From: a candidate division WOR-3 bacterium
GTDB taxonomy: Bacteria; Hydrothermota; Tepidihabitantia; Tepidihabitantales; JBDRVQ01
Direction: 5' to 3'
Length of the DNA stretch: 64,000 nt
Assembly (NCBI GenBank): GCA_039801905.1
Contig: JBDRVQ010000001.1
Coordinates: forward strand, 29,635 to 93,634
Shown: positions 1 through 64,000 of the stretch, piece by piece
Layout of the letters: every line of letters begins with the position of its first letter
Position numbering within the stretch: the stretch's first letter is position 1
The notes under the pieces: generated by a model
Database searches by the model: none
Seen by the model: only the letters and a program-made list of their open reading frames with translations
What the model was told of the DNA's origin: nothing
Translations under genes and position numbers: made by a program

Positions 1-701
1 GAGAGGGAGCCGATCTCATACAACCTTCGGGTATTGGCACTCTCCTTCCCTCCCGCCACCAGACCGGCATCAACCTTTCCCATCACCTCCTTAAACATCT
101 TCTGCCGCCAGAAAACTTCTCGGCAGATGGTATTAAAAACGCGGATCTCCGAGAAATCATTCTTCACAATCTCCGAGAGGGCAGAATCCATAAACTCCTT
201 AGCTAAGGTCGTCTGACAAACAATCCCAACCTTATCCCATTTTCCGAGAAAAGTCAAATCCCTTTTTTGAGAAGGGTTGGTAGAAAAGAGAAAGCCTCTC
301 TCCCCCAGGTCCTCCATCAGGGAGATCACCTCCGGGTGATCCTGGTCGCCGAGCACCACAACCCGATAGCCATCCGCCAATAGCATCTCTACTATCTCCT
401 TAACCCTTCTCACATAAGGGCAAGTGGTATCAACCAATCTTATACCATATTTTTCTATTTTTTTCAAGTGGCGCGAAGAAATACCATGGGTTCTTATCGC
501 CAACACTCCTTTAAGATTCTTCCTCACCTTCTTTAAGGGGAAGATCCCCTCTCCTTTTAACTTCTCCACCACCGGCCGGTTATGAATAATCTCCCCTAAG
601 GTATAAATCTTTTTATATCTCCTCTTCGCCTCCGCTAAAAGCCGGAGGGCGCGTTTCACTCCGGAACAGAAGCCGAAGGGCTTAACCGCCAAAACCTTCA
701 T
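1..701 (-). CDS. ispH: 4-hydroxy-3-methylbut-2-enyl diphosphate reductase (IspH/LytB); 3' end runs off the window
   Basis: Not in the ORF track because no stop lies in the window. My translation from the ATG at 701-699 reads MKVLAVKPFGFCSGVKRAL...HNRPVV...TTCPYV...NTICREV, which gives the three Cys contexts typical of IspH. Gene order is cmk-plsC-ispH. Confidence 0.8.
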   Translation of the reverse strand, partial: MKVLAVKPFGFCSGVKRALRLLAEAKRRYKKIYTLGEIIHNRPVVEKLKGEGIFPLKKVRKNLKGVLAIRTHGISSRHLKKIEKYGIRLVDTTCPYVRRVKEIVEMLLADGYRVVVLGDQDHPEVISLMEDLGERGFLFSTNPSQKRDLTFLGKWDKVGIVCQTTLAKEFMDSALSEIVKNDFSEIRVFNTICREVFWRQKMFKEVMGKVDAGLVAGGKESANTRRLYEIGSL

Positions 702-1314
702 CTGCCATCTCCTCCAGCCTCTTTCTCAGATTAAAGGCAAAATTTTTAATATCCTCTTCGGGAGAGAGTGGTTTTCCAAATCGCACCTCAATCTTCGGTA
801 GGGCATAAGAATTTCTCAAACCTTCCCTTACCAAATCCCGGTCAACAATCATCGGAATAATTGAATCCTTCACCCCTCTCACCAGGCAGGGTACCACCGG
901 CACCTTAATGAACTTGGCGATAAAACCGACCCCGGGCTTAAAATCCCCCATCTTCCCATTCCGGGAGCGGGTCCCTTCGGGAAAGATAAGAATTGCCTTT
1001 CCTTTTTCTGTCAACTCCTTAATTTTTAATAATAGCCCCTTAGAAAACCTTCCCCGAGATAAGGGTAGGGCATTAAAACTTCTTATCAACCAGGAGAAAA
1101 ATTTTGAGACCCTAAATAACTCCTCCTTTGCCAAAAAATACATCTCCCTCCTTGCCGCCAAGACCAAGAGGGGAGGGTCAAAATTGGAGGTATGATTAGC
1201 CACAATTATCACCCCTCCCCTGGGGAGATGCTCCCGACCTAAGACTTTAAGCCGGAGGAGGATTTTGGCAATCGGATAAACGAAGAGAAGTCCGAAAAGG
1301 AAGCGCCACTTCAT
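682..1314 (-). CDS. plsC: 1-acyl-sn-glycerol-3-phosphate acyltransferase
   Basis: Has the HxxxxD acyltransferase motif (ANHTSNFDP) and an FPEGTRS block. The N-terminus is hydrophobic. Confidence 0.85.
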   Translation of the reverse strand: MKWRFLFGLLFVYPIAKILLRLKVLGREHLPRGGVIIVANHTSNFDPPLLVLAARREMYFLAKEELFRVSKFFSWLIRSFNALPLSRGRFSKGLLLKIKELTEKGKAILIFPEGTRSRNGKMGDFKPGVGFIAKFIKVPVVPCLVRGVKDSIIPMIVDRDLVREGLRNSYALPKIEVRFGKPLSPEEDIKNFAFNLRKRLEEMADEGFGG

Positions 1315-1976
1315 AAGGTCTTAATCAAATCAATAAAAATTTCCACTTCTTCGGCAATTGTCAGATGGGTGGTATCAATATAGATTGCGGAAGGTAAACG
1401 AACCAGAGGGCTTGCCTCCCGCCAGGAATCGATCCGATCCCTCTCCTGCAAATTCTCCATAATCTCTTCTAAGGGGAGGAGAATCCCCTTCTTTGCCAAC
1501 TCCTTCCTTCGCCTCTTCGCCCTTTCCCTTAAATCACAAAAGACAAAGACCTTTAAGTCGGCATCCGGAAAGAGAACACTTCCGATATCCCTCCCTTCGC
1601 CAATCACATTTTTCCCCTCGGCAATTTTTCTCTGCCACCTCACCATTCTCTCCCTCACCGCTTTAATCTCAGAGAGATAAGAGACTATCCGGTCAACCTC
1701 CGGTCGGCGCAGGTCTCCGGTCACCTCCGCACCGTTCAGATAGACCTTCGCCTCCCTCCCATCCCAGTGGAAATCAATAACCGTGCGGGCTAAGAGGTTA
1801 TTTAAATTATTAAAATTTTGGTAATCTATCTTTTCCCTTAAAACCGCCAAAGTGAATGCCCGATAAAAGGAACCAGTCTCAAGATAGAACCAATTTAACC
1901 TCCGGGCAGCGGACTTCGCCATCGTTGTCTTTCCGGAACCCGAGAGACCATCTACTGCCACCTTAAAATATCTCAT
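1311..1976 (-). CDS. cmk: cytidylate kinase
   Basis: P-loop DGLSGSGKTT. Looks like a CMP kinase over its full length (ETGSFYRA, GRDIGSVLFPDA). Confidence 0.9.
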   Translation of the reverse strand: MRYFKVAVDGLSGSGKTTMAKSAARRLNWFYLETGSFYRAFTLAVLREKIDYQNFNNLNNLLARTVIDFHWDGREAKVYLNGAEVTGDLRRPEVDRIVSYLSEIKAVRERMVRWQRKIAEGKNVIGEGRDIGSVLFPDADLKVFVFCDLRERAKRRRKELAKKGILLPLEEIMENLQERDRIDSWREASPLVRLPSAIYIDTTHLTIAEEVEIFIDLIKTL

Positions 1977-1982
1977 GTCATA

Positions 1983-2010
1983 ATTCTAACAATAATTTCC
2001 AATTTTTCAA
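1983..2010 (-). promoter_or_regulatory. sigma70-type promoter for cmk (TTGAAA-16-TAGAAT), 6 nt from the ATG
   Basis: Read on the minus strand: ttgaaa aattggaaattattgt tagaat tatgac ATG. Confidence 0.45.
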
Positions 2011-2085
2011 TGGTGGAAGGATGAGCAGAAATTGTGCCGGAGAGGAAGATTTACCGAAATGGAACTGAAAATTTAGTGTCAGAAA

Positions 2086-2114
2086 ATGGGGGGTATTTCC
2101 GTATTTATTATAGA
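2086..2114 (+). promoter_or_regulatory. promoter-like element of the copy A leader (ATGGGG-17-TATAGA), 5 nt from the sORF ATG
   Basis: Same layout as copies B and D, which have TTGGGG as the -35. The -35 is weaker here. Confidence 0.35.
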
Positions 2115-2119
2115 GGGCT

Positions 2120-2224
2120 ATGAAGAAGTTAAAAGAAATTATTAAGGTAAGTTATTGGGTTCTAATCCCAACCCTTATCTCAGAAGAGAGATTAAGGAGG
2201 TGTTATGAGATAATTAGCACTTAA
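2120..2224 (+). CDS. candidate leaderless small ORF (34 aa), MKKLKEIIKVSYWVLIPTLISEERLRRCYEIIST
   Basis: The ATG lies 5 nt after the -10-like hexamer. The paralogous copy at 33102-33200 differs by an in-frame 6-nt indel plus point changes. Confidence 0.3.
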   Translation: MKKLKEIIKVSYWVLIPTLISEERLRRCYEIIST

Positions 2225-2320
2225 TAAAAATGGCATTAAATCATAAGACCTTTATCAAACAGGAGGGGTTTATCTTTATAAAAAGGGGTGTAGCATACAG
2301 GGGATGGTATCAGGGATTTA

Positions 2321-2524
2321 ATGGAAGGGATAATAGAAGTTTTAATAAAAGGCGTAATTTTAGACTTAATCGGAGATTTAATAAAGGGTTTAATCAAGAA
2401 TTTAATAGAAGGTCTAAAAGAGGATATAAAGAGAAGGATAATCAGGAGCCTAAGCCAAGGTATAATCCAGAGCCTAATTAAAGGTTTAATCCGAAGTCTA
2501 AATGGAAGCCTAATCCTAAGAGAA
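2321..2524 (+). repeat. 12-nt phased degenerate tandem array, about 17 units (consensus A-T-H-N-R-R-R-N-Y-Y-T-A)
   Basis: Hand-phased units: atagaagtttta|ataaaaggcgta|attttagactta|atcggagattta|ataaagggttta|atcaagaattta|atagaaggtcta... I found no phase-breaking indel. Confidence 0.9.
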
Positions 2525-2676
2525 ACTTTAAGGCAGAGAGATTATTCGGAACGGATATACTCGGAGGCGTGTTAATTTTGGTTGCGGTCATATATCAAAT
2601 AAGAGAGAGAAATTGGAGATATTGGTAGTGATTGGGGTAGATAGTGAAGGGAAAAAGAGGTTATTAGCGATTCACC

Positions 2677-5600
2677 TCATTTCGTAATCACAAGTTTCTT
2701 TAATATCGCTTCTCTTCCTTTTCGGAAAAAAAGAAAATAGATACGGGGGGAGAGTCTTTGGGCATTGAAGAGAAAAGAGTCAGAATATTTCCCGGGCAAT
2801 TCTCTCCTTAAAAGAATATCAACCCGTCGGCCGGTAGCATCATAAAGGATGATCTCCAATCTCCCCGGCCTTTCTACCCGGTAGCTAATCTTTGCCTCCT
2901 GCCGGATAATGGTTGGTAATTCTAAATAGAGGGTTCGCTTCGCTGGTGAAAATAAAAGATCCGGAATGGTAAGGGAAGACATTGTGGTTCTCATCTCGTA
3001 AAACTCTTGGGTATTATTCCCTTTTAAGGCATAGACCTTGTCCTGGGCATAAGCCAGAGAAGCACCTTCTTTTACCCCTCTCCTTTTTCCGGTAATGGGT
3101 AAGGGAGTAAGGGAAAACCATCTCTCTCCTCTGATGTCATAAGCCCAAAATTCTGGACTATTTCCACCCTTAAAGGCATAGATAAGTTTTAACTTTTTAT
3201 CATAGGTTAATGCGCCATCTCTAACAACTTTTGCCTTCTCCGTGGGTGGCAAATCAAACAATTCCATCCATAAACGAAGACGGGGGGCATAGGCATAAAA
3301 CTTATTCGTCTTCCCTTTCAAAACATAGATATTCTGCCCATCAGTAGTGAGGGCACTTCCCCTATCAAATCGCTTCTTTCCTGGACCTTCGGGCGGAAAA
3401 GGTAAGTCTGTAAACCAAATCTCCCTCTCACAATTATAAGCATACCATTCCGTGGTTCTTCTCCCTTTCAAAAAATAGACATATCCGGTATCGCCCAATT
3501 GGAGATAGGTGAGTCCTGCCCCAGCCAAAACCTTCTTCTCACCCGGAACATCCGCTAACCTTAGCCAGACCGGTTCCTCCCTTTTTGTGTCGTAGCGCCA
3601 GAATTCTTTTGTGTTATGACCTCTAAGAAGATAGAGATACCTCCGACCATCATAAGTAATTGCCGCCCCCTTCCCTACCCGCTTTTTCGCCTCCGAATTT
3701 GGAAAACTGTCAACGAATTCCCAGGTGTCATTCCGAATAGAATATCGGTAGAAATCATTTGTATTATTCCCTTTTAAGGCGTAGATGGTGGTATCGTTAA
3801 CCGCCACCAAACATCCCCCACCCTTCACCTTTTTCTTACTGGGTCCTAAGGGAAACTCTGCTTTGGGAAACCAGAGGAAAGCGGGGGTTGATTCCGAGAG
3901 GATTAAGAAGTCGTCAATTAGCCAATAGTTTCCGTGATCACCACAATAGAGGAAGGCGATCCGAACAGTGGGCTTGCCAATTACGAAATCGGTAATTTCG
4001 TGAAGGACGTATCCGTAATCATCAGTTCCTTTATATTTCGCAATACTATGCCAACTCAAACCGTTATCCGTTGAGAGCAAAACTACTCCGGAGTCCGGAT
4101 ATCTTTCATTATCATCATAATCATTAAAGTAACTCAACCAAACGGAATTGGCAGTGGCACAGTTAATTACCGGGGAGATTAAGGTGTCATTATTCACCTC
4201 CAATATCTCATCGGAAATCATCGCTCCCCATCGCCCATTTTTTCTTCCCTTATGCCAATCGTTGGTATTCCAGACCGGAGGTGATTCACTTCCTCCCGCT
4301 CCAATGCGCCAACCAAAAGGTGGATTGTCACCATAAGGTCCCCAATCCCCATCAAAATCTTCCGCATAGAAGGGAGGGAAAACAATCTCTTTTTTTCTCA
4401 CCTTCACCCTCCGCCGGAAAGTATCGTTGCGTGGCCGCTCGTCTCCTCTCAGTTCGGTCCAGACCTTAACGGAACAGGTAACAATCCCTAAATAGTAAGG
4501 GGCAAGCCAATCGGGATTAAAGACCACTCGGGCAGTATCCCTACCCAATACGATAGAAAGTCTCTCTTCGCCTTGATATGAATAACCATCCGGTCCAGTG
4601 ATTTGGAGTTTCACCGGCACATCCCTTTGGGTCAAAAGCCCAACATTTTTCACTGTCGCCTGGATGGGATAACTACTTTCGCAATAGACCGTCTCCGGCA
4701 TATGAATGGCGATCGTTTTCAGATCATTGAGTAAGGGCTGGAAGGTGGAGATCGCCCTCCGACAATTGACCCTCCCCCAACCGTAATTGTTATTGGGATA
4801 GGGTCCACCTTGAATTGGCTGGTCCGAAGAATCAAGGAGAGCGGAATACACCGCCCGATACTCAGAAAACCCCTTATCCAGAAGCAAGGCGACCGCCCCG
4901 GCAATGTGGGGAGCAGCGGCGGATGTCCCTCTACTCACAATATAACCGCCTCCGGGAGAGGCGGAACGAATCCCAATCCCCGGGGCAACAAGGTCCGGTT
5001 TTATAAAATTCCAATCCAGTCTTCCCCAATACTCCGATTGATTCCAGGGCGGAAGATTGGGAGCCGGACCCCGACTGGAGAAACTTGCCACTGTATCGTT
5101 AATATCGGTTGCCCCAACACCAATCACAATTGGGAAGTTACCCGGTGCTAAGTCGGTCATTGGGTTAGGACCATTATTACCGATGGCAAAAACAGGAATA
5201 ATCTCAAGTTCTCTTAAATTCCGGAGGATATTCCAAAAGAGGGTGGCCGTTCTCTCCCCACCCCAAGAGTTGCTTATCACCTGGGGGGCATCTTCACCCA
5301 ATCCGGCAAACCATTGGAGACACTCCGCAATTATGGAAAACCATCCCGTTCCTAACCGGTCAAATCCCTTAGCGGCAATAAATTGGGCACCGGGTGCCAC
5401 ACCGATATCCTCGGGAAAAGGACCAAAACCATCACCACCACAGATTATCCCCATCGTGTAAGTGCCATGCCCATTATCATCATAAGGGGTTTGATGATGG
5501 GCAACGGCATCAAACCAGCCGTTGCGCTCCCGCCAGCGGTTGCCAAAAGCCGGATGATAAACATCAACTCCGGTGTCTAAATTGCCTACGACAACCCCTT

Positions 5601-6090
5601 CCCCGGTATAGCCCAATGCCCAACAAGAATCCGCTTTGATCTTTGTAATGTTCCATTCCGGATCCTCCAAGAGATCGCGCTCCGTTGATTTTGTCAATTT
5701 TGGTAATTGGATGACGAAATCTTCAACCAGATAATCCACTCCCTCCCAATCCTTTATCTTTTTTATCATCTCCGGGGTTGCCTTAAAGGCGATAAAGTTA
5801 GCAATCCAAAAGGACCGCTCATTGGTGATACCAATTTCTCTTAACTTCTTAATAATGGGTTCTTGACTTTTTTGGGCAAAGGCTTTCAAGTAATTAACCT
5901 TCTCCTCTCTACTCTTTCCCTTTAATAAAGAAAGGTCGGCTTCCTCTGTCAGATGGAGGACGATCGGAATCGTTGTGTCAGGTTTTGCCTTTTGGAGAAT
6001 GGTACCAAGGGATGGGAGAATCTCACCGCCGAAGAGAAAGGTTAAGGGAAGGATGGCAAAGATAAATTTCTTGCCTTTCTTTAACCCCAT
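2677..6090 (-). CDS. secreted subtilisin-like (S8) serine protease with six Kelch-like blades and a T9SS/FlgD-Ig-like C-terminal domain
   Basis: Signal peptide. Asp/His/Ser triad contexts are NLDTGVD, HGTYTMG and GTSAAAPHIAG. Six repeats match YxLKGxxTxEFWxYD. The C-terminus (EIILYDATGRRV...) resembles a Por-type sorting domain. Confidence 0.8.
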   Translation of the reverse strand: MGLKKGKKFIFAILPLTFLFGGEILPSLGTILQKAKPDTTIPIVLHLTEEADLSLLKGKSREEKVNYLKAFAQKSQEPIIKKLREIGITNERSFWIANFIAFKATPEMIKKIKDWEGVDYLVEDFVIQLPKLTKSTERDLLEDPEWNITKIKADSCWALGYTGEGVVVGNLDTGVDVYHPAFGNRWRERNGWFDAVAHHQTPYDDNGHGTYTMGIICGGDGFGPFPEDIGVAPGAQFIAAKGFDRLGTGWFSIIAECLQWFAGLGEDAPQVISNSWGGERTATLFWNILRNLRELEIIPVFAIGNNGPNPMTDLAPGNFPIVIGVGATDINDTVASFSSRGPAPNLPPWNQSEYWGRLDWNFIKPDLVAPGIGIRSASPGGGYIVSRGTSAAAPHIAGAVALLLDKGFSEYRAVYSALLDSSDQPIQGGPYPNNNYGWGRVNCRRAISTFQPLLNDLKTIAIHMPETVYCESSYPIQATVKNVGLLTQRDVPVKLQITGPDGYSYQGEERLSIVLGRDTARVVFNPDWLAPYYLGIVTCSVKVWTELRGDERPRNDTFRRRVKVRKKEIVFPPFYAEDFDGDWGPYGDNPPFGWRIGAGGSESPPVWNTNDWHKGRKNGRWGAMISDEILEVNNDTLISPVINCATANSVWLSYFNDYDDNERYPDSGVVLLSTDNGLSWHSIAKYKGTDDYGYVLHEITDFVIGKPTVRIAFLYCGDHGNYWLIDDFLILSESTPAFLWFPKAEFPLGPSKKKVKGGGCLVAVNDTTIYALKGNNTNDFYRYSIRNDTWEFVDSFPNSEAKKRVGKGAAITYDGRRYLYLLRGHNTKEFWRYDTKREEPVWLRLADVPGEKKVLAGAGLTYLQLGDTGYVYFLKGRRTTEWYAYNCEREIWFTDLPFPPEGPGKKRFDRGSALTTDGQNIYVLKGKTNKFYAYAPRLRLWMELFDLPPTEKAKVVRDGALTYDKKLKLIYAFKGGNSPEFWAYDIRGERWFSLTPLPITGKRRGVKEGASLAYAQDKVYALKGNNTQEFYEMRTTMSSLTIPDLLFSPAKRTLYLELPTIIRQEAKISYRVERPGRLEIILYDATGRRVDILLRRELPGKYSDSFLFNAQRLSPRIYFLFFRKGREAILKKLVITK

Positions 6091-6096
6091 AAAACT

Positions 6097-6124
6097 ATTA
6101 TAAAGAAGAAGGGAGGGGAGTCAA
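6097..6124 (-). promoter_or_regulatory. sigma70-type promoter for the S8 protease (TTGACT-16-TATAAT), 6 nt from the ATG
   Basis: Minus strand: ttgact cccctcccttcttctt tataat agtttt ATG. Confidence 0.5.
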
Positions 6125-6243
6125 TCTTCTCGGCAAGGGTTAACAAAGTTATGGTTGATGGTTTGCCCTTGCCAGAGGAATATTTTTAACGCTTTCCCAA
6201 TTTTGGGATGGTCACGACCTCTGTAAACATTACACAAACAGTA

Positions 6244-6271
6244 TTGATCTTATCCGAAATCGCTTTATAAT
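6244..6271 (+). promoter_or_regulatory. sigma70-type promoter for addB (TTGATC-16-TATAAT), 7 nt from the ATG
   Basis: ttgatc ttatccgaaatcgctt tataat cctccaa ATG. No Shine-Dalgarno sequence is present. Confidence 0.5.
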
Positions 6272-6278
6272 CCTCCAA

Positions 6279-9023
6279 ATGAGGAACTTATATCTCTTTC
6301 CTTTTGGGAAGGAAGGGGCAACGAAAAGGCTCCTATCGGATGCCCTATCCCTTTCGGAAAAGGGAAAAAATCGGGATTATTCTGAGATCCTGTATCTGGC
6401 ACCTACACCCCGAAAGGCAAGGGAGGCGATAAAAATTTTTATCTCCCTTTTTCCTAACTCTCCTTTTGCCTTTATCCCACCCCGGTTTTTAACGATAAAG
6501 ACCTTAGCCCAAGAGATATACTCTTCTTTTGCGGAGAAGGTATTTCTGCCCGATTCCTTAAAACCCGTCTTTCTTAAAAGTTTGATTAAAGGAAACTTCT
6601 CTCTTAGCTATTACTATCACATCGGAGAGTTGATTAAAGACTTAAAATCCGCCAATCTGATGAGAGAATGGGAAAAGACCAAAGGGTTAATCAAAAATCG
6701 TTTAGCCCCCTTTTCCCCAAAGAGGCTGAGAATGGAGGAGATATTTGCGCTAATAGAAAGATACGAGGAAGGCCTTAAAGAAAATTCCCTTGCCGATTCC
6801 GAAGATATATTGAAGGAGGCGACAATTTATTTGCAAAAAAGAAAGAAAAGGAAAGGGGTTCTGGTAATTGACGGGTTTATGGATTTGACGAAGTTGGAAG
6901 AAGATTTTTTATCCGCCTTAATCAATAACTTTGAGCATATCCTCGCCTTAGCCTATTTTGATACCCGGTTTCCCGAGATTTATTCCCTCCCTAAGGAGTT
7001 TGCCGATTTCATCTCTTCCTTAGGAGGGTTTGAGGTGATAGAAGAGAGAGGAGATGATAGTTTCTTAGAGCGGGAGAAGATGGCTTTCTTAGAATTTCCT
7101 TCCCGGGAAGAAGAGGTGGAAGGGATTGCCCAAAAGATAAAAAAGTTATTCTTGGATGGGAAATTATCACTTTCCCAGACGATCGTCACCTTTCCCGATT
7201 TAAATAGTTATGCCCCAATTGTGGAAAGGGTCTTTAAGAAGTATAAAATCCCTTTCACCCTTTATCCCCAACGTTCCCTTCTCGCCTCGCCGGTGGTGAT
7301 ACCGGTAATTAATCTATTAAGGGCGGTGGTTGATGACTATCCATTTTTGCCAACGATAACTTGCCTCACTTCTCCTTTCTTCTCTCGTTTCCATATCAAG
7401 ACCAGAAATTTTGTCTCCTATTATGCCCGGCGGGCAAAAATCATTAAAGGGGAATTTAGTTGGCGGAATTTGGTCCGGGATTTGATTAAAGAATATAGAG
7501 AGGAGAAAGGGAAGAAGTCTTCTCTTCCCGGTATCTTCCAAGTAGAAAGGGATATCAATCTCTTCCTTTCAGTGAGCGGCACCCTAAAGAGGGAAAGAGG
7601 GAAAATTACCGACTTTCTCTCCCTTCTCTCCTCCGTTCTTAAAGAGTTGGGTTGGCCCGGAGAATTAAAGGAAGAAGACTTAGAACTCTGGGAAGATAAG
7701 AAAGAGTTGGTTTCTATCTTTCAGGGTTTAGAGTCTTTCCGGGAAACCGAATGTAGTCTGGCAGAATTTTTAGAGATCTTAGAGACAATTCTCAAATATC
7801 ATCCCATTATTCCGGAGCGGGAGGAGAAAGGGGTTAGGATATTAGGATTATTGGAGACAAGGGGTTTAACCGCAAAACATATCTTCTTCGGCGGTCTCTG
7901 TGAGGGAAGTCTCCCTTCCCCTTTAAGACACGACCCATTTTTGCCCGATTGGCTTAGGGAAAAATTAAATCTTTTGCATTTAGAAAGACACCAAAAGTGG
8001 CAGAGACTTCATTTCTTCCGAATATTAAGGTCCGCCCAAGAGATTTATCTCTCCTATCCCCGTCAGGAAGGTGAAAGACTATTTCTCCCTTCTCCCTTCT
8101 TAGAAGGGGAAGCGATTTTGGCAAAAAGGGAGAGAATAATCTTTACCGAGGAGGAGAAAGAGCGCCTTTTAGGATTAGGAGAGGAGAAGGATTTTTCTTC
8201 GGAAGGGGTTGATTTCTCTACCGACCGAGAAGCGAAAAGGGTTTTGAAAAGAAGGTTTTATCCCTATGTCCAAGTGACCGAGATTGAGAAACTGAGAAGA
8301 TGTCCTTACAACTTCTATTTGGAAAATATCTTAGGATTGGTAACAGAAGAGGAGACAAAATTTGAGATTGAACCTCGGGAATGGGGAGAATTGGCGCATC
8401 AGGTTTTGGAAAGGCTCTATGCGGAAAGAAAAGAATTTATCCCCTTAGAGGAGATACCGAAAAGGGTAGAAAAGATTCTCTCCTCCCTCCTCGCCCAGAG
8501 TGGCTTTCCCCTTTTCTGGCAGGATGTGGCAAAGAAGATTTTTGAAAAGATTTTACCCAACTTCTTAGAGATGGAAAAAGAACTAAGGGAAAAAGGGTAT
8601 TATCCGGAAAGGATTGAGGAGCGGGTGAAAGGAGATCTCCTCAGAATTAATCTCTACGGCAAGATTGACCGGATTGATAAAAACCAAGATAATAAATATC
8701 TGATTCTGGATTACAAAACCGGGGGCACGGATATTTATCCCGGAGACATTGAAAAGGGGAAGCATCTCCAACTCCCCCTCTATTCCCTCCTCCTGCGGCG
8801 AAAGGGTTTAGCGGTAAGTGGATTTGCCCTCTATTCCTTTAAGGAGAAGAAGGTGAAATGGCTAGCCAAGGATGAGGTTGATTGCCAAGAAAAAGAAGAA
8901 TTGGCGCAAAAATTTGCCCAAGAAGTACTCCAAGAGGCACTCCAGGGAATTTTTCCTGCGGCCCCAGTTGATGAAGGGGTCTGTCGGTTCTGCCTTTATT
9001 CTTTTCTCTGTGCTCAGGAGTAG
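6279..9023 (+). CDS. addB: ATP-dependent helicase/nuclease subunit B (AddB-type, PD-(D/E)XK nuclease with Fe-S cysteines)
   Basis: C-terminal nuclease motif DRIDKN...LILDYKTG. Cysteines at RRCPYNFY and CRFCLYSFLC. Immediately upstream of addA. Confidence 0.75.
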   Translation: MRNLYLFPFGKEGATKRLLSDALSLSEKGKNRDYSEILYLAPTPRKAREAIKIFISLFPNSPFAFIPPRFLTIKTLAQEIYSSFAEKVFLPDSLKPVFLKSLIKGNFSLSYYYHIGELIKDLKSANLMREWEKTKGLIKNRLAPFSPKRLRMEEIFALIERYEEGLKENSLADSEDILKEATIYLQKRKKRKGVLVIDGFMDLTKLEEDFLSALINNFEHILALAYFDTRFPEIYSLPKEFADFISSLGGFEVIEERGDDSFLEREKMAFLEFPSREEEVEGIAQKIKKLFLDGKLSLSQTIVTFPDLNSYAPIVERVFKKYKIPFTLYPQRSLLASPVVIPVINLLRAVVDDYPFLPTITCLTSPFFSRFHIKTRNFVSYYARRAKIIKGEFSWRNLVRDLIKEYREEKGKKSSLPGIFQVERDINLFLSVSGTLKRERGKITDFLSLLSSVLKELGWPGELKEEDLELWEDKKELVSIFQGLESFRETECSLAEFLEILETILKYHPIIPEREEKGVRILGLLETRGLTAKHIFFGGLCEGSLPSPLRHDPFLPDWLREKLNLLHLERHQKWQRLHFFRILRSAQEIYLSYPRQEGERLFLPSPFLEGEAILAKRERIIFTEEEKERLLGLGEEKDFSSEGVDFSTDREAKRVLKRRFYPYVQVTEIEKLRRCPYNFYLENILGLVTEEETKFEIEPREWGELAHQVLERLYAERKEFIPLEEIPKRVEKILSSLLAQSGFPLFWQDVAKKIFEKILPNFLEMEKELREKGYYPERIEERVKGDLLRINLYGKIDRIDKNQDNKYLILDYKTGGTDIYPGDIEKGKHLQLPLYSLLLRRKGLAVSGFALYSFKEKKVKWLAKDEVDCQEKEELAQKFAQEVLQEALQGIFPAAPVDEGVCRFCLYSFLCAQE

Positions 9024-9025
9024 AA

Positions 9026-12000
9026 ATGGCAGAAGAACTTCTCACCACCTTAGTCCGCTCGCCCGCGGGTTCGGGTAAGACCGAACGTTTAGCCCGAAGG
9101 TACATTGCCTTATTAAAAAGGGGTGTCCCACCCGAAAGAATTTTAACCATCACCTTTACGGAAAAGGCAGCGGCGGAGATGAAAGAGCGCATCTTTCGCA
9201 TCCTAAGAAAAGAAGACCCGGATTTGGAGAGGAAGTTGAAGGAGAGTATCTTAAAGTTAAGGATCTCCACGATTGACTCTTTCTGCTTCTCTTTAATTCG
9301 CACCTTTTCCCCTTATTTAGAATTACCACCAGATTTGGAGGTCAATCCGGAAAGCGAAATCTTGTGGCTTCTCTCCTCTTATGACACCCTCATGGGCATC
9401 GCCCAAGAGAGAAATTCTCCGGATTATTCCCTCTTATCGGACTTAATCTCGGATGGTGGTTTTCGCGGTTGGCCCAACCTTCTTAAACTCTTTCAGGAAC
9501 TGTTCAAAAAACGGATCGCCCTTCTGAGGCGGACAACCGAAGAAGAACTTGATATTGATCACTATCTCTCCCAATTGACGAAAATGGGCATTGATTTACC
9601 ACTGGAACCGGAGAAAGATAAGGTGGAGTCCCTCTTCTTATTCTTAGAAAAAAATCGGCATCTCTTTCTCACCAAAAGAGGAGAAGTGCGGAAGGCAAGG
9701 AAAGGGGAAGAAATTGACTATGAGAGATTGAAAGAGTTTTATATCCTCTTGGCAAAGAGATACTACCAAGGGTATTTTGAGAAGATCCTCTCCCTCTTCC
9801 AAAACCGCTTCTTGGCGGAATATAAAGAGAGGAAACACCAGAAAGGAATTTTAGATTTTCCCGATTTGGAGTTTTTAGTCTTTGACCTTTTGACCAATTT
9901 TCCGGAATGGCAGAATATCCTTTATCTCTTTGACCAGCACACCGACCACATCTTGGTGGACGAGTTTCAGGATACCTCCTTCTTGCAGTGGGCAATCATT
10001 GACAAATTGACTGAGGAGTGGCGAAGCGGTTGGGGAGCGAAGCGGGAGAGAGAAATTGAACCGACCCTATTTTTGGTGGGGGATGAGAAGCAATCAATTT
10101 ATTTCTTCCGCAATGCCCAATCCGAAATCTTTGCCCGAGCCAAAAAGAAATTGGCAGTTTATTTAGGGAATAAGTTCCGCGAGGAGACGGTTAAGGATAA
10201 TTACCGAAGTCTTAATGCCATCATTGAATTTACCAACTACTTCTTCTCCCGACTTTTTATCGGTGGGGAAGGGAAACCATTCTGGCAGACCCCTTACTCC
10301 GAATTCATCGGGCGGCGGCAAAATGCCGCACTGGGAAAGGTGGAGATAATTTTAGACAAAAAGGAAGGGAAGATGCCAGAAAGGAGGAAACTGGAAGCAG
10401 AACTTATCGCCCAGCGGATTAAAACCCTTTTGGGAGAGAAAATTGTCTTTGATCGGGAGGAGAAACCAATCCCCGCCGGTTATGAGCATTTTGCCATTCT
10501 CCTAAGGCGCCGAACCCATCTTCCCCTTTACGAGAAAGCCTTAAAGGATGCCGCTATACCTTATCTGGTGGTGAAAGGGGTTGGCTTCTATCAAGAAATA
10601 GAAGTGCAACTCCTTTGCGCCTTAGTTAACTTCTTAGTAGAACCAACTGATAATTTTAGCCTCTACCTCATCTTAAAGTTTCTCTTCTCTCTATCCGAGA
10701 AGGAGATTCTCCTCCTCCAGAGTCGGGCGGGAGAATGCCTCTACCAAAAGTTGGAAAAGGGGAAGAAAGAGATTGCAGAAGAACTCGCCTCCTATCGGGA
10801 AAAGATTTTTAAACTTCCCATTTCCCTTCTCTTAGAAGAGATTCTCAATCGGCGGGGCGTCTGGCGACTCTTCCCTTCGGACCAACAGTATTCCAATATA
10901 AAGAAGTTCATTCGCATCTGTGAGGAATTAGAATGGGAAGGAAAATCTCCTTGGGAGATAAGAGAATATCTGTCAAGGGCGAAGAAGAATACCGATGAAC
11001 CAAAGGCGGATGTCTCTTGGGAAGGGATCAAGGCGGTGCGGATTATGACCGTGCATGCGGCGAAGGGGTTAGAATTTCCCATTGTCTTCTTCGCTGGTTT
11101 GGATGAAAATTTACTCTCCCATCAGGGCAAGGAAGACTTTGTCATAGAAGAAGGGGAGGAAGGGGTTTCTCTCCTCTACCTTCCGGAAAAGAACCTCCAA
11201 AAAGAAGAGCCCCTCTTTCAAGAAAGGGAAGAGAAGCAATTGGAGGAGGAGAAGAGGATATTTTATGTCGCCTGCACCCGGGCTCGGGATTATCTTGTCC
11301 TTACCGGAATCATTCCCGATAAAGTGTCCCGCTCCCGCCTCCAATGGCTCCAAAATATCTTCTCCCTAGAATGGCGGGAAGGGAAAATTTCCTCGCCGGT
11401 GAAATTGCCGGGGTTAGAATTTCTTTCCGGAGAAGAGGTCTTATCATTAGCGAAGAAAAAAGAGGAAGGAGAAAAGGTAAAAGAAGAGGTGAAGACCTCT
11501 CCCCTATTCCTTTCGGAAATCACAGAAAGGGAAAAGATCATTAAGCCGGTCACCAAAGAGACGAATGAAGATTTAAGGCGCCACGGCGAAGGGGCAATCC
11601 TTTTTGGCAAGGTGATGCATAAGATATTAGAGAAGATTGCCCGAGGGGATCTCGCTTGGCAGAAAGAAGCCGTCTCCCGGATGGGCGAGCGGCTTTTCCT
11701 TTTAGCCGGTGTCCCCCAAAAAGAATTAAAAATCTGGGTGCGAGGAATTTGGCAACAGTTGTCCGTCTTAGAAAAGTCAAACTTGAAAGAGATTATTCTG
11801 CCGCAAGAGGGAAGTTATGCGGAATTACCCTTCCTTTTGGCGGATGGGGATTTTATCTATCAGGGAAGGATTGACCGGGTGATTGTCCGGAAAGAAGAAG
11901 TGGCAATCTATGACTACAAAACCTATCGCGTTAAGGGGGAAGAGATTCCCTTCCTCCTTGACTTTTACGAAAGGGAGCAGATGGCAATTTACCGGAAAGC

Positions 12001-12112
12001 CGCTTCGCTTTTCTTCCCTGGGAAGAGAGTGCGTGCCTATTTAATCTTCACCGCTTTGGGTAAAATCTTTCCCCTTTTTGCTAATTCTCGGGAAATAAGT
12101 CTCACTCCATAA
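9026..12112 (+). CDS. addA: ATP-dependent helicase/nuclease subunit A (UvrD/Rep-family helicase with C-terminal nuclease)
   Basis: Walker A SPAGSGKTERL. Also TFTEKAAAEMKERI, VDEFQDTS and a C-terminal GRIDRV...IYDYKT motif. Confidence 0.85.
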   Translation: MAEELLTTLVRSPAGSGKTERLARRYIALLKRGVPPERILTITFTEKAAAEMKERIFRILRKEDPDLERKLKESILKLRISTIDSFCFSLIRTFSPYLELPPDLEVNPESEILWLLSSYDTLMGIAQERNSPDYSLLSDLISDGGFRGWPNLLKLFQELFKKRIALLRRTTEEELDIDHYLSQLTKMGIDLPLEPEKDKVESLFLFLEKNRHLFLTKRGEVRKARKGEEIDYERLKEFYILLAKRYYQGYFEKILSLFQNRFLAEYKERKHQKGILDFPDLEFLVFDLLTNFPEWQNILYLFDQHTDHILVDEFQDTSFLQWAIIDKLTEEWRSGWGAKREREIEPTLFLVGDEKQSIYFFRNAQSEIFARAKKKLAVYLGNKFREETVKDNYRSLNAIIEFTNYFFSRLFIGGEGKPFWQTPYSEFIGRRQNAALGKVEIILDKKEGKMPERRKLEAELIAQRIKTLLGEKIVFDREEKPIPAGYEHFAILLRRRTHLPLYEKALKDAAIPYLVVKGVGFYQEIEVQLLCALVNFLVEPTDNFSLYLILKFLFSLSEKEILLLQSRAGECLYQKLEKGKKEIAEELASYREKIFKLPISLLLEEILNRRGVWRLFPSDQQYSNIKKFIRICEELEWEGKSPWEIREYLSRAKKNTDEPKADVSWEGIKAVRIMTVHAAKGLEFPIVFFAGLDENLLSHQGKEDFVIEEGEEGVSLLYLPEKNLQKEEPLFQEREEKQLEEEKRIFYVACTRARDYLVLTGIIPDKVSRSRLQWLQNIFSLEWREGKISSPVKLPGLEFLSGEEVLSLAKKKEEGEKVKEEVKTSPLFLSEITEREKIIKPVTKETNEDLRRHGEGAILFGKVMHKILEKIARGDLAWQKEAVSRMGERLFLLAGVPQKELKIWVRGIWQQLSVLEKSNLKEIILPQEGSYAELPFLLADGDFIYQGRIDRVIVRKEEVAIYDYKTYRVKGEEIPFLLDFYEREQMAIYRKAASLFFPGKRVRAYLIFTALGKIFPLFANSREISLTP

Positions 12113-12228
12113 TTTGTTCCCTTTCGGTTTAAGATGGATTTGCCATTAATCTTAAAGCTTTTGGAGTATTACTAAAGATAGGGTCATAGAGTGGTTATGA
12201 TCACTGGTAATGCTTGCAGAGAGATTTC

Positions 12229-12257
12229 TTGACGGAAGAGGAGATTTTTCTTATATT
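12229..12257 (+). promoter_or_regulatory. sigma70-type promoter (TTGACG-17-TATATT), 5 nt from the ATG of the YbbR-like gene
   Basis: ttgacg gaagaggagatttttct tatatt gggaa ATG. Confidence 0.5.
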
Positions 12258-12262
12258 GGGAA

Positions 12263-13156
12263 ATGAGAAATTTCTTCTTCCGAGATATCCCCTTAAAGAT
12301 CTTTGCCCTCTTCCTCTCTTTGGCAATTTGGTTCTTCGCCACCCTGGAACGGAACTACATCGTCACCTACCGCCTCCCTGTTCGGTTTAAGGGAATTCCT
12401 CCCCAGAAGATTATCTCCTACCAGTCCGAAGAATTCGTTGATTTGGTTTTGGAAGGGAAGGGAAAGGATTTTTTGTTCTGGCGGCGGGCTAACTTGGTTT
12501 ATGAGATTCCATTGTCGGAGGCGCGACTGGGAAGACAGAGGATGAGGTTCAAACCAGAAGACTTAAAAGTAAAGGAGGGGATTAAAATTGTCGCTTTTCG
12601 CCCGGAATACCTTGATTTTGAGATTGATAATTTAGGGGAAAAACCGGTGGCGATTAAAGTCTCCTGGGAGGGAGAGATGGAAAAGGGATTTTACCTTACC
12701 GATTGGGAAGTCTTGGACACTGTTTTTCTTTCCGCTCCGAAGGGAGAACTACCTTTTATTAACTTCCTTCCCACAGAACCCTTCTCCTTAAAAGGGGTTA
12801 AAAGATCGGTGGTGAAGGAACTGAAGGTAATTTTGCCCGAAAAGAGAGGTTTTTCTGTCCGACCGGAAAGGGTCCGGGTGAAATTAGTAGTAGAACCAGA
12901 AACGACTGTCACCCTGGAAGGAATTTTGGTGAGACCAAATAGAAGAGGGGTGAAGGTGAGCCCAAAAGAGGCGCAGATTACCGTTTCTGGTCCCCCCTCC
13001 CGGCTCAAAGAGATAAAGGGAGAAGAGATTAAAGCCTTGTTAACGGTTGATACCTTAAAGCCAGGGATTTATTATCTACCCGCTCAGATATTTTTACCTC
13101 CGGGATTATCCTTTGAGCGATGCACACCGGATAAGTTCCAAGTGGAGGTGCGATAG
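12263..13156 (+). CDS. YbbR-like (CdaR-type) domain protein
   Basis: N-terminal TM segment (IFALFLSLAIWFFAT) followed by repeated beta-rich YbbR-like segments. The assignment rests on overall resemblance only. Confidence 0.55.
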   Translation: MRNFFFRDIPLKIFALFLSLAIWFFATLERNYIVTYRLPVRFKGIPPQKIISYQSEEFVDLVLEGKGKDFLFWRRANLVYEIPLSEARLGRQRMRFKPEDLKVKEGIKIVAFRPEYLDFEIDNLGEKPVAIKVSWEGEMEKGFYLTDWEVLDTVFLSAPKGELPFINFLPTEPFSLKGVKRSVVKELKVILPEKRGFSVRPERVRVKLVVEPETTVTLEGILVRPNRRGVKVSPKEAQITVSGPPSRLKEIKGEEIKALLTVDTLKPGIYYLPAQIFLPPGLSFERCTPDKFQVEVR

Positions 13157-14136
13157 TGTATATCTTAGGTATTGAGACTTCTTGTGATGAGACCTGTGCG
13201 GCGGTTTTGCGGGATGGAAGAGAGATTCTTTCTAATGTTGTCTCCTCCCAGTATCTCCATTCCCGCTACGGTGGGGTGATACCGGAGGTGGCTTCCCGGG
13301 CGCACATTAAGCATTTAGTCCCGATTACGGAGACCGCCCTGGCAGTAGCCGGAATCGGCTTTTCGGAAATTGATCTCATCACCGCCACTTACGGACCAGG
13401 GCTCATCGGCTCTCTTCTCGTTGGGCTCTCCTTTGCCAAGGGTTTATCTTTAAGCCTCAATAAACCATTCGTGGGGGTGAACCACATTGAAGGACATATC
13501 TTCGCTTCCCTCCTCGCTTATCCCGAAATTAAACCTCCTTTCCTCTCCCTCATCATCTCCGGTGGCCATACCGAGATTTACTTGGTGAAAGAGATTGGCC
13601 AGTACCATTTATTAGGGATGACCTTAGACGACGCCTGCGGAGAGGCATTTGACAAGGTAGGAAAGTTATTAGGATTTCCTTATCCCGCAGGATTTAAGAT
13701 TGAAGAGATAGCAAGGGAAGGGAAAAGAAGCATTAACTTCCCTATCCCCAAAGTTAATGGAGCCAATTTCAGTTTCTCGGGCTTGAAGACCGCGGTGCTC
13801 TATTTTTTGAAAGATAATCCTCACTATCCGAAGGAAGATATCGCCCATTCCTTTCAAGAAGTTGTATTTGACTTCTTAGAAGAGAAGATTGTTTTCGCGG
13901 TGCAAGAAGTTTCTTTGCGCCTGATGACCGTTTCCGGTGGGGTGGCGGCGAATAGTCGATTGAGAGCGCGTCTGGCACAATTAGGAAGAAGGGAAGGAAT
14001 AAGATTTTACATCCCACCCCTTTCCCTCTGCACCGACAATGCGGCAATGATTGCCGCTTGTGGTTATGAGAGATTTAAGCGGTTCGGCTCTTCGCCGTTG
14101 GATCTACCAGCGAAGGCGAACGAAATCTTAACCTGA
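13156..14136 (+). CDS. tsaD: tRNA N6-adenosine threonylcarbamoyltransferase
   Basis: ILGIETSCDETCAAV, GVNHIEGH, GGVAANSRLR: a Kae1/Gcp-family signature. Confidence 0.9.
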   Translation: MYILGIETSCDETCAAVLRDGREILSNVVSSQYLHSRYGGVIPEVASRAHIKHLVPITETALAVAGIGFSEIDLITATYGPGLIGSLLVGLSFAKGLSLSLNKPFVGVNHIEGHIFASLLAYPEIKPPFLSLIISGGHTEIYLVKEIGQYHLLGMTLDDACGEAFDKVGKLLGFPYPAGFKIEEIAREGKRSINFPIPKVNGANFSFSGLKTAVLYFLKDNPHYPKEDIAHSFQEVVFDFLEEKIVFAVQEVSLRLMTVSGGVAANSRLRARLAQLGRREGIRFYIPPLSLCTDNAAMIAACGYERFKRFGSSPLDLPAKANEILT

Positions 14137-15048
14137 GACCATCTCCTTCGCCCATTTCCGACAAAGTCTTATCGCTTCTTCCATCCCCCGGGAATCTGCC
14201 ACCCCCTTCCCCGCGATGTCAAAGGCGGTGCCGTGCAAAGGAGAGGTACGAATGAAGGGAAGACCTAAGGTGGTATTTATCCCTTTACCCTTGCCGATTG
14301 TTTTCACCATTATCATCCCCTGGTCATGATAGGGGGAAATAAAACCATCGTATCTCTTATAATAAAAGAGAAAGGAATCGGCTGGTAAAGTCCCTACGAT
14401 ATCAATTCCTAAATCTTTTAGCCTCTTTATTCCTTTCGCCATCTCCTTCTCTTCTCCCCGGGAAAATTCTCCACCGTGGGGATTGAGAGAGAAGAGACCG
14501 ATCCTTGGTGATTCAATCCCCTCAAGCCGATGGAGGAAATCATAAAGGAGAAGGCCCTTTTCCACTACCCAACGAGTTTTAATCCGAGAAGGTACTTCTT
14601 TCAAAGGACAATGTAAGGTGAGAAAGGCAATCTTTATCTTCTTATGATAGGCTAAGAAACAATAATTTCTCACCCCAAACTCCTGGGCGAAGAATTCGGT
14701 CTGGCCGGGATAAGGGAAGCCAATTCGGTAGAGGTTGCTCTTAGAAATGGGAGCGGTAACTATCCCTTTCGCCTCTCCCTTCTTTATTAAAGAAACGCCA
14801 ACCTTTAAGCCCTCCCAGGCAAATTGAGCGGTCTTCCGATCCGGTTTGCCAAAGGTAAAATCAATCCCCGGTAGAAAGTCTAAAAGATACGGTTCAAAAT
14901 CAATCGCTATCTTTAGTTTTTCTCTCAATTTTGTCAAAAGAACCCGAGCACCAATAATCTTCACTTCCTGGGGTGGGAATTTAGCAATCGCCTTTAAGAC
15001 AACCTCCGGACCAATCCCTGTTATCTCACCTAAGGTGACAACCACCAC
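14128..15048 (-). CDS. pdxA: 4-hydroxythreonine-4-phosphate dehydrogenase (PdxA family)
   Basis: GEITGIGPEV, NPHGGE, HGTAFDIAGKG. The ORF is open to 15150, but that extension overlaps the upstream permease. The GTG at 15048 gives an MVVVTLGEITGIGPE start, which is my inference. Confidence 0.8.
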   Translation of the reverse strand: MVVVTLGEITGIGPEVVLKAIAKFPPQEVKIIGARVLLTKLREKLKIAIDFEPYLLDFLPGIDFTFGKPDRKTAQFAWEGLKVGVSLIKKGEAKGIVTAPISKSNLYRIGFPYPGQTEFFAQEFGVRNYCFLAYHKKIKIAFLTLHCPLKEVPSRIKTRWVVEKGLLLYDFLHRLEGIESPRIGLFSLNPHGGEFSRGEEKEMAKGIKRLKDLGIDIVGTLPADSFLFYYKRYDGFISPYHDQGMIMVKTIGKGKGINTTLGLPFIRTSPLHGTAFDIAGKGVADSRGMEEAIRLCRKWAKEMVSG

Positions 15049-15076
15049 GAGAACTATCTTTTGACCATTATTACCA

Positions 15077-15910
15077 TCAATAGGTCGCCAGTATCCCTTG
15101 CCTTCGGGTATAGCGGTCAATGAGGTTGAATACCAAAATCCCGAAGGCAATCCAAAGGAAGCAGAGGAGAATCAATCGGAGAAAGAGGGTGGTTAAAGAA
15201 AAGGGAATTCTTTCCCCGATTAGGAAGTGCCTCACCCCTAAAACCCCATAAGTGGCTGGAACAAAAAGTGCCGCCTTTTGGAGAAAAAGAGGCAAAACCG
15301 CCAAGGGGTAAGCGATCGGCGTGATGACCATCATTATTCCCGAAAGGGCTTCCGAGACCAACCAACCCTGTTTGAAGATGAGGGTGAGTGCCGCCACCAT
15401 CATTCCAAAACCATAGAGGGCAAAAAGCATTAGGGCGATAATTAAAAGAGAAGGCAAAATACCACCAACCTTTATCGTAAAAGAGAAGATGATATACATC
15501 ACAATCAATTGAAAGATGACAATTATTGACTGGTGCAGGGTAGAATGGCAAGCCATCCCTAAGGCGAAGACCCAACGGGGAACCGGGGTAGCAAAGACGA
15601 TCTCTAAGGTGCCGTGAAATTGCTCTTTTCTTAAAGAGAAACCCATCGCCCAAAGCGCCATATTCAAAAAACCGATGAAGATATAACCTAATATGACAAA
15701 GGTGATAATATCACTACTTCCCGCGAGTTTCTCTAAATAAGGAGAAGAACGGCCCCCAACAATAGCGATACCGTAAAGGAGATGGGGCAAAAGGTAGACT
15801 AACGGGTCAATCATTCCTCGGATAAAATCCGCCTTATAAGCCAATTCTATCTTCCACTCTTTAATATTTTCCGCCCAGATTGCTCGCAGATATCCGATCA
15901 GCCTCTTCAT
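15077..15910 (-). CDS. ABC-2 type transporter permease
   Basis: Six predicted TM helices. The ATG at 15910 sits 1 nt after the upstream stop. The ORF-track extension to 15997 overlaps the neighbouring gene. Confidence 0.7.
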   Translation of the reverse strand: MKRLIGYLRAIWAENIKEWKIELAYKADFIRGMIDPLVYLLPHLLYGIAIVGGRSSPYLEKLAGSSDIITFVILGYIFIGFLNMALWAMGFSLRKEQFHGTLEIVFATPVPRWVFALGMACHSTLHQSIIVIFQLIVMYIIFSFTIKVGGILPSLLIIALMLFALYGFGMMVAALTLIFKQGWLVSEALSGIMMVITPIAYPLAVLPLFLQKAALFVPATYGVLGVRHFLIGERIPFSLTTLFLRLILLCFLWIAFGILVFNLIDRYTRRQGILATY

Positions 15911-15911
15911 T

Positions 15912-16748
15912 TTAATACATAGCAATCGTCCCCATCCTTCTCGTCTTCTTTTCCAGATAAGTAAAAAGTAAGATACCAACCAGGAGGAAGACAACATCCA
16001 TAATCCCTAAGAGGAGAATTGTCTGACCCAAATCCAAAATTCTCTTATTTAAGAGAACAATCGCCCGCACCGCCACTAAGGCATAGGTCAAAGGCAAAAG
16101 AAGGGAGATAGTCTTCGTGATGGGATTTATCTCCACCGGATAGCGGATTGGGGAAAAGAGATAAAAGACCCATTCTAAGGTGTGGACAAATCCATGAACC
16201 TCTTTAATTAATAGGGTAAATCCGGCTAGACCAATCGCCAAGCCGTAAAAGCCAATGAGAAGTAATAAAACAATTAAGACCACAGGCAAAATTTGCTTTA
16301 CCCCCACCCTTAAATCTAAAAGGAATACCGAAATTAGTACCTGGGCAATAACCACCACCGTGGCATAGAGAAATTCCACCACCGTCTTACCGATAAGAAT
16401 TACCATCGGGTGGGTGGGAGAGACAAACATATACTCCAAGGTTCCCCAATAAGTCTCCTCCCGGAGCGCATTCCCTACCCCCCATAAACCAGAAAAGATG
16501 TAAGTAGAGATGATTGCTCCCAAAAGGACAAAGGAGAGGTAGTTAGCGCTTCCCGTTAGGTTCTTAAAGGATTCACTGGTTAAACTACCAACGAATGCCT
16601 TGCCTTGAAAGATAAAAGGTAATACCCAGATTAAAGGGAAAATTCCCCAGAAGACAAGCATTATCGGATAGGTGAACCAAATTTTTATCGTCTTTATCAC
16701 CTCCGCCTTAATCACCCGCAGATTTCTCAAAATTACCTCTCTCTTCAT
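15912..16748 (-). CDS. ABC-2 type transporter permease
   Basis: Polytopic membrane protein paralogous to the downstream permease. Overlaps the ATPase gene by 4 nt. Confidence 0.7.
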   Translation of the reverse strand: MKREVILRNLRVIKAEVIKTIKIWFTYPIMLVFWGIFPLIWVLPFIFQGKAFVGSLTSESFKNLTGSANYLSFVLLGAIISTYIFSGLWGVGNALREETYWGTLEYMFVSPTHPMVILIGKTVVEFLYATVVVIAQVLISVFLLDLRVGVKQILPVVLIVLLLLIGFYGLAIGLAGFTLLIKEVHGFVHTLEWVFYLFSPIRYPVEINPITKTISLLLPLTYALVAVRAIVLLNKRILDLGQTILLLGIMDVVFLLVGILLFTYLEKKTRRMGTIAMY

Positions 16749-17740
16749 TCTGCCAAATTTTCTTTGGTATCTTCCTTTAAGGAAGTTCCCGTAATATAAA
16801 GGAAAACATCCTCTAAGGTTGGCTCCTGGTTATTGATTGACAATATCTTTCCTCCTTCCCCAATCGCCTTAATCGCCTCACTCAGAATCTCCTCCACCCG
16901 GGGGGCGATAATCTTCAAGGTTGTTATCCCATCCTTCGCAAAAGAAGAGATGCTCTCTACCATTGGTATCTTCTCAATCTTACTCTTATCCCAAGAGCCA
17001 AAAAATCTTATCTCTAAAATCTCTTTATGGGGCATCTCCTTTTTATACTCCGCCGGCGTCTTCACATCAACAATCTTACCCTTATTGATAAAGGCGATTC
17101 TGTCGCATAACTCATCCGCCTCTTCCATATAGTGAGTGGTTAAAAGTATCGTCTTTTTATGCCTCCCTTTCAATTCCTCCCGGATAAAATTCCGGATGAA
17201 ACGGGCAAAACCCGGATCCAAACCTAAGGTCGGCTCGTCTAAGAGTAAAACCTTTGGGTCGTGGAGTAAAGCCCGGGCCAAAGATAATTTCTGCTTCATC
17301 CCCGAAGAGTACCTCTCCACCCTTTCGTAAGCCACCTCCTTCAAACCTAAAAGTTCTAAAAGATAGTCAATCCTTTTATCCCGCTCCTTAGGTGAAAGTC
17401 CGTAAAGAGCCGCGAAGAATTTCAGGTTATCAACCGCGGAAAGTTTCCAATAGAGTGTCCTCTCGCCAGAGGTTAAAAGTCCAATATTCCCCTTCGCCCA
17501 AAGGGAATTGGCAAAGACATCCCGACCGAAAAGCAATATCTTCCCACTCTCTGGAATCAATAGAGTAGCGATACACCGAACCAAGGTTGTCTTCCCGGCT
17601 CCGTTCGGACCCAAAAGGCCAAAGATTTCCCCTTCGGCAATGGAGAAACTGGCATTAGCCACCGCCAGGATTTCCCTTTTTTTCAAACCCTTCCCCCGGC
17701 GGAACTTCTTCGTTAAATCCCTAACCTCTAAGGCATTCAT
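16745..17740 (-). CDS. ABC transporter ATP-binding protein
   Basis: Walker A GPNGAGKTT, signature SSGMKQKLSLA, Walker B LLLDEPT. The start MNALEVRDL at 17740 forms an ATGA overlap with the GT4 stop. Confidence 0.85.
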   Translation of the reverse strand: MNALEVRDLTKKFRRGKGLKKREILAVANASFSIAEGEIFGLLGPNGAGKTTLVRCIATLLIPESGKILLFGRDVFANSLWAKGNIGLLTSGERTLYWKLSAVDNLKFFAALYGLSPKERDKRIDYLLELLGLKEVAYERVERYSSGMKQKLSLARALLHDPKVLLLDEPTLGLDPGFARFIRNFIREELKGRHKKTILLTTHYMEEADELCDRIAFINKGKIVDVKTPAEYKKEMPHKEILEIRFFGSWDKSKIEKIPMVESISSFAKDGITTLKIIAPRVEEILSEAIKAIGEGGKILSINNQEPTLEDVFLYITGTSLKEDTKENLAE

Positions 17741-18849
17741 CTCTTCGCCAAAACTAATCTTATCAAATCCTCCATCTTCTGTGCCGACTCCTCCCAGGAG
17801 AATTTTTCTGCCCACATTCTCCCTTCCTTTCCCATTCTATCAACCATCTCCTCATTGTCAAGAAGAAAAGCCATCTTTTCGCTCAACTCTTTAATATCAC
17901 CGTATTGATAAAAAAGTCCAGTCTTTCCTTCTCTTACCGCATCAACCAAACCAGGAGAGCGGGCAGCAATTACCGGTGTGCCGCAGGCATTTGCCTCAAC
18001 AATAATTAGACCCCAACCCTCCTTAATGGAATTCTCAACCAAAAAGTAGGCGGATTGATAAAGATTTAACTTCTCCTCCTCTTTTATATAACCAGTAAAC
18101 TCCACAACCGCCTCCATCCCTAACTCTTTGGTCATCTTTTTTAATCTCATTAAGTCATCCCCATCCCCAACAATCACCACCCGAAAATCCCTTCGCTTCT
18201 GAAATAGGAGATGAGTTGCCAATAATAGATGGTCGGTTGATTTATACCTCTTTAACCGGCCGCAATGCAAAATAATCTTCTCTTTCTTCTTATTAAAATC
18301 CGGTTGGTAAAACTGAGTATCAATTCCGGGTGGAATCACCCTTATCCTTTCGCTAATATCCTTCTTAAATAAGTTAAGCAAATCCCTTTTGGTGCTTTCC
18401 GAAAGAACCGCAAAGTAATTATCCTTATAAACCCAAGGGATGAGATTTTCCGCAAGGTAGACATAGGTGGCAAATAAAAAAGAGGTCTCTTTATAAACCG
18501 CCTTCCGGAAGAGGTGCATCAGGATGGCTAAGACTGGAATCTCTTTTATAAAATAAGGAGAATAAAAGGGTATTTTATTTAAGTCATCAATGATTAAGTC
18601 AAAGTTATTTTCTTTAACAATTCTGGGCAAGAAGCGATACACAGTAAAATTGAAGGTATTTTTTCCGCCCCTTCTTAAAAATCTTATCCCCCCTATTTCC
18701 TCCTCATCCGGCAGATTGGCTCTTTCCGAAAGGTAGGTTATCTTAAACCCTTTTTTTGCCAATCTCCGGAAGATCTCATAAGCATAGACCTCCGCCCCTC
18801 CGGCTAAGGGATTTTTTGGGCAGCGCCAATTGATTAAGAGAACATTCAT
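17737..18849 (-). CDS. glycosyltransferase family 4 (GT-B)
   Basis: C-terminal EGWGLIIVEANACGTPVIA motif typical of GT4/GT1 enzymes. Confidence 0.8.
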   Translation of the reverse strand: MNVLLINWRCPKNPLAGGAEVYAYEIFRRLAKKGFKITYLSERANLPDEEEIGGIRFLRRGGKNTFNFTVYRFLPRIVKENNFDLIIDDLNKIPFYSPYFIKEIPVLAILMHLFRKAVYKETSFLFATYVYLAENLIPWVYKDNYFAVLSESTKRDLLNLFKKDISERIRVIPPGIDTQFYQPDFNKKKEKIILHCGRLKRYKSTDHLLLATHLLFQKRRDFRVVIVGDGDDLMRLKKMTKELGMEAVVEFTGYIKEEEKLNLYQSAYFLVENSIKEGWGLIIVEANACGTPVIAARSPGLVDAVREGKTGLFYQYGDIKELSEKMAFLLDNEEMVDRMGKEGRMWAEKFSWEESAQKMEDLIRLVLAKR

Positions 18850-18864
18850 TAAAAGAATAGAAAA

Positions 18865-18937
18865 TGGGTCGTGCAGGATTCGAACCTGCGGCCACCGGAT
18901 TAAAAATCCGGTGCTCTGCCACCTGAGCTAACGACCC
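18865..18937 (-). tRNA. tRNA-Lys (anticodon UUU)
   Basis: The reverse complement GGGTCGTTAGCTCAGGTGGCAGAGCACCGGATTTTTAATCCGGTGGCCGCAGGTTCGAATCCTGCACGACCCA folds as a 73-nt cloverleaf. Acceptor stem 7 bp, anticodon loop TTTTTAA, T-loop TTCGAAT. No CCA is encoded. Confidence 0.93.
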
Positions 18938-18945
18938 GATAGCTA

Positions 18946-18973
18946 ATCTTAATTAGAAATGGCAAAAAGTCAA
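18946..18973 (-). promoter_or_regulatory. sigma70-type promoter for tRNA-Lys (TTGACT-16-TAAGAT)
   Basis: Minus strand: ttgact ttttgccatttctaat taagat tagctatc GGGTCG. The -10 ends about 8 nt before the mature tRNA 5' end. Confidence 0.5.
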
Positions 18974-19104
18974 CTTTCCATATTCCCACCACTATCTTTA
19001 AAAGTACCTAAAGCCGATAGAAAACTTGACAATTGCCAACCCATTTATTGGGAGCGGATGGAAAGCGAAGGCTCTACTCAAAAAGAAAAGATTATCCATC
19101 TCCA

Positions 19105-19311
19105 CTAATCATTCTCAATTAGGCTTCCATTTTCCCTTCGGATTAAACCCATAGTTAGACATAGGATTAAACTCTTTATTATCCCTTCTATTAAACTCTG
19201 AATTAAAGTTCCAATTATACCCTCTTTTAGAGTATTTATTAAATCCTCAATTAGATCTCCAATTACGTGTAAAATTATCCCTTATTTTAGACCCTATATT
19301 ATGCCTTCCAT
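19105..19311 (-). repeat. 12-nt phased degenerate tandem array, 17 units
   Basis: Minus strand: atggaaggcata|atatagggtcta|aaataagggata|attttacacgta|attggagatcta|... |attgagaatgat|tag. Confidence 0.9.
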
Positions 19312-19411
19312 TAAATCCCCGATACCATCCCCTGTATGCTACACCCTTTTTACAAAAATAAATCCCTCCTTTCTAAGGATAGTTTTTCTTATCAGTTAGT
19401 TAATTTATTAT

Positions 19412-19439
19412 ATTATAAAGCAATTTTGGAAGATGTCAA
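19412..19439 (-). promoter_or_regulatory. near-consensus sigma70 promoter (TTGACA-16-TATAAT) reading into box + array C
   Basis: Minus strand: attgaca tcttccaaaattgctt tataat ataataaatt. Confidence 0.6.
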
Positions 19440-19471
19440 TCTCTGGGAAAAGCAAGCCGGGATTTCTTACC

Positions 19472-20356
19472 TTAATTGATAATGATTTCTATTTTAGAAT
19501 ATTTAGGGGAAAGACCGGGCAGAAAACGGGGAGCAATGGCTATCGTCCCCTTAGGAAGGAGAATCCTCTTCTTCAATTCCCTTTCCACCACCTCCACCCA
19601 ACCCGGTAGGAGCTCTTCCTTCTCGGAATAAACAAAGCAAGTGATCTCCCTCTTAAAATTCTCCTTTACCAGATTTGCCGCCTCATCCCATATCTCCTTC
19701 GCCTGAGAAGTCAAATCTTCACCTCCTTCCCCAAATATCTCCCGGGCGGAGATGGCGATAATCTTCTGCCCTTTTTCTTCGTAGAAAATCCCAGGTATTT
19801 TCAAAGGCTCACCCAAAATTTTCGTCTCGTTGCCAATCGCATCATAAGCCGAGAAAGAGAAGGAATAAACCTCACCCGGGATTATCACCTCTCCGGTATT
19901 CTTCCTTCCGTTCCAAACGATGGTTGCCGGTGGCATCCCCTTCCCTTCCAACCTTCTCACCTCCTCTCCTTGGCTATCAAAAATTATCAGACGCCAGGAG
20001 GCAACCGTCTTCTCAAAATGGGGAAATAGGATTAAGACATCACCGTAGATAAATCTCTTTTTCACTGGCACCCGTAAATAGTTGGAGGTGATAAAAAGAG
20101 AGGGAATCGTTAGGGAGTCTACTGTGTAATATAACCGCTCATCGTAGATGTAACCCGAAGGTTTGAGCCTTTCTTCAATTAAAAGGAAAGGGTTGATGGG
20201 AGGCGGGGTGAAGAGTTTCCTTTCGGTGATTAGGTAAGGCTTCTCCCCCTTTATCACCTCTTCCCCAATCTCATAAGGTCTCTTTACCTTACCCGTATCC
20301 GGCTTCAAGGTATCGGGAATTTGGGTGAAGAAAAGAAGAATGAAGAGGTAAATCAC
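19472..20356 (-). CDS. hypothetical exported protein with a FlgD-Ig-like segment; last gene of the exbBD-tonB operon
   Basis: N-terminal hydrophobic signal. Contains the segment TIVWNGRKNTGEVIIPGEVYSFSFSAYDAIGNE. Overlaps tonB by 4 nt. Confidence 0.5.
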   Translation of the reverse strand: MIYLFILLFFTQIPDTLKPDTGKVKRPYEIGEEVIKGEKPYLITERKLFTPPPINPFLLIEERLKPSGYIYDERLYYTVDSLTIPSLFITSNYLRVPVKKRFIYGDVLILFPHFEKTVASWRLIIFDSQGEEVRRLEGKGMPPATIVWNGRKNTGEVIIPGEVYSFSFSAYDAIGNETKILGEPLKIPGIFYEEKGQKIIAISAREIFGEGGEDLTSQAKEIWDEAANLVKENFKREITCFVYSEKEELLPGWVEVVERELKKRILLPKGTIAIAPRFLPGLSPKYSKIEIIIN

Positions 20357-21234
20357 ATTAACTCAAACCGAACCGTCACCAATCCCCACTGCGTTTCCTT
20401 CTTCACATTCTCCGGTAAAGGGGCAAACTTCCAACTGGCGAGCGCCATCAGAACCGCTCGGTCTAAATCCGGATAGCCAGAACTTTCCACTACTTCCATA
20501 TTCTCCCGCACATCACCTTCGGGTGTTACCCAAAGCCGGATGATGATTGTTCCGGAAACTCCCTTCTTTAACGCCCAGTCCGGATACCGGGGCAAAACCT
20601 TCCGAAGAATCTTCCTTTCGCTGATGGGACCCGAAACTACGATTGCCGACTGTTGGCAAACGGAAGGGAGAACCGAAGTCACCTCCTCTTTTCCCTTCCG
20701 CTCCAGTAATTTTTCCTTTGGCTTTTCTACCGGTTTTGTCTCAAGTTTGATGGCTGGCTCTTCCAAAACTCCCGGATAACCGGCGATCCCCAAACCACCC
20801 GTTCCCCTTCGGGCACCGTGGGTTAAGGGAACCGGCGCCTCCTTCAAAATCTCTTCGGTAGTCTTTGTCACCCCTTTAATCTTATCCGCAATCCTAATCG
20901 CCCCCATCTCCTCTCCGGTCTCAAAACGGGAAAGGTCAATCTTCGCCTGACTTCTTTCCAACTTCCGGTTCAAATCATAAGCCACCTCTTCTCCACCCCC
21001 ACCCGTACCTGTGACCGAAGCCGGGACCTCCGCCTCTATTGGTCCAAAACCTTCCTTTGGTGGGGGAAGGATCTTCGCCACCTCCGGTCGGTAGGTCTGG
21101 TCAATCAGAGAAACCTCTTTTATCTCCTCATAAGAGAAGACCCTTTCCCGGCGGGAGTTGAAAAATAAAAATAGTAAAAGATGAAAGAGGATTGAGAGGG
21201 CTAAAGAAATCTCTGTTGGTTTTAACCTTCTCAT
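20353..21234 (-). CDS. tonB: energy transducer TonB
   Basis: N-terminal TM, a Pro/Glu/Lys-rich spacer, and a C-terminal TonB domain (PRYPDWALKKGVSGTIIIRLWVTPEGDV...). Confidence 0.8.
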   Translation of the reverse strand: MRRLKPTEISLALSILFHLLLFLFFNSRRERVFSYEEIKEVSLIDQTYRPEVAKILPPPKEGFGPIEAEVPASVTGTGGGGEEVAYDLNRKLERSQAKIDLSRFETGEEMGAIRIADKIKGVTKTTEEILKEAPVPLTHGARRGTGGLGIAGYPGVLEEPAIKLETKPVEKPKEKLLERKGKEEVTSVLPSVCQQSAIVVSGPISERKILRKVLPRYPDWALKKGVSGTIIIRLWVTPEGDVRENMEVVESSGYPDLDRAVLMALASWKFAPLPENVKKETQWGLVTVRFELM

Positions 21235-21668
21235 TTCTTTTTGGTCGCGCAGGCAATTCTCTTCGCCCCTGCCCCTTTCGCCAGGGAAAGGAGTTCTAAG
21301 ACATCCTCATAAAGAACCTCCTTATCCGCCCGGACGACAACCAACCGATAAGGGTCACGCTCAATTATCTTTCGGATCTCCTCCTTCATCGCTTCCTTAG
21401 TGATTGGCACATCTTGAAAGAATAACTTACCATCCTGGGTTAAGGCAATCGCGATATCATCCTCCACCTTTCTCTCGGCGGTATGAGCGGAAGGGACATT
21501 CACCGGTATTCGGGTATGACTCATCACCATCGGCGCCACCATTATCATCATCACCACCAAAAGGAGACCGATACAAGCCATCGGCAGGATATCAATATTT
21601 GCCACTCCCTTTCTCTTCATCTTTCCCTTAAAAATTTTAGCCAAAGATGAGAAAATGTCAATTTTCAT
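21231..21668 (-). CDS. exbD: biopolymer transport protein ExbD/TolR
   Basis: Single TM followed by an ExbD-like periplasmic domain (VVVRADKEVLYEDVLELLSLAKGAGA). I chose the start at 21668 because it forms an ATGA overlap with the upstream stop. Confidence 0.75.
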   Translation of the reverse strand: MKIDIFSSLAKIFKGKMKRKGVANIDILPMACIGLLLVVMMIMVAPMVMSHTRIPVNVPSAHTAERKVEDDIAIALTQDGKLFFQDVPITKEAMKEEIRKIIERDPYRLVVVRADKEVLYEDVLELLSLAKGAGAKRIACATKKK

Positions 21669-22072
21669 TTTAGCCGCAAAAGACACAATTGCCCCGCCCC
21701 CAACCTCTTCGCCATATCCAAAATTGTCACTACCCGCTCGTAGCGAATCCCCTTCTCCGCGCTGACGATTACCCTCTTCTCTAAACTCCGCGCCAAAAGT
21801 TGCGGTAAAAGTTCTTCCAATTTCTCATAGGTGACAACCTCTTCATTGAGGAGGATACCCCCATCACTTTTTAAGTGAATATTCACCTTAATATCACTCG
21901 CCTCTGCCCCCACCGCTTTGCTCACACTCGGGGTGGAAACGAAGATCCCGGTTTCAAAAAAGAAGGGTAGGGCAACAATGAAACCGATTACCAAAGAGAG
22001 GGCAATATCCACTAAGGAGGTAAGGATTAAACCCTCCCTTTTCGGTCCTGGTCTTATCCTTTTCCGACGCAT
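21665..22072 (-). CDS. exbD: biopolymer transport protein ExbD/TolR
   Basis: LTSLVDIALSLVIGFIV TM segment and a C-terminal VIVSAEKGIRYERVVTILDMAKRLGA. Confidence 0.8.
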   Translation of the reverse strand: MRRKRIRPGPKREGLILTSLVDIALSLVIGFIVALPFFFETGIFVSTPSVSKAVGAEASDIKVNIHLKSDGGILLNEEVVTYEKLEELLPQLLARSLEKRVIVSAEKGIRYERVVTILDMAKRLGAGQLCLLRLK

Positions 22073-22752
22073 CAGAATTCCCAGTACTCCTTCCGCTCTT
22101 CTTCCCTCTTTATCTCATCTCTTCTGGTCATCTCCCCCCGATGGGCATAAAGGCTCACAATTAATCTTTCCCCAATCCCTTCCAATTCTAAGGAGATATC
22201 CGATGCCTTCTTCGTAAAGTAATTATAAAAGAAAAGGGTAGGGATACCGATAAAAAGACCAAAGGCGGTAGTTAAAAGCGCTTCGGCAATCCCTCGGGAA
22301 ACAACCGCTGGACCACCGGAACCGGTGACGGCGATATTGTGGAACGCCTTGATTAAACCGACCACGGTTCCCAAAAGTCCCAAAAGGGTTGCCCCATTCG
22401 CCAAGGTCCCCATACCCCCGAGATACCTCTCATAACGAACCCTCTCTTCTAAGATCTGACCGTAAAAGAGATTGGAAAGTTCATCCGGAGCAAGATTTCT
22501 ATTCTCTAAACCCAAAAGGAAAAGTCGCCCCAGGGGACTTTTCAGACCGGCGGCATAGCGTTTTGCCCCTTCCCAATCGCCTTCTTTCAGATAGGAGAAG
22601 AACTCTTTCACCCATCGGCTATTTACCCGATTCTTGGCAAAATACCACCACCGCTCAATGATTAAGGTTAAGGCAGCAATGGAAGCGAAAAGCAAAAGGA
22701 CCATTATGAGACTATTCTTAAATATCTCGTATAAAGTCTGGCCTAAAATCAT
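22072..22752 (-). CDS. exbB: MotA/TolQ/ExbB proton channel protein
   Basis: Three TM helices and the conserved LGLLGTVVGLIKAF...GIAEALLTTAFGL block. Confidence 0.85.
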   Translation of the reverse strand: MILGQTLYEIFKNSLIMVLLLFASIAALTLIIERWWYFAKNRVNSRWVKEFFSYLKEGDWEGAKRYAAGLKSPLGRLFLLGLENRNLAPDELSNLFYGQILEERVRYERYLGGMGTLANGATLLGLLGTVVGLIKAFHNIAVTGSGGPAVVSRGIAEALLTTAFGLFIGIPTLFFYNYFTKKASDISLELEGIGERLIVSLYAHRGEMTRRDEIKREEERKEYWEF

Positions 22753-22764
22753 CTCCTCTCCTCC

Positions 22765-25236
22765 TCACTCCTTTCCTAACCTCTTCTTACAGAGGTCAAT
22801 ATTTTTTGTGGCACTCTCCCTCAACTCTCCGGCCGGAAAGGAGTCAATCACAACTTGAAAATTCTCCAATGCCTTTTCATAATCCCCAAGATTGAAAAGG
22901 GTGGTGGCGAGATTGAAGTAAGCCACCTCCCGGGCCGGATGGTTGGGGAAGTATCTTAAAAACTTCTCATAACTCCGCTTCGCCTCTTCCCAATTCTTCA
23001 TATTGGTGTAGGTCTCGGCGATTAAGAGTTGAGCATCACCCGCCAGTTCGCTTCCCGGCAAAGCGACCACCACTTTGGTCAATTCGCTAATTGCCCTTTC
23101 CGGTTCGTTGGCGGCGAGATATTCCTTTGCCCGAGTGAGTAACAATTCTCCGGCGTATTCCGATTCCGGAAACTTGTCTAAAAACTCCTTTAAGATTAGA
23201 GTATCCTCTTCACTCGCTTTATAATAAGAGAGTTCTAAGGATTTTTTCACCCCTCCCGCTTGCACATCTTCCGGGAAGAGGTCTAAAAACTTTAAGTATT
23301 CCCTCACCGCCTCTTTATAATTTTTCTCGTTATAATAACTCTGGGCGATCAATGCCTGGGAGGGAGGGGCGAATTCGCTTTTGGGAAAACGCTCCACGAC
23401 AAACCGGAAGATCCCTCGCGCCTGTTCGTATTCCCGCGCCTTAAAGTAGACATCCCCAGCCCGAAAACCCGCCTCGGCACTCCTTTCGGAAAAGGGAAAC
23501 TTATCCAAAACCTTCTGCCAGTGCTCCACCGCCTGGCCATAATATTTTAGAAAATAATAACAGAATCCAGCATAAAAGTGGGCAATCTCTAAGGAGATTT
23601 GATTCTCGGGGAATTCTTCAATTACCCCCTCAAAGATATCCAATGCCTTTTCGTATTCCCGACTGTTGAAATAAGAGTAAGCCAATCCCAAAAGGGCGGA
23701 GATGGTGAAAAGGGTATCGGTGGGAAGAGATTTGTAGAGGTTTTCAAAGATGGGGATCGCCTCCTTCAACCTGCCGCTGGCGTAAAGGCAATATGCCTTA
23801 CCCAAACGCCCATAAGGATTCCGAACCTGGTCGTAATAAAACTCTGCCTCAGAGTACCGATTCAAATAGTAGTAGGTCTCCCCCAAGAGATAATAAATCT
23901 CTCTCCCTAAGGCCTCATCCCTTAATGGGTTCTCTTTTAGATACCTCTGGACAATCGCCACTCCTTTTTCTAAATCAGCAAAACCACCCTTCTCCTTTAA
24001 AATTTTATTGAGGAGGGAAAGGAGGAATAAAGAGCCCGCCTTATCTTTAATCGGTGCCTCCGCCGCACTCGTAATCACCCTTTCAAAAGAATTTGCCGCC
24101 TCTCCGTAGTTACCCAGTTGGAAGGATAAAATCCCGACAAAATAATCGCCCAAACCCGCCAATTCCTTTTCCGAAAATATCTTCCTCAACTGGTTAGCCG
24201 TTAACACGGTCTCTAAGGTATCGCCCCGGAGCATAAGGGCATAAGGGATGAAGATGTTAGCAAAGAGCGCCACCTTCGTCTTGGGATAAGAACTTCTTGT
24301 CCGCTCAAAGGCGGCAATCGCTTCGGTGTATTTCCCCAAACCCATATAGGCGACACCGATGAAGTAGTTAGCCTGGGCGGCAAGGAGATTATTGGGATGA
24401 CGGGTAAGGGGACGGAGGAGAGAGATTGCCTTCTCGTATTTCCGGATCCCCAAAAGGGAAGTGGCGTAAAAATAGGAGGCGTAGTCAAAAAGGGAAGGTG
24501 GTGCTTCCTTTAAGAAGGATTCAAATTTCACCGCTGCCCCTTCATAGTCGCCATTGAGATAAAGGCTAAGCCCCTGGTGAAACTTAGCGTATAATGACAA
24601 TTGGGTATTCGGAGAAGAAGAAGCCACTTCCTTTAATACCGAAAGTGCCTCCAAGGGAGAACCTAATTTCGCTAAAGCCTTCCCGTAGAAATACCTCCCT
24701 TCCAAGATCTTCACATCCATTAAACGGGCGGCGGCTAACTTCTCCTCACCCTGGAAGTAATTGAGCACCCCATAAGCAAATTGCACCCGCTCGTCTTCCT
24801 TATAAATGGGATTGGCGGAAATCTTCTTTAAGGCATCCTCCGCTTTTCCGAATTCTCCCAGGACGACGCAGGAAAGGGCATAACCGTATAAGGCTTCGGC
24901 TAAAAGATAGGAGAAAGATTTCCCTTCAAAGGCGAGATACTCAAAAATCTTTTTCGCATTAGCAAAATCACCGGCATTGAAGTAGACTTCTGCTAAGGCA
25001 TAACGAATTTCCGACCCGTATTCTGAACCCCCATAGGTCGCAAGAAGGGATAAGAGTAATTTTTCTGCCTTTTTGTAATCACCCTTCTTTGCGAAAAGCA
25101 GCGCTTCGTTATACCGTTGCGCCAAATCTTCCAACTTCTTCGGCGGCAGGAAAGCGAAAGTTTCATTTAAGATGGAGAAGAGAAGGCAGAAGGTAAAAAA
25201 AATAAAGGGTTTTAAGGTTTCTCCCAATCTTCTCAT
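22765..25236 (-). CDS. tetratricopeptide (TPR) repeat protein, exported
   Basis: Signal peptide followed by more than 15 TPR-like 34-aa repeats (Y..A...Y..G.Y.EA...F). Confidence 0.8.
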   Translation of the reverse strand: MRRLGETLKPFIFFTFCLLFSILNETFAFLPPKKLEDLAQRYNEALLFAKKGDYKKAEKLLLSLLATYGGSEYGSEIRYALAEVYFNAGDFANAKKIFEYLAFEGKSFSYLLAEALYGYALSCVVLGEFGKAEDALKKISANPIYKEDERVQFAYGVLNYFQGEEKLAAARLMDVKILEGRYFYGKALAKLGSPLEALSVLKEVASSSPNTQLSLYAKFHQGLSLYLNGDYEGAAVKFESFLKEAPPSLFDYASYFYATSLLGIRKYEKAISLLRPLTRHPNNLLAAQANYFIGVAYMGLGKYTEAIAAFERTRSSYPKTKVALFANIFIPYALMLRGDTLETVLTANQLRKIFSEKELAGLGDYFVGILSFQLGNYGEAANSFERVITSAAEAPIKDKAGSLFLLSLLNKILKEKGGFADLEKGVAIVQRYLKENPLRDEALGREIYYLLGETYYYLNRYSEAEFYYDQVRNPYGRLGKAYCLYASGRLKEAIPIFENLYKSLPTDTLFTISALLGLAYSYFNSREYEKALDIFEGVIEEFPENQISLEIAHFYAGFCYYFLKYYGQAVEHWQKVLDKFPFSERSAEAGFRAGDVYFKAREYEQARGIFRFVVERFPKSEFAPPSQALIAQSYYNEKNYKEAVREYLKFLDLFPEDVQAGGVKKSLELSYYKASEEDTLILKEFLDKFPESEYAGELLLTRAKEYLAANEPERAISELTKVVVALPGSELAGDAQLLIAETYTNMKNWEEAKRSYEKFLRYFPNHPAREVAYFNLATTLFNLGDYEKALENFQVVIDSFPAGELRESATKNIDLCKKRLGKE

Positions 25237-26525
25237 TCCTTCACTTTTATCCTACCCGCTGGTCCTTTGGTCTTAACGGTGGTCAAAAAACCGGAGTTCT
25301 GAAAGGACTCATTACGGATATCAACCAGGGTGATCTCATAATAGTATTTACCATCCGCTACCAAGCGCGTCGCCTCATCTAAACCATCCCAAGTTAAACG
25401 GGTGGGCGGTTCCTCCCAACCGGAATAGTTCCTCACCACCTCTCCCAATTCGTTTTTAATCAAAAGTTGCCACCTCTTCACCTTTCGCTTGGTAGTATAT
25501 TTCAAATTCATCGCCAAAATGTTCTCCCCCACCCCGGGCTGGGGAGAGAAGATTTTCGGATAACTCTCAATCCAGATCCGAAAGCCACCGAATTTCAAGG
25601 CAAGACCCAATTTATGGGTTGGTTTCAAAATGAAATTGGATTGGTGATGTAAAAGTAAGGCATAGTCAATAAAAAGGGATGATTTATTTCCCGTTCGGCC
25701 CAACCCCAAACCCAAACTGATCTCCCTCTTATCCAAGCCGGTCCTCTGGACAAGCATCCCTTTCACCAATTCAAACTCCACCCCGAAGTGCGGGTCTAAA
25801 TAGCGAGAAGAGAATCCTTCGGAGAAGAGGGCAAAAGGTGATAAGATATCAAAGAGCACCTTTATGCGGTCTTGATAAGTCCGCCAGCAGAGACCGAGCC
25901 GGAAGGAACGGGGATAGATCTCTTCCTCACCAAAATCAAGCAATCTCATCTTTGGCTCCCAAAGGTTCTGGATAAATAGACCAGAAGAGAGGAAAGAGGT
26001 CGGCTTATAAAAAATACCAAAATCCGCTCCGAAACCCGCCCCGGAATAGAGGTATAATGCCTTGGCGATAATTTTCAGGTTGAGACCAAAGGAAAAATTG
26101 GAAAGTGGGGAATAGGCATAAGAGAAGATATAGGCATTCTCATAAAAGAAGGTAGGATTACCTTGATAATTATCCGGGGTGCGGGAATCTAATCCTTCAC
26201 TCCCGAAGTTCAAAAGCGAAAGACCAAAACTCCCGAAATATTTTGTCGGCAGGGCGTAACCGATATATTCCAACCTTGCCCCGTAAAGGGTGAAGTGGGA
26301 AAGCCTCACTTCTTGATTGAGAAGCTGCCAAAGTCCGGCGGGATTAAAATAAGTTGCCTCTTGGTCATCCGCCAAACCGCAGAAAGCCTTGCCCAAGGCT
26401 AAACTTCTGGGAGTTACCCCATAATTCAAAAAGGCACCAGGTTCCCCTCCGGGAAAGGCATAAGACGAATAAGCAAAAAATAAGATGGCAAAACCTAGGA
26501 AATTAAATCTTAAAACTTTTACCAT
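25233..26525 (-). CDS. outer-membrane beta-barrel protein (PorV/PorQ/UPF0164-like) with a C-terminal FlgD-Ig-like domain
   Basis: Signal peptide. The N-terminal motif SLALGKAFCGLADDQEATYFNPAGL is typical of PorV-like barrels. C-terminus has LTWDGLDEATRLVADGKYYYEITLVD. Confidence 0.55.
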   Translation of the reverse strand: MVKVLRFNFLGFAILFFAYSSYAFPGGEPGAFLNYGVTPRSLALGKAFCGLADDQEATYFNPAGLWQLLNQEVRLSHFTLYGARLEYIGYALPTKYFGSFGLSLLNFGSEGLDSRTPDNYQGNPTFFYENAYIFSYAYSPLSNFSFGLNLKIIAKALYLYSGAGFGADFGIFYKPTSFLSSGLFIQNLWEPKMRLLDFGEEEIYPRSFRLGLCWRTYQDRIKVLFDILSPFALFSEGFSSRYLDPHFGVEFELVKGMLVQRTGLDKREISLGLGLGRTGNKSSLFIDYALLLHHQSNFILKPTHKLGLALKFGGFRIWIESYPKIFSPQPGVGENILAMNLKYTTKRKVKRWQLLIKNELGEVVRNYSGWEEPPTRLTWDGLDEATRLVADGKYYYEITLVDIRNESFQNSGFLTTVKTKGPAGRIKVKE

Positions 26526-28192
26526 ACCACGCCGATGCGATAGCCTTTATCAAATATCCTGCCGGTATGAGCAATTCCCACCACCCGAACGTAGTAAATC
26601 CCGGATGCGACCTTATCCCCTTTATCATCCCTCCCATCCCAAACCACAACATTCACCCCTTTCCTCGCTCCCATCTCCCCTTTTTTAATGAGCCTTTTAT
26701 AGATGGGATTGCCGAATGGGTCGTAGATTAAAATCTTGGTATCAACATTATCCCTTAAATGGTAGATAATCTTAGTGAAGTTTTGATTCAAATTACCAAA
26801 GGGATTGGGAATGGCAATAATCTCTCCCCGCATCACCTCATTATCAAAGACCTCTGCCCAGATGCCAATTACTGTGTCAACCGTATCCGCCCGGATTAAA
26901 ATGGAATCCCTTTCGGAAACGGAATCTTTTAAGTTGGGAATGGGCACAATGAAACGCGCCTTTCCCCAGCCTAAGGAATCAGTGACGATCACCGAATCAA
27001 GCATCTCCCCTTTACCTTTTATCACCTTAAACTCAACCCGCTTGTAAGGAATCGGCACACTCGCCCCATCAAGAACCAATACCGAAATCTCTGTGGGCCA
27101 ACCGGCCAAGATTGTATCCGCGTGGTTGACAAAGAGGTAAACCGCCTTGGGGATGATATTCAAAAAGGAACGGTAAGTCTCAAGACCTCTCTTGGAAACT
27201 GCCCAGAGATTTTGATTCTCACCGGCAAAATAAAACGCCACCTTCGCTTTTCCACTATCATTAAGCACAATTGGCTGGGGATGGTAAGAAAAGGAGAAAT
27301 CGGAAAGAAGATAAACCGTATCCTGAGCGGCGGTTGGATTATAAAAGGAGTCGCAACCCACTACCCGGACAAGAAAGGAATCGGAAACATACTGTGGGAT
27401 AGGCTTTCCTCTCTTTCCCGGTGTCTGCCAGGCTAAAGTAGTGGTGTCACCAAATTGGAAATCCTCACCGGGCAAAAGTAAAAGAAGTCGGGAATAGAAA
27501 TTGGGCCGAACCAAAAATTGGGAGGAAGTATCGCTTCTGATTGTGATATCAGATAAGTCCCAGGCGGTGATAAAACGGGAGCCCTGAGAACGGGGAAGAA
27601 AAGGAAAATTTGCCCACCCCTCACTCAAAGAGATGGTGGAAGGATAACTGGCAAAGGAATCGGAAGAGAAGAGTCCCACCGTATCAAACCGGTTCTTCAC
27701 CACATTGAAATTCTTATCCACTAAATAAACCTTCCCGGTAAAAGAAAGACCTGCGGTCTGGGGTTGGGGCGAATAGTGTTTACCGAGAGGAGAACCAGGA
27801 AGTAAGGTCTCACCCGGGCAGATTAAGAGAAGTTTCTTTGGTTCATTGGGAGAGAAGATAATTTTTGCCGTTTGACCCCGAATCAAACCATCCTCCACTA
27901 AAATTCTTAAACTCTCATCAGCAATTGTCACAACCGCCTTACACCTTATCTCCCCCCGATAAAAATTTAAGAGGGGTGGATAGATATAAGACCAGGGCCA
28001 GAGTCCGTCAAGAGAAGTCTTCAAAAGTGCCCGGCCGTTATAAGAAGTATCAACCTCACCGTTCGCCTTGCGGGCAACCACATAGATATAAAAAGAGTCC
28101 CCGGCGATACCCCCGGTTTGGGGATATTCTAAAAAATCAAAGTAGGCAGTTTGGGAGAAGAGGAAGAAGATGGAAAGGAGATTAAATATCAT
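26519..28192 (-). CDS. hypothetical secreted protein with a C-terminal FlgD-Ig/T9SS-like domain
   Basis: Signal peptide. C-terminus VVVWDGRDDKGDKVASGIYYVRVVG. First gene downstream of the sigma54 promoter. Confidence 0.5.
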   Translation of the reverse strand: MIFNLLSIFFLFSQTAYFDFLEYPQTGGIAGDSFYIYVVARKANGEVDTSYNGRALLKTSLDGLWPWSYIYPPLLNFYRGEIRCKAVVTIADESLRILVEDGLIRGQTAKIIFSPNEPKKLLLICPGETLLPGSPLGKHYSPQPQTAGLSFTGKVYLVDKNFNVVKNRFDTVGLFSSDSFASYPSTISLSEGWANFPFLPRSQGSRFITAWDLSDITIRSDTSSQFLVRPNFYSRLLLLLPGEDFQFGDTTTLAWQTPGKRGKPIPQYVSDSFLVRVVGCDSFYNPTAAQDTVYLLSDFSFSYHPQPIVLNDSGKAKVAFYFAGENQNLWAVSKRGLETYRSFLNIIPKAVYLFVNHADTILAGWPTEISVLVLDGASVPIPYKRVEFKVIKGKGEMLDSVIVTDSLGWGKARFIVPIPNLKDSVSERDSILIRADTVDTVIGIWAEVFDNEVMRGEIIAIPNPFGNLNQNFTKIIYHLRDNVDTKILIYDPFGNPIYKRLIKKGEMGARKGVNVVVWDGRDDKGDKVASGIYYVRVVGIAHTGRIFDKGYRIGVVW

Positions 28193-28241
28193 AATCTTCT
28201 ATCTTATAAGATAATCAAAAATAAGTCAAGCACCCGTTTAT

Positions 28242-28257
28242 AGCAATTATTGTGCCA
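28242..28257 (-). promoter_or_regulatory. sigma54 (-24/-12) promoter TGGCAC-AATAA-TTGCT
   Basis: The reverse complement of 28242-28257 is TGGCACAATAATTGCT, which matches the TGGCAC-N5-TTGCW consensus. It lies 50 nt upstream of the ATG at 28192. Confidence 0.7.
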
Positions 28258-28363
28258 CTGAAATTCTATCGGATAAATCCCCATTTTCTCCAAATAAAAG
28301 AAGGTTCTGTGCCAATCTTTACTCAGAAAGCCAAATCTTTGCACACTTGCCAAAGAAGCCCCC

Positions 28364-29182
28364 TTAAAGCAATCGGTAATGCTTCATCAAGATTGATTCC
28401 AATTGGGAGGGTATGACCTTTTTCAGAAAGACCGCTAACTTCTCCGAAAAGGGACCGATGGTATAACGAAATTTTGGTTTTGGGTCTTTAATAATCCTCT
28501 CCAAAAGGAAGGCAACCTCCTGGGGATGGAGACCATTACGCTCGTCTTCCTCCATCACCCCCAATGCCCTCAAAAACTCCTCTTGATAAGAAGAATTCCT
28601 CTCCGATTCTAAGGTCTTTTGGCGATTGGTGGTGAATTGGGTTTGGAAATCTCCCGGCTCAATCAAAACGACTTTAATCTTGAACTTTTTCACCTCCATC
28701 CTCAATGCCTCACTCAAACCTTCCAAGGCAAACTTTGTGGCACTGTATAAACCTTGAAAGGGAAGTCCCATTAAACCAGCAAGGGAACTGATATTGACAA
28801 TCAGCCCCCCTCCCTGTTGGCGCATGATTGGTAATACCGCCCGCAAGACCCGCAGGACCCCAAAGAAGTTAGTCTCAAATTGCCCCTTTGCCTCCTCAAT
28901 CGTTGTCTCCTCTATCGCCCCGGCGATGCCGAAGCCGGCATTATTCACCACCACATCCAATCTCTTCTCTCTTTCAAAGAGATAATCAATCCCTCTCCTT
29001 ACCGAATCGCAAGAATTGACATCCATCGGCATCATTGTCAAGAAATCGGAAATGGGGGTGAAAGAAGAGAGCTTTCGGCTGGTCCCGTAAACGGTATAAC
29101 CTTTATTGGCTAAATGTTCGGCGCAGGCTTTGCCGATACCGGATGATGCCCCGGTGATAAAAATGACCTTTCTATTTTTCAT
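28364..29182 (-). CDS. short-chain dehydrogenase/reductase (SDR)
   Basis: TGASSGIGKA cofactor motif and a YSATKFALE catalytic motif. Confidence 0.85.
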   Translation of the reverse strand: MKNRKVIFITGASSGIGKACAEHLANKGYTVYGTSRKLSSFTPISDFLTMMPMDVNSCDSVRRGIDYLFEREKRLDVVVNNAGFGIAGAIEETTIEEAKGQFETNFFGVLRVLRAVLPIMRQQGGGLIVNISSLAGLMGLPFQGLYSATKFALEGLSEALRMEVKKFKIKVVLIEPGDFQTQFTTNRQKTLESERNSSYQEEFLRALGVMEEDERNGLHPQEVAFLLERIIKDPKPKFRYTIGPFSEKLAVFLKKVIPSQLESILMKHYRLL

Positions 29183-31730
29183 TGCTCAACCTTTTTAGAT
29201 AATCCTCTACCGCCGATTTTATCTCTTCCCTTTTCCCTTTTATGCCACCTTCCGCCAAGTCATCTCGCCCCCCACCCCCACCACCAAATCTCTTTCCTAA
29301 GAAATTGGCTAAATCCTTCGCCTTAATCTCTTGCGTCAAATCGGAAGAGATGCGAATGACAAATCTCTTCTCCCCTTCTCCTGCCAGAAAGACAGAGATG
29401 GTGCGTGACCAATCCCTTACGGTGTCGGAAAGGTTTCTCAAATCGTTGACCGTGAGATAGGGGTAATCCCGGAAGAGGAAAAAGAATTTTCCCACGGCCT
29501 CCGGAACCAAATCCTTCTTTAAGAAATTTAAAAGAAGGGAAGAGAGGCGCTCCACCCTCTTTTGGTAACTAAAAAGTGCCTCTTTCCACTCGGAAATCTT
29601 TTTCTCAATCAATCCCTTTTGACCAAATTCCCTTATTAAGTTTTTAATAATCATCTCCTCCTCATCAATCTCCCTCTTTACCCTCTCGCCGCATAGGGCT
29701 TCAATCCTCCTAATGCCGGCTGCCACTCCGGTTTCGGAGATAATCCGAAAGTAACCAATCTCTCCGGTCCTGCGCAGATGGGTACCACCACAAAGTTCTT
29801 TGGAGAAATTACCAATCTCAATCACATTAACCCTCTCTCCGTAGTGCTCGGTAAAAAGGGCTAAGGCACCCATCGCCTTCGCCTCAGCAATTGGGATGTT
29901 AAAATACTTTTTCACTTCTAAGTCTTTAAGGATCTGCTCGTAGACAATCTCCTCTATACTTTTAATCTCCCCTTCCTCTAAGGGACGGGGGAAATTGAAG
30001 TCAAATCTCAACCTCCCCGGTTCCACCAAAGAACCTTCCTGTCTCACCTCTTCCCCTAAGACCAACTTCAATGCCTTATGTAATAAGTGGGTGGCGGTAT
30101 GGGCGCGTTCAATCTCCCTTCGCCTCCTTTCGTCAACAGAAGTGATAACCTTCCCAACTTTTATCTCCCCTTCCCTTAACCGCCCTTTAACAATCGGTAT
30201 CCCAAACTGGTAATAGGAATCTAAAACCTCTAACTTAAACCCCTCACCCTCTATCCAACCGGTATCCCCAACTTGACCCCCGGCTTCCGCATAGAAAGGA
30301 GTGGCACTTAAAAAGACTTCATAAAGATCTTCACCCACCTTCTCATAAGAGAGGATTTCACTTTCTCCCCTTAAAGTCTCATAACCAATAAACTTCACCT
30401 CTCTCCCTTTCAGTACCTCAAGAGAAAGGGGAGAAGAGGAAACCTCCTTTCTTGATTTCTCCCTCTGCCTTTCTAAGAAGCGAAGGAAACCATCCCGATC
30501 AATCTCTAACCCCTCTTCCCTTGCCAACTCCTCTTGGATTTCAATACTGAAGCCATAGGTGTCCGCGAGGCGAAAGGCATCTTCCCCACAGATTATCCCA
30601 TCTTTCGCCCTTTTCTTCACCTCCTGCCAACGTTTCATTCCCGAGGCTAAGGTTTCTAAGAAACGTTCCTCTTCCGCTTTAATAATTGAGGAAGCCTTCA
30701 AAAATGCCTCCTTCACTTCCGGATAATGGTTATGATAAAGGTCAACTACCGTACCCGATAATTGGTAAAGGAAAGGTTCTTTCACTTTAAGGATTTTATA
30801 AGCGAAGAGGAGAGCCCGACGAATTAAAGACCGAACGACATAACCCCTCTCCTCGGGTGAAGGTAAAATCCCATCGGCAATGGCAAAGAGAACCGCTCGG
30901 GTGTGGTCGGCACAGATATTGAAAGCAACCCGATTTTGGGAGGTTATCTCCTTTGAGAGGATCTCCGCCATCCTTTCAATTATCGGGGAAAAGCAGTCGG
31001 TCTCAAAAACCGATCTCTTCCCCTGGGAGACAAGGGCTAACCTCTCCAATCCCATTCCGGTATCAATCCCCCGATTTTTTAAGGGAAGTTTTCTCCCATC
31101 AGGCTGGCAATCGTATTGGGGAAAGACCAGATTGTAGAGTTCTAAAAAACGGTCGCAGTCACAACCGGGGGCACAGGTCGGTTTACCGCAACCGAATTCC
31201 TCCCCCAAATCAAAATAAATCTCCGAGCAGGGACCACAGGCACCTTGTCCCCCAGCCGGTCCCCAAAAATTATCCTCCTCCCCCAAGCGAAATATTCTCT
31301 TTTCCGAAAGACCAACCACCTTATGCCAAATTCGGTAAGCCTCCTCATCTTCCCTAAATACCGAAACAAAGAGTCTCTCCTCTTTTAAGCCAACAACCTT
31401 TAAGAGGTACTCCCAAGCCCAGAGAATCGCCTCCTCCTTAAAATAGTCACCGAAGGAGAAATTGCCCAGCATCTCAAAGAAGGTGAGGTATTTGGGAGAT
31501 TTGCCAACCTTTTCCAAATCCGAAACCCTGAGGCACTTCTGGATACTACAAGCCCTCTTATAAGGAAGGGGTTTCGTTCCTGCCCAAAGGGGTTTGAATT
31601 GAACCATTCCCGCAGTAGTGAAAAGGAGGGTTGGGTCATCCTTGGGATAAAGGGGGGAAGAGGGAACGACGGTATGACCCCTCTGGGCATAAAAATCTAA
31701 AAATGTCTTTCTAATCTCCTCAATCTTCAT
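29172..31730 (-). CDS. alaS: alanine--tRNA ligase
   Basis: Resembles AlaRS along its full length ([11 protein letters not shown], the editing-domain HTATHLLH, and a C-terminal DHHA1-like [13 protein letters not shown]). Confidence 0.93.
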
Positions 31731-32731
31731 TTGGAAAATGCCTTCTCATAAATCTTCTCTTCAATCTCCTTTGCCAAGTTAGGATTCTTTTCTAAGAATT
31801 CTATCACCTGCTCCCTTCCCTGACCAATCCGGTCTTCCTTATAGGAGAACCAGGCACCACTCTTCTGAATAATTCCCAAGGAACTTCCCACATCAACAAT
31901 CTCTCCGAGACGGTTAATCCCTTTCCCGTAAATGATATCAAATTCTGCCTCCTTAAAGGGAGGAGCCAACTTATTCTTAACGACGCGCACTTTGGTTCGC
32001 GCCCCGATAAACTCTTCCCCTCTTTTGAGTGTAGAAACTTTCCTCACCTCCAATCTTAAAGTGGCATAGAACTTCAACGCCAAACCACCAGGGGTCGTCT
32101 CCGGGCTACCATAGAGAACACCAATCTTATGCCTTATCTGATTGGTGAAGATGGCACACGTATTTGACTTGTGAATGACACCGGAGAGTTTCCTCAATGC
32201 CTGCGACATTAACCGCGCCTGGACTCCAACCTGAGCCTCACCCATCTCCCCTTCAATCTCCGCCCTCGGCACAAGGGCGGCAACTGAATCAATGACGAAG
32301 ACATCCAAGGCTTGGCTCCGAGTGAGAATTTCGGCAATCTCTAAGGACTGTTCTCCGGTATCCGGTTGAGAGAGATATAAATTATCCAAATCAACCCCCA
32401 AGGCTTCGGCATAGGAAGGATCAAGGGCATGCTCGGAATCAATGAAACAAGCAATCCCCCCTCTCTTCTGTGCCTGGGCAATCACGGAAAGGGCTAAGGT
32501 TGTCTTTCCTGAAGCCTCCGGTCCGAAGATCTCGCAGATCCTCCCCTTCGGAAAACCGCCAATCCCCAAGGCAATATCTAAGGCAAGAGAACCGGTGGGG
32601 ATAATATCTACTTCCATCTTCCTCCCTTTTTCCCCCAACTTCATCACTGCCCCTTTCCCAAACTGCTTTTCAATCTGGGCGATGGCAGAGGCAATCGCTT
32701 TTATCTTTTCCTTATCAATCTCTTTTGCCAT
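31727..32731 (-). CDS. recA: recombinase A
   Basis: [13 protein letters not shown]-loop, FIDSEHALD, and RecA loop motifs. A GAGGTG Shine-Dalgarno sequence lies upstream. Confidence 0.95.
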
Positions 32732-33067
32732 TTTTCACCTCTTCACTAAAATTAAGTTTAGGGGAAAAAAAGGGAAAGTCAACATTGGTATGGAAGCAAT
32801 AAGAGAGAAGAGCCACTTTATGGTGGTAGAGATTTTTGACCAAAAGAATTGAATTTCTCGTTGATGATAATACCTTGCCAAAATAAACCTCTCGCCACCT
32901 TCTATTCAAGAAGAAGAGTTACAATCTAAGGAGTGAGCGGAAGATAAAAAGATGAAATAGAACTTTCCCACTTCGGTGGTCACACCCTTCTGAAAAGTGT
33001 CTCTTGAATTAAATAAGTTATTATAAATCAAAGGCTTATAAAAAAGGGGGAAATTTAGTGTCAGAAA

Positions 33068-33096
33068 TTGGGGGGTATTTCCGTATTTATTATAGA
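33068..33096 (+). promoter_or_regulatory. promoter-like element of the copy B leader (TTGGGG-17-TATAGA), 5 nt from the sORF ATG
   Basis: ttgggg ggtatttccgtatttat tataga gggct ATG. Confidence 0.4.
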
Positions 33097-33101
33097 GGGC
33101 T

Positions 33102-33200
33102 ATGAAGAAGTTAAAAGAAATTATTAAGGTAAGTGATTGGGTTCTAATCCCAACCCTTGAAGAGAGATTGAGGAGGTATTATCGGGTAATTAGCACTTAA
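33102..33200 (+). CDS. candidate leaderless small ORF (32 aa), MKKLKEIIKVSDWVLIPTLEERLRRYYRVIST
   Basis: Paralogue of 2120-2224. Both share the same start context and the same stop (AGC ACT TAA). Confidence 0.3.
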   Translation: MKKLKEIIKVSDWVLIPTLEERLRRYYRVIST

Positions 33201-33297
33201 TAAAAATGGCATTAAATAATAAAAAACTTTATCAAACAGGAGGGGTTTATCTTTATAAAAAGGGGTGTAGCATACAGGGGATGGTATCGGGGATTTA

Positions 33298-33516
33298 ATG
33301 GAAGGCATAATCTAAGGCATAATTTTAGGCTTAATCGGAGTTTTAATAGAGGGTTTAATTGAGAATCTAATAAATACTCTAAAAGAAGTTATAACCGGCG
33401 GTATAATCAGAAGCCTAATTCAGAGTTTAATAGAAAGGATAATAAAGAGTTTAATCATGTGTCTAATTAAGGGTTTAATCCGAAGGGAAAATAGAAACCT
33501 AATTGAGAATGATTAG
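33298..33516 (+). repeat. 12-nt phased degenerate tandem array, 18 units
   Basis: atggaaggcata|atctaaggcata|attttaggctta|atcggagtttta|atagagggttta|attgagaatcta|...|attgagaatgat|tag. Confidence 0.9.
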
Positions 33517-33745
33517 TGGAGAAGAATAATCTTTTCTCTTTGAATAGAGCCCTCGCTTTCCATCCGCTCCCAATAAATGGGTAAAACTTTCCCCGGATGC
33601 GCATCGTGTGCCAATGAGGGCAAAATCTGATTTCCTTGCTGGGTGGATACCGGGAAACTATCAATAATAACACCAGAAGGATTTAAGCGGGCACCATAGA
33701 TATCAGATCACAAGATAATTTATGCCATCTTTCCCGGATTTTATG

Positions 33746-33773
33746 TTGACTTTAAGGTAATTTTTTGTAATTT
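33746..33773 (+). promoter_or_regulatory. sigma70-type promoter (TTGACT-16-TAATTT), 5 nt from the aldehyde dehydrogenase ATG
   Basis: ttgact ttaaggtaattttttg taattt aacct ATG. Confidence 0.45.
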
Positions 33774-33778
33774 AACCT

Positions 33779-35278
33779 ATGGCAAAAATCTACTACAATT
33801 TTATTGATGGGAAATGGGTAGAGAGTAAAACAAAAAGGACCTACGAAAATCGTAATCCCGCCAACTACGAAGAGGTGATTGGCGTTTTCCCTTCTTCTAA
33901 TGCGGAAGATGTTGACTTGGCGGTAAAGGCGGCAAAAAAGGCTTACCAGCACTGGCGGAAGGTCCCACCCCCGAAAAGGGGAGAAATCCTCCGCAAAGCG
34001 GGTGAGATTCTTTTAGAAAGGAAAGAAGAGATCGCTCAGATTATGACCAGAGAAATGGGAAAGGTGCTAAAAGAGACCAGAGGCGATGTGCAAGAAGGGA
34101 TTGATACCGCCTTCTATGCGGCTGGAGAAGGGAGGAGATTGTTCTCCTTCACCACCCCCAGTGAATTACCAAATAAGGTCTGTATGGTCTATCGCCAACC
34201 GATAGGCGTCTGGGGAATTATCACCCCCTGGAATTTCCCCTTAGCAATTCCTTCTTGGAAAATCTTCCCGGCTCTTTTATGCGGCAATACCGTGGTCTTC
34301 AAACCCGCCACTGATACCCCAGCCACCGCTTTCCTTTTGGTTGAAATTTTAATGGAGGCCGGATTGCCCGAAGGGGTTGTCAATTTAGTCTTCGGCCGGG
34401 GTGGCGAAGTCGGTGAAGCATTACTTAGCCATCCCGAAATCTCCGGCATCTCCTTCACCGGTTCTTCAGAAGTGGGGAGAAGAATTGGGGAAGTCTGCGG
34501 CCGGACCTTAAAAAGATGCTCCTTAGAATTGGGTGGGAAAAATGCCCAGATTGTTCTGGCTGATGCCGATCTCAATTTAGCCTTAGAGGGTGTGCTCTGG
34601 GGCGCCTTCGGTACTACCGGCCAGAGATGTACCGCTACCTCCCGACTCATCTTAGAGGAGAAGATCTACGAGCAGTTTATTGAAATGCTAATTGAAAGGA
34701 CAAAGAAATTGAAATTGGGTAACGGCTTAAAGGAAGATACCGACGTTGGACCTTTGATTAGCGAAAAGCAGAGGGAGACGGTACACCAATATGTGGAGAT
34801 TGGGAAGAAGGAAGGGGCGAAGTTAGTCTGTGGTGGTAAACCTTACCAAGAGGGAGAATGCGCCAAGGGCTATTTCTATGAACCAACAATTTTTATTGAT
34901 GTGAAGCCGGAGATGACCATTGCCCAGGAAGAGATCTTCGGTCCCGTTCTTTCCGTAATTAAAGCGAAAGATTTAAAAGAAGCGATTTCTATCTTAAATA
35001 AGACCCGCTACGGCCTCTCTTCCGCCATTTACACCCGAGATGTGAATAAGGCATTTACAGCAATCTCCGAAATTGAGGCGGGGATTACCTATGTCAACGC
35101 CCCCACAATCGGTGCGGAGTGCCACTTGCCTTTCGGGGGGGTGAAAGATACCGGCAATGGACATCGGGAAGGTGGCTGGACGGTTTATGATATCTTCTCG
35201 GAGTTGAAGACGGTTTATATTGACTACTCCGGCTCTCTCCAAAAGGCACAGATTGATACCTGGCAAAAGAGAGATTAA
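33779..35278 (+). CDS. NAD(P)-dependent aldehyde dehydrogenase
   Basis: ALDH family motifs ELGGKN, a GQRCTA catalytic Cys and EEIFGPV. Confidence 0.9.
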   Translation: MAKIYYNFIDGKWVESKTKRTYENRNPANYEEVIGVFPSSNAEDVDLAVKAAKKAYQHWRKVPPPKRGEILRKAGEILLERKEEIAQIMTREMGKVLKETRGDVQEGIDTAFYAAGEGRRLFSFTTPSELPNKVCMVYRQPIGVWGIITPWNFPLAIPSWKIFPALLCGNTVVFKPATDTPATAFLLVEILMEAGLPEGVVNLVFGRGGEVGEALLSHPEISGISFTGSSEVGRRIGEVCGRTLKRCSLELGGKNAQIVLADADLNLALEGVLWGAFGTTGQRCTATSRLILEEKIYEQFIEMLIERTKKLKLGNGLKEDTDVGPLISEKQRETVHQYVEIGKKEGAKLVCGGKPYQEGECAKGYFYEPTIFIDVKPEMTIAQEEIFGPVLSVIKAKDLKEAISILNKTRYGLSSAIYTRDVNKAFTAISEIEAGITYVNAPTIGAECHLPFGGVKDTGNGHREGGWTVYDIFSELKTVYIDYSGSLQKAQIDTWQKRD

Positions 35279-36840
35279 AGGTTATATTCAATAATCTTTT
35301 TCCTTAAAGTCTCGCGATGGATACCTAAAAGTTCGGCGGCCCGGCTAATCTGGCCGTTGGTCTTTGCCAGCGCCTCCTTAATCGCCTTCTTCTCAATAAT
35401 TTGGAGGTTTAAGGTGGCAAAGCTCTTCTCAATCTCTTCTTCCTTCCCTTCCTCCCGCTTTTGGAGAAAACGCATCATACCCAAGGTGGGTATGAGGTGG
35501 TCAATGTCAATCTCTTGGGCATTCTCGGCTAACGCCCTTTCGTAAGCCCTTTCAAGGATGTTGCGCAAGGTTCGGACGTTACCCTCAAATAGTGAGTTTT
35601 CCCCTTTGAGATAGTCATTGATTAAAGTGAAAAGGAAAGAATGACCAGAAGGAGAAAGGGGGATCAGTTTCTTGCCGGGGAGGGCGGTAGCAATCCTCCT
35701 GATGAAGAAGTGAGAAAACCGGTCAAGATCCCTTTCCACAACCGTTGGCGCCTCGTTACCCCACCTCTCTTTAAGGGAAGGGACAAGGAGACAATGTTGA
35801 AAGAGTCGGGAATAGAAGTCGGGTCTTAAAGTTTGGGAGAGTTTTTCCAGTGGTTGATTGGTGGCGGCGATAATCCGGATATCAATCTCCCTCTCCCAAG
35901 AAGCCCCCAAACGTTTTATCCTTTTGTACTCCAATGCCCTTAATAACTTAATCTGAATCTCAGATGATAGTTCACCAATCTCATCTAAGAAGACGGTTGA
36001 GGTATTAGCGGATTCAAATATCCCTTCCCGGGGTAAAACCGCACCGGTGAAGGCACCCCTTTCGTGACCGAAGAGTTCGTCTTCAATCAGGTTATAGTCT
36101 AAAGCGGCGATGTTGACAGTAAGGGGCTCTCTCTTCTCCGCCTTCTCCTTCTCAAATCTTAAAGAGAGGCGGTGGATGATGCGGGCGACCAGTTCCTTCC
36201 CCACTCCGGGTTCGCCTAATAACATCACCGTCGCATCCGAAGGAGCGATCTTCTCAATCTCCCCCACTACATAACTCATCAAACGGGATTCGCCAATCAC
36301 AAAGTTGAACTCCTCTTCCCAATTCTTTTTCTTCTCTTCTCCTACGGGTCTTAAAGCGAAGAAGTCAATCTTGCGGACAACCGAGGGATAAAAATTCTCA
36401 CCCACCGCACTCATCGGGACGAAGGTTGCCCTTCCGTAACCCGGACCCACTAAAAGGTTAGCGAACTTTTTTAGAGAGGCGATACCCACCCGTAAGGAAA
36501 GGAATAGGACCGGGACGATTTTATCAATCTTCCGGAGGGCACTGAAGATTATAAATCCCTGTAAAGCCTTAACATCATAAGGGGCAACAAATTCCATCCC
36601 CCACTCCTCAGGGGTGAGGAGTTCTTCATCTTGAAGGTGGGTGAAATCAATATCCTGAACGACTAAAGAAACAAACTTCCCCCTATTCTTCCTATACCAG
36701 TCAATCAGTTCTTTGCCGTGGCGGAAATGGAGAAATTCAAATTCGGAAAGGAGACGACCCTCTTGGTAATCCCGAATCTGTTCCATTAAAGTGAGATAAC
36801 TCTCTCTCAAATCATCACAAATTAAGATGTAAGGTTTCAT
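35275..36840 (-). CDS. sigma54-dependent transcriptional activator (enhancer-binding protein) with an N-terminal receiver-like domain
   Basis: AAA+ Walker A GEPGVGKE, a GAFTGA motif (ERGAFTGAV), and a C-terminal Fis-type HTH (ISRAAELLGIHRETLRKKI). The N-terminus has ILICDD...VVQDIDF. Confidence 0.85.
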   Translation of the reverse strand: MKPYILICDDLRESYLTLMEQIRDYQEGRLLSEFEFLHFRHGKELIDWYRKNRGKFVSLVVQDIDFTHLQDEELLTPEEWGMEFVAPYDVKALQGFIIFSALRKIDKIVPVLFLSLRVGIASLKKFANLLVGPGYGRATFVPMSAVGENFYPSVVRKIDFFALRPVGEEKKKNWEEEFNFVIGESRLMSYVVGEIEKIAPSDATVMLLGEPGVGKELVARIIHRLSLRFEKEKAEKREPLTVNIAALDYNLIEDELFGHERGAFTGAVLPREGIFESANTSTVFLDEIGELSSEIQIKLLRALEYKRIKRLGASWEREIDIRIIAATNQPLEKLSQTLRPDFYSRLFQHCLLVPSLKERWGNEAPTVVERDLDRFSHFFIRRIATALPGKKLIPLSPSGHSFLFTLINDYLKGENSLFEGNVRTLRNILERAYERALAENAQEIDIDHLIPTLGMMRFLQKREEGKEEEIEKSFATLNLQIIEKKAIKEALAKTNGQISRAAELLGIHRETLRKKIIEYNL

Positions 36841-38639
36841 CGAGCAATTATCCCCTTAATGATTCCTACTAAATCCAAAAAGGTTACCCACAACTTCTCA
36901 TATTCTTCCTTTCCTCCTCCATAAGCGAAATAGTTGGGGTAGCGAAAGGCAAGCATCTGCAAATCTTCTGCCAGATGACCTTCTTTTAGATTGGGTTCGC
37001 TTTGGGCATCGGAATAAAAAGAAAATTTTACCTTTCTTGCCCAATCGGTTGGGTGGAGGTAAGAGATTTTAATTTGGGAAAAGGATTGGGCGTAACGGAA
37101 ATGGTCGGAGAAGATATGGCTGAAGACACCCTCAATTGTCTTGTCGAGGAATAGGAGGACATCCGCTGCCAACGGGTCAATGGCGACGCAATCCCAGGAT
37201 TGACCAATCTCTAAAATCCTCCCTTCCACAAATTTGGTGAGCAGATGGAGGTGGGGAGAGGAGAGAAATTTGGCTAAAAAACTCTTATACTCTTTCTCAT
37301 CCCAGATCTGGGGAAGGGAATTTCCGGGGGGTAGGCGGTAGCGCTTAAATATCTCATCCAATTTCCGGAGGGCAGCGGGAAAATTACCCTTTACCACAAA
37401 GTTGTGGTCTAAGGTCACGACCTCAGAGGCGAGGGTCACAATCTCCGAAACATCCCTCTTCCCTAGTTTCCTCTTTTGGCCACTCTTTTTTAAGAGAAGA
37501 AGAGCGAAGATGATAGGTAGGGAAATTAAGAGGAGGAGGGAGAACGCCCTTAACACTCTTTGCCAATAGTAGGCGGTCACGAAAGTTCTTCGTAATTGCC
37601 CAATGGTCTTCTCTTCACTCCAAAGTTGGTCGTTTAAGAGATTGGCGACCAAAAATACCCTCTCCCCTTCTTCCCAATCTCTCTTCTTGGTTAAAAGAGA
37701 AAAGAGCGAGAGCATCTTTTCCTTCTTCAATAAGAATTCCCGGCGCTCGTTATAAAAAATTTTTAATCCTTCGGGTTGCAGGAGGGCAAAGTCAAGAAGG
37801 CCGTCACCATTGATATCAGAAAGGGAAAGGTCTTTGATCTCCAATTGGCAGCAGGGCACCTTAAAACCTGAGGGATAGATAAGATACAAATCCTTTTCCA
37901 TTTGGCAGAGGAGAAAGGGAGAGAGTACTTTTATCACCACCTTCCCTCTTTGACCAATAATCGGAATGCCGGGGATAGGAGAACTCTTTTTTCTCTGGTA
38001 GCGCACCAAAAATAAATCAACTCCTCTTCTTTTAAGATAATATATGGTGTCATTTAAATTGAAAACCGCAAGGATTTTTTCTCCTTTCAGGGTCAAATTT
38101 TTTTCCCATCGCCCGCTTGGCAATTCGAACTCGTAGATTCCCGAACTTTCTGCTAGGTAAAACTTTTGTCCTTTCCAAGAGGCGCTGTGGACTTCGGAAA
38201 GGGGAAAAGAGAAGAGTTCTCTCATCCCTCTTTCCGTGAGGTGGTAAAAAGAACTCCCGGTCGGCTGGATAATAGCAAAATGGAAGGGAGAAACCGAGAA
38301 AGAGGAAATAATCTTTTCGTTTAAGATTTTTTCCACCTTCGGCTGGAAGTTATCAAAAGAGAGGTGATAAATCCCATCCTCAGAGACAAGGTAACAACTA
38401 TTAGAATAGACATAGGAATTGATCACCCTCTTCGGGAAATGATGGGTGGAGAGAATCTTGCCGGATAAATCCGTAATAATCATCTCGCCGTTTTTAGTAA
38501 ATAGAACAATCTCTTTCTCCTTGTCTCCTCTGATATTAAGAAATTGGCAGTGGTAGAAATCTTTTCGGGGAAGGGGAAGAAAATACGCCGAAAAGAATTG
38601 GGAAAAGATAAAGAGAATGGAGAAGGAAGGATGAATCAT
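36837..38639 (-). CDS. hypothetical membrane protein: periplasmic beta-propeller/FG-GAP-like region, one TM, unknown cytoplasmic domain
   Basis: Signal-like N-terminus, DINGDGLLDFAL (FG-GAP/VCBS-like), a TM at FSLLLLISLPIIFALLLL, and a C-terminal region of about 210 aa with no motif I recognise. Confidence 0.45.
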   Translation of the reverse strand: MIHPSFSILFIFSQFFSAYFLPLPRKDFYHCQFLNIRGDKEKEIVLFTKNGEMIITDLSGKILSTHHFPKRVINSYVYSNSCYLVSEDGIYHLSFDNFQPKVEKILNEKIISSFSVSPFHFAIIQPTGSSFYHLTERGMRELFSFPLSEVHSASWKGQKFYLAESSGIYEFELPSGRWEKNLTLKGEKILAVFNLNDTIYYLKRRGVDLFLVRYQRKKSSPIPGIPIIGQRGKVVIKVLSPFLLCQMEKDLYLIYPSGFKVPCCQLEIKDLSLSDINGDGLLDFALLQPEGLKIFYNERREFLLKKEKMLSLFSLLTKKRDWEEGERVFLVANLLNDQLWSEEKTIGQLRRTFVTAYYWQRVLRAFSLLLLISLPIIFALLLLKKSGQKRKLGKRDVSEIVTLASEVVTLDHNFVVKGNFPAALRKLDEIFKRYRLPPGNSLPQIWDEKEYKSFLAKFLSSPHLHLLTKFVEGRILEIGQSWDCVAIDPLAADVLLFLDKTIEGVFSHIFSDHFRYAQSFSQIKISYLHPTDWARKVKFSFYSDAQSEPNLKEGHLAEDLQMLAFRYPNYFAYGGGKEEYEKLWVTFLDLVGIIKGIIAR

Positions 38640-38640
38640 T

Positions 38641-39855
38641 CTATTCCCACTGGTAAATTGCCAACCCCTCCCCTACCGTCAAAAACCCGTTGCCCAAAGG
38701 GAGGCAGGCATAAACCACATCCTCCAAATCGGAGGCCTCGCGGGTCCTCAGTTGGGGCGATAAACGGTAGAACCAATCTTCCCGTCTTCCTTTCTCCTTT
38801 TCCAAGATGAGATTCACCATAATCTCCGTCCCTTCGTCGGTTTCAAAGACTCCCAAAAGATAAACGATCACCCGGTGATAAGAAAGGGAGGGGGCAAATC
38901 TTTTTCGCCAAAGAACTTTCTCCCCTTTCATCACCAAAATTCCTCCTTCCCTTCCTGAATAGGTTAAAACCTTTTCCTTTTCTCCGTCATTATCAAAATC
39001 GTAAAGAGAAAAATCGTTAAAGAAAATCCCGTTGCCGCCTAATCCCTTCCTCTCCAATTCCTTTCCGTCTTCCGTCTGGTAGGTAAGAAGCTGGCTTTTC
39101 TTATTGGTAGGATCAAAGAGCAAAAGAAAAAGGGTTTTCCCATCCGTCCTGCAAAAGCCTTGCGCCATAAAATCATTAAACCCAAGTTCTTGATCCCAGT
39201 TATTTCTCCCTCGGGCGTAAATTTTCCTCTCACCCAAAATAAATAAAGTGCCTTCCCCCCTTCCCAAGAACCTTCCCGCGGATAACTTTTCTTGGGAGAT
39301 TATCTTCCCTTCGGGTAAGGAATAAGAAAAAAGGAAACTTTCCTCCCCTTTCCTCTCTAATGTCCAAACCCTCATTTTTCCTTCTTGCTCGGTAACAAAG
39401 AAATCTTTCAGCCAAAAACTATCCGCGAGGCGCAACCGATAGCGACGAGTTAAACTTCCCCTCTCTCCTTTAACAAAAAAGAAGATCTCTTTCCCATTGG
39501 TGAGGGTTAGAAAATCCTTTTCCAAAAAAGAGAAAATCTTGGGACGTGAAGAAGAGAAGGGTAATTTCTTTAAGAGGGAGAGGGTAGGGGAAAGGATATA
39601 GACATTGGGTAGATTGGCTGAGTAAAAAACAATCTCTTCCTCCCTCCCGCCCCAAAAATCTCCGCGCTGAAGGAGAGCGGGAGAAGAAGAGAGGGAGAAG
39701 GGGAGGTTTTCTGTAGAAAATAGTCCCTCCGCTATCCAATTACAGACTAACGTCCTATCTCTAACCTTTAATTTAGGTAAATCCTGTATTTCCCTCTTAC
39801 ACCCAAAGGGGAGTGTCAGAAAACTTAAAAATAGGAGAAAAAAGGAGAAAATCAT
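38641..39855 (-). CDS. hypothetical lipoprotein with an FG-GAP-like motif
   Basis: Lipobox LPFGC at the N-terminus. YDFDNDGEKE motif. Confidence 0.45.
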   Translation of the reverse strand: MIFSFFLLFLSFLTLPFGCKREIQDLPKLKVRDRTLVCNWIAEGLFSTENLPFSLSSSPALLQRGDFWGGREEEIVFYSANLPNVYILSPTLSLLKKLPFSSSRPKIFSFLEKDFLTLTNGKEIFFFVKGERGSLTRRYRLRLADSFWLKDFFVTEQEGKMRVWTLERKGEESFLFSYSLPEGKIISQEKLSAGRFLGRGEGTLFILGERKIYARGRNNWDQELGFNDFMAQGFCRTDGKTLFLLLFDPTNKKSQLLTYQTEDGKELERKGLGGNGIFFNDFSLYDFDNDGEKEKVLTYSGREGGILVMKGEKVLWRKRFAPSLSYHRVIVYLLGVFETDEGTEIMVNLILEKEKGRREDWFYRLSPQLRTREASDLEDVVYACLPLGNGFLTVGEGLAIYQWE

Positions 39856-41246
39856 TTCCGAGTTTTAACTCTCCCCTCCCGGGAGAAAACTCCCCGGTAG
39901 GTGTGCCAAAGATGAGGACTGTGAACCCGACCCGCCGGAAAAGCGAAAATCCTCTCATCCCAAGAAGTGGCTAATAAGATCCCATCCCGGGTGAGGGTTA
40001 AAGATGGGGTGATGAAAAACCCTTTCTCACTATAGGCGATCTCCTTCCGAAAGAGAAGTTGCCCATCTTCCCGCAGGGAATAGAGATACCCGTCATCGGA
40101 GAAGAGAAAGACCCGACCGTCTTCGGTCACAACCGGACTGGCGATGATTTCGTCATCGGTAGTAAAAAATGGGATTAAACCACCGTACCTCCCTTTTTTA
40201 TAAAGGACACCATCATCCGCCCCGAAGAGAAAAGTATCTCCCCGAAAAACTCCTTCACATCTTATCGGATCCTCTTCGGGGGTGGCTGCCTTCCAGAGCA
40301 ACTCCCCTTTTTTATTCAAGGCGTAGAGAAAACCATCTTCACAACCTGCCAGAAGATAACCATCTGGACTCAGTTGGCAGCCGGTGAGGAAAGGATCTTC
40401 GTTGGGAGTTTGCCAAGAGAAAAGCATTTTGCCATCCCTCGTGAAGGAGTAGATACCATCCGCGGTCAAAAAGATTTGACCTTTTTCGTCAATCGTCACC
40501 GGAGAAGGTTCACTAGCGACCTTCTTTTTCCATAGTAACTTACCTCCCAAAGAAAGGGAGAATAATTGGCCATCATCGGTAACGAAGAAGATTCTTTCCC
40601 CATCCGTAGCCGCTGGTTGGTAAATCTCGCTACCCGCCGAAAATTGCCAGAGCAGTTTGCCGGTAGTATCAAGGCAATAGAGGGTTGAATCAAGGGCACC
40701 GAAGATAACCTTATCCCTAAAAACTATGGGGGTGGCGTAAACCGAATTTCGGGTAGAAAAAGAGAAACGGAAAGCCCCATCCTTCCGAAAAGAGATTAAG
40801 GCATTATCTTCTAACCCCAAATAGAGATTGTCGTTTTCGTCTAAGGCGGGGGTAGAAATCGTAGCGGAAGGTAAAGGGATTTCAAAAAGGGCAAGCCTCT
40901 CTTTAATCTCAATCGCCAACGATTCAACCGCGGTAAAACCTTTCTTACTGTGCCCTGCAACCTTCAGCCAGTAAACCCCCGGTTTTTTATACTGATGTCC
41001 CACTTCAATCTCCCCTGAAACAAAAGAAGAGCGATAGACCTCTCCGTCGCCAAAGAATACTTCATAAACTAAGGTCTCGGGCTTCTCTGTGGAAATGGTA
41101 AAAAGCACCTCCTCTGTGGTATCACCAAAGAGGGGAACTTTCTTTAAATTCAAGACCGGCTGAGCAAAAACGAAAGGATAAGTGAAAAAGATAATTATTA
41201 GAGGAAAGGAAAAAGGGATGAGGATTTTCTCTTTTCTAACTGCCAT
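39852..41246 (-). CDS. exported PKD-domain plus PQQ-like (BamB-like) beta-propeller repeat protein
   Basis: Signal peptide, a PKD-like FFGDGE...[13 protein letters not shown], and repeated LY.L...G.LLW blades. Confidence 0.6.
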
Positions 41247-41727
41247 CTTCCCTCCTTTTTTTCTTAATCTCTATCTTTTCTACCTTGATCTTTGCCTCTC
41301 TTAAAAATTTATTCGCCAGTTGGTCATAATAAGGTTCTAAGAAGCAGATCCTTTTAATCCGGGCGTTAATTAGCATCTTGACACAGGTGATACAAGGTTG
41401 ATGGGTAGAATAAAGAGTGGCGCCGGAGACATCAATTCCAAAAGCAGCGGCTTGTAATAAAGCATTCTGCTCCCCGTGGAGACCCCGGCAGAGTTCAATC
41501 CGCTCGCCCGGTTTTAAACCCAGCCTCTCCCGCAAACAACCTGTCTCCGCACAATGCTTTAAGCCGGTGGGTGCTCCGTTATAACCGGTGGCTAATATCC
41601 TTTTATCCTTCACCAAAATCGCCCCCACCTTTCGCCGGAGACAGGTGGAACGTTCGGAGACCATCTGGGCAATTTGGATAAAGTATTCATCCCAAGAGAG
41701 GCGGCTATCTTTCTCCTTTCTTCTCAT
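41236..41727 (-). CDS. deoxycytidylate (dCMP) deaminase
   Basis: Zinc motifs HGEQNAL and [10 protein letters not shown]. The ComEB/dCMP deaminase N-terminus has WDEYF. Confidence 0.85.
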
Positions 41728-42584
41728 TTTAGGAGATAGTGGGCGATATTCGCCTTTTTATCTAAAACCGGTCTGATCTTCCCATTAGGAGAAGTGGCAA
41801 TCGTTGTTACCCCCGGCCCGTGGCCCGCGACGACGCAGTTGGCATGGACCACAACCCCAATGGAGACGGCGCCGCGTCTTAAACACCGGCCGTAGGTATT
41901 GTCTGTGTCCAAAAGGCAGACAATATCCCCAAAACGGAGTTCGTTCAGCCGAAGTTTTCTTACGAGATCTTGGTCTTGCGTCGTGATATCATAATCACCA
42001 GTAGAGGTGGTAACCCCGCCCAAACCGGAGCCCATCACCTCCGGGGGAAGGATATGGGTTACCGGAAAATGAAGAAACCCGTTTTTAATTTTCAGGTCAA
42101 ATTTTTCCAATAAATTGGGGTCAAGATTATAAAATTTAACGGAAGGTAAGCCCAAAATCTCCAAACCCTGCCCCACTGCCTTAATCTGAATTTTATCCCC
42201 AATCACCAATTTCTCTAAGGTCTCTTCGGGAAAATAGACTAAAATATGCTCAATCCCTCCGTGTTTACCGGTGACAAAACCTTCATCCCCCTTCGCCTCC
42301 CCAGAAACCACCTTCGCGGAATTACCGATACAGGCATAAGTGTTGAGCGCCCGATTTTCGTCTTCATCCTTCACCCGGATGGAAACACCCGGTTCTAAGT
42401 GGTCGCCCACCCAACCGAAGACGGGATCACCAATTTTTATATTATAGACAATTCCCCCGGTTCCGGGAAAGACCTTCGGTTCTCCTTTATAATCAATGGT
42501 GTAAGGTTGGCGTCTTCGGGGAGGGGCAACCTCTCCCAGGACAGAGATCCAGGGTAAAAATTCTTTATTGGTCTTTATCTTCAT
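41724..42584 (-). CDS. conserved hypothetical protein (I recall this as DUF4438-like; unverified)
   Basis: About 286 aa, soluble, Gly-rich beta-type sequence. The ORF is open to 42596; the start at MKIKTN (42584) is my inference. Overlaps both neighbouring genes. Confidence 0.4.
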
Positions 42585-43110
42585 AGTTCCCTCCAAAGAA
42601 ATAACCTTCCTTTAACGCCTTAATATTAACTTCTAAGGTCTTACCCTTCATCTTCTCTTTAAGAACCGAGCAGAGATTGTCTAAAGAGACAATCTCTGTG
42701 CGGCGGGCAAAATATCCCAAAATGACCATATTTGCCACCTGAGGCGATTGGCATACCTCTTGGGCAATCTTTTGGGCAGGGATGGGAAAATGATTCCTTT
42801 CCCATTTCCAATTGCAGATGGTAGCATCCAAAAAGACTTTTGTCTCTTCGCTAATCAAAGGAATGATTTTCTCATAACCTTCCGAGGCAAGGGAAATTAA
42901 ATATTCAGGTTTTAAAACAAAAGGGGAGGAAATTTCCTTTTCGGAAATCATCACATCACAACTCACATCTCCTCCCCGAGCCTGAGAAGAGTAGCCGGCA
43001 ATGGCACTGGCGAATTTCCCTTTAAGAATGGCGGCGTGAGCTAAAATCTCCCCCGCCAGAACAATTCCTTGTCCTCCTTTTCCGACGATTTTAATCTCAA
43101 TCATATTCAC
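42565..43110 (-). CDS. 2-oxoacid:ferredoxin oxidoreductase, gamma subunit
   Basis: GKGGQGIVLAGEILA motif. Its size and its position after the beta subunit fit. Confidence 0.8.
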   Translation of the reverse strand: MNMIEIKIVGKGGQGIVLAGEILAHAAILKGKFASAIAGYSSQARGGDVSCDVMISEKEISSPFVLKPEYLISLASEGYEKIIPLISEETKVFLDATICNWKWERNHFPIPAQKIAQEVCQSPQVANMVILGYFARRTEIVSLDNLCSVLKEKMKGKTLEVNIKALKEGYFFGGNYEDKDQ

Positions 43111-43864
43111 CGATGATAATTTTCCCTTTTAAATCCCCTTTTCCCATCACCTTTGCTTTCTCATAAGAAATTACCACCTTCTTTATCTCTTGGAAGTAGT
43201 CGTAAATGGAAAAAAGTCTATTTCGCCTCCCAAATTGGGTGACACAGGGAGAGATAACATCAATGAAGGAAAATCCCTTACTCGTCAAAGCCTTGACGAT
43301 AGCCTTGATCAAAGGTTTCGTATGGAAGACCGTCCAGCGGCTCACATAATCCGCCTCACAACTCTTAACCAATCGGCACAGATCAAAGGGGCGTTCTTCG
43401 TTGCCAAAAGGGGTTGTCTCCGTGAGACAACCTTCCGGGGTGGTTGGGGAAACTTGCCCCCCGGTCATCCCGTAGATAGAATTATTAGCACAGATCACCA
43501 CCAGCGGCAGATTCCTCCTTGCGGCGTGGATTAAATGATTCCCCCCAATCGCCGCCAAATCCCCATCCCCAGAGATGACAACGACTTTTAAGTCGGGTCG
43601 GGTGAGGCAAACTCCGGTGGCGTAGGCTATTGCCCGACCGTGTAGGGTATGTAAGGTATCAGCCTTAAAGTGGGGAGAAGGGATCCAGGCACCGCAACCG
43701 ATCCCGGAGACAAAAACCATTTTGGTGAAATCTAAGTGACCGGAGGTGGACAACTCGTCAATCGCCCGCAAGATGGCTTGCAGCAAAATCCCATGGCCAC
43801 AACCCGGACAAAAAGGTGTTGGAAAGACCTCCTCTCTCAAATATTTATAAAGATGGCGGCTCAT
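43097..43864 (-). CDS. 2-oxoacid:ferredoxin oxidoreductase, beta (TPP-binding) subunit
   Basis: FCPGCGHG and the TPP motif SGDGDLAAIGGNH. Confidence 0.85.
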   Translation of the reverse strand: MSRHLYKYLREEVFPTPFCPGCGHGILLQAILRAIDELSTSGHLDFTKMVFVSGIGCGAWIPSPHFKADTLHTLHGRAIAYATGVCLTRPDLKVVVISGDGDLAAIGGNHLIHAARRNLPLVVICANNSIYGMTGGQVSPTTPEGCLTETTPFGNEERPFDLCRLVKSCEADYVSRWTVFHTKPLIKAIVKALTSKGFSFIDVISPCVTQFGRRNRLFSIYDYFQEIKKVVISYEKAKVMGKGDLKGKIIIGEYD

Positions 43865-44991
43865 AAAATCTCCTCAATCTTTTTCATCACCTCCCAGGGG
43901 TAAATCGCCTCTCCTTTCGTCTTAAAAAGCCCAAGGATCTCCTTTCCGGGAAGGATCCGTTGCACCTCGTTAATCAATTGGCCACAATTCATCTCGCAGA
44001 CCAGAATCTTTCGGGCAGGAATTTTCTTTAACTCCTCCTCCGGAAAGGGCCAGATGGTGATGGGCCGGAAGAGGCCAACTTTAATACCTTCTTTCCGTAA
44101 ACTATCCACCGCGTAATAACTACTCCGCGCGGTGATGCCGAAGGCAATAAGACAAATATCACAATCTTCTGTGAAATAGGTTTCAAAGCGAATAATTTCC
44201 CCTCTATTCTTATCAATCTTTTCGCAAAGACGCCGGTTTAATCTATCCTGCACCTCTGGGTGATAGACCTTTCTCACCCCCCATTCGTTGTGGGTTGAGC
44301 CGGTAACTAAAAGTGCCTCCCCTTCTCCGAAGGCGGGCATCGGCGGAATTAATTCTCCCCCAAAAGGTGGCTTACCTTTTTCTTTATTCCGGTCAAAAAT
44401 TACTACCTCCGGTTTCACCAAAAGGGTCTCCTTCAAATGGCCAATAACCTCATCCCCCAAAAGGATGACCGGAACTCTGTATCTTTCGGAAAGATTAAAG
44501 GCGAGGATGGTCAAATCGTACATCTCCTGAACCGACCAGGGAGAAAGGGCAATGATCCGGTAATCACCATGAGCACCCCATCTTGCTTGCATAATGTCAC
44601 CCTGGCCGGGTCTTGTCGCTTGACCAGTAGCCGGTCCCTGCCTCTGGATATTAACGATGACAATTGGGGTTTCGGTCATTAAGGCATACCCAATCCCTTC
44701 CAACATCAGAGAAAAACCCGGACCAGAAGTGGCGGTCATCGCCTTCACCCCCGACCAGGAGGCCCCGATACAGGCACTGATGGAACCAATCTCATCCTCC
44801 ATCTGGATGAAAAAACCACCTACTTCCTTCAACCTTTTTGCCATATGCTCCATAATCTCTGAAGAAGGGGTGATGGGGTAACCGGCATAAAACCGACAAC
44901 CCGCAGCTAATGCCCCTTCGGCACAGGCAATATTCCCCGCCAGGAAGTAGCGCTGGGGGGAAAGAAGCGCTTTTTCTATTCTTTCTGGCAT
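43861..44991 (-). CDS. 2-oxoacid:ferredoxin oxidoreductase, alpha subunit
   Basis: GNIACAEGALAAGCRFYAGYPITPSSEI. The start MPERIE at 44991 is inferred; the ORF is open to 45051. Confidence 0.85.
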   Translation of the reverse strand: MPERIEKALLSPQRYFLAGNIACAEGALAAGCRFYAGYPITPSSEIMEHMAKRLKEVGGFFIQMEDEIGSISACIGASWSGVKAMTATSGPGFSLMLEGIGYALMTETPIVIVNIQRQGPATGQATRPGQGDIMQARWGAHGDYRIIALSPWSVQEMYDLTILAFNLSERYRVPVILLGDEVIGHLKETLLVKPEVVIFDRNKEKGKPPFGGELIPPMPAFGEGEALLVTGSTHNEWGVRKVYHPEVQDRLNRRLCEKIDKNRGEIIRFETYFTEDCDICLIAFGITARSSYYAVDSLRKEGIKVGLFRPITIWPFPEEELKKIPARKILVCEMNCGQLINEVQRILPGKEILGLFKTKGEAIYPWEVMKKIEEIL

Positions 44992-45170
44992 TTCTCCACC
45001 GTGATCGCCAAATCCGGGCAGAGGTATTCGCAGAGGAGACAACCGATACATTTCTCCTCGTGCGCCACCTTGGGAAGAGAAGCGTCTTTCTCAAAAACTT
45101 TTTTGGGACAGATTTGGTAGCAAAAAAGACAACCTTTACACCATTCTTTACGGATTGCGACCTTAAACAT
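44976..45170 (-). CDS. 2-oxoacid:ferredoxin oxidoreductase, delta subunit (2x[4Fe-4S] ferredoxin)
   Basis: Two Cys clusters, CKGCLFCYQICP and CIGCLLCEYLCP, in a 64-aa protein. Confidence 0.8.
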   Translation of the reverse strand: MFKVAIRKEWCKGCLFCYQICPKKVFEKDASLPKVAHEEKCIGCLLCEYLCPDLAITVEKCQKE

Positions 45171-45171
45171 C

Positions 45172-46371
45172 TTATCCCTTCGGAGTGAAAAAGGCCCCCG
45201 TGAAAAGTATTAAGCCGGTGCGATTATCCCGAATGGCAAAGAAGAAGGGACGATTGAATACAAGATGAAACCTTTCTGGGAGGGCGGTTAAAGCCATCTC
45301 TACCGAAGTGACCGCTGCCGCCTCGGTTCCCTCTTCTGTTATGCTGAGGTAGGTCTTATGCCGGACATCGTTAATAAATAATCCCCCTTCCCCGCTCATG
45401 CCAGTAAAATCCGCCTTCTTTGGATCAAAGGCAATTGCCATATTCATCCTTTTTAAGATTTCTTTGAATGATTTTTCGTATGTCAAATGAATTCTGGGTA
45501 AAGAGATCTCCCCTTCTCTCTCATCAAACTCCTTTAAGACTTCTTCCCATCTTCCCCCTAACCATTGAACCAAACTGGCAAGGGGAAAGTTAGTATCGGG
45601 TAGAAAAAGGTAAATACTCACTTCCCCCTTTCCATAAGGCAAAGCAACTGCCGCCCAATTTTCCTTTTTGAGATAAAGAAACCTTCCCGATTGGGACATC
45701 AGCAAAATTTTCTCTTCCCCTCGGGGGGAATAAAAGAAATCTTCCTTCGTTTTCTCTTTTGGAAACTCCCTTTGCCACTTCCCTTGAAAGTAAACCGCAT
45801 TCAAAATGAATAGCACCACATTTCTCTCAATTTTTTCTATAATTTTTTCTATCTTCCCCTTGGTATTTTTCCTAACCCACTGATTAATCTCTTTTATCGC
45901 TGAGGGCTGGGAGAAGTCTAAGGTTTTTATCTTTGCTTTGAAGAACTTTCTATTTCTTTCTAAGAATTCCCTCTTTAAGGAAATTCCCTTTCTCGCCCAC
46001 AAAGAGTTAGCAATTTTTAATTCTACCTGGGGAATAGGTCTTCTTAGGAATTGGTGGAGATCGCTTAAGGCGGTATTCAAGGAGTCTAACTTCATCTCTT
46101 TTAAGTTAAGGGTTTTAGCCATCGCCTCTTTTGTTTCCCCTCCCGCTCCGTTATAAGTGCTCACCAGAGCAAGATAAACACTGATTGGAGAGATGAAGAT
46201 ATTCTCATTAAAATCTTCTGCCATTAACTCCGAAAAGAGGGAAAAACCAAACCGATTATTCCCTTGGACAAACAGAGGTGAAACCCCGGCCCTTAGCCAA
46301 GAGAAGAGAAGAAAGGAGAGAAAAACCCAGCCCTTCAACTTTTCCTTCTTCCCTTTCCAGTTTTTAAGCAT
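45172..46371 (-). CDS. serpin (serine protease inhibitor), exported
   Basis: Serpin N-terminus SPISVYLALVSTYNGAGGET, inhibitory-type hinge EEGTEAAAVT, and a C-terminal FNRPFFFAIRD. Signal peptide present. Confidence 0.85.
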   Translation of the reverse strand: MLKNWKGKKEKLKGWVFLSFLLFSWLRAGVSPLFVQGNNRFGFSLFSELMAEDFNENIFISPISVYLALVSTYNGAGGETKEAMAKTLNLKEMKLDSLNTALSDLHQFLRRPIPQVELKIANSLWARKGISLKREFLERNRKFFKAKIKTLDFSQPSAIKEINQWVRKNTKGKIEKIIEKIERNVVLFILNAVYFQGKWQREFPKEKTKEDFFYSPRGEEKILLMSQSGRFLYLKKENWAAVALPYGKGEVSIYLFLPDTNFPLASLVQWLGGRWEEVLKEFDEREGEISLPRIHLTYEKSFKEILKRMNMAIAFDPKKADFTGMSGEGGLFINDVRHKTYLSITEEGTEAAAVTSVEMALTALPERFHLVFNRPFFFAIRDNRTGLILFTGAFFTPKG

Positions 46372-46376
46372 ACTTA

Positions 46377-46404
46377 ATTATATCTCCGAGAAGGGAGATG
46401 TCAA
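46377..46404 (-). promoter_or_regulatory. sigma70 promoter for the serpin (TTGACA-16-TATAAT), 5 nt from the ATG
   Basis: Minus strand: ttgaca tctcccttctcggaga tataat taagt ATG. Confidence 0.55.
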
Positions 46405-46413
46405 ATTATTAAC

Positions 46414-46441
46414 TTGAATAAGAAGAAAAATACCTTATAAT
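46414..46441 (+). promoter_or_regulatory. sigma70 promoter for the WG-repeat gene (TTGAAT-16-TATAAT), 6 nt from the ATG
   Basis: ttgaat aagaagaaaaatacct tataat attcaa ATG. Confidence 0.55.
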
Positions 46442-46447
46442 ATTCAA

Positions 46448-47410
46448 ATGAAAAAGAGATTATTAGTTTTAATTTTTCTCACCACTGGTTTATTGGGAAA
46501 GGAAGAGTTTCCCGCTTTATTCCCGATTCGGCAAAACTTCCGCTACGGATTGATTGACTCTACGGGAAAAATTGTCGTCAAACCACAACTTGATGGAATT
46601 GATGACTTCTCAGAAGGGATGGCAGTGATTAGAATCAATAACCAGTGGGGTTATATTGATGCCCGGAACTGGCAGGTCTTAAAGACTAAGTTTGAACAGG
46701 TTGGCCGTTTCTCCGAAGGGAAGGCGCGTGTCTTATACAAAGGGAAATGGGGTTATATTGACCGAAATGGGAAATTTGTGATCAAGCCCCAGTTTGAGTT
46801 CGCCGGTGATTTTCGGGAAGGGAAGGCCGCGGTGGGTATTGGGGGCAAGGTTGGTTACATTGATTCTACTGGTAAATTTATTATCAGTCCCCAGTTTTTC
46901 TCCACCTTCAACTTTTCCGAAGGGAGAGCGGGTGTTTTAGTTGGTAATAAACTCGGTTATATTGATTCGACCGGCAAGGTGGTGATTAAACCGATCTTTG
47001 ATTTCATCTGGGACTTTAAGGAAGGTTTGGCTCGGGTAATGGTCAATAGGAAATGGGGTTATATTGACCGAAATGGGAAGTTTGTGATTAAGCCCCGGTT
47101 TGATGAGGCATTTGATTTTTCGGAGAGTCTGGCCGCGGTCCGGGTGAAGGAGAAAATCGGTTATATTGACAAAAAGGGTAAATTTGTTATCAAACCGAAA
47201 TTTAAAGCCGGTGGCGAATTTTCAGAAGGACTTGCCCCGGCCTTAGCCGATAGTCTTTGGGGTTATATTGATAAAACTGGTGAGTTTAAGATTCAACCGA
47301 GTTTTGAAATCGCCTATCCCTTCTTTCGGGGTTTGGCAAAAGTGCAAATGAAAGGAAAGATCGGTTATATTGATAGAAGGGGAATTTTTATCTGGGAGCC
47401 AACGGAGTAG
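46448..47410 (+). CDS. WG-repeat (KWG-type) protein, exported
   Basis: About 8-9 tandem ~35-aa repeats matching GK.V(I/V)KPQF..A.DFSEG.A.V...KWGYID. Signal peptide present. Confidence 0.8.
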   Translation: MKKRLLVLIFLTTGLLGKEEFPALFPIRQNFRYGLIDSTGKIVVKPQLDGIDDFSEGMAVIRINNQWGYIDARNWQVLKTKFEQVGRFSEGKARVLYKGKWGYIDRNGKFVIKPQFEFAGDFREGKAAVGIGGKVGYIDSTGKFIISPQFFSTFNFSEGRAGVLVGNKLGYIDSTGKVVIKPIFDFIWDFKEGLARVMVNRKWGYIDRNGKFVIKPRFDEAFDFSESLAAVRVKEKIGYIDKKGKFVIKPKFKAGGEFSEGLAPALADSLWGYIDKTGEFKIQPSFEIAYPFFRGLAKVQMKGKIGYIDRRGIFIWEPTE

Positions 47411-47429
47411 ACTGGTTAAAAGTTAGTGA

Positions 47430-48719
47430 TTAGACCTTTTGGATATGGCAGGAGCAAGAGATGCAAGGGTCGTAAGCCCGGACGACCATCTCCAACTCCA
47501 ATTTTGCCTTCTCTTCTCCCACCGAAGAGGAGAATAAATTTGCCGCCGCCACTGTGAGGTGTTTCTCTATTGCATTATAATTTTGCGCGGTGGGGATGAT
47601 TAAATCCGCATTGGTGCATAAACCGTCCTTAAATTCGTAATAGTGAAAGAGACTACCCCGGGGCGCTTCTACTGCTCCCACCCCTTTCCCTTCCCCTTTT
47701 TTAATAGGCACAATCTTCGGAGGTCTTTTAACTTTTAAAATCTTATCGGCGGTATTAATGATCTCCTCTAAGGCAAAAACGATTTCAATCGCCTGCGCCA
47801 AGTTGTTATACAATGGGTTTCTAATCCAACTCAGGCTGTAGCATTTTTGAAATGCCTCGTGGGCGGCGCCGTGTAACCTCTCCCCTAAGAGATTCATTCG
47901 GGCAAGGGCACCAACGAGATAAGGCTTTTCCCGATAGAGGGTCCTCTTAGCGGTGGAATGGGGATAAATCCGTTCCTTGATTGCGGTTCGGAATTCTTCC
48001 ACCGTTCGGTCATCCCCATTAGAAATCATTACCGTATCACCCCAAAACCCGTAGGCATCGGTTGGTGGTTTTAGACAAACGAAAAGCACCCCTTCTTCGG
48101 CATAGGTTGAGTAGTGAAGGTTGCGGAGAAGTTCGGTTGTCCTTATCGCCTCAGGAAGTAGTTTTTCGGCACCGTCCCTTATTGATTTTATCTCCTCTTT
48201 ACTTAAAAAGCGACCAAAACCACCGATGGTTGGATTCTCTCCGTGAATCATTCTCCCAGCCACCGCCTCCATCACATAATTACCAAATTTCTTTAAGCGT
48301 AGTCCGATACCCACTTCTTCGGGATATTTTTCTGCTAAGGCAATCGCATCCGGATAGCCCAAAAAATCCGGGAGGGCGAGGAAGAAGATGTGGAGACTGT
48401 GACTTTCAATCATCTCTCCGTAATGCATCATATTCCGTAATAGGGTAACCTCAGGCGGCACGTTCACCGCCAAAATCTTTTCTAAGGCTCTGATCGCCGC
48501 GTAGCGGTGGGAGATGTTACAGATGGCGCAAATCCGGGGTACGATATTTAACACTTCTGACGCCTCTTTCCCCAAAACCAAAGTTTCAAATAAGCGGGGC
48601 CCTTCCGGAATTTCAAAACGCACCTCCTTCACCTTCCCGTTTCGGAGCCGGACATAAATATTTCCGTGCCCTTCCACCCGGGCTACACTATCAATCCTTA
48701 TCTCCTTTCCTTCCTTCAT
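47430..48719 (-). CDS. [NiFe] hydrogenase large subunit (group 3b, sulfhydrogenase alpha-like)
   Basis: N-terminal RVEGHG and RICAIC motifs and a C-terminal DPCISCSCH motif. Genomic context includes HydB/G/D-like subunits. Confidence 0.85.
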   Translation of the reverse strand: MKEGKEIRIDSVARVEGHGNIYVRLRNGKVKEVRFEIPEGPRLFETLVLGKEASEVLNIVPRICAICNISHRYAAIRALEKILAVNVPPEVTLLRNMMHYGEMIESHSLHIFFLALPDFLGYPDAIALAEKYPEEVGIGLRLKKFGNYVMEAVAGRMIHGENPTIGGFGRFLSKEEIKSIRDGAEKLLPEAIRTTELLRNLHYSTYAEEGVLFVCLKPPTDAYGFWGDTVMISNGDDRTVEEFRTAIKERIYPHSTAKRTLYREKPYLVGALARMNLLGERLHGAAHEAFQKCYSLSWIRNPLYNNLAQAIEIVFALEEIINTADKILKVKRPPKIVPIKKGEGKGVGAVEAPRGSLFHYYEFKDGLCTNADLIIPTAQNYNAIEKHLTVAAANLFSSSVGEEKAKLELEMVVRAYDPCISCSCHIQKV

Positions 48720-49480
48720 TTTCCTCTCTTCACCTCTTTAATTTTGGCGCCAAAGAAAAACCTCATCTTTTTCTCTAACTGGCTCTCCTGATACTTCTTT
48801 TCCAATAAGTTCTTTTCCCAGGAGGCAAAATTTCCTCCAGGGACAGGACCGAAACAACCGACACAGGGAAGGTTATCCTTTGGGCACCTTGCTAAACAAC
48901 CTCCGCGCGTCACCGGACCGAGGCAGGGAATATCTTTTAGGAGGAGGCACTCGTTTTCCTGCCACTTACATTCCACACAGACCGGATAGGTAGGTAACTC
49001 AACAGGCAGATTCTTTAAGAGACGAGGAAAATTGAATAGGAATAACTGGGGGGAGATTGGACAACCAGGGAGGAAATAGTCAACCGGGACAAAATACTCT
49101 AAGGGTTTAGATTCAAAGGCTTCTACAATCTTAAAGTTTTTATTATAAACCGAACGGAACCTTTTGGAGAAGTTTGGCTTTCCGGTATACATCGCCTGCA
49201 CCCCTCCAAAAGTGGCACAGGTCCCTAAGGCGACTAAGATCTTGCTTCGCTTGCGCAACTCTTTTAACTTCTCCTCCTGTTCGGTCGTGGTAATGGAGCC
49301 TTCAATGAAGACAATGTCCATCAAGCCATCACCTTCCCTTTTCCCTTGACTTGAGGCGAGGCGGAAACTTACCACCTCAACCGCTTTTAAAACCTCTAAG
49401 AGGTAATCCTCAGAATGGACAATGGTCAAAAGGTCTCCGGCACAACCGGTGAATTCAAAGAAACCAACTTTGGGCTTCAT
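48716..49480 (-). CDS. [NiFe] hydrogenase small subunit (delta-like)
   Basis: FEFTGCAGD, GTCATFGG and Cys-rich C-terminal clusters. The start MKPKVGFFEF at 49480 forms an ATGA overlap with the upstream stop. Confidence 0.8.
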   Translation of the reverse strand: MKPKVGFFEFTGCAGDLLTIVHSEDYLLEVLKAVEVVSFRLASSQGKREGDGLMDIVFIEGSITTTEQEEKLKELRKRSKILVALGTCATFGGVQAMYTGKPNFSKRFRSVYNKNFKIVEAFESKPLEYFVPVDYFLPGCPISPQLFLFNFPRLLKNLPVELPTYPVCVECKWQENECLLLKDIPCLGPVTRGGCLARCPKDNLPCVGCFGPVPGGNFASWEKNLLEKKYQESQLEKKMRFFFGAKIKEVKRGK

Positions 49481-50316
49481 ATTAAATCCTTCATATGCAA
49501 AACGTCCCAATAAGTAAAGACCGGACCATCCAGACAGGTATAGATTGAGCCAATAACGCAGTGGCCACACTTTCCAATTCCGCACTTCATCCTTCTCTCT
49601 AAGGTCATCAAGATCTGGTGCTTCGGTATTTTTAAGGCGACCAATTTATCAATCACATAGCGATACATCACCGGTGGTCCGCAGACCGCAGCGTAACTCT
49701 TTTCCGGATTGATTTCTTTGATAAACTTAAAGAGTTCGGTAACCACCCCAATCTTTTCCGTCCAAGTTCCGGTATCATCTTTATCAACCGCCAGTAGACA
49801 TTCCAAGTCTTCTCGCTCTTTCAACTCTAAAAACTCCCTTAAAAAGAGCATCTCTTTTGGCCGGCGGGCACCATAAAGGAAATAGATCTTGCCGAAGAGG
49901 TCACGATTATCAAGGGCGTAAAGGAGGAGGGAGCGTAAAGGAACCGCCCCTAAGCCACCAACGACAATGATTAAGTCATGTCCGATCATCTTCTCTACGG
50001 GAAAACCGTTGCCATAAGGTCCCCGAACTCCAATCACTTCGTTCTCTTTCAATTTGAACAACTCGGTCGTTAAAACCCCAATCTTTCTAATACCGAACTC
50101 TAAAAGTCCGGGACGAGAGGGGGAGGAAGAGATAGAGAAAGGAGCCTCCCCTGCTCCGAAGACCGAGACCATCATAAACTGTCCGGGTTTATAGCGTAAG
50201 GTTAAAGCCTTCTCCATCTCTACCGGGCGCACTTGGAAGAATCGGACATCTTCGGTTAAGTTATAGCGCCGGACAATGCGCATCGGAATGGGACAATAGA
50301 GATTATTGCTATTCAT
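49477..50316 (-). CDS. hydrogenase gamma subunit (FAD/NAD(P)-binding oxidoreductase with 2Fe-2S)
   Basis: FNR-like fold motifs (RYKPGQF, GGLGAVP) and a C-terminal CGIGKCGHC. Confidence 0.8.
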   Translation of the reverse strand: MNSNNLYCPIPMRIVRRYNLTEDVRFFQVRPVEMEKALTLRYKPGQFMMVSVFGAGEAPFSISSSPSRPGLLEFGIRKIGVLTTELFKLKENEVIGVRGPYGNGFPVEKMIGHDLIIVVGGLGAVPLRSLLLYALDNRDLFGKIYFLYGARRPKEMLFLREFLELKEREDLECLLAVDKDDTGTWTEKIGVVTELFKFIKEINPEKSYAAVCGPPVMYRYVIDKLVALKIPKHQILMTLERRMKCGIGKCGHCVIGSIYTCLDGPVFTYWDVLHMKDLI

Positions 50317-51344
50317 TTAAGCAAAACTCCTTCACCTTTCAATTTTTTTGCCACTTCTAAGACATTAATATTTACCGGACAGGTGTCAATACACCGGCCG
50401 CAGCCGACGCAGGCGGGGCGGCCAAATTCGGTGATGAAGGCTTTCAATTTATGGGTATACCACAATTTCACCCGCGAGGAGCGTCTCTCCCGAAAATTAT
50501 GCCCGCCCGCCACTAAGGCGAAGTCTTTAAGCATACAGGAATCCCAATGTCTTTCCCGAAACCCGGCTTTTTCCCCAATGGGAAGATGGTCTTGGACATT
50601 AAAACAAGGGCAGGTGGGACAGACCATAGAACAAGCACCACAGGAAAGGCATTTCTCGCCCAACTCCTCCCAGATTGGGGCATCGTAACTTAACTCCATA
50701 ATGTCGGGCATGGCGGTTAAATCCAAATGAAGTTGGTATTGGTTGTCGCGCCATTTCCGCCATTCAATATACTGGGTTAAATCCTTCTGGGTGATATTCT
50801 CATCAAAAAGTTCTAAACGGCTCCTTACCAAATCGTCCCCAACCGAAGAGCCAACCCAAACTAAGTAATGGTCATCTAACTCATTAAAGCCCAAATCAAA
50901 ACCCTCTTCAATGAAATGGGTATTGGTGGAACGGGCAAAACATTTATCATCCGGCACGCAGGAAAGGCCAATAATTATTGTTCTCTCCCGGGCTTTTCGG
51001 TAATAAGGGTCAGGAAGTCTTTCCTTAAATAAGCGGTCTAAAATTAAGATACTATGGATTTCACAAGGGTGAAGGCCAAAAATGATGCGCATCGGAATTT
51101 CTTCGGGAACCTCTTGGTATTGATTTATCGGATCAAATTTAAGAATCGGAAATTTAGGGGGTAAGAGAAATTTCTTTACCGGCAGAATGGTTCTTAAAGC
51201 GGTAAGTTCTAATCGGGAAAAATCGGTTAACTTTTCGTAGATAAACTTATCACCCTTTCTTACCGGACCGTAGACCTCCCCAAACTTTTGAATTCCTTTT
51301 AAGAAGTCAAATAAGTTCTCTTTCTTTAACTTTAAGGCTTTCAT
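50313..51344 (-). CDS. hydrogenase beta subunit (4Fe-4S protein)
   Basis: CLSCGACSMVCPTCPC and CVGCGRCIDTCP clusters. The start MKALKL at 51344 is inferred from the promoter immediately upstream; the ORF is open to 51404. Confidence 0.8.
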   Translation of the reverse strand: MKALKLKKENLFDFLKGIQKFGEVYGPVRKGDKFIYEKLTDFSRLELTALRTILPVKKFLLPPKFPILKFDPINQYQEVPEEIPMRIIFGLHPCEIHSILILDRLFKERLPDPYYRKARERTIIIGLSCVPDDKCFARSTNTHFIEEGFDLGFNELDDHYLVWVGSSVGDDLVRSRLELFDENITQKDLTQYIEWRKWRDNQYQLHLDLTAMPDIMELSYDAPIWEELGEKCLSCGACSMVCPTCPCFNVQDHLPIGEKAGFRERHWDSCMLKDFALVAGGHNFRERRSSRVKLWYTHKLKAFITEFGRPACVGCGRCIDTCPVNINVLEVAKKLKGEGVLLK

Positions 51345-51352
51345 AAAGGATA

Positions 51353-51380
51353 AGTATAACAAATTAAAGGAAAGAGTCAA
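51353..51380 (-). promoter_or_regulatory. sigma70 promoter for the hydrogenase operon (TTGACT-16-TATACT), 8 nt from the ATG
   Basis: Minus strand: ttgact ctttcctttaatttgt tatact tatccttt ATG. Confidence 0.5.
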
Positions 51381-51438
51381 GAAAAATTTGCAACCGTTAA
51401 CCATCCTCCGGTTTCCTTTTTCCCAAGGAGTTTAAATC

Positions 51439-52185
51439 TTAAAAGAGTTTCACCCGAACAACCGGTTCCTTTTGAAATTTTCCCAAAACGGAATCAAGGC
51501 GGTCTAAGGTTTTATTAACTCTCTGGTAGAAAATGGTATCCGAGAGAAATTTCTCAATGTTACCCCCCTTAAAAATTGCTACTAAATCCTTCAAGTTGGA
51601 ATTTAACTCCTTTAACTCATTACTCGCCTCACTAATCTTCGGACCGGCGGTGCTCATTATCTTTTCCAAACGGTTAGATAAGTTTTCAACGAGTTCTCTA
51701 CTCCCCTCTATCAGTTCCTTACCGCTTTGGGCAAAATCCCGAAAGGCAGAAAGCATCTCTTTAATCTGGCGGAGATCAATCTCTTCCAAGATTTCCGTAA
51801 TATCGTCCCTTCTCACCCCTTTTAAGACATCTCCCTTTTTCACCATCTTCGGAGAGATCCCAGGAACTAAAGAGAGAATCTTTCCCTCAAAAAGGCCTCG
51901 GGACTTCGCCTCAACCTGGGAATCTTCTGGCAATGGGATATTCTTCTTGAGGACAAATTCTACCAATACCCCATCGGAAGTAATCTTCACCCTTCTCACC
52001 TCTCCAACCTTTACTCCTCGGAGGTAGACATAGACCCCGGGTTCTATGCCGTAGGCGTCAGAAAATTTTGCGCCCATCACAAATTCTCGGCGGAAAGGGT
52101 CCTTCCCTTTAATCCAGAGAATCCCACCAATGAATAAGATGAGGGCGATGAGAAAGAAGAGGCCGATAAGGAAATCTCTTTTCAT
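51439..52185 (-). CDS. mlaD: MlaD/MCE-domain protein
   Basis: N-terminal TM plus an MCE domain (GIEPGVYVYLRGVKVGEV). The start at 52185 forms an ATGA overlap with the mlaF stop. Confidence 0.75.
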   Translation of the reverse strand: MKRDFLIGLFFLIALILFIGGILWIKGKDPFRREFVMGAKFSDAYGIEPGVYVYLRGVKVGEVRRVKITSDGVLVEFVLKKNIPLPEDSQVEAKSRGLFEGKILSLVPGISPKMVKKGDVLKGVRRDDITEILEEIDLRQIKEMLSAFRDFAQSGKELIEGSRELVENLSNRLEKIMSTAGPKISEASNELKELNSNLKDLVAIFKGGNIEKFLSDTIFYQRVNKTLDRLDSVLGKFQKEPVVRVKLF

Positions 52186-52835
52186 CCTCTCATCTCCCAA
52201 AGTTTCCCTTCTTTTAGAAGGAGATACCTTCCCTTCAATTCCCCGACCATTCTCGGGTCATGGGTCACAACAACCATCGTTATCCCCATATTTTGCATCT
52301 CGCCAATCAGGTGAATGATGATTTTCGTATTATCCCCATCCAGATTGGCGGTCGGCTCGTCCAGGAGGAGATATTTCGGGTCTCGGACTATCTCCCGAGC
52401 AATCGCCACCCTCTTCTTCATCCCACCGCTCAGTTCACTCGGGAAGAGCCTCTCTTTTCCCAAAAGGCCAACAAAGGCGAGCGCCCTCTCAATCTTCTCT
52501 CGGCTATTCGCCCTTCTCTCCATTCTCAAAAAGAGGGCAAGGTTCTCATAGACATTCCAAGAATCAAAGAGGGCATCCGATTGGAAGACAAAGCCAATGC
52601 GCCTTCTAATTTTTAATAACTCCCTTTCCGGCAATTTATTAATCTCAATTCCGTCAACAATCACCTGACCCCGGTCGGGGAGTAAAAGACCGTTAATCAT
52701 CTTCAAAAGGACAGTCTTCCCACAACCGCTCTCACCGGTAACGATCACTGTCTCCCCATCTCCGACCTGCAGATTGAGGTCAGCAAGGACGAGAAGGCGA
52801 TTGAAACTCTTATAGAGATTTCTGATTTCAATCAT
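52182..52835 (-). CDS. mlaF: ABC transporter ATP-binding protein (MlaF-like)
   Basis: Walker A GESGCGKT, signature LSGGMKKRVAIA, Walker B LLLDEPT. The start MIEIRNLYKSF at 52835 forms an ATGA overlap. Confidence 0.8.
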   Translation of the reverse strand: MIEIRNLYKSFNRLLVLADLNLQVGDGETVIVTGESGCGKTVLLKMINGLLLPDRGQVIVDGIEINKLPERELLKIRRRIGFVFQSDALFDSWNVYENLALFLRMERRANSREKIERALAFVGLLGKERLFPSELSGGMKKRVAIAREIVRDPKYLLLDEPTANLDGDNTKIIIHLIGEMQNMGITMVVVTHDPRMVGELKGRYLLLKEGKLWEMRG

Positions 52836-53563
52836 AAAATTAAGATATTTACTAAGTAATTTGCGAAGAGGATAAATAAAGAACCGGTCACCACCGAGAC
52901 CATCGTCCAATAACCAACACCACCTGCCCCTTCTTTGGGAACGAGACCAAAGAAAGAACCAAAAAAACTGGCGATAAAACCAAAAATTAAAGCCTTTACG
53001 ATCCCAACGGAGATCTCCTTCCCTTCAAAGAAGAGCCTTATCCCCCTCAGAAATTCAAAACCCGAGATTCTTGGGCTGGCTAAAAGGTAGGCGGAGAGGA
53101 GGGCAACCCAATAGCCAATCACTAAGAGTAAAGGAGAAGCGAGGAGGCTCGCTAAGACCCGAGGAAGAACTAAAAAACCAGAAGGGGAGATACCCAAAGC
53201 CCTTAACGCCTCAATCTGTTCCGAGACCTTCATACTACCCAATTCCGAAGCCACCCCAGCACCAATTCGGCCCACAAGGAGAAGGCCTAAAAGCACCGGC
53301 TCAATCTCTAAAATTATCCCCTTGAAGATGCCGCTGCCAATCAGATAAGGAGGGGTGCCGGGTAAGGCGATATAGAGGGCGGAGGCGGCGGTGGAAAAAC
53401 CAACAAAGATTGAGACAATCAAAATTAAGGGTAAAGAGCCGAGGGAGAATTCAAAAAAGGCATCCTTTATCTCCCGGTGGTAGAGGAAGATATTTTTTAC
53501 TACTAAAACCATCTCGCCAAAAAAGGAGAGGAGTCTCCCGAGGGAGGTGAGTATTCCTCTCAT
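52832..53563 (-). CDS. mlaE: ABC transporter permease (MlaE-like)
   Basis: Polytopic protein of about 243 aa. Contains the EQIEALRALGISP motif typical of the MlaE/Ttg2B family. Confidence 0.8.
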   Translation of the reverse strand: MRGILTSLGRLLSFFGEMVLVVKNIFLYHREIKDAFFEFSLGSLPLILIVSIFVGFSTAASALYIALPGTPPYLIGSGIFKGIILEIEPVLLGLLLVGRIGAGVASELGSMKVSEQIEALRALGISPSGFLVLPRVLASLLASPLLLVIGYWVALLSAYLLASPRISGFEFLRGIRLFFEGKEISVGIVKALIFGFIASFFGSFFGLVPKEGAGGVGYWTMVSVVTGSLFILFANYLVNILIL

Positions 53564-53568
53564 CTCTT

Positions 53569-54660
53569 CTAACTAACCCCCAAGACCTTCTTCAAGGCGG
53601 CGATGAACAATTCATTCTCTTCTGGTTTCCCAACCGTTACCCTAAGGGCATTGGGGAAGTTATATTCCTTTAAGGTCCGGGTGATTATTCCTTCCGCCAA
53701 AAGTTTCTGGTAAATTTCCGAAGAATCCTGAGTAAAATTGATGAAGACGAAGTTGCCATAAGAAGGGAGATAGAAGAGTTTCAATTTTTCCAATTCCCGG
53801 TATAAGAAGCGCTTCCCCATTTCGTTAATCCGGATTGACTTCCGCACATGCCTTTTATCATCAAGGGCATGAATACAGGCGTATTGGGCTAAGCGGTTAA
53901 TATGGAAGGGGTAGCGAACCTTATTTATCGCCTCCACTACATCCGGGTTGGCAAATCCGTAACCGACCCTCAATCCCGCCAGCCCGTATATCTTAGAAAA
54001 TGTGCGCAGGATTAAGATATTTTTCCCCTGTTTTAAGTACTTGAAGGTATCTAAATATCCCTTCTGGGTGATATACTCCCGATAAGCCTCATCAACAATC
54101 ACCAAGATATTATCCGGCAGATGTTCCATAAAATAGGCGAAGATCTCCTTTTTGATTATGGTCCCTAAGGGGTTGATTGGGGTATCAAGATAAATAATCT
54201 TAGTTTTCGGGGTGATGTGGTCTAAGATACTTAAAAGGTCATGGGAATAGTCCTTGGGTGGAATCTCCACCACCTGGGCGCCCGCCACTAAGCCGCTAAT
54301 CTTCCCGATGATAAAAGAACCCTGGGTGACAATTATCTCCGATTCCCGGTCCAGATAGGCGAGGGCAGCAAGATAGATGAGTTCTACGGAACCGTTGCCC
54401 ACCACAATCCGGTCCATCCCTATCTTATAAATCTCAGAGATTTTCGCTTTTAGGTAGTAGTTGATATCATCGGGGTAAAGGAAAGATTCTTTTAAGACTT
54501 GGCGTAAAGCCTTTAGGGCTTTGGGTGAAGGACCAAGGGGATTTTCGTTTGAAGCCAATTTCACTACCTTCTTCAACTTCATCTCCCGCACCACCTCTTC
54601 AATCGGTTTTCCGGGACGGTAGGGAGTGATTCTGAATAAATCTTTTCTTGGTTCAAGCAT
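53569..54660 (-). CDS. hisC: histidinol-phosphate aminotransferase
   Basis: LASNENPLGPSP and the PLP-lysine context TFSKIYGLAGLRVGY. Confidence 0.85.
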   Translation of the reverse strand: MLEPRKDLFRITPYRPGKPIEEVVREMKLKKVVKLASNENPLGPSPKALKALRQVLKESFLYPDDINYYLKAKISEIYKIGMDRIVVGNGSVELIYLAALAYLDRESEIIVTQGSFIIGKISGLVAGAQVVEIPPKDYSHDLLSILDHITPKTKIIYLDTPINPLGTIIKKEIFAYFMEHLPDNILVIVDEAYREYITQKGYLDTFKYLKQGKNILILRTFSKIYGLAGLRVGYGFANPDVVEAINKVRYPFHINRLAQYACIHALDDKRHVRKSIRINEMGKRFLYRELEKLKLFYLPSYGNFVFINFTQDSSEIYQKLLAEGIITRTLKEYNFPNALRVTVGKPEENELFIAALKKVLGVS

Positions 54661-55606
54661 CTTCTCCTCCTCTTTTCATAGTAATGAATATTAGACCACC
54701 AATTAAACTGTGGAGGTAATTGGCAACTAAGAAGAGGAGGCTTACCCCCATCGCCTCCTCCTTACTTAAACCAACTCTTTGGAAGAGATAGACAAAACTT
54801 CCCTCCCTTATCCCTAAGCCCCCAAAGGTTATGGGAACCATCGTGATGATATTAATCAGGGGGATGTAAAGGAAATAGTATAAGGGGGAGAGGGGTTTAC
54901 CGATTGCCAGACCGGAAAAATACCAGACTAAGGAGAGGAGAAGTTGGACGAGGAGGGAGAAGAGAAAAGAGAGAAAAAGGGGTAAGGGATGGGCAGAGAA
55001 ACCTTGCAATTTTGCGGCAAAGGAATCAATCTTCTCTCCCAAGCCTAAGAATTTTAACCTCTGCCAAAGCCTTTGGCAGAAAAGATAAACCCTCTCCGAG
55101 ATGAGGGCAGCGGTGAGGGCAAAGAGTGTGAAAAAACCTAACAGGTTTATGGTTAGATACTCCTTTCCTATTGGTTGGCGAAGAAGAGAGAAGAGGAGGG
55201 TAGCAAGCAAGGCAAAGGCAAAGAGCCCAACAAAACCGATCACCCGGTCAAAGAAGGTTACCGCCAGAGCCAAGCCGAGCCCTTTCTCCTTCTTTCTCGT
55301 ATAGGCGACCCGCATCACATCGCCCCCAATCGCGGTGGGCAGGAGGTTATTGAAGAAGAGGGAGACAAAATAGACCTTCAAGAGATAACCGTTAGAAAAG
55401 AAGAGTTCTTTGGCATCCAAAAGAATTTTCCAGCGCATAACGGAGATTAAAACAAAAAGGAAAAAGGAGAAGAGGGCAAGAGAGAGCCAGAAGGGGTCAG
55501 TCCGAACAAGGATCGCCAAAGCCGATTTGAAGTTCATCTTCCGCAAGAGGAGATAGATGATGAAGGAAGCGATTAGAATCCGAATGAAGGGCCAGAATCT
55601 CTTCAT
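54653..55606 (-). CDS. flippase-like membrane protein (lysylphosphatidylglycerol-synthase TM-region/UPF0104 family)
   Basis: About 8 TM helices and an AIGGDVMRVAY motif. Confidence 0.6.
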   Translation of the reverse strand: MKRFWPFIRILIASFIIYLLLRKMNFKSALAILVRTDPFWLSLALFSFFLFVLISVMRWKILLDAKELFFSNGYLLKVYFVSLFFNNLLPTAIGGDVMRVAYTRKKEKGLGLALAVTFFDRVIGFVGLFAFALLATLLFSLLRQPIGKEYLTINLLGFFTLFALTAALISERVYLFCQRLWQRLKFLGLGEKIDSFAAKLQGFSAHPLPLFLSFLFSLLVQLLLSLVWYFSGLAIGKPLSPLYYFLYIPLINIITMVPITFGGLGIREGSFVYLFQRVGLSKEEAMGVSLLFLVANYLHSLIGGLIFITMKRGGEDA

Positions 55607-56502
55607 CTCATTTTCTTTTCAATCGCCTCCAATCTCTCAATAATGGCGGAGAAGGACTCACCCAAAAGTCCTAAACCGAAAAGGAGGATTCCGGTTAAGA
55701 TTAAAAGAATTACCAAATATAAGAGGGGACGAAAACCGTGGCCCAAGATTCTTAAGATGATACTTAAAATCCCTAAGAGGAAACCAAGAAGGAAGGAGGC
55801 GGCTCCGACACTCCCAAAGTAGAGGAGGGGCTTTTTCATAAAGGATAGTTGAAAGGCGACCGCGATCAGGTCAAAAAAGCCAATGACGATCCGTTTCTTT
55901 GATTGATACTTCGGTTCACCCGCCCTTCGGGGATAGAGTTTTACCGGGATTTCGGTAATCTTCGCCCCCTCCGCCCAAACCAAAGGGACGAGATAGCGGT
56001 GCCAATCCTTACGCAGTTTTAATCGGGCGACAACCTCTTTCCGGAAGGCTTTAATGGCGTTGATATCGTGGACCGGTAAAGAGAAGATTTTTCTGGCTAA
56101 AAAGTTATAAATTAGGGAGACGAACTTCTTTTCGTATTTACCCACCTTCCAACCAACACACATATCATAGCCTTCCTCAATCTTGGCGACTAACTTTGGG
56201 ATGTCCGAGGCGGCAAACTGCAAATCCGCATCATAAATTATGATAATCTCCCCTTCACTCGCCTCAAGACCTGTCAATATGGCATCAGTCTTCCCTCGGT
56301 TTTGGGGATGACGGAGGATTCGGACCCGAGGATATTTCGCCGCCTCTTTTAATGCCAATTCCCAAGTACCATCGGTTGAACCATCATCCACCACAATTAT
56401 CTCGTAGGTCTCATCTAAATTGTTATGCAATTCTGCCAAAAGGGAAGGGATATTTAATACCTCATTATAAGCGGGACAGATTACCGTCTTTTCTATCGCC
56501 AT
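55603..56502 (-). CDS. glycosyltransferase family 2 (GtrB/polyprenyl-phosphate glycosyltransferase-like) with two C-terminal TM helices
   Basis: CPAYNE, VVDDGSTDGT, YDADLQF. Hydrophobic C-terminus. Confidence 0.8.
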   Translation of the reverse strand: MAIEKTVICPAYNEVLNIPSLLAELHNNLDETYEIIVVDDGSTDGTWELALKEAAKYPRVRILRHPQNRGKTDAILTGLEASEGEIIIIYDADLQFAASDIPKLVAKIEEGYDMCVGWKVGKYEKKFVSLIYNFLARKIFSLPVHDINAIKAFRKEVVARLKLRKDWHRYLVPLVWAEGAKITEIPVKLYPRRAGEPKYQSKKRIVIGFFDLIAVAFQLSFMKKPLLYFGSVGAASFLLGFLLGILSIILRILGHGFRPLLYLVILLILTGILLFGLGLLGESFSAIIERLEAIEKKMR

Positions 56503-56513
56503 TTATCCAACGT

Positions 56514-56541
56514 ATTGTAACCAATTTTTCCCTTTTGTCAA
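56514..56541 (-). promoter_or_regulatory. sigma70 promoter (TTGACA-16-TACAAT), 11 nt from the GT2 ATG
   Basis: Minus strand: ttgaca aaagggaaaaattggt tacaat acgttggataa ATG. Confidence 0.5.
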
Positions 56542-56589
56542 CCTTGGTTTTATAATAAAAAGGACTCTTAAACCCTACTTTTCCCAATC

Positions 56590-56712
56590 AAATAAGTTAT
56601 TAAAAATCAAAGACTTATAAAAAAGGGAAAGATTTGGTGTCCAATTTTTGGGGGTATTTCCGTATTTATTATAGAGGGGTATTGGGTTCTAATCCCAACC
56701 CCGAAAAGAGAG
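56590..56712 (+). repeat. Dispersed composite element, copy D, leader module (promoter + extended hairpin)
   Basis: Positions 56590-56680 are about 85% identical to 33011-33100. The hairpin GGGGTATTGGG-TTCTAAT-CCCAACCCC lies at 56677-56703. Confidence 0.85.
56648..56675 (+). promoter_or_regulatory. promoter-like element of the copy D leader (TTGGGG-16-TATAGA)
   Basis: ttgggg gtatttccgtatttat tataga, followed by the hairpin and then the AAGAGAGG Shine-Dalgarno sequence of ORF 56719. Confidence 0.4.
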
Positions 56713-56718
56713 GTGCGT

Positions 56719-57087
56719 ATGAAAGATGCTTTAAGGCGAATAGAGAAGTATATATCTAAGTTAGAACCAGAGATTATAAGAAGAGATTTTGCCCAATTGA
56801 AAGAGAAGATGCTACAACAGATTACCACCTACTTTATAGAGATCTTTGAGGTTGAGACAAAGGCAAAGGCGATTTTAAGCGAATACGACCTACCGGTTAG
56901 TCTTATCCCCTTTTATCTATGCTATGCCCGGGAATTATATAGCCTTTCTAAGAGATATGCGGGATTTCCTCTCTTCCGGGAGATAAGGATTAGGGAGGGA
57001 AAATGGCGAAATAGAACTCTCCAACCGGAAATTTTAAGAAGGATAAGATTTGATATATTTGGCATAACCTTACCGGAGGAGATATGA
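56719..57087 (+). CDS. hypothetical helical protein (122 aa), paralogue 1 of a tandem pair
   Basis: AAGAGAGG lies 5 nt upstream of the ATG at 56719; the ORF-track start at 56713 is a GTG. It shares 13 of 34 ungapped identities with the next ORF (VETKAKAILSEYDLPVSLIPFYLCYARELYSLSK vs VEEKVKEILEERGISVIYHFAYYAFGRKVYKLLK). Confidence 0.55.
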   Translation: MKDALRRIEKYISKLEPEIIRRDFAQLKEKMLQQITTYFIEIFEVETKAKAILSEYDLPVSLIPFYLCYARELYSLSKRYAGFPLFREIRIREGKWRNRTLQPEILRRIRFDIFGITLPEEI

Positions 57088-57419
57088 GGATTGAGATAAA
57101 GAAGAAGAAGTCACTGGAGAGATTGGCGAAGATGGCAAGGAGATATGCAGTTTATTATCCAGATGCTACAAGGAGTTACCTGAAAGGGATAGTTGACTAT
57201 GTCCTATTTGTGGAAGAGAAGGTGAAAGAGATTTTGGAGGAGCGGGGAATTTCGGTTATTTATCACTTTGCCTATTATGCCTTCGGTAGAAAGGTCTATA
57301 AACTCCTAAAAGAGAAGAAGGATTCCCAAATCCCTTCTTTAATTGAGGAGTGGGTGAAAGATAAATGTCTTTCCCGAGATGTTTTATCAGAGATTAAGGA
57401 GGCTTTATCGGAGAAGTAG
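57084..57419 (+). CDS. hypothetical helical protein (111 aa), paralogue 2 of a tandem pair
   Basis: ATGA overlap with the upstream ORF. GGAGGAG lies upstream. I recognise no family. Confidence 0.55.
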   Translation: MRIEIKKKKSLERLAKMARRYAVYYPDATRSYLKGIVDYVLFVEEKVKEILEERGISVIYHFAYYAFGRKVYKLLKEKKDSQIPSLIEEWVKDKCLSRDVLSEIKEALSEK

Positions 57420-57463
57420 GTCTTAAATAAGACTTAAGTTAAGTGATAAAAATTTTATGATGT

Positions 57464-57715
57464 AGGAGGGTTTTGTCTTTAGAAAAAGGGGTGTAGCATA
57501 CAGGGGATGGTATCGGGGTTCTAATGGAAAGTCTAAGTAACGGTCTAAACTTAGGTCTAATTGGAGTTCTAAATAAGGGTCTAAAAGAAGGTCTAAAAGT
57601 AGGGGTAATAAAAAGAGTAATTGGAAATCTAATTAAGAGTCTAATTGAAAATTTAATCCGAAGTCTAATTATAGTTTTAACCGAAAGCCCAATTGAAAGT
57701 CTAACCTCAAGTCTA
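57464..57715 (+). repeat. Dispersed composite element, copy D, box + 12-nt phased array (16 units from 57524)
   Basis: AGGAGGGTTTTGTCTTTAGAAAAAGGGGTGTAGCATACAGGGGATGGTATCGGGGTTCTAATGGAAAG, followed by agtaacggtcta|aacttaggtcta|attggagttcta|aataagggtcta|... (unit consensus aaGTCTAAtt). Confidence 0.9.
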
Positions 57716-57755
57716 AATATCGGCTCGGTGAAAATAGGGGAGGGCAATAACACTA

Positions 57756-57784
57756 TTGACAAGAATACTTTTTTTGTGTATATT
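57756..57784 (+). promoter_or_regulatory. sigma70 promoter (TTGACA-17-TATATT) upstream of the HU gene
   Basis: ttgaca agaatactttttttgtg tatatt ttagga ATG. It gives a 5' region of about 125 nt ahead of the HU ATG. Confidence 0.55.
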
Positions 57785-57914
57785 TTAGGAATGGAAGTGG
57801 CGATAGCGCCCCTCGGGGCAATACCTTGCCAAATCAATCTTTTCCCAACCATTTCTCTTTTAATAAGAAACTATCGTCCACCTTCCAAAAATCCTATTAA
57901 GGGGGTGATAAAAT

Positions 57915-58187
57915 ATGAAGAAAGCCGAACTTATTGAGAAAATCGCCAAGGATGCAGGCATCTCCAAGAAACAGGCGGGGCTCGCTCTCCAATCCTTTAT
58001 GGATGCGGTGAAGATGGTGATGAAGAAAGATGACGAACTGACCCTTCCCAAATTTGGCCGGTTCTATGTGAAGAAGACAAAAGCCCGAATTGGCCGGAAT
58101 CCAAAAACCGGAGAGGAGATAAAAATTCCAGCCAGGAAGAGACCGGCCTTCCGCGCGGGGAAGGAATTAAAACTCGCTGCTAAATAA
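57915..58187 (+). CDS. HU/IHF-family DNA-binding protein
   Basis: MKKAELIEKIAKDAGISKKQA...GRNPKTGEEIKIPARKRPAFRAGKELK. A GGGGGTG Shine-Dalgarno sequence lies 7 nt upstream. Confidence 0.9.
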   Translation: MKKAELIEKIAKDAGISKKQAGLALQSFMDAVKMVMKKDDELTLPKFGRFYVKKTKARIGRNPKTGEEIKIPARKRPAFRAGKELKLAAK

Positions 58188-58207
58188 AAAAAGGGCGGGA
58201 AGGAGAA

Positions 58208-59224
58208 GTGGGCGTTCCCCAGAAAGCGCTTCCACCTCTTCTTCCTGCCCTCAATTCTTCCCCTCCCCATCTCAAAATCTTAGACCAAACAAAATTACCC
58301 CAGAAAGTTTCTTACCGCCGGATTAAAAATCACTACGAGTTGCTCAGAGCCATTAGGGGATTACAAATCAGAGGGGCACCGCTCATCGGCGTCGCCTCCG
58401 CCTATGGCGTTGCCTTAGAGGCGGTGAGAATAAAAAAGGACTTAAAGAGAAGGCTCCTTTCGGTGATTAATGATCTGCGAAAAGCCCGTCCTACCGCCTT
58501 CAATCCCTTCTTCATTTTAAAGAGGATGGAAGAGACTCTTAAATTAGAACTACCCGAAGAGGAATTACGCCTTCGCCTTTTGGAAGAGGCGGCAAAGATT
58601 GAAAAAGAAGAGAGAGAAAAGTGCGAAAAGATTGGCACCCACGGTGCCCAATTATTAAAAGATGGGACAAAGGTCCTAACTATCTGCAATACGGGTTTTT
58701 TAGCCACCCCCGGCATCGGCACCGCCCTGGGAATAATTTATAAGGCGAAGGAAGAAGGGAAGAGGATAAAGGTCTTTGTCTGCGAAACCCGACCCCTCCT
58801 CCAAGGGGCAAGGCTCACCACCTGGGAGTTGCAGAAAAGAGGGGTTGAAACCTTTTTAATCACCGACGGGATGGTGGGTAAGGTGATGGGGGATATTGAT
58901 ATTGTCCTCACCGGTGCCGACCGCATCGCCCGGAATTATGACTTTGCCAATAAGGTTGGCACCTTAACCCTGGCAATTTGTGCCTCCTATTATAAAAAGC
59001 CTTTTTACTGCGCGGCTCCCACCTCCACCATTGATCTCTCCTTGCAGGACGGGAGCGAAATTGCGATTGAGGAGAGAGGGGAGGAAGAGGTTCTAACTTG
59101 CTTAGGAAGACGCATCGCGCCGAAGGGGATTAAGGTGCTTAACCCTTCTTTTGATATTACCCCCCACCAGTTGTTGACCGGTCTCATCACCGAAGAGGGG
59201 ATAATTAAATTGGCAAGAAGGTAG
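58208..59224 (+). CDS. mtnA: S-methyl-5-thioribose-1-phosphate isomerase (eIF-2B alpha/beta/delta family)
   Basis: LKILDQTKLP, IRGAPLIGV, ETRPLLQGARLT, GADRIA. The GTG start is uncertain. Confidence 0.8.
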   Translation: MGVPQKALPPLLPALNSSPPHLKILDQTKLPQKVSYRRIKNHYELLRAIRGLQIRGAPLIGVASAYGVALEAVRIKKDLKRRLLSVINDLRKARPTAFNPFFILKRMEETLKLELPEEELRLRLLEEAAKIEKEEREKCEKIGTHGAQLLKDGTKVLTICNTGFLATPGIGTALGIIYKAKEEGKRIKVFVCETRPLLQGARLTTWELQKRGVETFLITDGMVGKVMGDIDIVLTGADRIARNYDFANKVGTLTLAICASYYKKPFYCAAPTSTIDLSLQDGSEIAIEERGEEEVLTCLGRRIAPKGIKVLNPSFDITPHQLLTGLITEEGIIKLARR

Positions 59225-59225
59225 T

Positions 59226-60140
59226 TTATTTTTTTTCCGGGTCTAAGTGGACAATCACCTCTGTCTCCCCCATCTCACTCTTTATCGCCTCCGCCACCTC
59301 TTCTCCGGTTCGGTGGGCAACATCAAGATGGGTATCATTTTTCAAAGAGATATGAATGGTCACGATCCTCCTCTTCCCGTAGTCGTGAACTTGAATCTCA
59401 TGGGCATCCTTCACCCCTTCTACACCCTGAGCAATCTCCTTGATCCGAGAGACGAGAGCGGGTGAAGGTGCAAAGCCAACCAGAATATTGCTTGTCTCCA
59501 CTATAATTTTAATTCCGGTATAAATAATCAATCCGGAAATCCCGATCCCAAAAAACCCATCCAGCCGGAAGAATCCGAAACGATAGAAGATGAAACCAAT
59601 TAGGACTAAAGCCGTCGCGATGGAATCGGTCCGGTGGTGCCAGGCATCAGCCTGTAAAGAAGGGGAGTTAATCTTCTCTCCCAGTTTTTGGGAAACCCCG
59701 GTGAGAAATTCTTTCACCAAAATGGAGAAGAGCAAAATGCTAATCACCCAAAAATTAGAAAACACTGGTTGGGGCGCCACGAGGCGCTTCAAAGAGTTGA
59801 GAAAGAATTCTAAACCGGCACCAATAAGGAGGAAGGCGATTAAAAGGGCAAAGATCCTTTCTACCCGACCGTGTCCGAAGGGGTGGTGCTCATCGGGAGG
59901 CTTGGCCGAAATCTTAAAACCCACGACGACCAAAAAGGAGGTGAAGACATCCGAGAGGGTATGAAAGGCATCCGCCAATAAAGCGATACTATTGAATAGT
60001 TTCCCTAGAATGAGTTTGATAAAAAAGAGGAGAAGGTTCAAAATAATACTCAAAAGACCTTCAAAATAGCCATAGTTTTTTACCCGGTCTTTGGTATCCA
60101 AGCGAAAGAGAGAGATTAACCAATTGGTAATTTTTTCCAT
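59226..60140 (-). CDS. cation diffusion facilitator (CDF) family transporter
   Basis: Six TM helices, LADAFHTLSD and DAWHHRTD metal-site motifs, and a C-terminal cytoplasmic domain. Confidence 0.85.
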   Translation of the reverse strand: MEKITNWLISLFRLDTKDRVKNYGYFEGLLSIILNLLLFFIKLILGKLFNSIALLADAFHTLSDVFTSFLVVVGFKISAKPPDEHHPFGHGRVERIFALLIAFLLIGAGLEFFLNSLKRLVAPQPVFSNFWVISILLFSILVKEFLTGVSQKLGEKINSPSLQADAWHHRTDSIATALVLIGFIFYRFGFFRLDGFFGIGISGLIIYTGIKIIVETSNILVGFAPSPALVSRIKEIAQGVEGVKDAHEIQVHDYGKRRIVTIHISLKNDTHLDVAHRTGEEVAEAIKSEMGETEVIVHLDPEKK

Positions 60141-60159
60141 TAAACCCTCGGGCGAGAAA

Positions 60160-61773
60160 TCATCTTTTTACCTCCCCTTCCCCAACCGGTTGTACCGTTT
60201 CTAATTCCTTCTTCCTACTCTTCTTAAATTCCCAATGCTGAGAAAGGGCGGAGAAAGAGAGGAAAAGGAAACCAAGGGTATAGAGTAAAAGGAAAGGGGC
60301 GAGTGCCAATTCCCAATGGCTCAAGGCATAAATAAGGGTGAAGAGGAGGTAAAATCCCATCCCCATCTCTAAGAAGGTGATTTTAGAGATGGGGCTGAGA
60401 TATTTCTTGTCCCGCAAACTCCCTTTCTTGCCCACAACCGAAAATTTCGGCGTGCGGGTGAATTCACTCTTCTTTCCCCAAAGGGCTTGGAGACAAGCCT
60501 GGGTGTTGATCAAGGAAAGGGAGACGAAGCCCCCAATCAATAGGAAAGCGACCAAAAACCAACTCTTTCTTCCTTTCTCTTTATTCCCATCCAACTTCTG
60601 AACCCGCCGGTAGGATAAGATATAGGTGATGGGATAAGGCAGGACAAAGATGGTGAAAAGGGAGAGGCTTAAATAGTAGAGGTTAACAACCCGAGCCTGG
60701 GAAGAAAGATAAACCGCCCAATAGCTTCCATAATGGTAAAGGGGATTGAGAACAATCTCAGTGTATTTAATTTTGGTAGCCACAATAGGAAAAGAGAGGA
60801 GGGAGAGGAAAAAGAGGATCGGATAGACCAAAGGAGAAGTGAGATGGGTGAAAGAGAAGAACTTTACCCGCCGGGGTAGTTTGGCTCGTAAAACCTCACC
60901 TAAGATCTTTTTGGCGACTTCTACCCCTCCCTTGGTCCAGCGGAACTGTTGTTTCTTAAATCCTTGAATGTCAATCGGCAATTCTCCGGGGCAGACAATC
61001 TCCGGCAGAAAGAGGATTTTATAACCTTTCAGTTGCGCCCGATAGGATAAATCAAGGTCTTCGGTTAAAGTATCATCCTGCCAGTTACCCGCAGCCAGAA
61101 TTGCTTCCTTCCGCCAGACACCACAAGTGCCGTTGAAGTTAATGAAGAGATCAATCTGGGATTTTATATCCTGCTCAAAGAGAAAATGGGCATCTAAGGC
61201 TAATGCCTGACCCTGGGTGAGGATGGAGTAGTCACGGTTCAGATGCCCCCACCGGGTTTGGACCGCGGCAATCTTCTCATCAAGGAAGAAGTAGGGAATG
61301 GTCCTTTTTAGAAAATCCGGAGGCACAATAAAGTCCGCATCAAAGATGGCAATGAACTCACCCCGGGCGGAAAGTAATCCCTCCCGCAAAGCACCCGCCT
61401 TAAATCCGATTCGCTGGGAGCGGTGGTGGAGGGAGATATTATAGCCCAAACCCTTATACTCCTCCACCAAAGAAGCGAGAATGAAGGTTGTCTCGTCCGT
61501 GGAATCGTCCAGAATCTGAATTTCGTATCTCTCCTTCGGATAGTCCAAATTGGTAACCGAAGACAAAAGTCGCGCCACCACATATTTCTCGTTATAAATC
61601 GGGAGTTGGATAGTGACAAAGGGGAAGTAGTTTAAAGGAGGGGGAAATTTCTTCTTCTTATTTTTCCTATTTCTGGTTAGGTAATAGTAGAGGATGATAT
61701 AACCGTGGGTCGCATAAAGGGATAAGAAAAGTAATAAGAGAAGATATAGAGCAAAAAGGAAAGATTCAATCAT
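60160..61773 (-). CDS. processive family-2 glycosyltransferase (cellulose-synthase-like)
   Basis: DDSTD, DADF, TEDLDLSYR and QQFRWTKG (QxxRW) motifs flanked by TM helices. Confidence 0.8.
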   Translation of the reverse strand: MIESFLFALYLLLLLFLSLYATHGYIILYYYLTRNRKNKKKKFPPPLNYFPFVTIQLPIYNEKYVVARLLSSVTNLDYPKERYEIQILDDSTDETTFILASLVEEYKGLGYNISLHHRSQRIGFKAGALREGLLSARGEFIAIFDADFIVPPDFLKRTIPYFFLDEKIAAVQTRWGHLNRDYSILTQGQALALDAHFLFEQDIKSQIDLFINFNGTCGVWRKEAILAAGNWQDDTLTEDLDLSYRAQLKGYKILFLPEIVCPGELPIDIQGFKKQQFRWTKGGVEVAKKILGEVLRAKLPRRVKFFSFTHLTSPLVYPILFFLSLLSFPIVATKIKYTEIVLNPLYHYGSYWAVYLSSQARVVNLYYLSLSLFTIFVLPYPITYILSYRRVQKLDGNKEKGRKSWFLVAFLLIGGFVSLSLINTQACLQALWGKKSEFTRTPKFSVVGKKGSLRDKKYLSPISKITFLEMGMGFYLLFTLIYALSHWELALAPFLLLYTLGFLFLSFSALSQHWEFKKSRKKELETVQPVGEGEVKR

Positions 61774-62786
61774 CTTTTCACCTCATATTTGATCCCTTCG
61801 GACAATTTTTCCTGCCATACATTCAGGAAAAGGTCCTTCTCTTTACCCTTCAATTCCAATTTCCAGGTTTTTATTTTACCATCCTTTTCTCTCTGGTCAA
61901 GAACTAAGGGGAAAGAGATTTTCTCTTCGCTTTCCAGAAAAAAATTTCCCTCCCCTTCTAATTTTGTATCCGGCGGTAGAGAGAGGATAATTTCCCCAGA
62001 AACAGGGAGTAGTTTTAATGCCTCCCCGGAGAGGAGAAAGAGACTGTCCCGGTAGAGGGCAAATTTCCCCGAGGAGAAGAGAAGTTTCAAAATCCTTTCC
62101 GGTAGTTCCTCTTCCAAGGTCAAAATACCCTTTTTGCCTTTTCTCTTTAAGTCGTAATTCACCTTGAGGCAGGAGAGCCTTTTTTTGATAATCTCTAAAA
62201 ATTTTCTATCTTTGGGAAAAGAGAAGGTGAGGCGCAGTTTCGGCAAAAAGGGAATCCTTATCTCCCTCATTTCGTTATGCCGACTCAATTTTATCCGAAA
62301 GGCGACCTGAGCGGAAGAATCAAAGGCAAAAATTTCTGTAATCTTCCCTTTGTGGTAACGAATCTTTCCCTGCGCCTTCTCATTGCGCCACGAACCAAGG
62401 AATACCAAATTGGGGCGAAAGATTGTCTCCCCGGATTCCGGATTATCCGAAAGGAGGAGCGCCAAGATTTTGGTGATATCCGAATTTTCGCTTCGCACCC
62501 TCTTCTCCCAGCCGTTTTTCCCTAAGGTGTATTCCCAATCACCCGCCCCTTTATAAAGGAAGCGTTTGCTACCAGAAGGGAGGAAAAGTTTTTCTTCCCG
62601 CTCTTCCCTTCCCAGGAGAAGATTGGTATATCCGGAACCCTTCCCTTCCTTTTGGAGGGGAAGACTGCGGAACTGGTACTCGTAACGAAATCCCTTATAA
62701 CTTTCTATCGTCTCCAAAACACCGGCATAGGTGAAAAGGGAAAAGAGGATTAAAATTCTTCCCCTAAGCGCAAGGTGAACTGCCAT
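61770..62786 (-). CDS. hypothetical exported protein
   Basis: Signal-like N-terminus (RGRILILFSLFTYAGV). I recognise no motif. Overlaps both neighbours. Confidence 0.4.
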   Translation of the reverse strand: MAVHLALRGRILILFSLFTYAGVLETIESYKGFRYEYQFRSLPLQKEGKGSGYTNLLLGREEREEKLFLPSGSKRFLYKGAGDWEYTLGKNGWEKRVRSENSDITKILALLLSDNPESGETIFRPNLVFLGSWRNEKAQGKIRYHKGKITEIFAFDSSAQVAFRIKLSRHNEMREIRIPFLPKLRLTFSFPKDRKFLEIIKKRLSCLKVNYDLKRKGKKGILTLEEELPERILKLLFSSGKFALYRDSLFLLSGEALKLLPVSGEIILSLPPDTKLEGEGNFFLESEEKISFPLVLDQREKDGKIKTWKLELKGKEKDLFLNVWQEKLSEGIKYEVKR

Positions 62787-64000
62787 CTTTTATCTTTACC
62801 TCCGGTTAAAGGGTAAGAAAAGTCTACTCTCACCGGCAGAGGCGGGATATAGACCGCAATCCCAAACCCCCAGCCGAATTTTGTAAACCAAGATTCTTTC
62901 TTTTGCCATCTCCCCGCGCGGAGAAGAAAGGCACCGTCCAAAAAGACTCGGCCCATAATGTTACCGAAGGTGAGGGGGGGGAGTCCAAGTTTTATCTCCT
63001 TAATTAGAGGAAAACGAAATTCCGATTGAAAACCGGAAAGGAAGGTTCCCGTAGTGTCAATAAATTGGTAAGGGGCATAACCCCGGCAGATTTCTCCACT
63101 GATGTAAAAAGAATCCGGGTCTTTACCAAAACTCCCAATATTAAAAAGCCGCAGGGCAAGGGTATAGTCACTAAAGAGATTTTGGTAGCGGCGAAGATCA
63201 AGGTATTCCGTATAGTAGTTTTTAGAGAAGGGACTAATTTCAAAATTGAGGCGCGCCCGAGTTCCCTTATTCGGTCCGAAGAGGGTATAACGGGTATTAT
63301 CAAAGACATAAGCAAAAAAATAGGGAAGGGAGAGGTAGGAAGAGGATTCCTGTAAAACCCATTCCCCCTCGGAGACTTCATAAATCCAAAAATTTAGGTT
63401 TCTCAGACCCAGCCCCATCTCCAACCGGTCCTCCCGGGAGAAGGGATAGGAAATCCCAGGGAAAATTCCCCGGTCGCGGAAGAGATAAGCCCGGTTGGAG
63501 GTCTCCCAGCCGTAGAGAAATTGATAAAGGGTGAAGTTATAATCAATCCGCTCTTTTAAGTACCAATAAGAGAAGTAGAAATTGGAGAAGTCAACTACTC
63601 CGGATAAATCGGTAAGAATGAAGAAGCGGTGGTCCCCTAAGATATCGGAAAGGGCAAGATAAACATAACCAGAGAAAAGCCCCTCACTTAAAGTCAAAGC
63701 CCCATAAGCATAATCCGCACCGAGGGTAAAACCAGTCCGTTCCCCTTCTTCAATAGAGGAGATGGTTTTCCCTTCCGGTGCCGTCTCCTTCTCTACTGGT
63801 TGGAAAACGGGTTTCATCTCTTCTAACTCTCCAATCCCAATTTCCCAAGAGCCGTTCTTAAAATAAGAGAAACATAATTTCCCGTCCGGGGTGAGGGAAA
63901 GGTCGGAGAAACCGCCGAAGAAGTTCGTCCGGAATAATTTCCCATTCTCCCAAAGATAAATCTGTTGATCCCCCGCCCGGAAAAGTAGTTCGCCAGAAGG
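62750..64000 (-). CDS. outer-membrane beta-barrel (Omp85/surface-antigen-like) protein preceded by PD40/TolB-like repeats; 5' end outside the window
   Basis: The reading frame stays open from 63817 to the window edge (…LSLTPDGKLCFSYFKNGSWEIG…), so the ATG in the ORF track is internal. The C-terminus VRVDFSYPL...FTLRLGEEF ends in Phe, as outer-membrane barrels do. Confidence 0.5.
   Translation of the reverse strand, partial: PSGELLFRAGDQQIYLWENGKLFRTNFFGGFSDLSLTPDGKLCFSYFKNGSWEIGIGELEEMKPVFQPVEKETAPEGKTISSIEEGERTGFTLGADYAYGALTLSEGLFSGYVYLALSDILGDHRFFILTDLSGVVDFSNFYFSYWYLKERIDYNFTLYQFLYGWETSNRAYLFRDRGIFPGISYPFSREDRLEMGLGLRNLNFWIYEVSEGEWVLQESSSYLSLPYFFAYVFDNTRYTLFGPNKGTRARLNFEISPFSKNYYTEYLDLRRYQNLFSDYTLALRLFNIGSFGKDPDSFYISGEICRGYAPYQFIDTTGTFLSGFQSEFRFPLIKEIKLGLPPLTFGNIMGRVFLDGAFLLRAGRWQKKESWFTKFGWGFGIAVYIPPLPVRVDFSYPLTGGKDKRWQFTLRLGEEF

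What the first reader, a model, noticed from the sequence alone, without database searches (positions are those of the whole stretch)
56590..57715. Copy D is split: leader and box+array flank a two-gene cassette, revealing a modular promoter-cargo-array architecture
In copies A and B, the leader (promoter + hairpin) and the box+array are about 100-160 nt apart. In copy D, the same leader (56590-56712) and the same box+array (57464-57715) are separated by two translationally coupled ORFs (56719-57087 and 57084-57419). The junctions fall right after the hairpin (gaaaagagaggtgcgtATG in D, gaagagagattRaggaggtRtta in A/B) and just before AGGAGGG of the box. Either D is the intact operon, with the array as its 3' module, and A/B are cargo-deleted derivatives retaining a micro-ORF, or the cassette was inserted into D. 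In both cases the array behaves as the terminal module of a transcription unit. The two unknown proteins are the best candidates for a factor that functions with it.
Basis: partly seen in the sequence, partly recalled or inferred. Interest (0 to 1): 0.65.

Follow-up and report, generated by a model that had tools for sequence, protein, structure and literature searches.

The report
Bacterial virus-capsid-like proteins with 12-bp track
In a hot-spring bacterium (candidate division WOR-3), two adjacent genes encode relatives of the coat proteins that archaeal filamentous viruses use to wrap 12 base pairs of DNA per protein pair, and they are followed by about 17 short DNA motifs spaced exactly 12 bases apart, so this looks like a built-in assembly track for a capsid-like protein of a kind so far reported only from archaeal viruses.

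Summary
Copy D (56590-57720) has the same upstream block and hairpin as copies A and B and the same box+array as A, B and C, but it is split by two overlapping genes (ATGA overlap).

D is the intact form. A and B keep 31 nt of the ORF2 3' end, and related genomes show intermediate deletion stages.

The array is a strict 12-nt register of YTAAT units, 17-18 per window copy. It is not coding and is not predicted to fold as RNA. Every gene pair whose downstream DNA could be read has a box plus 12-nt units. The motif differs by lineage (CTAAT, CTATT, GATAT, AGTATA).

Best reading: an ORF1-ORF2 heterodimer assembles on the array, one dimer per unit, nucleated at the box. Binding, and DNA versus RNA, are inferred. 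In the searched literature this capsid fold is called exclusive to archaeal viruses, so bacterial chromosomal homologues with a cognate track appear new.

The parts
56590..56678 (+). Copy D: conserved upstream block. It includes the 28-nt invariant GGGGTATTTCCGTATTTATTATAGAGGG at 56651-56678. Its role (promoter or operator) is unverified.
   Evidence: B 33011-33103 matches D 56590-56682 at 87%. The block is also found upstream of ORF1 in L002, L008, L015 and, in diverged form, in L016 and L023. The sigma-70 scan does not call it.
56676..56702 (+). Copy D: leader hairpin GGGG-TA-TTGGG-TTCTAAT-CCCAA-CCCC. The loop carries the same TCTAAT as the array units.
   Evidence: the 5-bp core stem is kept in 7 sequences with G-U changes, and covariation is weak. 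The hairpin is absent from the syntenic locus L002 and from L018. It resembles the box core plus the first array unit (23 of 2000 shuffles).
56719..57087 (+). ORF1, 122 aa, pI 9.4. Homologue of Adnaviria-type (SIRV2-fold) capsid proteins.
57084..57419 (+). ORF2, 111 aa, pI 9.4. Second Adnaviria-type capsid-protein homologue, overlapping ORF1 by ATGA.
57420..57433 (+). Palindrome GTCTTAAATAAGAC immediately after the ORF2 stop codon.
   Evidence: It is conserved in L008-L011. Its role is unknown.
57464..57516 (+). Copy D: box. AGGAGGG, a T-rich stretch, TAGAAAAAGGGG, then the core GTAGCATACAGGGGATGGTATCGG. It keeps a fixed register with the array.
   Evidence: The core GC(G)ATACAGGGG is conserved in L016 and L018 and recognisable in L017. 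The offset from box to array is the same in all 13 distinct copies. D versus L002 identity is 86% for the box and 66% for the array.
57517..57720 (+). Copy D: array of 17 units of exactly 12 nt, consensus ARGTCTAATYRA.
   Evidence: It is not coding. As RNA it is no more structured than shuffles (z = +1.5).
2068..2517 (+). Copy A: deletion derivative. Block plus hairpin at 2068-2174, ORF2 3' remnant at 2187-2217, box at 2261-2313, array at 2314-2517 (17 units).
33011..33506 (+). Copy B: deletion derivative. Block plus hairpin at 33011-33156, ORF2 3' remnant at 33163-33193, box at 33238-33290, array at 33291-33506 (18 units).
19115..19439 (-). Copy C: solo box+array with its own 12/12 consensus promoter TTGACA-16-TATAAT (19439-19412). 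Box at 19370-19319, array at 19318-19115 (17 units).
   Evidence: The same promoter-plus-box architecture is seen in L004 and L005.

Best explanation
Copy D is the intact member of a small multi-copy element. It has so far been found on bacterial-type contigs, and all named members come from candidate division WOR-3.

The element encodes two paralogous, basic, roughly 115-aa proteins. Both are homologues of the major capsid proteins of filamentous archaeal viruses (realm Adnaviria, SIRV2 fold). By analogy with the paralogous MCP pairs of lipothrixviruses, ORF1 and ORF2 probably form a heterodimer.

The conserved box and the 12-nt-phased array downstream are the cognate nucleic-acid track. The invariant box (ATACAGGGG..GGTATC), which sits in a fixed register with the array, would nucleate binding. 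One heterodimer would then occupy each 12-bp YTAAT unit, giving a short polar nucleoprotein filament of about 17-19 dimers. The substrate is most likely duplex DNA held in A-form, as in the virions.

Copies A and B have lost the genes by internal deletion, and copy C has box+array only. All three would be further tracks served in trans by the single gene pair in D.

Shown here: the homology, the paralogy, purifying selection on both genes, the strict 12-nt register, the non-coding nature of the array, its co-occurrence with the gene pair, the lineage-specific motifs, and the direction of deletion.

Inferred: heterodimer formation, binding to the array, DNA rather than RNA as substrate, nucleation at the box, and any cellular role.
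For: 2. Sequence. The ORF2 family profile hits AFV1 ORF132 (E 1e-4) and the SIRV2 coat protein (E 5e-4) as the best PDB sequences. Pfam Sulf_coat_C or MCP_C are the best Pfam hits. Six of 12 family members match, and one (P0017) exceeds the cut-off at 4.6e-9.
3. Paralogy. ORF1 and ORF2 are paralogues encoded side by side with an ATGA overlap. Lipothrixvirus virions likewise use a heterodimer of two homologous MCPs (PMC6105669, PMC5517147).
4. Footprint. One MCP heterodimer covers 12 bp of A-form DNA in AFV1 (PMC5517147) and in SFV1 (PMC6105669).
5. Register. The array period is exactly 12 in all 13 distinct copies. Only whole-unit indels are seen, and the phase to the box is fixed.
6. Co-occurrence. 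Every gene pair with readable downstream DNA carries a box plus 12-nt units: L002, L008-L010, L011-L014, L016, L017, L018 and L023.
7. Lineage-specific motifs. The unit motif is YTAAT in the window clade and YTAA in L016, CTATT with P0012 (36% identity), GATAT(T/A) with P0013 (42% by BLAST; 37.5% in the global alignment), and AGTATA with P0018 (33%).
8. Polarity. The motif is non-palindromic, which fits the polar filaments that heterodimers build (PMC6105669).
9. Protein properties. Both proteins are basic, pI 9.4, and under purifying selection.
10. Conservation pattern. The box is conserved (86-96%) while array units diverge (66-73%) yet keep motif and phase.
Against: - No binding data exist, and a heterodimer or DNA complex could not be modelled with these tools.
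- Adnaviria MCPs are not known to read DNA sequence, so specificity for YTAAT would be new.
- Solo arrays in the window (C) and in L004 and L005 sit behind perfect consensus promoters pointing into the array. The array always has the same orientation as the genes. Both points argue that transcription, and possibly RNA, matters.
- The match between a period of 12 and a 12-bp footprint could be coincidence. Periods that are multiples of 3 or 4 are common.
- Window ORF2 alone scores below the Pfam cut-offs (17.6 versus 25.2 bits).
- Foldseek against BFVD gives high probability (0.97) but non-significant E-values.
- In L023 the array has only about 3 units.
- More distant single-gene relatives (L021, L022, L024) show no array, although two of those contigs (L021, L022) are only about 1.4 kb long.
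Confidence: 0.55

Rival explanations
1. RNA-level track. The box+array is transcribed, with ORF1-ORF2 in D and from its own strong promoter in solo copies. The unstructured, purine-rich RNA, or an RNA:DNA hybrid formed behind the G-clusters of the box, is what the capsid-like proteins bind. The array would then act as a scaffold or sponge, with one dimer per 12 nt.
For: - C, L004 and L005 have 12/12 consensus TTGACA-16-TATAAT promoters about 40-50 nt upstream of AGGAGGG, directed into the array.
- The orientation of box then array relative to the genes or promoter is invariant.
- The array RNA is predicted to be unstructured and therefore accessible.
- The leader hairpin displays the same UCUAAU in its loop.
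- RNA duplexes and RNA:DNA hybrids are naturally A-form (general knowledge).
Against: - All characterised homologues wrap double-stranded DNA (PMC5517147, PMC6105669).
- No intrinsic terminator is called after any of the four arrays.
- There is no Rfam match.
- A single-stranded RNA cannot supply the duplex that the fold is known to wrap.
- The L017 array is pyrimidine-rich, so purine-richness of the transcript is not general.
Confidence: 0.22
2. Remnant or selfish element. The cassette is what is left of, or is, a mobile virus-like element of bacteria. It carries two capsid genes plus a repeat array that served as a packaging or terminal signal. It has been copied around the genome and is decaying, with no host function.
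For: - The genes are capsid-protein homologues.
- Several copies lie within 64 kb, with a graded series of internal deletions as seen for non-autonomous derivatives of mobile elements.
- An identical ORF2 protein occurs in three different neighbourhoods, one resembling a defence island.
- Copy C lies next to a tRNA gene.
Against: - No other virion, replication or integration genes were recognised among the called neighbours of the loci read (Pfam tables; several small neighbours carry no Pfam family).
- The D locus is syntenic between glycosyltransferase and HU genes in at least three assemblies.
- Both genes are under purifying selection across lineages down to 37-50% identity.
- Box and register are conserved in gene-less copies.
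- No relatives were found in IMG/VR or INPHARED.
- No terminal inverted repeats or target duplications were noticed, but no dedicated search for them was run.
Confidence: 0.13
3. The array encodes a repetitive peptide, (G/S)-L-I-x repeated about 17 times, translated from the ATG at 57524. The box supplies its ribosome-binding site.
For: - The frame is open in A (84 aa), D (137 aa) and L002.
- An ORF was called over the L018 array (96 aa) and over part of the L009 array.
- AGGAGGG looks like a Shine-Dalgarno sequence.
Against: - In-frame stops occur in 6 of 10 arrays. The total of 9 compares with 12.8 +/- 2.6 expected from column-preserving shuffles, so stops are not depleted.
- The ATG is missing in L002, L008 and L016.
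- AGGAGGG lies about 55 nt upstream of that ATG.
- The 'Leu' codon is NTA in 160 of 174 units. CTA accounts for 43% of units, although CTA makes up only 5% of Leu codons in the window's genes.
- The second position reads I, K, N, T or S, so it is conserved as a nucleotide (A), not as an amino acid.
- The D ORF runs through the HU promoter into the HU gene.
- No Pfam, NCBIfam or PHROG family matches.
Confidence: 0.03
4. The link is only positional. The box+array is a generic 3' or intergenic element, such as an insulator, a roadblock terminator or a curved-DNA element. It is read by some other factor and merely travels with the gene pair.
For: - Solo arrays exist without genes nearby (copy C, L004, L005).
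- B, C and D each lie upstream of a co-directional gene or tRNA.
Against: - The array motif differs between protein lineages while the 12-nt period is kept.
- Co-occurrence holds in five lineages.
- The period equals the known footprint of this protein fold.
Confidence: 0.07

Closest known systems
Nucleocapsids of filamentous archaeal viruses (realm Adnaviria: Rudiviridae such as SIRV2 and SSRV1; Lipothrixviridae such as AFV1, SIFV and SFV1; Tristromaviridae such as PFV2)
   Same: - Two paralogous proteins, encoded side by side here, as in the MCP heterodimers of lipothrixviruses.
- One heterodimer per 12 bp of A-form DNA in AFV1 and SFV1, which equals the array period here.
- Thermophilic habitat.
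   Different: - Bacterial chromosome, not an archaeal virus. No other virion genes were recognised nearby.
- A sequence-defined, phased track of only about 17-19 units, rather than sequence-independent coating of a whole linear genome.
- A conserved box, and extra gene-less tracks elsewhere in the genome.
- Binding and A-form DNA are not shown here.
Plasmid centromeres made of short direct repeats and coated by an adaptor protein (ParR-parC of R1; TubR-tubC of pBtoxis, whose repeats I recall as 12 bp; from memory, not checked here)
   Same: A tandem array of short phased repeats next to the gene of the small DNA-binding protein that polymerises on it. The array can also act as an operator for autoregulation.
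   Different: - No partition NTPase (ParM or TubZ) is present.
- The protein fold is different (RHH or winged helix there, SIRV2-type helical bundle here).
- The element is chromosomal and multi-copy.
- There are two paralogous proteins.
Origin-of-assembly or packaging signals of helical viruses, for example the TMV OAS with G at every third base (from memory)
   Same: A periodic sequence motif whose period equals the nucleotide footprint of one coat subunit, nucleating a helical nucleoprotein.
   Different: In TMV the substrate is RNA, the period is 3 nt and the signal is a structured hairpin. Here the period is 12 and no RNA structure is predicted.
Alpha/beta-type small acid-soluble spore proteins of Bacillus (from memory)
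   Same: Small cellular proteins that coat DNA and shift it towards A-form, protecting it from heat and damage.
   Different: The fold is unrelated, there are no sequence-specific arrays, and expression is spore-specific.
Protein-sequestering small RNAs with repeated motifs (CsrB/RsmZ) and type III toxin-antitoxin repeat RNAs (ToxI) (from memory)
   Same: A tandem array of short motifs genetically linked to the protein that binds them. Some copies have strong dedicated promoters.
   Different: - In CsrB the motifs sit in hairpin loops. ToxI repeats are about 36 nt and lie upstream of an endoribonuclease gene.
- Here the units are 12 nt and unstructured, lie downstream of the genes, are followed by no detected terminator, and the proteins are capsid-like.

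Membership tests
SIRV2-type (Adnaviria) major capsid protein family | Alpha-helical fold: a long N-terminal helix plus a C-terminal four-helix bundle | tested here: met
   [not shown]
SIRV2-type (Adnaviria) major capsid protein family | Sequence match to the family profiles (Pfam PF12193 Sulf_coat_C, PF21660 MCP_C) | tested here: inconclusive
   - Window ORF2 scores 17.6 and 17.1 bits, below the cut-offs of 25.2 and 27. ORF1 has no hit.
- Six of 12 family members hit Sulf_coat_C, and P0017 passes with 36.9 bits.
- The family profile against PDB sequences gives AFV1 ORF132 E 1e-4 and SIRV2 E 5e-4.
SIRV2-type (Adnaviria) major capsid protein family | A homo- or heterodimer wraps A-form double-stranded DNA, 12 bp per dimer in AFV1 and SFV1 | not testable with these tools
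   Only indirect evidence: the two paralogues are adjacent and the array period is exactly 12. The footprint comes from PMC5517147 and PMC6105669.
Adnaviria virus genome | Encoded on a linear dsDNA genome of an archaeal virus, together with other virion and replication genes | tested here: not met
   - The neighbours are bacterial housekeeping genes: HU, aminotransferase, glycosyltransferase, IF-2B family, ClpB, Omp85, PolA.
- No relatives were found in IMG/VR or INPHARED.
- The named sources are all candidate division WOR-3.
Protein-coding tandem-repeat gene (array as ORF) | Open frame with a start codon in all copies, and codon usage typical of the genome | tested here: not met
   - Stops occur in 6 of 10 arrays, and stops are not depleted compared with column shuffles.
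- The codons are NTA and CTA, which are rare in this genome's genes.
- The ATG is absent in several copies.
Known structured RNA family (Rfam) | Match to a covariance model, or a stable conserved fold | tested here: not met
   - No Rfam hit was found at the gathering threshold or at E <= 10 in 56500-57950, apart from chance-level matches.
- The folding z-score is +1.5.
Type III toxin-antitoxin (ToxIN-like) | An RNA repeat array of about 34-40 nt upstream of an endoribonuclease toxin gene, separated by a terminator | tested here: not met
   The units are 12 nt and lie downstream of the genes. The proteins have no nuclease or PADLOC match.
Partition centromere systems (ParMRC, TubZRC) | A repeat array plus adaptor protein plus a cytomotive NTPase in one operon | tested here: not met
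   The operon holds only the two MCP-like genes. No NTPase is adjacent at the D locus.

The most novel reading that the evidence does not exclude
WOR-3 bacteria may possess a cellular A-form-DNA wrapping system. In this reading the box+array elements are chromosomal origins of assembly, about one per 16 kb in this window. A capsid-like ORF1/ORF2 heterodimer would nucleate on them and could spread to coat and protect DNA at high temperature or in dormancy. This would be functionally like spore SASPs and structurally like an Adnaviria nucleocapsid.

It would be either the long-missing cellular relative of the Adnaviria capsid protein or the first domesticated capsid of that realm, and in a bacterium rather than an archaeon.

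The array length of 17-19 units is close to two turns of an AFV1-like helix (9.3 heterodimers per turn, PMC5517147). That could be the minimal stable seed.
Probability: 0.15. Interest if true: 0.95.

Novelty: new variant of a known kind. Interest (0 to 1): 0.85.

Why it matters
The SIRV2-type capsid protein defines a whole virus realm (Adnaviria). In the papers searched it is described as unique, 'exclusive to archaeal filamentous viruses', and unconnected to anything in bacteria (PMC9246712, PMC10848233). Its origin is therefore open.

Conserved, selected homologues in bacterial chromosomes would give that question a concrete handle. One could ask whether they are the cellular ancestor, a capture by the bacterium, or an unknown bacterial virus.

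The sequence-defined 12-bp track also offers a simple in-vitro substrate. It could be used to study how these proteins nucleate, set their register and drive DNA into A-form. That question cannot be posed with sequence-independent virion assembly.

For genome annotation, the finding explains a set of conserved 'intergenic repeats' and spurious repeat ORFs in WOR-3 assemblies. It also flags them as likely sites of recombination or mis-assembly.

Tried and rejected
- Rfam at gathering thresholds over the whole window, and at E <= 10 over 56500-57950, found only a tRNA and chance-level hits.
- Scanning JGI metagenome contigs with the 18-nt box core gave two matches, both unrelated sequence.
- The GTDB genome scan found the box only in one other WOR-3 MAG (four loci), plus one hit in a Mucilaginibacter genome that was not inspected and is probably chance.
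- IMG/VR scans with the ORF1 and ORF2 alignments found no relative. The broader alignment A2 was too diverse for that tool.
- tblastn of ORF2 and of P0017 against INPHARED phage records gave no match.
- PADLOC gave no match for ORF1 or ORF2 and only chance-level hits for two relatives. NCBIfam and PHROGs gave nothing meaningful for either protein or for the array 'ORFs'.
- Array as coding sequence: rejected.
- Box+array as structured RNA: no support.
- Shared leader block as a consensus sigma-70 promoter: not called by the scan.
- Intrinsic terminators after the arrays: none called.
- The A/B micro-ORF as a conserved small protein: unlikely. It crosses the hairpin and reads the ORF2 remnant out of frame. 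Only two copies are available to judge.
- A small ORF starting after AGGAGGG: the candidate start codons are ATC, GTC, ATT or CTT, copy C has a 1-nt deletion, and lengths range from 6 to 70 codons. Rejected.
- Leader similarity to box core plus first unit: only weakly significant (23 of 2000 and 60 of 2000 shuffles) and absent in L016. Kept as a lead only.
- The AFDB Foldseek library was unavailable. Foldseek against BFVD ranks lipothrixvirus and rudivirus coat proteins highest by probability, but with weak E-values.
Full report
**Observation**

The window holds four copies of a conserved box followed by a 12-nt-period array:
- A: box from 2261, array 2314-2517.
- B: box from 33238, array 33291-33506.
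- C, on the minus strand: box 19370-19319, array 19318-19115.
- D: box 57464-57516, array 57517-57720.

The 32-nt box core is identical in A, B and D and differs at 2 positions in C. None is expected by chance.

A, B and D also share a 28-nt invariant block and a hairpin. In D, block plus hairpin (56590-56702) and box+array are separated by ORF1 (56719-57087) and ORF2 (57084-57419), which overlap by ATGA.

In D's array, TAA is in phase in 16 of 17 units, against at most 6 in 5000 shuffles.

**Which form is ancestral**

Local alignment shows that A 2187-2333 and B 33163-33310 match D 57389-57536. A and B therefore still carry the last 31 nt of ORF2, including its stop codon. The deletion spans roughly D 56712-57388.

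Related genomes show other stages of decay:
- L001 fuses the first codons of ORF1 to the ORF2 C-terminus in frame (MRDGIKDVKVLLEIKEGLSEK*).
- L011-L014 have an internally deleted ORF1 and a truncated ORF2.
- L002, L008, L009, L010, L015, L016 and L018 have both genes intact.

Both genes are under purifying selection, with dN/dS of 0.11-0.33. D is therefore the intact element, and A and B are deletion derivatives. C, L004 and L005 form a second class: box+array behind a 12/12 consensus TTGACA-16-TATAAT promoter.

**Host and distribution**

The box core occurs in one other GTDB species representative, a hot-spring candidate division WOR-3 MAG, at four loci. All named homologues are from WOR-3.

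The family is tiny. There are 6 ORF2 and 4 ORF1 relatives among 5.8 billion proteins, and 10 hits to the ORF2 profile among 1.84 billion cluster representatives.

The neighbouring genes are bacterial housekeeping genes: HU, aminotransferase, glycosyltransferase, ClpB, Omp85 and PolA. The D locus is syntenic in L009 and L002.

**What the proteins are**

ORF1 and ORF2 are paralogues (hhalign probability 96.4%, E 1.2e-9 over 88 columns).

- SIFV MCP2 and MCP1, SFV1 and PFV2.

Sequence profiles agree. The ORF2 family profile finds AFV1 ORF132 (E 1e-4) and the SIRV2 coat protein (E 5e-4) as the best PDB sequences. Pfam Sulf_coat_C is the most frequent Pfam hit in the family, matched by 6 of 12 members, one above the cut-off. 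Window ORF2 alone is sub-threshold.

Both proteins are basic, pI 9.4. Foldseek against BFVD ranks lipothrixvirus and rudivirus coat proteins first by probability (0.97), but with weak E-values.

**What the array is**

Across ten arrays (174 units) the unit consensus is A-R-G-T-C-T-A-A-T-Y-R-A. T6, A7 and A8 are nearly invariant at 1.6-1.9 bits, and the other positions are weak. The register is exact in every copy, and differences between orthologous arrays are whole units. The offset between box core and array is the same in all 13 distinct copies.

The array is not a gene:
- The frame that reads (G/S)-L-I-x has stops in 6 of 10 arrays. The total is 9, against 12.8 ± 2.6 expected from shuffles that keep each column's composition.
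- Its 'Leu' codon is NTA in 160 of 174 units. CTA is the commonest, although CTA makes up only 5% of Leu codons in the window's genes.
- The ATG is absent in several copies.
- In D the ORF runs through the HU promoter into the HU gene.

As RNA, box+array folds no better than shuffles (z = +1.5). Rfam has nothing.

**The link between proteins and array**

Every gene pair whose downstream DNA is available is followed by a box and 12-nt units, and the motif differs by lineage:

| Lineage | ORF2 identity to window | Unit motif | Units |
|---|---|---|---|
| Window clade | - | YTAAT | 17-21 |
| L016 | 47-49% (ORF1 61%) | YTAA | 18 |
| L017 (P0012) | 36% | CTATT | about 9 |
| L018 (P0013) | 42% BLAST / 37.5% global | GATAT(T/A) | 18-19 |
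| L023 (P0018, also WOR-3) | 33% | AGTATA | about 3 |

The box core GC(G)ATACAGGGG is kept in L016 and L018 and is recognisable in L017. In L018 it is visibly the first unit of the array, in phase.

Between D and L002, ORF1 is 92% identical, the box 86% and the array 66%. The units are free to change as long as motif and phase are kept.

More distant single-gene relatives (L021, L022, L024) show no array, but L021 and L022 are only about 1.4 kb long.

**Mechanism proposed**

In AFV1 and SFV1, one heterodimer of two homologous MCPs wraps exactly 12 bp of A-form DNA. Heterodimer filaments are polar (PMC5517147; PMC6105669).

Here there are two adjacent paralogues of that fold. Next to them lies a polar, non-palindromic motif repeated at exactly 12 bp, 17-19 times. 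It is preceded by an invariant, in-phase box.

The simplest reading has three parts:
- ORF1 and ORF2 form a heterodimer that nucleates at the box.
- One dimer then occupies each unit, building a short nucleoprotein filament.
- The gene-less arrays A, B and C are extra tracks served in trans, because tblastn finds no other copy of either gene in the window.

Binding, heterodimerisation, A-form DNA and any cellular role are inferences. I put 0.55 on this reading.

**The main open point: DNA or RNA**

Three observations favour a role for transcription:
- The solo arrays have perfect promoters.
- The array orientation is fixed relative to the genes or promoter.
- The same TCTAAT sits in the leader hairpin loop.

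The leader's 3' part also resembles box core plus first unit. That resemblance is weak, but it could mark an autoregulatory site.

Three observations argue against a discrete RNA product:
- No terminators are called after any array.
- No RNA structure is predicted.
- All known relatives of the proteins bind duplex DNA.

A virus-remnant or selfish-element reading explains the copy number and the decay series. It does not explain the synteny, the selection on the genes, or the apparent lack of other viral genes.

**Novelty**

In the papers searched, this capsid fold is described as unique to Adnaviria. It is called 'exclusive to archaeal filamentous viruses', and the realm is said to be unconnected to bacterial viruses. 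No paper found mentions bacterial homologues or a phased track.

The proteins are new, distant members of a known fold family. The system itself is a chromosomal bacterial gene pair plus a sequence-defined 12-bp track, with extra solo tracks. That combination is a new variant with no described counterpart.

Noticed in passing
window 18865-18937 (-): A tRNA gene (Rfam 75 bits) lies directly downstream of solo copy C and has its own TTGACT-16-TAAGAT promoter. tRNA genes are classic integration or recombination sites.
   Followed up: no
window 33507-33590 (+) and 19114-19030 (-): Copies B and C share about 75 nt of homologous sequence beyond the end of the array (…GATTAGTGGAGA..AATAATCTTTTCT..GAGCC.TCGCTTTCCATCCGCTCCCAATAAATGGGT). 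They were therefore duplicated as a unit larger than box+array, although B has the leader and C has a different promoter.
   Followed up: partly
L008, L009, L010 (ORF2 at 6001-6336, 3732-4067 and 6001-6336): The identical ORF2 protein P0001 sits in three neighbourhoods. L009 matches the window synteny. L008 lies after nSTAND NTPase and type IIG methyltransferase genes. L010 has the upstream side of L009 and the downstream side of L008. This points to recombination, or MAG mis-assembly, at the repeated element.
   Followed up: partly
window 56682-56698; L015 289-305: The leader hairpin GGGTTCTAATCCC (GGGTTCAAATCCC in L015) looks like a tRNA T-arm, with an outer GGGG/CCCC stem stacked on it like an acceptor-T minihelix. 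It may be a 5' stabiliser or a processing signal. It is absent from L002 and L018.
   Followed up: partly
window 56669-56693 versus 57498-57524: The leader's TATAGAGGGGTATTGGGTTCTAAT resembles box core plus first unit, TACAGGGGATGGTATCGGGGTTCTAAT. The similarity is reached by 23 of 2000 shuffles in D and 60 of 2000 in L001, and is not seen in L016. It is a possible autoregulatory binding site at the start of the operon.
   Followed up: partly
L001 about 290-235 (-) and L002 about 4900-4860 (-): In one WOR-3 species the spacer between ORF2 and the box carries an extra GC-rich hairpin (CGCC..GGCG) that the window lacks. It could be an internal terminator or attenuator between the genes and the array.
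   Followed up: no
L022 112-1419: A high-GC 1.4-kb metagenome contig carries four tandem MCP-like genes (116, 94, 157 and more than 67 aa) with overlapping stops and starts and no array. This is a different organisation of the same protein family, from an unknown host.
   Followed up: no
window ORF1 versus ORF2 in comparisons with L002 and L008: Synonymous divergence of ORF2 is 2.5-4 times that of ORF1 in the same genome pairs (dS 0.81 versus 0.33, and 0.31 versus 0.08). This suggests a mosaic history, or gene conversion between copies.
   Followed up: no
window 57524-57937 (+) and 57439-57852 (-); L009 4425-4586; L018 5420-5710: Long ORFs open on both strands across the array are artefacts of the 12-nt repeat. 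Gene callers have annotated such ORFs in related assemblies.
   Followed up: yes
window 57756-57784 (+): The HU gene (57915-58187) has a near-consensus TTGACA-17-TATATT promoter that starts only about 35 nt after the last array unit. A filament on the array would sit immediately upstream of the promoter of a nucleoid protein gene. The same arrangement is seen in L002 and L009.
   Followed up: no

What the first reader, a model, noticed from the sequence alone, without database searches (positions are those of the whole stretch)
56719..57419. Tandem pair of paralogous small helical proteins with no family I recognise
The two ORFs (122 and 111 aa) overlap by ATGA and share a core at equivalent positions. 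...FEVETKAKAILSEYDLPVSLIPFYLCYARELYSLSK aligns with ...LFVEEKVKEILEERGISVIYHFAYYAFGRKVYKLLK at 13 of 34 ungapped identities, by hand alignment. Both are Lys/Arg/Glu-rich and predicted to be helical, with an aromatic-rich central helix and no signal peptide or TM. They are the only protein-coding cargo found inside the repeated element. I see no nuclease, HEPN, HTH or toxin-antitoxin signature that I can defend.
Basis: seen in the sequence. Interest (0 to 1): 0.45.

Follow-up and report, generated by a model that had tools for sequence, protein, structure and literature searches.

The report
Archaeal-virus capsid homologues in a bacterium
The two small overlapping genes are real, conserved paralogues whose fold matches the DNA-wrapping capsid protein of filamentous archaeal viruses, yet they sit in a bacterial (WOR-3) chromosome next to a DNA array whose 12-bp period equals the 12 bp that each capsid-protein dimer covers in those viruses.

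Summary
ORF1 (56719-57087) and ORF2 (57084-57419) overlap by ATGA, are under purifying selection (dN/dS 0.1-0.25) and are paralogues (hhalign E 1e-5, reciprocal HMM hits).

Those capsid proteins act as homodimers or as heterodimers of adjacent paralogues, and each dimer wraps 12 bp of A-form DNA. Here the pair lies in a bacterial chromosome with no other viral gene.

A conserved 50-nt leader follows ORF2, then 17-21 in-phase 12-nt units (RRGTYTAATNN). The units are constrained at the nucleotide level and are not coding.

I infer, but have not shown, a DNA-coating heterodimer that assembles on these arrays. Three ORF-less copies lie in the same window. The held literature reports no bacterial homologue. 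Interest is high.

The parts
56586..56712 (+). Conserved upstream block ('module A') of the element, with the ribosome-binding site GAGAGG just before ORF1
   Evidence: Repeat families D4 and D10: 87% identical to 33007-33103 and shared with 2069-2176. Also present upstream of the pair in L005, L007 and, more diverged, L001. No strong sigma-70 consensus was found here, so any promoter role is inferred.
56682..56698 (+). Palindrome/hairpin TTGGG-TTCTAAT-CCCAA carrying one copy of the array motif (TCTAAT) in its loop, 20 nt upstream of the ORF1 start
   Evidence: Read from the sequence. Conserved in c1, c2, L001 and L007 but absent in L005/L006, where the ORFs are intact, so it is dispensable.
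56719..57087 (+). ORF1, 122 aa, basic (pI 9.4); paralogue of ORF2 and the inferred MCP1-like subunit
   Evidence: dN/dS is 0.10-0.26. The A1 HMM hits the L015 paralogues at 1e-15 and 5e-8. The joint profile A5 hits the SIRV2 capsid protein over its full length.
57084..57419 (+). ORF2, 111 aa, basic (pI 9.4); SIRV2-fold capsid-protein homologue with an N-terminal helical arm and a four-helix bundle
57464..57516 (+). Conserved ~50-nt leader AGGAGGG.TTT.TCTTTA.AAAAAGGGGTGTAGCATACAGGGGATGGTATCGG that precedes every array, always on the same side
   Evidence: An alignment of 11 copies from the window and 7 loci is nearly invariant and shows no RNA structure or covariation (-2.7 kcal/mol). An exact 22-mer from it occurs only in one WOR-3 species representative among 185,579 genomes.
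57517..57720 (+). Array of 17 in-phase 12-nt units, consensus RRGTYTAATNN (204 bp), ending 36 bp before the -35 box of the HU gene promoter (57756-57784)
   Evidence: Across 175 units from 10 arrays there are no phase-breaking indels, and the information sits in T-A-A (1.1-1.5 bits per position). Nucleotide-level constraint is shown.
2064..2517 (+). Copy c1, ORF-less: module A (2064-2176), remnant of the last 10 codons of ORF2 (2188-2217), leader (2261-2313), 17-unit array (2314-2517)
   Evidence: It has the same deletion junction as c2: AGAG microhomology that removes ORF1-ORF2.
33007..33582 (+). Copy c2, ORF-less: module A (33007-33158), ORF2 3' remnant (33164-33193), leader (33238-33290), 18-unit array (33291-33506), and a tail shared with c4 (to 33582)
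19039..19370 (-). Copy c4, with leader and array only: leader 19370-19319, 18-unit array 19318-19103, tail to 19039. Upstream is an unrelated TTGACA-17-TATAAT promoter-like site; downstream is tRNA-Lys

Best explanation
ORF1 and ORF2 are bacterial chromosomal homologues of the SIRV2-type major capsid protein of filamentous archaeal viruses (realm Adnaviria). I consider this effectively shown, about 0.9. By analogy with AFV1, SIFV and PFV2, they most likely form a pseudo-symmetric heterodimer. In those viruses two adjacent paralogous genes make a heterodimer whose basic N-terminal arms and four-helix bundles wrap dsDNA and hold it in A-form, 12 bp per dimer. This step is inferred, about 0.55. 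The leader plus the 12-bp-phased TAAT array immediately downstream is the most likely cognate assembly site. Each 12-bp unit would present the same sequence to each successive heterodimer, so 17-21 dimers would coat about 200-250 bp, roughly 1.2-2 superhelical turns in virion geometry. This step is inferred, about 0.35-0.4. ORF-less leader+array copies elsewhere in the chromosome would be coated in trans. The purpose is unknown. The most likely options are a local chromatin-like or insulating structure next to promoters, or a role in the maintenance or spread of the repeated element itself. The pair is either a capsid protein captured from a virus and kept by the host, or a cellular relative of the virus protein.
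For: Fold and homology:
- The ORF2-family profile plus distant relatives hits AFV1 ORF132 (E 1e-4) and the SIRV2 coat protein (E 5e-4); 7 of the top 9 PDB hits are filamentous-virus capsid proteins.
- The joint ORF1+ORF2 profile aligns with the SIRV2 MCP over its full length (3-115 vs 2-119, E 5e-4).
- Family member P0017 passes the Pfam PF12193 cut-off (36.9 vs 25.2 bits, E 4.6e-9), and 11 of 17 members hit PF12193. P0017 had been found with the ORF2-only profile at E 1.5e-4 among 1.84e9 proteins.
- In a blind test, the family HMM run against 1299 six-frame fragments of the AFV1, SIRV2 and SIFV genomes ranks four of their five MCP genes first.

Heterodimer analogy:
- The two genes are adjacent, overlapping paralogues, as AFV1 ORF140/ORF132 are.
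- Both are basic with K/R-rich N-termini and both are under purifying selection.
- The pairing of an ORF1-like with an ORF2-like gene recurs in a distant high-GC bacterium, L015.

Array link:
- AFV1 and PFV2 bind 12 bp per dimer (PMC5517147; PMC7189273).
- The arrays keep exact 12-nt phase over 13-21 units in 10 independent copies.
- The array follows ORF2 in every WOR-3 locus, including L001, where dS is above 2 and the non-motif positions are randomised.
- The motif is constrained at the nucleotide level, not the codon level.
Against: - ORF1 and ORF2 themselves fall below the Pfam gathering threshold (17.6 bits for ORF2; no MCP hit for ORF1 alone).
- ORF1's fold was not modelled.
- No dimer or DNA complex could be modelled with these tools.
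- Viral MCPs bind DNA without sequence preference, so a sequence-specific array is a departure from the known family.
- Distant family members (L015, L018, L023) have no such array, and adnavirus genomes have none either.
- A 12-nt period is also a multiple of three.
- The arrays lie downstream of promoters or ORFs with no terminator between, so they may act as RNA.
- The N-terminal arm is shorter than in SIRV2 and is modelled with lower confidence.
- All the genomes are metagenome-assembled.
Confidence: 0.5

Rival explanations
1. The pair is a capsid-derived DNA-binding heterodimer, but the 12-nt arrays are unrelated to it. The arrays and leader would be a separate dispersed repeat, bound by some other factor or structural in themselves, into which or beside which the gene pair happens to sit.
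For: Three of the four array copies in the window lack the ORFs, and c4 also lacks module A. Distant homologues have no arrays. Viral MCPs are not sequence-specific (established knowledge, PMC5517147).
Against: The array directly follows ORF2 in all WOR-3 loci, including the deeply diverged L001. c1 and c2 carry remnants of ORF2, so they descend from a full-length element rather than the reverse. The period equals the 12-bp dimer footprint conserved across three virus families.
Confidence: 0.25
2. The array works as RNA. It would be transcribed as the 3' part of the ORF1-ORF2 message, or from other promoters in the ORF-less copies, and its roughly 18 YUAAU motifs would bind the proteins or another RNA-binding protein, as a ribonucleoprotein filament or a sponge. 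The UCUAAU hairpin loop in the ORF1 5' UTR would be an autoregulatory site.
For: No terminator lies between ORF2 and the array. Every copy lies downstream of module A or of a consensus-like promoter in the same orientation. One motif copy sits in a hairpin loop before the ORF1 ribosome-binding site. The array RNA is unusually unstructured (z +1.99), as a single-stranded binding platform would be.
Against: The SIRV2 fold is known only as a dsDNA wrapper. There is no conserved RNA structure or covariation and no Rfam match. The 5' hairpin is absent in L005/L006.
Confidence: 0.15
3. The element is a decaying remnant of an integrated virus or mobile element, possibly from an undiscovered adnavirus-like virus of bacteria, and has no host function.
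For: The element is multicopy, and an ORF-deleted derivative was copied (c1 and c2 share one deletion junction). Truncated copies exist (L007-L010, 48+84 aa). Flank combinations differ between related MAGs. One copy lies beside an nSTAND NTPase and a restriction-modification methylase.
Against: Both ORFs are under purifying selection, and the GT2...HU locus is syntenic across genomes with dS of 0.3-0.8. No other viral gene, integrase or replication gene is adjacent. There are no relatives in IMG/VR, the phage collection or the plasmid collection.
Confidence: 0.1
4. The array encodes a small protein made of 4-residue repeats (x-L/I/V-I/T/N-x)n that works with ORF1/ORF2 as a third gene of the operon.
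For: The period is a multiple of three. One + frame is open in c1, c3, L005 and L011. Gene callers annotate a 137-aa ORF there.
Against: - There are in-frame stops in 6 of 10 arrays, and the ATG is not conserved (read from the sequences).
- The would-be hydrophobic codon is NTA in over 83% of units, against 22.7% of L/I/V codons in real genes. CTA, the rarest Leu codon (4.9%), is the commonest in the arrays.
- The invariant base is a third codon position, while the first position varies.
- Annotators chose opposite strands for near-identical arrays.
- There is no PHROG hit.
Confidence: 0.05

Closest known systems
Heterodimeric major capsid proteins MCP1/MCP2 of enveloped filamentous archaeal viruses (AFV1 ORF140/ORF132, SIFV, SFV1, PFV2; Pfam PF12193 Sulf_coat_C, PF21660 MCP_C)
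   Same: Size is similar (111-124 aa vs 128-140 aa). [quoted passage not shown] Both are two adjacent paralogous genes with overlapping stop and start. ORF1 and ORF2 are both basic; of the AFV1 pair only ORF132 is (pI 9.36; ORF140 5.17). The adjacent array has a 12-bp period, and each viral dimer covers 12 bp of DNA.
   Different: The pair is encoded in a bacterial chromosome (WOR-3), with no other viral genes. Sequence similarity is detectable only with profiles. The N-terminal arm is shorter. The pair is associated with a sequence-defined array, whereas the viral proteins coat a whole genome without sequence preference. There is no evidence of virions.
Homodimeric capsid protein of rudiviruses (SIRV2 ORF134, SSRV1)
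   Different: Rudiviruses use one gene and a symmetric homodimer. Here there are two diverged paralogues.
Centromere-like iteron arrays bound by small dimeric proteins (ParR-parC of plasmids R1/pSK41; omega protein heptad arrays). The comparison is from memory and was not tested here.
   Same: A small protein gene lies next to a tandem array of short phased repeats. Cooperative binding of one dimer per repeat would build a helical nucleoprotein segment.
   Different: The protein fold is unrelated (ribbon-helix-helix vs SIRV2 fold). There is no partner NTPase here. The period differs (about 7, 10-11 or 20 bp vs 12 bp). These copies are chromosomal and dispersed.
Alpha/beta-type small acid-soluble spore proteins of Bacillus. 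The comparison is from memory and is a functional analogy only.
   Same: They are small bacterial proteins that coat dsDNA and shift it towards A-like geometry to protect it.
   Different: There is no sequence or fold relationship, no cognate repeat array, and they are spore-specific.

Membership tests
SIRV2-type major capsid protein superfamily (Adnaviria MCP; Pfam PF12193/PF21660) | [quoted passage not shown] | tested here: met
SIRV2-type major capsid protein superfamily (Adnaviria MCP; Pfam PF12193/PF21660) | Sequence membership: a score above the Pfam gathering threshold | tested here: not met
   ORF2 scores 17.6 bits against a 25.2-bit cut-off for PF12193 and 17.1 against 27 for PF21660. 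ORF1 has no hit. Family member P0017 does pass (36.9 bits), and family profiles hit solved MCPs at E 1e-4 to 5e-4. The result is remote homology, not Pfam-level membership.
SIRV2-type major capsid protein superfamily (Adnaviria MCP; Pfam PF12193/PF21660) | Forms a homodimer, or a heterodimer of two adjacent paralogues | not testable with these tools
   The gene arrangement matches: adjacent paralogues with an ATGA overlap, compared with the 1-nt overlap of AFV1 ORF140/ORF132. No multimer prediction was available.
SIRV2-type major capsid protein superfamily (Adnaviria MCP; Pfam PF12193/PF21660) | Wraps dsDNA in A-form, 12 bp per dimer | not testable with these tools
   The evidence is circumstantial only: basic proteins and an adjacent array with an exact 12-bp period, set against 12 bp per dimer in AFV1 and PFV2.
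Adnaviria virus or provirus | The MCP genes lie within a viral genome alongside other virion, replication and glycosyltransferase genes | tested here: not met
   The neighbours are bacterial housekeeping genes: a GT2/LPG-synthase/HisC operon, HU, MtnA, recA, cmk and tRNA-Lys. There are no relatives in IMG/VR or the phage collection. The adjacent GT2 gene is found at only one of several insertion contexts.
Structured non-coding RNA (for the leader and array) | Conserved secondary structure with covariation, or a match to a curated family | tested here: not met
   There is no Rfam hit. RNAalifold gives -2.7 kcal/mol with 0 compensatory pairs. Folding z-scores are +1.99 and -0.19.
Protein-coding tandem repeat (for the array) | An open frame with a conserved start, and codon-like substitution with the third position most variable | tested here: not met
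   There are stops in 6 of 10 arrays, and no conserved ATG (read from the sequences). The invariant A is a third codon position. NTA use exceeds 83% against 22.7% in real genes.
Transposon / MITE | Terminal inverted repeats, target-site duplication and sharp common boundaries | tested here: inconclusive
   The copies share modules with differing boundaries, and I saw no TIR or TSD. However, c1 and c2 share one internal deletion junction, so an ORF-less derivative was copied at least once.

The most novel reading that the evidence does not exclude
A bacterium keeps a capsid-protein heterodimer of the archaeal filamentous-virus type as a cellular system. The heterodimer would assemble short stretches of A-form-DNA nucleoprotein, like small pieces of virus nucleocapsid, at 12-bp-phased sites scattered through its chromosome. 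This would be the first occurrence of the Adnaviria capsid fold outside archaeal viruses, and it would represent either a capture of the capsid gene across domains or a cellular relative of the virus protein.
Probability: 0.35. Interest if true: 0.92.

Novelty: new variant of a known kind. Interest (0 to 1): 0.8.

Why it matters
Reviews describe the SIRV2-type capsid protein as a unique alpha-helical MCP, and its realm, Adnaviria, as confined to archaea and unconnected to any bacterial or eukaryotic viruses (PMC10848233). I found no report of a bacterial or cellular homologue in the held literature.

A conserved pair in bacterial chromosomes, under selection, opens the question of where this capsid came from. 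It could be a cellular ancestor, or a virus-to-bacterium transfer, possibly in hot springs.

If the 12-bp array is the binding site, the system would be sequence-programmed and of finite length, which makes it tractable for studying how this fold drives the B-to-A DNA transition. It would also be a new kind of bacterial chromatin element.

In practical terms, these 'hypothetical proteins' in WOR-3 genomes can now be annotated.

Tried and rejected
- **Single-sequence searches.** Pfam and PHROGs on ORF1 or ORF2 alone gave only sub-threshold hits. BLASTP between the two ORFs missed the homology. The ORF1-only profile against PDB and Pfam gave only chance-level hits: Cap12 and ribose-5-phosphate isomerase.
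- **First structure model.** The AF2 model from 6 close sequences was poor (pLDDT 65). It was replaced by a model from the 17-sequence joint alignment.
- **Searches that found nothing.** IMG/VR has no relatives of ORF2, P0015, P0017 or P0023. tblastn of ORF2 and P0017 against phage and plasmid collections found nothing. tblastn with AFV1 ORF132 finds only AFV1, so I could not build a broad MCP profile that way.
- **Searches that added little.** The metagenome scan only re-found L001. Alignment A4 was too divergent for locus scanning.
- **Tools or papers unavailable.** The AFDB50 fold library was not available. The Adnaviria realm paper and the Krupovic-Koonin 2017 paper are not held.
- **Array as structured RNA: rejected**.
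- **Array as coding repeat, on either strand: rejected**.
- **12-bp arrays near distant homologues or in adnavirus genomes: none found**.
- **Replication origin or parS-like clustering:** the GC-skew profile gives no signal.
- **Toxin-antitoxin, HTH regulator or nuclease:** no support in any search.
Full report
**1. The observation**

ORF1 (56719-57087, 122 aa) and ORF2 (57084-57419, 111 aa) exist as described and overlap in ATGA. Taken alone it is only modestly above chance. The Smith-Waterman score is 50 against shuffles of 31.8 +/- 5.8, with 18 of 2000 shuffles reaching it, and BLASTP misses it.

Both ORFs have homologues only in candidate division WOR-3 metagenome-assembled genomes. All of these are unannotated 'hypothetical proteins' without Pfam domains. 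Both are under purifying selection: dN/dS is 0.10-0.26 for ORF1 and 0.12-0.24 for ORF2, including a comparison where dS exceeds 2.

Family profiles establish the paralogy:
- hhalign of the two family alignments gives E 1.1e-5 over 73 columns.
- Each family's HMM finds the other family, and nothing spurious, among 4415 six-frame fragments.
- Both families find the same bridging paralogues in a distant locus, L015.
- A joint alignment shows ORF1 aligning along its whole length with the P0016/P0020-23 group, which was retrieved with the ORF2 profile.

**2. What the proteins are**

ORF2 alone gave weak Pfam hits to two related families, Sulf_coat_C (PF12193) and MCP_C (PF21660), at E about 0.005.

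An exhaustive HMMER search of 1.84 billion representative proteins with the ORF2-family profile found only ten proteins at E below 1e-3. The family is very small. Adding these distant members sharpened the signal in several independent ways:
- Against all PDB sequences, the profile hits AFV1 ORF132 (E 1e-4), the SIRV2 coat protein (E 5e-4), and the AFV1-132 crystal fragment, SSRV1, AFV1-140 and SIRV C-terminal domain entries. That is 7 of the top 9 hits.
- The joint ORF1+ORF2 profile aligns with the SIRV2 capsid protein over essentially its whole length, 3-115 against 2-119, at E 5e-4.
- Eleven of 17 family members hit PF12193. One of them, P0017, passes the curated threshold (36.9 against 25.2 bits, E 4.6e-9, profile positions 7-124 of 134). 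P0017 had been found with the ORF2-only profile.
- An AlphaFold2 model of ORF2 built on the 17-sequence alignment, without templates, has mean pLDDT 83.6. It shows an N-terminal helix (2-24) followed by four helices (30-54, 58-76, 80-94, 98-109).
- Foldseek against the PDB and against BFVD agrees.
- As a blind specificity test I ran the family HMM against all 1299 six-frame fragments of the complete AFV1 and SIRV2 genomes and 40 kb of SIFV. The four best hits were SIRV2 ORF134, AFV1 ORF132, AFV1 ORF140 and SIFV0035. These are four of the five capsid genes in those genomes.

I regard membership of the SIRV2-fold superfamily as established at the level of remote homology.

**3. What is known about that family**

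In rudiviruses the capsid protein is a homodimer. In lipothrixviruses and tristromaviruses it is a heterodimer of two paralogues. [quoted passage not shown] The dimer wraps linear dsDNA and holds it in A-form (PMC7189273; PMC5517147).

The asymmetric unit is one dimer plus 12 bp of DNA in AFV1 and in PFV2. AFV1's two capsid genes, ORF140 and ORF132, are adjacent and overlap by one base. ORF1/ORF2 are arranged the same way.

**4. Genomic setting**

The window is bacterial. It carries HU, RecA, AlaRS, cytidylate kinase, a sigma-54 activator and tRNA-Lys. The public relatives are labelled candidate division WOR-3.

The pair is not in a provirus. Its neighbours here are a GT2 glycosyltransferase operon, transcribed divergently, and the HU gene. 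The same GT2...HU synteny is seen for the right-hand flank (HU, MtnA) in genomes whose ORF2 is only 71-72% identical (L005, L006) and for both flanks in a closer genome (L003, 87%).

Other copies lie in different contexts:
- beside cobA (L001);
- beside Peptidase_M48/LemA, and next to an nSTAND NTPase and a restriction-modification methylase (L002);
- as a truncated 48+84-aa version between a peptidase M20 gene and a phosphoribosyltransferase gene (L007-L010).

Flank combinations differ among closely related MAGs: GT2|HU, UDP-glucose dehydrogenase|HU, GT2|M48 and nSTAND|M48. This means either recombination between element copies or assembly chimeras at a repeat. Several contigs end inside the element.

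A distant, high-GC (62.6%) bacterial contig, L015, lies between a sigma-54 activator and an Fe-hydrogenase. It carries four tandem small genes, of which at least three are family members, including one ORF1-like and one ORF2-like. The pairing of the two subtypes is therefore old.

**5. The rest of the element**

One search shows four copies of a repeated element in the window. Only the copy in the finding (c3) holds the ORFs. Its anatomy is:
- a conserved upstream block (56586-56712), which includes a palindrome TTGGG-TTCTAAT-CCCAA;
- ORF1 and ORF2;
- a spacer of about 45 nt;
- a nearly invariant leader of about 50 nt (57464-57516);
- an array of 12-nt units (57517-57720).

Copies c1 (2064-2517) and c2 (33007-33582) are deletion derivatives. 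At the same AGAG microhomology junction they have lost everything from the ORF1 start to the eleventh-last codon of ORF2. What remains of ORF2 still reads ...EIEEVLSGN* in frame, against SEIKEALSEK* in c3. Because both share the junction, an ORF-less derivative was itself copied. Copy c4 (19039-19370, minus strand) has only the leader, the array and a tail shared with c2. It sits behind an unrelated consensus-like promoter and ahead of tRNA-Lys.

**6. The array**

I phased ten distinct arrays, four from the window and six from related loci, 175 units in all. Each holds 13-21 units with no phase-breaking indel. The consensus is RRGTYTAATNN, and the information is concentrated in T-A-A at 1.1-1.5 bits per position.

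In L001 synonymous sites of the ORFs are saturated. There the non-motif positions of the array are randomised, but the period, the motif, the unit count (18) and the position right after ORF2 are all kept.

The array is not a coding repeat, for these reasons:
- The one mostly open + frame has stops in 6 of 10 arrays, and the candidate ATG is not conserved (read from the sequences).
- The would-be hydrophobic codon is NTA in more than 83% of units. Only 22.7% of Leu/Ile/Val codons in 17 real genes of the window are NTA.
- CTA is the rarest Leu codon in those genes (4.9%) but the commonest in the array.
- The invariant A would be a third codon position, while the first position varies freely.
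- The same argument applies to the minus-strand frame, where the T of ATT would be invariant.
- Annotators called the 137-aa ORF on opposite strands in two near-identical loci.

It is not a structured RNA either. There is no Rfam match and no covariation, and folding z-scores are +1.99 and -0.19. No terminator-like site separates ORF2 from the array, so transcription through it is possible.

No comparable array exists near the distant homologues or in the three adnavirus genomes.

**7. Most likely mechanism**

The shown facts are these:
- There are two conserved, basic, SIRV2-fold paralogues, probably translationally coupled (ATGA overlap).
- A conserved leader and a 12-bp-phased array are inherited with them.
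- Extra ORF-less array copies exist in the same chromosome.

The rest is inference. The two proteins would form a pseudo-symmetric heterodimer like AFV1 MCP1/MCP2 and coat duplex DNA.

In virions, DNA twist (about 11 bp per turn) combined with supercoiling makes each successive dimer meet the DNA in the same way every 12 bp. A sequence with an exact 12-bp period would therefore place the same TAAT motif in the same position under every dimer. That is what one would expect of a programmed nucleation or assembly site.

Seventeen to 21 units would take 17-21 dimers. This corresponds to about 1.2 turns in SIRV2 or PFV2 geometry (14.7 and 15.7 dimers per turn) or about 2 turns in AFV1 geometry (9.3 per turn).

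The invariant, polar leader could set the start point. The ORF-less copies would be coated in trans.

The purpose is open. Several arrays end just upstream of promoters: HU at 57756-57784, cobA in L001, and tRNA-Lys some 100 bp beyond c4. A local silencing or insulating structure is therefore plausible. A role in the spread of the element is equally so.

My confidence is about 0.9 for the fold, about 0.55 for the DNA-binding heterodimer, and about 0.35-0.4 for the array as its site.

**8. Rivals**

- The arrays belong to a separate repeat and are bound by something else.
- The arrays act as RNA. One motif copy sits in a hairpin loop in the ORF1 5' UTR, but that hairpin is missing in L005/L006.
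- The element is a decaying viral or mobile remnant. This is contradicted by purifying selection and synteny.
- The array encodes a repeat peptide. This is contradicted as set out in section 6.

**9. Novelty and verdict**

The fold and its DNA-wrapping role are known. The new points are its occurrence in bacteria, in a chromosomal non-viral context, as a conserved paralogue pair, and coupled to a sequence-defined 12-bp array. I file it as a new variant of a known kind.

The system-level reading, of short programmed nucleocapsid-like segments in a bacterial chromosome, would be categorically new if confirmed.

Caveats:
- All the genomes are MAGs.
- The thermophilic, hot-spring origin is only inferred from isolate names such as JZ-2 and was not verified.
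- No multimer or DNA-complex modelling was possible.
- The array-protein link rests on co-inheritance and on the numerical match of the period.

Noticed in passing
window 46547-47400: There are seven or more tandem 102-nt (34-aa) coding repeats of the type 'KxGYIDxxGKxVIxPxF', which looks like a WG-type beta-repeat protein (repeat families D3, D5, D6). They are unrelated to the finding.
   Followed up: no
window 32869-32899 and 57820-57850: A 31-nt motif, AATACCTTGCCAAA..C..C.C.CC.ACC, is shared at 77% identity between the recA upstream region (just left of copy c2) and the 5' leader of the HU gene (just right of the c3 array) (D18). It may be a further module of the repeat or a shared regulatory or leader sequence.
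   Followed up: no
window 57420-57436: A perfect palindrome, GTCTTA-AA-TAAGAC, lies immediately after the ORF2 stop codon. A similar sequence is present in L007 (GGTCTTAAATAAGATC). No T-run follows it, so it is not a typical terminator.
   Followed up: partly
L015 2300-3787 (ENA ERZ27297438 contig, 62.6% GC): Four tandem small genes (126, 92, 157 and 125 aa) lie between a sigma-54 activator and an Fe-hydrogenase operon. At least three belong to the same SIRV2-fold family, including one ORF1-like and one ORF2-like. There is no 12-bp array. This is a second bacterial lineage with the family.
   Followed up: partly
L018 1-11706 (Logan SRR34261217 contig): An 81-aa family member (P0015) lacks the N-terminal arm. 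It sits among mostly unannotated genes together with HEPN_RiboL-PSP, NucS-like and Cas4/PD-(D/E)XK nuclease genes. This may be a mobile element or defence island of unknown host.
   Followed up: partly
L023 296-1169 (Logan SRR32459161, 1.4-kb contig): P0017 is the only family member that passes the Pfam PF12193 threshold. It is followed by a 49-aa ribbon-helix-helix-like ORF and a 99-aa ORF. It may come from an uncharacterised virus, but it has no BLAST-level relative in the phage collection or IMG/VR.
   Followed up: partly
L002 664-5252: In one related MAG the full-length element lies directly beside an nSTAND-type NTPase and an MmeI/Eco57I-like N6-methyltransferase, which is a defence-island-like neighbourhood.
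   Followed up: no
L002, L003, L004, L024, L025: Identical or near-identical ORF1/ORF2 copies are flanked by four different left|right combinations in closely related MAGs, and several contigs end inside the array. This means either recombination between element copies or assembly chimeras at the repeat.
   Followed up: partly
window 19400-19445 (minus strand): A near-consensus sigma-70 promoter-like site, TTGACA-17-TATAAT, points into the ORF-less leader+array copy c4. This suggests that the array can be transcribed on its own.
   Followed up: no
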